This document shows, piece by piece, positions 1 to 22,439 of a DNA stretch of 22,439 bases. Position numbers and translations under genes: made by a program. Under the pieces are notes generated by a model. That model was not told where the DNA came from. It did no database searches and saw only the letters and a program-made list of their open reading frames with translations. Origin of the DNA: an uncultured bacterium (lineage in GTDB: Bacteria; Hydrogenedentota; Hydrogenedentia; Hydrogenedentales; JAEUWI01); the NCBI GenBank assembly GCA_963977445.1, contig CAXBPH010000096.1, positions 1 to 22,439 on the forward strand, written 5' to 3'. The stretch's first letter is position 1; the number at the start of each line of letters is the position of its first letter.

Positions 1-360
1 TAAGGTTAACGTGATGCGTACAAAGCCACCTCGGTGTCCTTGCATAACCAACGTTTCCCGGCTGGCCCCACGCACACCTTTTGTCGGGTAGGAAAACCCG
101 ACCTCCTGCCGCAGGTGAGCTGTTTGAGAGGAGTGCGGACTTTCCAGTCCGCAATAAAGTTAGCGTGATGCGTACAAAGCCACCTCGGTGTCCTTGCATA
201 GCCAACGTTTCCCGGCTGGCCCCACGCACACCTTTTGTCGGGTAGGAAAACCCGACCTCCTGCCGCAGGTGAGCTGTTTGAGAGGAGTGCGGACTTTCCA
301 GTCCGCAATAAGGTTAGCGTGACTCTTACAGAGCCTCCTCGGTGTCCTTGCATAACCCAC
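1..360. repeat. Left REP/BIME-like tandem array, 154-bp period, about 2.3 copies (truncated by the window start)
   Basis: Units start at 1, 155, 309. Each full unit has REP-A on minus (GGAG-GTCGGGT-TTTCCT-ACCCGAC; 83-106, 237-260) and REP-B on plus (GGAG-TGCGGAC-TTTCCA-GTCCGCA; 130-153, 284-307). Confidence 0.95.
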
Positions 361-368
361 GCGGCCTC

Positions 369-1070
369 CTATTCTCCTGAGTCCCCTGACCCGTCACTCA
401 CCCATGGAAGCAAGCTATCGATATGCGCAGTATCCTCGTAAAGGATGTACTCTCCGCTTCGTAGCCCAGCCCTTGTGGGATTCTCCCGGATGTAATGAAG
501 GCACCGTTCCAGATGATCGGGGTTTCGAAGTATGCGATCCCAGTAATTTTCCTGCCAGAGCTGCCCAGAACGCTCCTCACGCATATTGATAATTCGCGCC
601 GAGTATCCCTTCCAAGACTTCAAAATGGCCTTGAGTTTGTGTCCTGTTCGCGCTTGAAACAGCACGTGAACATGGTTCGGCATGACGACATAGGCAGAAA
701 TATCGTAACGGTTGTGATTGAAATGAAGGATTGCTTCTGAAACTATTTTTCCGTTTTCAGGAGTCTGGAGGAGGCACTCTCCGTACCCGGCATCAAGCCA
801 TTGTTCGATTCGTCTTGGAAAGAGTTTTCGATATTTCTCTTGCACGGCGGGTCTCCAAGGCTTGGGATTCTGCTTGAGCTACAGGCGTTTCTCCTCCTGC
901 CATTGACGCAATTTTTCCTGCGGCAGCGCGTCTGCAAGGCGCCACGTAACGAAACAGAGCGCATGCCCCTGTTGCCAGTGGGGGAGCTGATGCTTATAGG
1001 CATCAAGTTCTGCGTCGGGATCGAGAAAGGGAGATTGCTCAAATTTGTCGCTGGCTGGCCGAGTAGACAT
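369..1070 (-). pseudogene. REP-associated tyrosine transposase (RAYT/TnpA-REP, Y1 HUH family) interrupted by an in-frame TAG at 879-881
   Basis: ORFs 879..1070 and 369..845 share one frame. N-terminal LPHW...FVTWRLAD, HUH motif MPNHVH, WKGYSA, LWQENYWDR and catalytic YIRENP. AGGA upstream of the ATG at 1070. Flanked by REP arrays. Confidence 0.9.
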
Positions 1071-1163
1071 ATGTTTTCCTGAAATATTTGGTGCGGTCTC
1101 GATTTCCTCGCTTCTCTATAGAAGTTAGCGTAGCACGGTGGGTGCGATAAGTATAGTGAAACA

Positions 1164-1711
1164 GAAGTGCGGACTTTCCAGTCCGTAGCAACGGCCTCTT
1201 GATGCGAGCAACGGCCGCTCTGTGTCGTTGCCACCATCCACATACACTGGCTGACCCAAGGCAACGCTGTGTCGGGTAAGAAAACCCGAGTTCCTTTCGG
1301 AGGAGTACGGACTTTCCAGTCCGTAGCAAAGGCCTCGCGATGGGAGTAAAGGCCGCTCTGTGTCCTCACCAGCACCCAGATACACTGGCTGACCCAAGGC
1401 ACACCCTGTGTCGGGTAGGAAAACCCGACCTCCTTTCGGAGGAGTACGGACTTTCGAGTCCGTAGCAACGGCCTCGTGATGGGAGCAACGGCGGCTCTGT
1501 GTCCTTGCCACTACCCAGATACACTGGCTGACCCAAGGCAACCCTGTGTCGGGTAAGAAAACCCGAGTTCCTTTCGGAGGAGTACGGACTTTCCAGTCCG
1601 TAGCAAAGGCCTCGCGATGGGAGTAAAGGCCGCTCTGTGTCCTCACCAGCACCCAGATACACTGGCTGACCCAAGGCACACCCTGTGTCGGGTAGGAAAA
1701 CCCGACCTCCT
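1164..1711. repeat. Right REP/BIME-like tandem array, four 138/139-bp units (277-bp higher-order dimer)
   Basis: REP-B (+) at 1164, 1302, 1441, 1579; REP-A (-) at 1271-1294, 1410-1433, 1548-1571, 1687-1710. Units 2 and 4 read identical; units 1 and 3 share diagnostic variants. Confidence 0.95.
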
Positions 1712-1895
1712 ATTCGTCGATTTTACGCGAGCGCGCAAAAAGAAACGCTTTCACCCACGGGGCGTGACGGCGGATGTTGATGTGATGCCATACAAGCTTC
1801 ACCATTGCATACCGGGTATTGTGGTGCTGACAGGCTGCCAAATAAAGTCATCTGCTGCGAAAACATCATATCCACCGTCAACCGTCAACTGCTCC

Positions 1896-3119
1896 TCATT
1901 TCTCGCTCAGAAAATCCACCATCCCTTTGATGCCGCCCAGGGTCATATCTTCCATGTGAAAAATGCTGCGAATCTGGTTGAGGGTGTAGTAGCCGTAGGT
2001 ATCGGCCCAGGTGTCTTTGGAGAGGGGATTGAGCCAGCAGGTGTGGGGGAAGCGGTCGGCGAAGCGGTTGAGCCAATAGAGGCTGGGCTTCTGTTGGCGG
2101 CCTCCATAGTTGCTGATGGCACCGCCATGGGTCAGCAATTCCTCGGGAGCCATGGAGGCATCACCGAGAATCACGAAACGAGTGTCGTTGCGTCGTTGGA
2201 GGAGCTGCTCGGTTGGGAAACTGCGGAGCCGTCGAAAATCGGTCCAGACGCTTTCATAGATGGTGTTGTGGAAATAGTAGATCTGCAAGTCTTCAAAGCG
2301 TTCGTGAAGTTTCGAGAAAAGCAGGCGGGTAATTTCCACAAAGGGCGTCATCGAATAGCCCCCATTGTCGATGAGCAGCACCACACTGATTTTGTCGCGA
2401 AGATCCCGCTCAAAACACAGGTCGATTTCACCCCCGTTCCGCGCCGTATTGCGGATGGTCTCCTCCAGATTGAGGAGGTCCCGGGGCCCCTCGTTCTTCA
2501 TGTGCTTCATGGTTTCCAGGGCCTGGCGTAAGTTTTCCGCACGAAGCTGCTGCTTGTCGGAATACTCCACGTAGCGTCGATCTCCGATGGCTTTCAGGGC
2601 GCTCCGGTTGCGCGACGCCCCCTCCACCCGGATGCCCCGCTCCGAATTGCCACTGTGGCCAAACGGCGAGTTGCCCCGCTGGCCTATCCATTTGCTGCCC
2701 CCTTGGTGGGCTTCCATCTGTTCACGGACCGTATCCCAGAATTTTGCCATGAGCTCTTCGGGGTCATAATGCCAGATGGCCTTCTTCGGAATTTTTCCAT
2801 CGGCGATTTGCTGCTGGAGCCATTCCCGGAATTGCTTGGTGTTGAAAAGGGCAAAATCCCCCTCCGCCACGGCAGGAATATCGATGCCATAAAAGTAAAA
2901 GCAGAAGGCCCGCTCAAAGGCATCCATATGCTCCACTTTACGGACAAATACAAGTCGGGAAAAGACGAAGAGGTCGTCCAGATTCTCGACAATGCCCTTT
3001 TCCAGACCACCGTTGAGTTCCAACAGGTCCTTGGGACTTACGGGAACGCCATAGTCCCGGAGGAGATAGACCAAGTCCATGAAGAGGGCGTTGCTATAGT
3101 CGGGGGATACTTTCAGCAT
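1896..3119 (-). CDS. VWA-domain CoxE-like protein (MoxR partner)
   Basis: 407 aa with HQGGSKWIG..G.SPFGHSG, TI..TARNGG and a MIDAS-like DNGGYS, plus GDASMAPEEL and WLNP motifs; downstream of a MoxR ATPase on the same strand. Confidence 0.85.
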   Translation of the reverse strand: MLKVSPDYSNALFMDLVYLLRDYGVPVSPKDLLELNGGLEKGIVENLDDLFVFSRLVFVRKVEHMDAFERAFCFYFYGIDIPAVAEGDFALFNTKQFREWLQQQIADGKIPKKAIWHYDPEELMAKFWDTVREQMEAHQGGSKWIGQRGNSPFGHSGNSERGIRVEGASRNRSALKAIGDRRYVEYSDKQQLRAENLRQALETMKHMKNEGPRDLLNLEETIRNTARNGGEIDLCFERDLRDKISVVLLIDNGGYSMTPFVEITRLLFSKLHERFEDLQIYYFHNTIYESVWTDFRRLRSFPTEQLLQRRNDTRFVILGDASMAPEELLTHGGAISNYGGRQQKPSLYWLNRFADRFPHTCWLNPLSKDTWADTYGYYTLNQIRSIFHMEDMTLGGIKGMVDFLSEK

Positions 3120-3152
3120 GGGAGTGACTCACATGAAGCGTGCCGGAACAAG

Positions 3153-3344
3153 AGGATCTTGGACATTCCTGTCCGAGGCGAAGTGAGTTTGCTGTACCAC
3201 AAATACGCGTGGCCCAAGCCACCAGACCGTGACTTTTCACAGCAAGGGAAGAACTTCTTGCTCGAGTCTCGGTGAGAGCGGATGTTCGTAATGTTATTCA
3301 CGCCCGACGCGTTCTTTGCCTCGGACAGGAATGTCCAAGATCCT
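3153..3344. repeat. REPIN-like inverted pair of hairpins
   Basis: 27-bp perfect inverted repeat (3153-3179 / 3318-3344) around a 138-nt spacer. Each arm is GGAT-CTTGGAC-ATTCCT-GTCCGAG. Confidence 0.9.
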
Positions 3345-3363
3345 GTGCGTGGATGCCTCCCCA

Positions 3364-4200
3364 TCAATACCGGTTGCCTTCCGTGGATTTCCCACCACGG
3401 TAGCGGAGGATATCTCCCGCTCGTTTCAGCAGGGCTCCGGTCAACGGCGGCATCTTGGGATCGGGCATTTGTCCTGTGGCTTCCAGGGCACCAATCCAGT
3501 CCAGGAGCTCACTCGTCGCCGGGGGCTTTTCAAAACCACGCTCTCGCAGTTCATAGAAAATGTTGAGGGCCGCCTCCAGCAGTTTGGGGCTCGTCTGGGG
3601 ATAGTGGAGGTTGACAATTTCCTTCATGTCATCCCGCGAAGGGAAGGCAATATGGTGGCAATAACACCGGCGCAGAAAGGGGTCGGAAAGTTCCCGCTTG
3701 GCGTTGGAGGTGATAAAAATCGCCGGGCGGATATCCGCCTTAATCGTGTCGTTTACTTCGCGGATGGTGAACTGGCAGTCTTCCAGGATGTCCAGCAGAT
3801 TATCCTGTACGTCCGACTCCGTCTTGTCCACCTCGTCCAGCAGGAGCACGACTTTCTTGTCGGCCCGAAAGGCCCGACCAATGGGACCCCAGATGACGTA
3901 GTCATAAAAGTTTTCCACGTTGCGGCCCGACTCGCCGGGGCCAAAGCGGGCGTCATTGAGCCGCAGGACCGTGTCCTGGGTGTAGCACGCCTCTTCCCCC
4001 TTGATGGTCGACTTGCAGCGCAACATCTCCACCTCCATCCCGAGGGATTTCGCCACCTCCAGCGCGAGCTGGGTCTTTCCCGTGCCCGCTTCCCCCGTGA
4101 GAAGGAGGGGCTTTTCCATGGTCAACGCAATGTTGACGATGGATTTGAGCTCCGGGTCAAGATAATACTGGTCCGTGCCTTCGAAGTGCTGTAGGGTCAT
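3364..4200 (-). CDS. MoxR-family (CoxD-like) AAA+ ATPase
   Basis: Walker A GEAGTGKT, Walker B LLDEVDK, ITSN..RELSDPFLRRC, KPPATSELLDW. Confidence 0.92.
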   Translation of the reverse strand: MTLQHFEGTDQYYLDPELKSIVNIALTMEKPLLLTGEAGTGKTQLALEVAKSLGMEVEMLRCKSTIKGEEACYTQDTVLRLNDARFGPGESGRNVENFYDYVIWGPIGRAFRADKKVVLLLDEVDKTESDVQDNLLDILEDCQFTIREVNDTIKADIRPAIFITSNAKRELSDPFLRRCYCHHIAFPSRDDMKEIVNLHYPQTSPKLLEAALNIFYELRERGFEKPPATSELLDWIGALEATGQMPDPKMPPLTGALLKRAGDILRYRGGKSTEGNRY

Positions 4201-4590
4201 AACGGGGAATGGGTACTCCTGAATGTGGGGATTCGGCCTGTGCCCTATAGTTTAAGGCACAGCGCGAAACGCTTCAACTGGGAACGGGGACTGCCTCGCG
4301 CAACGGAGTCGGGCGGTGGTGGGTATACGAATCAATATAATGAAGTGGAAAACGGGGAGACCCCGAGTCGGCGACTACCCATAGTCCCACACCCACGAGG
4401 CTATCCCATGGCATTAAAACCACTAGCCGTGCCACGAATGTTGGCTAATTGCGGTCCTGATACGGTTGCTCTTATACTCACGAACGGAATCCTTGCGGGG
4501 GGGAGCATCGAAATCTCGGCGGCACAACCCTCCGCGACAAAGCTATTTACGGTAAATCTTCTTTAATTCACAAGTGAATGGGACCACGCG

Positions 4591-5979
4591 ATGCGTTGTT
4601 TTTCGAATATAAAATTGGCAAAGCCTATCGTCCTCACCGTTGCAGGTGCATTATTTTTCACCGTTCACACACACGCTGCTACCATCGTGGTCGAGTACCC
4701 CAAGGACCACGTCGTCTACCAACGGGACGCCGACGACACGGCCGCCTTGCGTATTCGGGGAACCATTTCGGACGTTGCGGGGGCCGCGTCGGTCGAAGCC
4801 CGGTTTAATGGCGGGCCGTGGCAGGCGCTTCCCACACCGGCAGCGGACGGCAAATTCACGGGCACCATTACGGGCCACACCGGTCAGGGCAAACTTGAGG
4901 TCCGTAGCGTGGCGGAACCCGATTCGGTTGCCGTGGTCGCGCCCGTCGCGGTGGGCGATCTCTTTCTGGTCACCGGGCAGTCCAATGCGGACGGACGGGG
5001 CAGTGTCAACGTTACGCTGGCGGAGACCAACCCCTTTGTGGGCGCGAAATTTCGCGAGGGGCTTTGGTCCAAGGGCGATGACCCCTCGGACAGTGGGGGC
5101 GAGCACGCGTCTCCCTGGCCCATTGTCCTTGATACGTTGATTCCCGAGCAGAAGATCCCCATGGCCTTTATTCAGGCGGCGGCGGGGAGCACGGTGGTCC
5201 GACAGTGGCGAAAGGGTGAAACGTATTTTGACCGGGCCATGACCATATTGCGGGAGGCAACGGACGGTAGTATGGCGGTTAAGGCCGTCCTCTATTATCA
5301 GGGCGAAAACGACATTACCCACTACAACCAGTTTTCCGTGCTGGGCGACTATGGACGCTACAAAGAACACCTCACCGCGATGTTGGCCGACTTCCATGAC
5401 GAGCTGGGCGTACCCGTTCTTGTGGGACAAATCACCAATCTCCTGGACGAGCGTGACCGGAACGACGGCGTTCGTCGGGCACAGCAGGAGAGTTGGTCCG
5501 AGAGCCCCTACGCCCTGCCCGGTGCTGTCACCTACGACATATTTCCAACCGACGGCGTCCACTATCGCGAGGCCGACAACATGCGCGCTTTTGCGGGCCG
5601 GTGGACCTATGCGATACGCAATGCCTTCTACGCAAACCCGCAGCAACCCCAGGCCCAACTGCTCTCGGTGAAACGAAGCTCCGATACCGAAATCGAACTC
5701 ACCTTTGATGGTGAACTGACCGTATCCGACTGGCGCGGTGAGACGGCGGCACGGCCCACGGGCTTTCGTGTCGTAACGGCCGACGGCTCCCTCGGCGACA
5801 ACAACATCAGCGCCGTGAGTGTAGAGGAAAAGACGGTTTTACTGGAGTTCGCGACACCCCTTCCCGACAAGGCCCGATTCTTCTACGGCAGCGGCAATGA
5901 CGGCCAAGGCAAACCCGTGCTTCGCGTCGGGCAGACAGGGCAGCCCGTTCCTATGCAATTCGACGTGCCCATCGACTGA
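4591..5979 (+). CDS. Secreted SGNH carbohydrate esterase (sialate O-acetylesterase/SASA-like)
   Basis: Signal-peptide-like N-terminus; SGNH blocks TGQSNA, YQGEND and DGVH; beta-rich flanking domains. Confidence 0.8.
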   Translation: MRCFSNIKLAKPIVLTVAGALFFTVHTHAATIVVEYPKDHVVYQRDADDTAALRIRGTISDVAGAASVEARFNGGPWQALPTPAADGKFTGTITGHTGQGKLEVRSVAEPDSVAVVAPVAVGDLFLVTGQSNADGRGSVNVTLAETNPFVGAKFREGLWSKGDDPSDSGGEHASPWPIVLDTLIPEQKIPMAFIQAAAGSTVVRQWRKGETYFDRAMTILREATDGSMAVKAVLYYQGENDITHYNQFSVLGDYGRYKEHLTAMLADFHDELGVPVLVGQITNLLDERDRNDGVRRAQQESWSESPYALPGAVTYDIFPTDGVHYREADNMRAFAGRWTYAIRNAFYANPQQPQAQLLSVKRSSDTEIELTFDGELTVSDWRGETAARPTGFRVVTADGSLGDNNISAVSVEEKTVLLEFATPLPDKARFFYGSGNDGQGKPVLRVGQTGQPVPMQFDVPID

Positions 5980-6007
5980 ACAGGTGGGACAGGGGCATGG
6001 GTACTCG

Positions 6008-6040
6008 CACACGAACCGACGTTGTCGGATCGCGTGGCAC
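6008..6040 (-). repeat. GTGC-family hairpin; decayed second copy at 6153-6195
   Basis: Minus strand reads GTGC-CACGCGATCCGAC-AAC-GTCGGTTCGTGTG, matching the hairpins at 12951 and 18894 with compensatory changes. Confidence 0.8.
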
Positions 6041-6253
6041 AGATGACGAAGTTCTTTCGACGGCGAGTTTGTCTGAGAGCGACAAGTCTTTGTCGTAATT
6101 GGTGCCATGTTGTGAATGATGTTGAGATGTTTCGAGTGTCCGGTGTGGCATTCACACGAACCGCCGCGGTGGACTGACGAAAATCATCGTGGCACAATGA
6201 ACCTTCTTGTAGACCACAGGACGTGGTCTTGGCTTTATAGAAGGGTTTCTATC

Positions 6254-7243
6254 ATGCATGCTTCCGTCTTCCGCTGTCTCGCGGTTGCCTTTGTTCTGAC
6301 GCTGGTTAACGTAACAGCTTCCGCCGCACCCCGCATCCTTTCGGTCGAAAAGATCTGGGACCAGGGGGCGCACAATGCCTTTACGGATCTTCTCCAATGG
6401 AAGGGCTATTGGTACTGCACGTTCCGCGAGTCCGAGAACCACGAGGGGAAGAACGGGCTCATCCGTATTATCCGTTCCACAGATGGCGCGAAATGGGAAT
6501 CCTGCGGGCTGCTCGCGGAGGAGGGTATCGACCTCCGGGACCCCAAACTCAGCATCACGCCGGATGATCGCCTCATGGTGAACATGGGCGGGTCGCTCTA
6601 TGAAGGTATGAATTTGCTTGGCCGTCAACCTCGGGTTTCCTTTTCCGCCGACGGCACGACCTACACCGCACCGAAGAAAATCTGCGCCGATGGTGATTGG
6701 CTCTGGCGGGTCACGTGGCACGACGGCCAGGCCTGGGGCGTTTCCTATGACAACCGCATCGGCAAGGAAGACGAATGGCATCTCCGCCTCTATGTGAGTG
6801 ACGATGGCGAAAACTACAAGATTCGTACCCTCCTCGACGTGACGGGCCGTCCCAACGAAACCACGTTACGCTTCCTGCCCGACGGCACCATGATGGCCCT
6901 CGTACGTCGCGAGGCGGACAACAAGATGGCGTGGATTGGCACGAGCTCCGCGCCCTTTGTGGACTGGTCCTGGAATGAAACGGGCCTCCAAACGGGCGGA
7001 CCCAATTTCATTCAAGCGGAAGACGGCACCCTTTGGGCGGGCCATCGCTTTTATCCCGGTGGCGCGAAGACCGTGCTCTCCAAGATGACGGCGACGTCCC
7101 TGGAAAAGGTGTTGGAATTCCCCAGCGGCGGCGACACGAGCTATCCTGGCTTTGCCTGGAATGGCGAAGAATTGTGGATGACGTACTACGCATCGCACGA
7201 AGGCAAGACCTCGATATATCTCGCGAAAATCGCCTTGGATTGA
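6254..7243 (+). CDS. Secreted BNR/Asp-box beta-propeller protein (sialidase-like)
   Basis: Start moved to ATG 6254, which gives a signal peptide (MHASVFRC...ASA). Asp-boxes RSTDGAKW, FSADGTTY, VSDDGENY; C-terminal GGDTSYPG. Substrate unknown. Confidence 0.75.
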   Translation: MHASVFRCLAVAFVLTLVNVTASAAPRILSVEKIWDQGAHNAFTDLLQWKGYWYCTFRESENHEGKNGLIRIIRSTDGAKWESCGLLAEEGIDLRDPKLSITPDDRLMVNMGGSLYEGMNLLGRQPRVSFSADGTTYTAPKKICADGDWLWRVTWHDGQAWGVSYDNRIGKEDEWHLRLYVSDDGENYKIRTLLDVTGRPNETTLRFLPDGTMMALVRREADNKMAWIGTSSAPFVDWSWNETGLQTGGPNFIQAEDGTLWAGHRFYPGGAKTVLSKMTATSLEKVLEFPSGGDTSYPGFAWNGEELWMTYYASHEGKTSIYLAKIALD

Positions 7244-7286
7244 GTGTGTGTAGGGGACGGGAGAAGGGTGCCCCAAAATTACTGAG

Positions 7287-7380
7287 GGGTGCCACCCTTA
7301 CAGACGTGAGGTACGAGCGGCTTTACGGGTGCAGGACCTAAACGGGACGCAAGCACCCGTAAGGTCCCCCGCGTAAGGGT
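7287..7380. repeat. Minimal inverted pair of GTGC-family hairpins (right end truncated)
   Basis: GGGTGCCACCCTTAC...TTACGGGTGC, 20-nt spacer, then GCACCCGTAA...GTAAGGGT. Confidence 0.8.
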
Positions 7381-7459
7381 TAAAAACGCGCCGAAGGCGG
7401 GTGCCCCCCCAGGGTGAATGGTAAGCGGCCCAGAAGCAGAAATTGCAGTCAGGACTACG

Positions 7460-10030
7460 ATGAACCAGCGTTTGCATGGAGCTATTCTGGCCGTCATCAA
7501 CGGCCTCTTCACACTGTCCGTCTTCGCATCCCCACCCGGCAGTTGGCCCGAGCCCCGGCAGAATGCCCAACTCACGGCCGCCCAGCCCATGGCGGGGGCC
7601 ATGGTGAATGCACCCATCCCCGTGGCCACCTTCGATTCGGGGCGCAGTCAGGCTGCTCTGTTACACGTACGCATCGAGGACAGCGATTACGCCCTGTTCC
7701 TCGCGGCGGGCACCCTTTACTGCTACGACGTCGACGGTACGGAACGTTGGGCCCTCCACCCGGAGGGCCTCAATTTCGAAGTCATTTCCCGTATCGCAGA
7801 CTTCGACAACGACGGACATCAGGAAATACTCCTCCAGGCGGGCCGCCCCACCAGTCCCTACGCCGCCGCGACCCTCGTCGATCTGGAAAGCGGCACCTTG
7901 CGATGGCGCTACGAGGTGGAGCCCATGTCCTATCAGTGGTATCTCTACGTGGGCAACTACCTGCCCGGCCGGGACGACCAGCAGATTTTTGTGGTCATGA
8001 TGGGCTATCCACCCGATCCGAAGAACGGCTATTGCACGCTATTCGCCTTTGATGGAAAGGAAGGTGTACCGAGCCAGCAGTGGCGCTATGATTTCCACGA
8101 ATACACCTGTTTTCCGACTTTCTACCAATCGGATCTGGATGGCGATGGTGTGGCGGAGCTGGCCATCGAAACACACAGCCGCATGTGGTTCCTCGACGCC
8201 GTGGAAGGCACCCTGAAAAACTTCACCCAATGGGACGTTAGCCCGGCGAACACGCGGAGCTATGGCTACACCCGCTTCGTCGATTTGAATGGCGACGGAC
8301 GGGAAGACTTCCTCTGTATCGCCAATTTTTCCCAACACCACGAAGTCCTGCTCAATCGCGGTGGCACCCTTGAAAAAGTATGGCACCAGGGCTGGGCGGA
8401 AAGCGTTACGACAGGAAAAGTGGTGACCACCTGGCCCGAGCCGCCCTATGCCGATGTGGATGGTGATGGCGACCTCGAAATCATCGTGTCCATGTACAAC
8501 AGTGAAGACGAAGGCGCCTGGCTCACCCGGGTCTACGACGCCGTCGATGGGACCCTCCAATACCGCGTTCCCGGCGTGATTGCGACGGGAACGGCCGATC
8601 TCGATGGCGACGGCGATGCCGAGCTCATGGCCAATCGCTCTACCGATCCAACCCGGAGCAGGTTGGACGGGGCGGTCCTGCTCGACGTGATGGATGGCAC
8701 CCTGTCCATACGTTGGGAAGATAGCCAGGCCCGTGCAAGCGAATCGGCGACCACCGTTGTTCTTCCCGATGGCGCTATCCGATTGGTGACAGTGGGGGAG
8801 GGGGGTACCATCACCCTTGCCGCACCGCCCGCCGTTGCGCCAGCGTCTCCTGGCCCTGATTTTTCGAAGGTGCCCGCCCTGGTCGGACCGGGGATGCCCA
8901 TGCTGCTCTCGGGCGATCTGAGCGGTGATGGACATCAGGAGCTTCTGCTCTATCAGGCACCGAAGTTGACCCTGTTGGCCCGCGACGGGGATAGGCTGGT
9001 CGTTGCGGCGACCTACGATTCCACGAGCCCCCCGACCCTGGCCGATTTTGATGGAGATGGGCGGTTGGATTTGGCCCTGACGAACATCAGCCCCACCGCC
9101 ACGCCCCACGTGCGCGTTATTTGCCCCAGCCAGGGAGACCGGGTCGTTTGGGAAACACGCTTTCCCGAAACCGACCGGGCGGGCTTGCCCCAGCCCCGAA
9201 AGGCCTACACGCGGACCATCCACCTGACCGGAAAGGAAACACCCGATCTTTATGTATGGGCCGGTACGCCTATCGTGCGTAGCGTGGGCTTGGATGGCAT
9301 GACCGGTGCCCTGCTCTGGGAAAAAGGCGAAGGGGTCAAGGAGCGCTATTGGGGACCCAGCGTAAACTATGCTTCGGCCTGGGATTTCAACGGAGACGGT
9401 AAGGAAGACCTCGTTTTTACCAATCCCGATTACTACTGCGTCGCCGACGGCCCCACGGGAGACCTGCTGCTGGGACCCAGCTTTCCACCGACGATTTTTG
9501 ACCAGCCCAGTCAGGGGCTCTACACCTACCCGGCCATTTTGGACAGGGGCAAAGACGTGCCCGAAGTCTGTCTTGTGGGTGGGCACTATTTCCAGGGGGC
9601 CATGTCCCTGACCGCCGAACCCTATTGGTATGCCGCCACCACACCCGGCGAAAACCGCTCGGGCCATGAGGCCTTCCTCACGACGGCCGAAGGCACCTGG
9701 CTCATGGGCTATGGACGGCAAAATGGCCAGTTTGCCTGCGTAGACAGTCGCACGGGTGCCGTGCGCTGGGAGTTTGATGTGAAGGCCACCTGTTCCGATG
9801 TAATCAGTGGCGACGTGGACGGCGATGGTCGGCAGGAGTTCATTTTTGGCACGAGCCACGGGGAAATCATCGCCCTCGGAGATGACGGCGCCCAACCGCG
9901 CGTGGTGTGGCGCATACAGACGGGCCAGGCCATGGGCATGCCCATTCTGGCGGATTTTGACGGCGACGGCGCGGTAGAACTGGCCTGTGTCCAGGCAGAT
10001 GGCATCATCGGGATTTGGGACGGTCCCTGA
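7460..10030 (+). CDS. Secreted FG-GAP/VCBS-repeat beta-propeller protein
   Basis: Ten Dx(D/N/S)(G/N)DGxx(D/E) calcium-type motifs, PQQ-like GxxxW repeats and a signal peptide. AGGA at 7451 supports ATG 7460. Confidence 0.85.
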   Translation: MNQRLHGAILAVINGLFTLSVFASPPGSWPEPRQNAQLTAAQPMAGAMVNAPIPVATFDSGRSQAALLHVRIEDSDYALFLAAGTLYCYDVDGTERWALHPEGLNFEVISRIADFDNDGHQEILLQAGRPTSPYAAATLVDLESGTLRWRYEVEPMSYQWYLYVGNYLPGRDDQQIFVVMMGYPPDPKNGYCTLFAFDGKEGVPSQQWRYDFHEYTCFPTFYQSDLDGDGVAELAIETHSRMWFLDAVEGTLKNFTQWDVSPANTRSYGYTRFVDLNGDGREDFLCIANFSQHHEVLLNRGGTLEKVWHQGWAESVTTGKVVTTWPEPPYADVDGDGDLEIIVSMYNSEDEGAWLTRVYDAVDGTLQYRVPGVIATGTADLDGDGDAELMANRSTDPTRSRLDGAVLLDVMDGTLSIRWEDSQARASESATTVVLPDGAIRLVTVGEGGTITLAAPPAVAPASPGPDFSKVPALVGPGMPMLLSGDLSGDGHQELLLYQAPKLTLLARDGDRLVVAATYDSTSPPTLADFDGDGRLDLALTNISPTATPHVRVICPSQGDRVVWETRFPETDRAGLPQPRKAYTRTIHLTGKETPDLYVWAGTPIVRSVGLDGMTGALLWEKGEGVKERYWGPSVNYASAWDFNGDGKEDLVFTNPDYYCVADGPTGDLLLGPSFPPTIFDQPSQGLYTYPAILDRGKDVPEVCLVGGHYFQGAMSLTAEPYWYAATTPGENRSGHEAFLTTAEGTWLMGYGRQNGQFACVDSRTGAVRWEFDVKATCSDVISGDVDGDGRQEFIFGTSHGEIIALGDDGAQPRVVWRIQTGQAMGMPILADFDGDGAVELACVQADGIIGIWDGP

Positions 10031-10047
10031 GCAGTATTTTGCAAGGA

Positions 10048-11082
10048 TTACTCGGTTGTTGCCGCGGTGGCCTGAAAAAAGTTGACCAGCCGTTTTTCCA
10101 GCCAATAATCGGGGGCCCAGGGCCAACGGCCGCCCACAAAGCCAACATGGCCGCCCCGTTCCGTCCATTGGGGATAGAGCCAGGGCGAGGATTCGGCAAT
10201 CTCGTGGGGAATCGTCTCCGGCGGATTAAAGGGGTCATCGGCCGATGTGATTAACAACGTGGGTACACGAATCGCGTCGAGAAACTGAGAACAACCCACC
10301 TTTTTCCAATAGTCCATGGCATCTTCAAAGCCATGTAATCGGGCCGTCACATCCGTATCAAAAACCTGGAAAGACGTGCAGGTCCGCACCTTCTCTGCAT
10401 CGATACAGTCTGGAAATTGGCGCTCTTTCTCCAGGGCCTTGGGCACGAGGGTCCGCAGGAATCGTTTTACATAAAGCCCACCCAGCGCCTGCTCCAGCCT
10501 ATCAATCGCCACGTCGGGGCGAAAGGGTGGGGATAGGGCCGCTGCCGATTGGACGACCGGGGGCACGACTTCACCCTGTTCACCGAGCCATTTGCAGAGC
10601 ACGTTCGCACCCAACGACACCCCCGCGATATGGAGTTTGTCCACCCGGGAGCGTTCAGGAAGCTGGGAGACCACCCAATCGAGATCGGTGGTCTCGCCCA
10701 TGTGATAAATACGTTTGGTGCGATTGACGGCACCATCGCAAGAGCGGAACATCATGACCGCCACGTTCCACCCGATTTTGTGGAAGGCGTGGCCGAAGGC
10801 CGTGAGGTAAAACGACCCTATCGTGCCCTCCAGTCCATGGAGCAGTAGCACCCACGGTTTCTCGGGGGCACCCCGGTGGAAATACAGGCTGAGGTCATCG
10901 CCGTCGGGTGTTTCCCACAGCTCCCGTTCCCACGGGATGGGCTTCTGGCGGCGGAAGAGGGGTCCCCAGCAGGTCTGGGCATGACGATTGCGCAGCCACC
11001 ACGCAGGACGAAAGGGCACTCCATCCAGATGGACTCCCATCTTGTTCTTCGTGTCCGTGGGCGTGAGTGTAATTTCAGTCAT
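10048..11082 (-). CDS. YheT/ABHD1-3-like alpha/beta hydrolase
   Basis: WWL.N.HAQT, LHGLEG, nucleophile GVSLG, ADDP, GGHVGF. Confidence 0.9.
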   Translation of the reverse strand: MTEITLTPTDTKNKMGVHLDGVPFRPAWWLRNRHAQTCWGPLFRRQKPIPWERELWETPDGDDLSLYFHRGAPEKPWVLLLHGLEGTIGSFYLTAFGHAFHKIGWNVAVMMFRSCDGAVNRTKRIYHMGETTDLDWVVSQLPERSRVDKLHIAGVSLGANVLCKWLGEQGEVVPPVVQSAAALSPPFRPDVAIDRLEQALGGLYVKRFLRTLVPKALEKERQFPDCIDAEKVRTCTSFQVFDTDVTARLHGFEDAMDYWKKVGCSQFLDAIRVPTLLITSADDPFNPPETIPHEIAESSPWLYPQWTERGGHVGFVGGRWPWAPDYWLEKRLVNFFQATAATTE

Positions 11083-11112
11083 AGGGAATCTTTCAAAAAA
11101 CAGCTATCGTGG

Positions 11113-11142
11113 TTGTGCCTGTATTCGGCACCTTGTTACACT
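11113..11142 (+). promoter_or_regulatory. Putative sigma70 promoter of rraA
   Basis: TTGTGC (11113-11118), 18 nt, then TACACT (11137-11142) with an extended -10 TG. Confidence 0.45.
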
Positions 11143-11173
11143 CAGCTACACCCTATTTAATTGGAGAACTGCA

Positions 11174-11665
11174 ATGGAATTCAAGACAGCCGACCTGTGC
11201 GACCACTTTTCAGAACGCGTACAGATAGTAGAAGAAACTTTTGGCGACTTTGGTGGCAAGGTCCGCTTTGGTGGACCCATCGAAACCATCAAGGCCTTTG
11301 AAGACAACAGCCGGGTCCGGGAATGCGTAAGCGAGCCGGGCAAAGGGCGGGTCCTCGTGGTCGATGGCGGTGCCTCCATGCGCCGGGCCATGTTGGGCGA
11401 TATGCTCGCCGCCACCGCCGTGGAAAACGGCTGGGCCGGTATCGTGATTTACGGCTGTGTCCGTGATTCTGCCGAAATCGCCGAAATGGATATTGGCGTG
11501 AAGGCCATTGGCACCCATCCCTGCAAGACGGAAAAACGCGGTCTCGGTGAGCGCGGTGTTTCGATTCGCTTTGCCGGCGTGAACTTCGAGCCCGGGCACT
11601 ATCTCTATGCCGACGAAGATGGCATCCTCGTTTCCGAGACCCCCCTGGAATTGCCGAAAGATTGA
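11174..11665 (+). CDS. rraA: RraA/MenG family protein (RNase E regulator / HMG aldolase-like)
   Basis: TADLCD, FEDNS, GRVLVVDGG, GWAGIVIYGCVRD, YADEDG. GGAG at 11163 supports ATG 11174. Confidence 0.93.
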   Translation: MEFKTADLCDHFSERVQIVEETFGDFGGKVRFGGPIETIKAFEDNSRVRECVSEPGKGRVLVVDGGASMRRAMLGDMLAATAVENGWAGIVIYGCVRDSAEIAEMDIGVKAIGTHPCKTEKRGLGERGVSIRFAGVNFEPGHYLYADEDGILVSETPLELPKD

Positions 11666-11699
11666 GTCAGAACCCGGCCCAAAGAGTGCATCCCCATGG

Positions 11700-11729
11700 C
11701 CACGGTTGGACGGCCACGTCCAGCCGTGG
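11700..11729. repeat. Isolated 13-bp-stem intergenic hairpin, probably REP-like
   Basis: CCACGGTTGGACG-GCCA-CGTCCAGCCGTGG with one G.T pair and no U-tract. Confidence 0.6.
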
Positions 11730-11775
11730 TGCGTGGAATGGGCCCCGTCACGGCGTGGCAACCGGAGACGCCTGA

Positions 11776-12657
11776 ATGCTCGCGTGGACGCCCCAATTCC
11801 CCAACGCGGCCCTGCCCCTGGCCTATTGGCGTCTCCTGAAGGCGCGCCACGGCTATTTTGACCGGGTGGGCCTGAAACTGGGCCCCTGGGGACTCCCCCA
11901 TTTTACCCACCGTGCCGGATACCAGCAGCGCCTGGCCCTTATGCGCAATAAGCAAAAGGACCGCCGCTGTTTTATCATCGCCAACGGACCCAGCCTCCAG
12001 CAATTGGACATGACCAAGCTACGTCGTGAGCTGACCCTGGGCTGCAACGGCATTTATGCCGCCTTCCCCGACTGGGGCTTTCATACCTCCTACCTCGTCT
12101 ACGAAGATATCGAACAACTCGAGTTGCGCCGTCACGACGTGGGCAAGGTGAAAGGCCCCATCAAGATGGCGGCCCTCTACAACGCCTATGCCTTCAAGGC
12201 CGACCGCCAAACCCTCTTTTTTAATGCCCCACGGATGCGCGGACAGCGCTATTACTGGGAAGACCTCTATCCCCAGTTTTCCACCGATTTCGCCTCCATC
12301 GTTCACCTCGGCAGCACCGTGACCTATATCATGCTCCAGCTCGCCTACCACCTGGGCTGCAATCCCGTCTATATCGTGGGGCTGGACCACGACTACGGCG
12401 AATTGCCCAAACGCTTCCCGCCGGGGAAGATCACCATCACCGAAGAGAATGTAGAGATGATTCGGGGACTCCATTTCAGCAACACCTACTACCAGGTGGG
12501 CGACCAGATTGGCGTACCCGACGTGGCACGGCAAGAAGCCGCCTACACCCTGGCCCGGGATGCCTTCGTGGCCGACGGACGGCAGGTCTTCAACGCCAGC
12601 GCCCACACCGCCCTGGATGTTTTCGAGCGGTGCGACTTTGACGGGTTGTTTGGCTAA
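11776..12657 (+). CDS. DUF115/MptE-like (Maf/sialyltransferase-fold) protein
   Basis: RCFIIANGPSL, GCNGIY, STVTYIMLQLAYHLG.NPVYIVGLDHDY, HF...Y. GGAG at 11764. Confidence 0.75.
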   Translation: MLAWTPQFPNAALPLAYWRLLKARHGYFDRVGLKLGPWGLPHFTHRAGYQQRLALMRNKQKDRRCFIIANGPSLQQLDMTKLRRELTLGCNGIYAAFPDWGFHTSYLVYEDIEQLELRRHDVGKVKGPIKMAALYNAYAFKADRQTLFFNAPRMRGQRYYWEDLYPQFSTDFASIVHLGSTVTYIMLQLAYHLGCNPVYIVGLDHDYGELPKRFPPGKITITEENVEMIRGLHFSNTYYQVGDQIGVPDVARQEAAYTLARDAFVADGRQVFNASAHTALDVFERCDFDGLFG

Positions 12658-12665
12658 CCGCCCCC

Positions 12666-13213
12666 GTTCCAGAAAAAGACGCCAAGGGTGTCACCTATAC
12701 AGACGTGAGGTACGAAGGGCCTTATGGGTGTGGGGCGCCCAAGTGAAGTAGTACGTTCTCAAATCGCCAAGCACCTCGGTCGTGCCGCGCGATCCGGTAC
12801 TCCGCTTCGTGCGTAGGTCTGACGGGCCTCAGTTCCAGAAAAAGAAACGGTGAAGGGTGCCACCTATACGGACGTGAGGAACGAACGGCCTTATGGGTGA
12901 AGGGTCCCCAAGAGGATTCGCCCTCTCTCAAATCGCCAAACTCCCCGGTCGTGCCGCGCGATCCGGTACTCCGGTTCGTGCGTAGGTCTGACGGGCCTCA
13001 GTTCCAGAAAAAGAAACTGTGAAGGGTGCCACCTATACGGATGTGAGGTACGAACGGCCTTATGGGTGAAGGGTCCCCAAGAGGATTCGCCCTCTCTCAA
13101 ATCGCCAAACTCCCCGGTCGTGCCGCGCGATCCGGTACTCCGGTTCGTGCGTATGGAGCAAATCGGCACCCGTAAGCTCCCCCGCTTCGCTCCTCCGCGT
13201 AAGGGTGGCACCC
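12666..13213. repeat. Tandem array of three ~169-bp units closed by one inverted hairpin
   Basis: GGGTG(T/C)CACC at 12686, 12855, 13024; GTGCCGCGCGATCC at 12782, 12951, 13120; inverted arm at 13166-13213. Confidence 0.95.
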
Positions 13214-13321
13214 CCGAAGTAGGCCATCCATCCAGCCGGTTGTTTCCACGCCCGTGAAACTTCATACCTTGGGGGCCAGTCCATTGTTGACTACACCCAA
13301 GCCAACCGAGAGGATTCCACC

Positions 13322-14626
13322 ATGCGCGTCCGTTGCCTGATTCCCGTCTTGTTGCTCGCCCTGATTCCCGCTTATGCCGCACTGGCCGACACCTTTAAGG
13401 TCGGCTACGCGAAGGCCGACATTACCCCCACGGCCCCCATGCCCATGTGGGGCTATGGCGCACGACACGATGCCCTCTCCCAGGGCGTACGCGACCCCCT
13501 CCACGCCAAAGCGGTCGTCATCGAAGCGGGGGACAAGAAACTCGCCCTCGTGGGCCTCGATTTGGGCCGTTCGCCTGAGGCGGACATGATGGACCGCATC
13601 CGCACCGCCGTAAAGGCCACTTCTGCCATCGACTTTGTCATGCTCTCCGGCTCCCACACTCACCACGGCCCGGTCCTGGAATTGCGCGACGAGGAAGGCA
13701 TGGGCAAAGGCAAATTCGACGATGCCGTGGCCTATGTGAAGACCCTCGAAGAAAAACTCATTGCGGTCATCAACGAGGCGGCAGCGAATACCCAGGACGC
13801 CCGTATCGGGTGGGGTTCGGCCGATGTCGATAGAAACCGGAACCGCCACAAGAAATTCGAACCCAAGCCCACCGACCCCGAGTTGACGGTCATCCGATTC
13901 GACGACCTCGACGGCAAACCCATCGCCCTCATGACCAACTTCTCTGCCCACCCCACCATGCTGCCCGGCGAAGACCTCCGATTTTCCGCCGAATGGCCCG
14001 GCGAAATGATGAAGTATGTGGAAGCCGAAATGGGCACCAACGTGGGCTTCCTCCAGGGCTCTGCCGGTGACCTTTCCTGCAAACCCACGGAGACCACCAA
14101 CACCATCGATACCTTCGGTCCCGCCATTGGCGCGGAGGTCGTCGAGATCGCCAAGGCTATCGAGACCAAGGTGCCTGAGAAGCCCTCCATCCAGGGCAAA
14201 GACCAGGACTTTCACTACGATACGCGCATACCCGTGGACAACGACATCGTAAAGGGTTTGCTGGCGAAGGCCTTCTTTCCCGAGTTTGGCGCAGCCGCCT
14301 TTTCGCCCATGAAAGGGAACAAGATTAATCCCCACCTCACCACCATCCTCATCAACAACGAGTTGGCTCTTGTCGGCGGCTCCGGTGAATTCTTCTGCGA
14401 CCACGCCAAGCGCCTCAAGGAACGGGCCTGGGATATGAAGGCGGTTTTCGTGGGCTACTGCAACGGACACCACATGTATTTCCCCACCATCGAAGGGGCT
14501 TCGGTGGGTGGTTACGGCGCCGATGCCACCGTAAGCTGGGTACCCCTCGGTGCGGGCGAAGAGATGGTCAACACCGCTCTCATCAACCTCTACACCATGC
14601 AAGGGAAATATAAACTGCCCATGTGA
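13322..14626 (+). CDS. Secreted neutral/alkaline ceramidase-like metallohydrolase
   Basis: Signal peptide; KVG.AKADITP, DPLHAKAVV, SHTHHGP, NFSAHPT, GEFF. Confidence 0.8.
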   Translation: MRVRCLIPVLLLALIPAYAALADTFKVGYAKADITPTAPMPMWGYGARHDALSQGVRDPLHAKAVVIEAGDKKLALVGLDLGRSPEADMMDRIRTAVKATSAIDFVMLSGSHTHHGPVLELRDEEGMGKGKFDDAVAYVKTLEEKLIAVINEAAANTQDARIGWGSADVDRNRNRHKKFEPKPTDPELTVIRFDDLDGKPIALMTNFSAHPTMLPGEDLRFSAEWPGEMMKYVEAEMGTNVGFLQGSAGDLSCKPTETTNTIDTFGPAIGAEVVEIAKAIETKVPEKPSIQGKDQDFHYDTRIPVDNDIVKGLLAKAFFPEFGAAAFSPMKGNKINPHLTTILINNELALVGGSGEFFCDHAKRLKERAWDMKAVFVGYCNGHHMYFPTIEGASVGGYGADATVSWVPLGAGEEMVNTALINLYTMQGKYKLPM

Positions 14627-14658
14627 GAAGGGCCTTGGCTCCAGAGCGACAATGGCAA

Positions 14659-14962
14659 GGGTGCCACCCGATCCCGCTGTAGGGCGTCCCAGACGCGCTT
14701 ACGGCGGGTTCGGGTGTCTTGAGCGAAATTGGCCCCAGTCTATCGTGTGCGACGACACCGTAGCTTTGTGTAAGACAAACGAGGGCGTCACGACGGTGTT
14801 TCACAAAGCTACGGCCCAGCGTTGTCTGCGGGCAATTTCGTGTCAGAGGCTCAAGGCACCCGAACGCACCACCCATTACGCCAGTTCAACACCGTACCTT
14901 CTCATCAGCAGAATATCCTCAGCCGCCCTCAATTGTGGACGTGGTGCGATCGGGTGGCACCC
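14659..14962. mobile_element. 304-bp REPIN/MITE-like nested palindrome
   Basis: Perfect 15-bp terminal IR GGGTGCCACCCGATC; inner IRs 14708-14724/14849-14865, 14724-14731/14833-14840 and 14758-14770/14802-14814. Mobility is inferred. Confidence 0.75.
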
Positions 14963-15031
14963 CGACGGTTTTTCTGGTGAAACCAAGAATTTGCGACGCT
15001 GTCCCATAAACTGCACCGTCGGCTCCCCTTT

Positions 15032-15040
15032 TGTTAGACT
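15032..15040 (+). promoter_or_regulatory. Putative extended -10 promoter of the fucosidase gene
   Basis: TGTTAGACT, 37 nt upstream of ATG 15078; no clear -35. Confidence 0.4.
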
Positions 15041-15077
15041 GCTTCCTGGACCTTTAAAAATCTTCAGGAGTACGATC

Positions 15078-16547
15078 ATGATTCGAATCGCCACCGTCCT
15101 TTTTCTCACCGCCACGGCGCTGCTCGCCACCACCACCCACGCCGCTGAGCCACCCGCGCCCTACGGAGCCGTCCCCACAGAGCGCCAGCTTGCCTGGCAC
15201 GAACTCGAATACTACGGCTTCCTCCATTTCACTATGAACACCTTCACGGGCAAAGAATGGGGTTATGGCGACGAAACACTGGAGACTTTCAATCCCACCG
15301 AACTCGATGTGAATCAATGGGTTCGCGTGGCGAAAGACGCGGGCATGAAGGGCCTCATCCTCACCTGCAAACACCACGATGGCTTCGTCTTGTGGCCCTC
15401 GAAATATACAGAGCACTCTATCGCGAACACGCCCTACAAAGACGGCAAGGGCGACATCGTGGGCGAGCTGGCGGCGGCCTGCAAGGAAGCCGGACTGACC
15501 TTCGGTGTCTACCTTTCCCCCTGGGACCGCAACCACCCCGAGTATGGCCGGCCCGCCTATGTGGAGTATTTTCGCAACCAACTTCGCGAACTCCTGACCA
15601 ACTACGGCACCATCCAGGAGGTCTGGTTCGACGGGGCCAATGGCGGCGATGGCTACTATGGTGGTGCGAAGGAAGAACGGCGTATTGACCGGTCCACTTA
15701 CTATGGCTGGGACGAGACCTGGGCCCTGGTTCGCGAATTGCAGCCCAACGCCATCCTGTTCTCGGACATCGGACCTGACATCCGTTGGGTGGGCAATGAA
15801 AAAGGCTTTGCGGGCGACCCCTCTTGGGCCACCTATACACCCCACGGCGTGGAAGAGGGCCAGGCCCCCGCACCGGGACTCGTGAAATATAAAGAGGGCG
15901 TCAATGGCCATGCCGATGGGGAACAGTGGTTGCCCGCCGAAGTGGATGTGAGCATTCGTCCGGGCTGGTTCTACCACGAAGACCAAAACGACAAGGTCCG
16001 CACCCCGGAGAACCTGCTCAATCTCTACTACCAGTCCGTGGGACGTGGCGCGTCCTTGTTGCTCAATATTCCACCCGATCCCCGTGGCCTGATTCATGAT
16101 GCCGACATCGCGTCCCTGCTGGAATTCCGTGCAATGCGCGATAGCATTTTCGACGTCAATCTGGCCGCCAATGCCACGGTGGACGACGCACCCGTGCGCG
16201 GCGATGATGCCCAGTTTGCAGCGTCGAATCTGCTCGACGGCGACCTGAAAACCTATTGGTCCACCGACGATGCAACGACGACGGCCTCCGTATCCATCAC
16301 CCTCGATAGGGAACAAACCTTCAACCACATCGTCCTGCAGGAATACATCGCCCTCGGCCAACGGGTGCGTGAGTTTTCCGTCGACGCCTGGGTTGATGGT
16401 GCCTGGAAGCAAATCGCGAAGGGTACGTCCATCGGATACAAGCGCATCCTGAAAACGGAACCGGTAACCACGACCAAGGTACGTCTCAACATCGATGCCG
16501 CAGCCGCCTGCCCCGCCATGGCCAGCTTCGAGCTCTATGAGGGCTGA
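15078..16547 (+). CDS. GH29 alpha-L-fucosidase with C-terminal F5/8 type C (CBM32-like) domain
   Basis: KHHDGF.LW, YLSPWD, nucleophile WFDG, SIRPGWFYH, LLLNIPP. AGGAG at 15066 and a signal peptide support ATG 15078. Confidence 0.93.
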   Translation: MIRIATVLFLTATALLATTTHAAEPPAPYGAVPTERQLAWHELEYYGFLHFTMNTFTGKEWGYGDETLETFNPTELDVNQWVRVAKDAGMKGLILTCKHHDGFVLWPSKYTEHSIANTPYKDGKGDIVGELAAACKEAGLTFGVYLSPWDRNHPEYGRPAYVEYFRNQLRELLTNYGTIQEVWFDGANGGDGYYGGAKEERRIDRSTYYGWDETWALVRELQPNAILFSDIGPDIRWVGNEKGFAGDPSWATYTPHGVEEGQAPAPGLVKYKEGVNGHADGEQWLPAEVDVSIRPGWFYHEDQNDKVRTPENLLNLYYQSVGRGASLLLNIPPDPRGLIHDADIASLLEFRAMRDSIFDVNLAANATVDDAPVRGDDAQFAASNLLDGDLKTYWSTDDATTTASVSITLDREQTFNHIVLQEYIALGQRVREFSVDAWVDGAWKQIAKGTSIGYKRILKTEPVTTTKVRLNIDAAAACPAMASFELYEG

Positions 16548-16684
16548 GTCCAAAGGGAGCGAACAGTCACTCCGGTGCCCGCCGCTTGGGAGTCTCCGGA
16601 CGATGAGCCGTTGGGCGTCGCCAAACGAGCGGAAGGCGGGGGAGTAGGGAGTCGCCCACGGTAGTCACGGAAGCTACGCTTCTA

Positions 16685-17116
16685 TCAAAGAACCGGTAGT
16701 ATATCTTTCGCCTGCGGCCACCAAAATTCCTGAATCCGATCGTCTCCCATCGGCATGAGACGGCTCACCTGCCAGCCGTTGTCGCGCAGGGTCAGTTCCA
16801 TGGATTGGGCACACGGTGTGTTCGTCGAATGAATCAGAATCGGGCAACAGGGTGCCTGTGTCGCGAGGAATTCCGCCACATCCCGCCCGTCTCCTGGGTC
16901 GGGCGCGTCCACCGTATCCGCGATGAGGTCGTGGTCCAATGCAATGAGTTGGGGCTCCTCCTTCCGATCAAGATAACCACGGATGAAAGTCGGGGCGGTG
17001 CACCAGTGAAGAAGGAGGGAGCCGTGCGCATTCTTGTGGAGAACCTCCGAAAAAGAGTCGATACGATCCGTGTCATCTTCAAGCATCAATATGCTCTTGC
17101 CTGTTGAGGCGGTCAT
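16685..17116 (-). CDS. Standalone DHD-type receiver domain (cyclic-phosphate-processing REC-like)
   Basis: LEDD..R, IALDHDL, GDG.DVAEFL, IHSTN...AQSM; lacks the canonical beta-5 Lys. Start overlaps the vapC stop (ATGA). Confidence 0.8.
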   Translation of the reverse strand: MTASTGKSILMLEDDTDRIDSFSEVLHKNAHGSLLLHWCTAPTFIRGYLDRKEEPQLIALDHDLIADTVDAPDPGDGRDVAEFLATQAPCCPILIHSTNTPCAQSMELTLRDNGWQVSRLMPMGDDRIQEFWWPQAKDILPVL

Positions 17117-17505
17117 GGCTTCACAAACCCTTCGGATTTTAGCGCCTTCTTGTCGAAGGTCAGCACGGTGTCGTATCCTCCGTCCCGCGCACTTTCACGG
17201 ATGAGGTAGTCCGAAAAATCCGCCGGGCCTTCCCGAAATGCCCGAAGGGCGCGACGACAACAGTCCAGATTCTCAATGTCGAATACGGATATGGATAAAA
17301 TACGCTCCAGGGTGTGGATACAATCGTCCCTCGCGACGTTGTAGGCGGTTCGTAAGACCCAATCGACCTCACACAACACCACCATGGAGATAAATGCGGG
17401 CGATTCTGGCGAAAGCCGCGTGATGGCTCGGTTGGCGGCGCGGGCTTGGGTAGCGTCATCTTGCACGAGATAGCGCACGAGGACGTTGGTGTCGAGGGCG
17501 ATCAC
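17113..17505 (-). CDS. vapC: VapC-family PIN-domain toxin
   Basis: DTNVLVR, VLCEV, ADFSD, TFD: acidic PIN residues intact. GTG start overlaps the antitoxin stop. Confidence 0.92.
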   Translation of the reverse strand: MIALDTNVLVRYLVQDDATQARAANRAITRLSPESPAFISMVVLCEVDWVLRTAYNVARDDCIHTLERILSISVFDIENLDCCRRALRAFREGPADFSDYLIRESARDGGYDTVLTFDKKALKSEGFVKP

Positions 17506-17741
17506 GGCAGCCGACCCGCCTGGCTTGCGATGGCGTCTTCCATATCTTCAAGTGAAACGGGCGGGCCGGAATAGCGTATGCAACCCTTCAGGACGGATAC
17601 ATCGAGGGTTCTTGGCCGGAGGGTGTAGCTGCCATCGCTCTGCTGCTCAAAGTATACCTGGTCGCCCGTTGTCAGGTGGAGTTCATCGCGGAGCGACTTG
17701 GGCAACGTGATCTGACCCTTACTGGTGATCGTGGCTTTCAT
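17502..17741 (-). CDS. AbrB/MazE/SpoVT-type antitoxin (VapB-like)
   Basis: ATITSKGQITLPK..R..L....GD.V.F; 79 aa; GAAAGGA RBS; directly upstream of vapC. Confidence 0.92.
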   Translation of the reverse strand: MKATITSKGQITLPKSLRDELHLTTGDQVYFEQQSDGSYTLRPRTLDVSVLKGCIRYSGPPVSLEDMEDAIASQAGRLP

Positions 17742-17767
17742 GAGTGTCCTTTCAATGGGGAAAAATT

Positions 17768-17804
17768 CTTACTTTAGTGTAAGGAAATGCAATGAATTCG
17801 TCAA
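17768..17804 (-). promoter_or_regulatory. Sigma70 promoter of the TA operon with overlapping palindromic operator
   Basis: -35 TTGACG (17804-17799), 17 nt, -10 TACACT (17781-17776); CTTAC-N6-GTAAG at 17768-17783. Confidence 0.75.
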
Positions 17805-18121
17805 GATTAACTTTAGTTCCGAATCTAAACGGAGAGGTAAGAATTCGTGTAAATGGGTGTCCATTCGTGGTTCCACCTTTTCGTTCGTTAAGCAATAAGG
17901 TCGAAACGTTGCCCGCCCCTTCGTGCCCTTCGTTTCGTCGTGGTAAAAATAAAATTGCGTTCACGTGCCCGATCAATCCAGCAAGCGGTTTCGCCACCTG
18001 TTTTGCGGGAAATTCATGCACCGTGGTAAACTTGCCGGAAAATTTATTCTATATGCGGTTAAGGGGCCTCCTCCCCGTGTTGCCCCCCTCGTGATCGCCC
18101 AATTTTTGGAGGATATTGACC

Positions 18122-18769
18122 ATGTCGAAAGTCTGCGTACGAAGTTTTGGTCTTTCCCTTGACGGCTACGGTGCCGGCCCAAACCAGGATCTCCAAAATC
18201 CACTGGGCGAGCGGGGGCCCTAAATCATGGAGTGGTTTTTCCCCACCCGTGTTTTTCAACAGATGCACGGTGACGGTGACGGCGAGACCGGTGTGGATAA
18301 TGAAATAGCGGAGCAGAGTTTCGCCGGTATAGGTGCCTGGATATTGGGCCGTAATATGTTTGGCCCCATTCGCGGACCATGGCTGGATGAAAGCTGGAAG
18401 GGCTGGTGGGGCGATGAGCCACCCTACCACACCCCGGTTTTCGTATTGACGAAGCACGCACGGCCCCCCCTGGAAATGACGGGCGGCACGATCTTCCACT
18501 TCGTTACCGAAGGGATTCATGTGGCGCTGGAACGGGCGAAAGAGGCTGCGGCAGGCGCCGATGTCCGAATCGGCGGTGGTGTATCGACGATACGCCAGTA
18601 TCTGGAGGCAGGGTTAATCGATGAACTCCACCTCGCGGTGCGGCCCTTGCTGCTCGGTGCGGGCGAAAATTTGTTCAACGGGCTCAATCTCTCGGCCCTG
18701 GGCTACGAATGTGAAAAGCACGTGCATGGCGAACGGTCAAACCATGTGTTTATTCGAAAACGGGTATAG
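18122..18769 (+). pseudogene. Dihydrofolate-reductase-like (RibD C-terminal domain) gene with in-frame TAA at 18221-18223
   Basis: GGAGG at 18108, then ATG 18122 encodes MSKVCVRSFGLSLDGYGAGPNQDLQNPLGERGP*IMEWFF, in frame with ORF 18227..18769 (ILGRNMF, PPYHTPVFVLT, IGGG, IDELHL). Confidence 0.85.
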
Positions 18770-18797
18770 GCCCGAACCAGTACCGCAGTGCCGACAA

Positions 18798-19037
18798 GGG
18801 TGCCACCTATACGGACGTGAGGCACGAACGTCCTTATGGGTGCCGAGCGCCCAAGAGGAATAGCCCTTTTCCAAACAGCCTAACACTCCGGAGGTGCCGC
18901 GCGATCCGGTACTCCGGTTCGTGCGTACGGAGCAAAACGGCTCCGTTCCATTGAAAGCAAACCCGATTCGGGCGTCCGAGCCGACTGGTGGCGTCACGTC
19001 GTAGTGACCGTAAGCTCCCCGCGTACAGGTGGCACCC
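18798..19037. mobile_element. 240-bp composite REPIN-like element of three GTGC-family hairpins
   Basis: 15/16 terminal IR (GGGTGCCACCTATACG / CGTACAGGTGGCACCC); internal hairpin 18894-18925; same layout as 13024-13213. Confidence 0.8.
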
Positions 19038-19360
19038 ATCGGGCACGTCTTCGCCCCGTTGTCATTTTTCTGGATCCGTGAGTGGTTATTTCTGCCTTCC
19101 AGTGGGCCAACAGCCCATGAACCAAACTGAAACAGGATTTCAAGGCCTGAAGGCTCGCTTCATAGCCTCCCACAAGGCCCGGGGTTTCCCGCAGGTTTCG
19201 GATTTTCCACACCACGGCAATAGGGGAACGGAACCACCATAAACCCAGACGTCATTGTCGTTTGCCCGTTCACCTGCATGCGCATAGAACCGTGTAAGTC
19301 AAAGCATAACAAGCGTGCACCGTACCATCAACACCGCCTGACCTGGCATGGAATGCCCCG

Positions 19361-19369
19361 TGCTATACT
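19361..19369 (+). promoter_or_regulatory. Putative extended -10 promoter of rarD
   Basis: TGCTATACT, 45 nt upstream of the GTG start. Confidence 0.45.
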
Positions 19370-19414
19370 CTGTCTTTCGCAGCCAATCCGAATTTCTAAC
19401 CAAGGCAGTACTAC

Positions 19415-20365
19415 GTGACGAAGTCTCCAAGCAATTACCCCGGTATCATTATGGGTTTTTCCGCCTACGCCCTCTGGGGATTCTTTCCCATCTACTTCTA
19501 TTTCCTGCGCTTTGTGGGGAGCTGGGAGGTGTTGGCCCATCGCATTGTGTGGTCCGTAGTGACCCTGTTGGTCATCCTCGCCTGGCAGGGCCGTTTTCGC
19601 TCCGTCTTTGGCGCGTTGCGCTCAAAAAGGCAGGTTGCCCTGCTGGCCTTTGCCTCTCTCATGATCACGGGGAACTGGCTGGTCTATATCTACGCGGTGA
19701 CGACCGAACACACCATTGACGCCAGCATGGGCTATTTCATCAACCCCATCTTACTCATCCTTATCGGCCTCATATTTTTCAAAGAACGTCTCAATCGCTA
19801 CCAGGTGATCTGCTTGTCCCTAGCGGGGGTCGGCATTGCTTATCAGCTCATAACCCTCGGCGGCTTTTCCTGGATATCCCTGTCTCTGCCCCTGCTATTC
19901 GGTTTTTATGGCGTCGTCAAAAAACGCCTCGAACTCGATGCGGTGGCGAGTCTCTTTCTTGAGACCACCATGGTCTTACCGGCGGCCCTGGTCTACCTCA
20001 TCTATCTTGGGGTCGATGGCCAATCCGCATTGATAAATGGAACGCTGACCGTACAGCTCTTACTCCTGGCCACCGGTATATCGACCACCATGCCGTTGCT
20101 CCTTTTTTCCGGCGGTGCCCGGCGCTTGCCCCTCAACACCATGGGCTTCCTTCAATACATCACACCCTCGCTGCAATTTGCCATCGGTCTCTTTGTCTTC
20201 AACGAAGCACTGAACACCGACAAACTCATCGGGTTTATCTTTGTATGGGCCGGACTGCTCGTGCTAATCCTGGGGCAAGGTTCACGGATGATGCGGAACC
20301 GTAATACCCCCGTCATGTCGCCCGACATGGCCCAAGCCTGCGTCGAGGCGACGGACGAGGTGTAG
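19415..20365 (+). CDS. rarD: EamA/DMT-family transporter RarD
   Basis: AYALWG..PIYF, EVLAHRIVWS, NWLVYIYAV, ASMGYFINP, GFLQYITPSLQF; about 10 hydrophobic segments. Confidence 0.92.
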   Translation: MTKSPSNYPGIIMGFSAYALWGFFPIYFYFLRFVGSWEVLAHRIVWSVVTLLVILAWQGRFRSVFGALRSKRQVALLAFASLMITGNWLVYIYAVTTEHTIDASMGYFINPILLILIGLIFFKERLNRYQVICLSLAGVGIAYQLITLGGFSWISLSLPLLFGFYGVVKKRLELDAVASLFLETTMVLPAALVYLIYLGVDGQSALINGTLTVQLLLLATGISTTMPLLLFSGGARRLPLNTMGFLQYITPSLQFAIGLFVFNEALNTDKLIGFIFVWAGLLVLILGQGSRMMRNRNTPVMSPDMAQACVEATDEV

Positions 20366-20424
20366 GGCTCCATCCGCCCCATCAAACACAGCGGTCTATA
20401 TTGGTCAACCCTAAGTATCCGGTC

Positions 20425-20480
20425 GTGCCGCGCGATCCGGTATTTCCGGTCGAAGATGCGCCGCAGGAGGATTCCGTGCG
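20425..20480 (+). repeat. GTGC-family hairpin with expanded interior, between convergent genes
   Basis: GTGCCGCGCGATCCGGTATTTCCGGT, about 23 extra nt, then CCGTGCG; the downstream flank resembles that of the 18894 copy. Confidence 0.7.
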
Positions 20481-20555
20481 AGCGGAGCCAACGCCTCGTC
20501 TCTGCGACATCCGTGGTCCACACAGTCCACCTCGTCCACACCGTCGTTTTCGGCC

Positions 20556-22061
20556 CTATAACTGCACACACACCGACTTGGTCTGCAGGTAGTTCTCCAA
20601 CGCCTGGGCACCCATTTCACGTCCCCAACCACTCTGCTTGTAGCCGCCAAAGGGGAGGGCAGCGTCGAAGATGTTGTAGCAGTTGACCCACACCGTGCCC
20701 GCCTTGATGCGTGCCGCCAGTTTGTGGGCTTTGCTGATATCCTGTGTCCAGATACCCGCCGCGAGGCCGTATACCGTGTCGTTGGCGACAGCCGCGATTT
20801 CGTCGATGTCCGTAAAGGGCATGGCCGTCACCACGGGGCCGAAGATTTCCTCCTGCACCACCGTCATGGTGGAATTGGTATTGACCAATACCGTCGGCTC
20901 CACAAAGTAGCCCTTGTCGCCCACACGTTTACCACCGCAGGCCGCTTCCGCCCCTTGGGACAGGCCCATCTCCATATAACCCGTCACACGCTCGAACTGT
21001 TCCTGAGACACGAGAGGTCCCATGGTGGAGGAGGGGTCCATGCCGGAGCCGACTTTGATGGCCTTCGCATTTTCTACTACGCCGTCGATGACCTGATCGA
21101 AAATCTTCTGCTCGATGTAGAGGCGTGAGCCCGCACAGCAGGCCTGGCCATGGTTGAAGAAGATGGCGCTGGCCGCCCCGGGAACGGCCGACGAAAGGTC
21201 AGAATCGGCAAAGACAATATTGGGCGACTTGCCACCCAGTTCCAGGGTGATTTTTTTAAGGTCATGGGCCGCCGCTTTCACAATGAGCTTGCCCACTTCC
21301 GTGGAGCCGGTGAAGGCAATCTTGGCGACGCCGGGGTGGGCGGTAAGGGCAGCACCGGCCGTCTCGCCATAGCCCGGAACAATATTGACCACCCCATCGG
21401 GAAAACCGGCCTTGGAAATCAGTTCGCCCAGACGCAGGGCCGTGAGGGGTGTTTGCTCGGCGGGTTTCAACACCACCGTACACCCCGTGGCCAGGGCGGG
21501 GCCCAGTTTCCACGCCGCCATGAGCAGCGGGAAGTTCCAGGGGATAATCTGGCCCACCACGCCGATAGGTTCGCGCCGGGTGTAGGTGTGGAATTCGGCA
21601 CCCGGTGCAAAGGGTACAGAGATGTTGATGGACTCCCCATTAAGCTTGGTGGCCCAACCAGCGTAGTAGCGGAAGTGGTCCACCGCCAGGGGCACATCGG
21701 CCACCATGGCCACGCCGAGGGGCTTGCCATTGTCGAGGGTTTCCAGTTGGGCAAACTCTTCCAGATGCTCTTCGAGGAGGTCGGCGAGACGCCACAGGCA
21801 CTTTCCCCGTTCTGAAGCAGTCATCTTGGACCAGGGGCCCGATTCAAAGGCCTGTGCTGCCGCCGTGACGGCCCGGTTTATGTCTTCCTTCTCACCCGCA
21901 GCCACCCGGGCCAGCACCTCACCCGTGGCCGGGTTGACCACATCGAAACAGGCCCCCGAAGCCGCCGGGACCCATTGGCCCCCGATGAGCATCTTGCGAT
22001 CTTCGGAAAGGAACTGGCTTACGCCGGGGTGTAGACGTTGGTCAATAGCTACAGCAGCCAT
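20556..22061 (-). CDS. NAD(P)-dependent aldehyde dehydrogenase (ALDH1/2, phenylacetaldehyde dehydrogenase-like)
   Basis: IIPWNFP, KPAEQTP, FTGST, ELGGKSP, GQACCAG, EEIFGP. AGGAG RBS supports ATG 22061 over the ORF-track start. Confidence 0.95.
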   Translation of the reverse strand: MAAVAIDQRLHPGVSQFLSEDRKMLIGGQWVPAASGACFDVVNPATGEVLARVAAGEKEDINRAVTAAAQAFESGPWSKMTASERGKCLWRLADLLEEHLEEFAQLETLDNGKPLGVAMVADVPLAVDHFRYYAGWATKLNGESINISVPFAPGAEFHTYTRREPIGVVGQIIPWNFPLLMAAWKLGPALATGCTVVLKPAEQTPLTALRLGELISKAGFPDGVVNIVPGYGETAGAALTAHPGVAKIAFTGSTEVGKLIVKAAAHDLKKITLELGGKSPNIVFADSDLSSAVPGAASAIFFNHGQACCAGSRLYIEQKIFDQVIDGVVENAKAIKVGSGMDPSSTMGPLVSQEQFERVTGYMEMGLSQGAEAACGGKRVGDKGYFVEPTVLVNTNSTMTVVQEEIFGPVVTAMPFTDIDEIAAVANDTVYGLAAGIWTQDISKAHKLAARIKAGTVWVNCYNIFDAALPFGGYKQSGWGREMGAQALENYLQTKSVCVQL

Positions 22062-22255
22062 GGGATGGATCTCCTGGGGTTGTTGCGGGTCAGGGGCACA
22101 CGGCACCGCAAAAAAGTGGTCTCACGAAATATGCGCTGCCTCACTCACCAGCATACACCAGATTCACTCCGTTGGGAAGGGCGGACTTTGGGTAGAAAGC
22201 ACCCAAAACGTGGCGGTCGCTGTATGGCTTACAGATCCGCCCAGGGGTAGCAATC

Positions 22256-22439
22256 GTGCCGCGCGATCCGGTACTCCAGTTCGTGCGAAGGGACTGTGGG
22301 ACGTCGTTGGGGTCTGTGTAGTTGTGGGAAGTCTTCAAGAGGTCATTGGGAATAGAGCATTGTGCTTGGCCTTGGCCTTGATGTAGAGACGTAGTCTTGT
22401 CTCCCAATCCGCGCACGAACCGGAAATACCGGATCGCGC
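22256..22439. repeat. Inverted pair of GTGC-family hairpins (REPIN-like), truncated by the window end
   Basis: GTGCCGCGCGATCCGGTACTCCAGTTCGTGCG at 22256-22287 and an inverted copy at 22412-22439. Confidence 0.85.

Follow-up and report, generated by a model that had tools for sequence, protein, structure and literature searches.

A small gene for a receiver-like protein overlaps the end of a vapBC toxin-antitoxin pair in an uncultured bacterium of the phylum Hydrogenedentota, and the question raised by this locus is whether the third gene is a dedicated partner of the toxin or a passenger. The locus lies on a 22,439-nt stretch of DNA (contig CAXBPH010000096.1), which is one entire contig and is referred to as the window in the following. 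The source genome (G000) has a size of 7.1 Mb and is 94% complete. The third gene product belongs to the cREC family. The main text of the paper that established this family by the context of its genes predicts that cREC proteins open cyclic phosphates, either on RNA ends or on ADP-ribose (Iyer et al. 2021, PMC7824862). In the accessible text of a later study, the activity of cREC is called uncharacterised, and a jumbo-phage gene cluster sirtuin-2H-Nudix-cREC-PIN is reported (Iyer et al. 2022, PMC9503650). A first-pass annotation of the window had proposed a three-gene cut-and-heal module, in which the third protein would process RNA ends made by the toxin.

Organization of the locus

The locus consists of three minus-strand open reading frames at positions 17741-17502 (79 aa), 17505-17113 (130 aa) and 17116-16685 (143 aa). 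As described before, they are joined by 4-nt overlaps, GTGA at 17505-17502 between vapB and vapC and ATGA at 17116-17113 between vapC and the cREC gene. Overlaps of -4 or -1 between genes are common in the source genome and were found in 79 of 577 same-strand gene pairs on 50 of its contigs, as delimited by a crude gene caller. Judged from the overlaps, co-transcription of all three genes is plausible.

The first product (P0003) matches Pfam MazE_antitoxin (PF04014; 42.5 bits, cut-off 24.7) and the AbrB family TIGR01439 (45 bits), and the second (P0002) matches Pfam PIN (PF01850; 36.9 bits, cut-off 23.6), which confirms the earlier assignment as AbrB-type antitoxin and VapC. The acidic tetrad of VapC (D5, E46, D99 and D118) is intact, and these columns are conserved in 33 homologues. 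The antitoxin gene is located upstream of the PIN toxin gene, as in type II toxin-antitoxin systems of the VapBC class.

A gap of 137 bp (16548..16684), unique in the genome, separates the cREC stop codon from that of a convergent alpha-L-fucosidase frame on the plus strand (14550..16547; PF01120, 140 bits), and neither an attC site nor a terminator match was found in it. The fucosidase gene, whose true start is likely later than the longest open frame at 14550, shows 73-80% DNA identity to copies in the related genomes G003, G004 and G005 and served as the landmark for the orthologous site. An Rfam search of positions 16400-19500 gave no match at E<=0.1, and PADLOC gave none for the three proteins. 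The stretches 17843-17951, 12680-13220, 18795-18842, 7287-7331 and 369-845 of the window comprise short intergenic repeats occurring genome-wide, of which two immediately precede the vapB promoter, and, near the contig start, an IS200-like (Y1_Tnp) gene.

Promoter and operator of the vapBC pair

A sigma-70-like promoter, TTGACG-17 nt-TACACT, is predicted on the minus strand at 17776..17804, and a ribosome-binding site, AAGGA (17747..17751), precedes the vapB start by 5 nt. Of the near-consensus promoter and operator noted in the first-pass annotation, the promoter match to 9 of 12 consensus positions is, taken alone, at chance level (2 found versus 1.0 +/- 1.1 expected), whereas TTGAC and the -10 region are kept before the vapB orthologues of G005 and G003, and so is a palindrome over the -10 box (17768..17783). 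This palindrome, CTTAC-N6-GTAAG, recurs with its pattern exact upstream of vapB in the source genome, in G005 (L051) and in G003 (L052), and has two copies in the 7.1-Mb genome. By analogy with enteric vapBC operons, as far as described in the available part of PMC3378870, it is likely the autorepression operator bound by VapB or the VapBC complex. A second promoter-like match, CTGACC-16-TAAAAT (17136..17163, minus strand), inside the end of vapC and 20 nt 5' of the cREC start, is at chance level, and its -10 box is not conserved in the orthologues of G005 or G003; it could give the cREC gene a transcript start of its own.

The arrangement resembles vapBC of Salmonella LT2 (PMC3378870, available part) in the overlapping genes, with an AbrB antitoxin upstream of a PIN toxin, and in the inverted-repeat operator over the promoter. 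It differs in that one operator is recognised rather than two and that a third gene is appended.

The third gene encodes a cREC protein

The product of the third gene (P0001; 16685..17116, minus strand) matches Pfam cREC_REC (PF20274) with 32.3 bits (cut-off 27) and has no Response_reg match at E<=0.1, so the comparison of both profiles proposed in the first-pass annotation came out in favor of cREC. The best PDB sequence match has an E value of 0.27. Receiver domains of the PDB match the AF2 model (mean pLDDT 88.4), for which the best viral structural match, in BFVD, is a cREC protein (E 2e-7). Model and residues bear out the receiver fold and the motifs E13-D14-D15..R18, D61-H62-D63 and H96-S97-T98-N99 recognised before. 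Nearly all motif residues are at least 89% conserved in 123 homologues; position S97 is always Ser or Thr, and D14, D61 and D63 are at least 98% conserved. The start gives the full first strand of the fold, and all motif residues are intact.

A lysine at the end of strand beta-5 is a functional feature of canonical response-regulator receivers. The lysines of P0001 are K7, K28, K52 and K137, none of which ends beta-5 (M121-P122), in line with the earlier observation; this position is Ala, Val, Ser or Leu in the cREC family and Met in P0001. Likewise, no histidine kinase was found by Pfam among the 18 main ORFs of the window, as had been stated, and the 393 ORFs of 47 cREC loci from genomes include one kinase gene, three genes away (L041). 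Profile, missing beta-5 lysine and gene context led us to reject a canonical receiver.

Some features of P0001 depart from the family. The column of residue 127 is occupied by Trp in 94% of the 123 rows and in all 21 close homologues, and P0001 has Arg (W127R). The protein shows eight departures from the consensus of its close clade, the second highest number of 22. At strongly conserved columns, it differs at 1 of 24, and 74 of the 123 rows differ at one or more. The codon use of the gene is near that of the genome (16th percentile), which argues that the gain is not very recent.

The orthologous site in related genomes

The relatives available for comparison are incomplete assemblies. G005, of the same genus, shows the same convergent order, in which vapC (66% identity; 130 aa, the same length as in the window) and vapB (72%) come after the fucosidase gene. 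The promoter and operator are shared as well, and a third gene is absent. The place of the cREC gene is taken by about 190 bp of repeat-type DNA, in which no match to a cREC remnant was found. G003 carries a two-gene vapBC copy elsewhere in the genome, with intact catalytic residues and a VapB orthologue of 65% identity. The site itself is variable, since the fucosidase gene lies directly beside EamA in G004 and four other genes are found at this place in G003.

G000 and G005 provide a clean natural comparison with and without cREC. In the VapC of G005 (L051:1495-1887), the first catalytic aspartate, Asp5, is replaced by Tyr, which makes this locus a weak control for an active toxin. A second vapC copy of G005 (L058) is broken, and to judge from these sequences the vapBC pair may be decaying in that lineage.

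Linkage of cREC and vapBC genes elsewhere

The survey comprised cREC loci from genomes (47), metagenomes (74, partly redundant), further planctomycetes (12) and the same phylum (1); L049, a weak match on the opposite strand, was dropped before counting, and L223 duplicates L012. A coupled cREC-vapBC arrangement was found in none of these 134 loci (121 + 12 + 1). With the window VapB and VapC as queries, tblastn matched none of the 121 genome and metagenome loci, and a Pfam scan of 574 neighboring ORFs (393 from genome loci and the 181 nearest from metagenome loci) yielded no PIN, MazE or RNA ligase family at E<=1e-5. At this threshold the scan missed PIN genes that a local PIN profile, run in six frames, detected in 8 of the 121 loci, falling into three near-identical groups, and the count from the local profile was therefore relied on. 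These genes lie at least 440 bp from cREC, as separate units or on the other strand; the profile found none in the 12 further planctomycete loci. By eye, a vapBC-like pair was recognised at the end of L230, 1.07 kb downstream of cREC.

In the reverse direction, cREC was found near VapC in none of 43 informative VapC loci, four of 47 having been left out with less than 110 bp downstream. A PIN fusion occurs in none of the 37 homologues of at least 180 aa among the best 150 of 2,286 profile matches. Among 401 planctomycete genomes, 30 have VapC-like matches, 13 have cREC and two have both, as against about one expected, and in both genomes the genes are on different contigs. The recurrent linkage with PIN and AbrB genes that the first-pass annotation had proposed to survey therefore did not appear, and the cut-and-heal module proposed there is not supported: among the loci examined the linkage is confined to the source genome, which is the first of the refuting outcomes named in that annotation, and the orthologous vapBC in G005 lacks the third gene. 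Furthermore, outside integron arrays, 4-nt overlaps of cREC with an unrelated upstream gene were seen in 5 of 75 loci (thiolase three times, Uma2 and DUF1501), so the overlap alone does not imply partnership. One subclade is found behind thiolase genes (L131, L132, L134, L136 and L146); overlaps of 4 nt are frequent there, and in some cases a Uma2 nuclease gene separates the two.

Several loci place cREC near toxin-antitoxin genes of other kinds. In L140:77-2072 (metagenome contig JAABUN010019596.1), a cREC-KptA fusion (PTS_2-RNA, 165 bits) is preceded at a distance of 14 nt by a ParE/RelE-like toxin gene together with a short gene, and another antitoxin/ParE pair follows it. This single locus is a better candidate for a cut-and-heal system than the window locus. 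Fusions of cREC to PF09720 antitoxin domains are seen in P0154 and, below cut-off, in P0132, and the cREC frame near the vapBC-like pair of L230 (L230:1339-1944) has an antitoxin-like N-terminal extension; all of these could be products of read-through or of hotspots. In L082 (502-882) and L118, the longest cREC frame opens only a few bases after the end of a barstar-like gene, and an attC-like site separates that gene from the cREC core. The proximity of cREC to toxin-antitoxin genes is explained by hotspots that collect small mobile genes, but a weak functional link could account for it too.

Distribution and phylogeny of the cREC clade

The cREC clade of the window is cellular and mostly planctomycete. 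The planctomycete hosts belong to a different phylum, judging from a group of more than 400 genomes from which they were sampled as compared with 135 in the phylum of the source genome. It was found in one of nine genomes of the genus (0 of 8 besides the source genome), in none of 14 other genomes of the family and in 2 of 135 genomes of the phylum. A search of the phylum with PF20274 gave matches in 8 of 135 genomes, six of which are weak matches in frames of 469-619 aa. The two copies of the phylum do not form one clade, as this topology was rejected in a quick tree of 49 rows (p-AU 0.00066). P0001 groups with mostly planctomycete sequences (SH-aLRT 91-92, quick trees) and has the longest end branch in its clade (1.49). 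Searches of plasmids and viral contigs found no relative of this clade. Judged by this distribution, a gain of cREC in the source lineage would be the simplest history.

The other copy of the phylum (G110; L179 / L212:6901-7519) is a cassette between two attC-like sites. By eye, its contig also holds several toxin-antitoxin-like pairs at a distance of at least 2.7 kb.

Many homologues are integron cassettes

A strict scan detected an attC-like site after cREC in 16 of 105 loci, as against 0 of 1050 shuffled sequences and 0 of 105 reverse strands. The hairpin has the form AAC, 5 nt, L box with an extra base, L box, 5-6 nt, GTT. With a covariance model built from 32 such sites, a flanking site was recognised in 43 of 121 loci, comprising 17 of the 47 from genomes and 26 of the 74 from metagenomes; 6 and 23 of these, respectively, are outside the training loci. 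Integron integrase (IntI) matches above cut-off lie directly upstream of the arrays L012 and L033, the latter assigned to its contig from adjoining coordinates. On the strength of these sites, this cREC clade is often moved as a single-gene cassette. The arrays also hold immunity and toxin-antitoxin genes. Planctomycete arrays with attC sites of about 90 bp and of one type include L007, L009, L012, L014, L016, L022, L033, L036, L040, L042, L043 and others, and their cassettes encode, among others, SUKH, ankyrin, DSP phosphatase and ADP-ribosylglycohydrolase proteins; pieces of group II intron reverse transcriptases or maturases are present in L040, L043 and L096.

These loci resemble the integron cassettes and CALIN arrays of PMC4889954 (available part), in that many homologues are single genes bounded by attC, two arrays lie beside IntI and toxin-antitoxin genes are carried too. 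The window copy differs from this picture. Neither the pattern scan nor the covariance model found an attC site at it (best E 3.4), the source genome yielded no attC at E<=0.01 among the 150 candidates scored out of 1992, and IntI matches in the 94% complete assembly stayed below cut-off (best TIGR02249 match 84.8 bits versus 265). A GTT at cassette-like distance upstream of cREC was rejected as a trace of insertion; it is ancestral vapC sequence common to G005 and G003. By analogy with its relatives, the window copy may have arrived as a cassette as well.

Predicted chemistry of cREC and the ends made by VapC

P0001 shares with the published cREC family (PMC7824862 and PMC9503650, as far as their text is accessible) the Pfam match above cut-off, the receiver fold, the catalytic aspartates and the lack of a cognate kinase. 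It differs from the contexts described there in that no RNA ligase, sirtuin, 2H or Nudix gene lies beside it; unless VapC itself is counted, no RNA-repair or NAD/ADP-ribose gene is present at the window locus. The jumbo-phage cluster likewise has cREC and a PIN RNase in one neighborhood, but, according to the accessible text of PMC9503650, it is a recurrent phage RNA-repair cluster, whereas the window holds one chromosomal vapBC and no other repair gene.

Among the homologues, fusions of cREC to an ADP-ribosylglycohydrolase (ARH) domain account for 4 of the 37 proteins of at least 180 aa within the best 150 of 2,286 profile matches. Such fusions recur in P0072, P0080, P0097, P0120, L123:2857-4338 and L137, and a PP2C gene directly follows the fusion in L123 and L137. 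Altogether, cREC loci add ARH, KptA and LMW-phosphatase fusions as well as PP2C, DSP and PARG neighbors. The ARH and KptA fusions agree with the prediction of ADP-ribose and RNA ends as substrates in the accessible text of PMC7824862 and PMC9503650. As read from these domain combinations, the loci support a putative phosphoester-clearing role of cREC that is tied more to ADP-ribose than to VapC.

The reported ends made by VapC vary, as the first-pass annotation had cautioned. A review gives 3'-OH and 5'-phosphate ends (PMC7180214, available part), and 5'-OH ends are given in the accessible text of PMC6459853 (see also PMC7790460). In the part of PMC7790460 available, VapC is cited as activating an RtcB operon. 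The source genome encodes RtcB and has three ARH matches; a match to KptA was not found in it.

Most probable reading and alternatives

On balance, we consider it probable that the locus is an ordinary two-gene vapBC with a lineage-specific cREC passenger, likely gained horizontally and likely co-expressed, and not a dedicated partner of VapC. Relatives of this cREC are often found as solitary integron cassettes, which makes the window copy likely an acquired passenger and not a dedicated RNA-repair partner. From known VapBC biology, VapB would bind VapC and the complex would repress the promoter at CTTAC-N6-GTAAG; under stress, loss of VapB would free the VapC RNase and induce the operon. Ribosomes that end vapC would restart at the overlapping ATG, and cREC would thus be made whenever vapBC is induced. 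The protein is predicted to be a small phosphoesterase that uses D61 together with H62, D63, H96 and R18, and its substrates would most likely be cyclic-phosphate or ADP-ribose-phosphate compounds in general. The passenger reading has points against it. The exact ATGA overlap, the full start and the intact motifs fit selection for coupling, and cREC does occur near toxin-antitoxin genes elsewhere (the 8 of 121 loci with PIN genes, L140, P0154/P0132 and L230).

An unlikely alternative is recent co-option: a mobile cREC captured behind vapC and placed under VapB control would trim RNA ends made by VapC from cyclic to linear phosphate and in this way aid or hinder their repair by RtcB, and the overlap would have been selected for this resetting during recovery. 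The exact coupling and intact motifs would suit it, as would the predicted cyclic-phosphate chemistry (PMC7824862, main text), the cREC-PIN neighborhood of jumbo phages (accessible text of PMC9503650), the 5'-OH ends (PMC6459853, available part), the cited activation of an RtcB operon by VapC (PMC7790460, available part), the presence of RtcB in the source genome and the toxin directly before the cREC-KptA fusion of L140. Against it stand the linkage in one genome, the absence of RNA ligase families from the 574 neighboring ORFs and of a KptA match from the source genome, and the two-gene copy that G003 keeps with intact catalytic residues; furthermore, the ends given in the accessible part of the review PMC7180214 would leave no cyclic phosphate to resolve.

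It is somewhat less likely still that cREC is a decaying relic, open as a frame but under relaxed selection and doing nothing for the cell. W127R at a near-invariant Trp, the departures from the clade consensus and the long end branch point in this direction, but the branch may only reflect an unsampled donor, the one deviating column of 24 is matched by one or more in 74 of 123 rows, the gene has neither stop nor frameshift, all catalytic-motif columns are kept and the predicted fold is confident.

Two further proposals are highly improbable. Phosphorylation of D61 by a kinase encoded elsewhere, tuning vapBC, would suit the receiver fold, in which the acidic pair, D61 and S97 occupy their customary positions, but not the lack of a Response_reg match, of the beta-5 lysine in P0001 and its family and of kinase genes beside the window copy and, L041 apart, in the 47 loci. 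Equally improbable is binding of cREC to VapC or VapBC as a second antitoxin or anti-repressor, for which coupled translation would give near-equal amounts and the antitoxin-domain fusion in P0154 offers a parallel, but the families have no shared history, co-occurring in 2 of 401 planctomycete genomes on different contigs.

Implications

In the literature searched, which was mostly open-access, cREC was found in PMC7824862 (main text) and PMC9503650, and a search for three-component vapBC systems gave no case with cREC among the matches listed. The cREC-PIN neighborhood as such is already published for jumbo phages (accessible text of PMC9503650), and the two parts joined in the window are known families, their union being apparently a one-lineage event. 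The same literature yielded no description of this cREC clade as a planctomycete integron cassette partnered with ADP-ribosylglycohydrolase, KptA and phosphatases. As it most likely stands, the vapBC-cREC union matters little in itself; of modest value are the cassette habit of this clade and the comparison of G000 with G005. If co-option were true, however improbable, cREC would here have its first functional setting and first tested function, and the locus would illustrate the birth of cut-and-heal modules from cassette genes. Homologues are present in the cultured strains Blastopirellula marina, Lacipirellula limnantheis and Planctopirus hydrillae, and the circulation of cREC cassettes in Planctomycetota suggests that cREC confers a benefit on its own.
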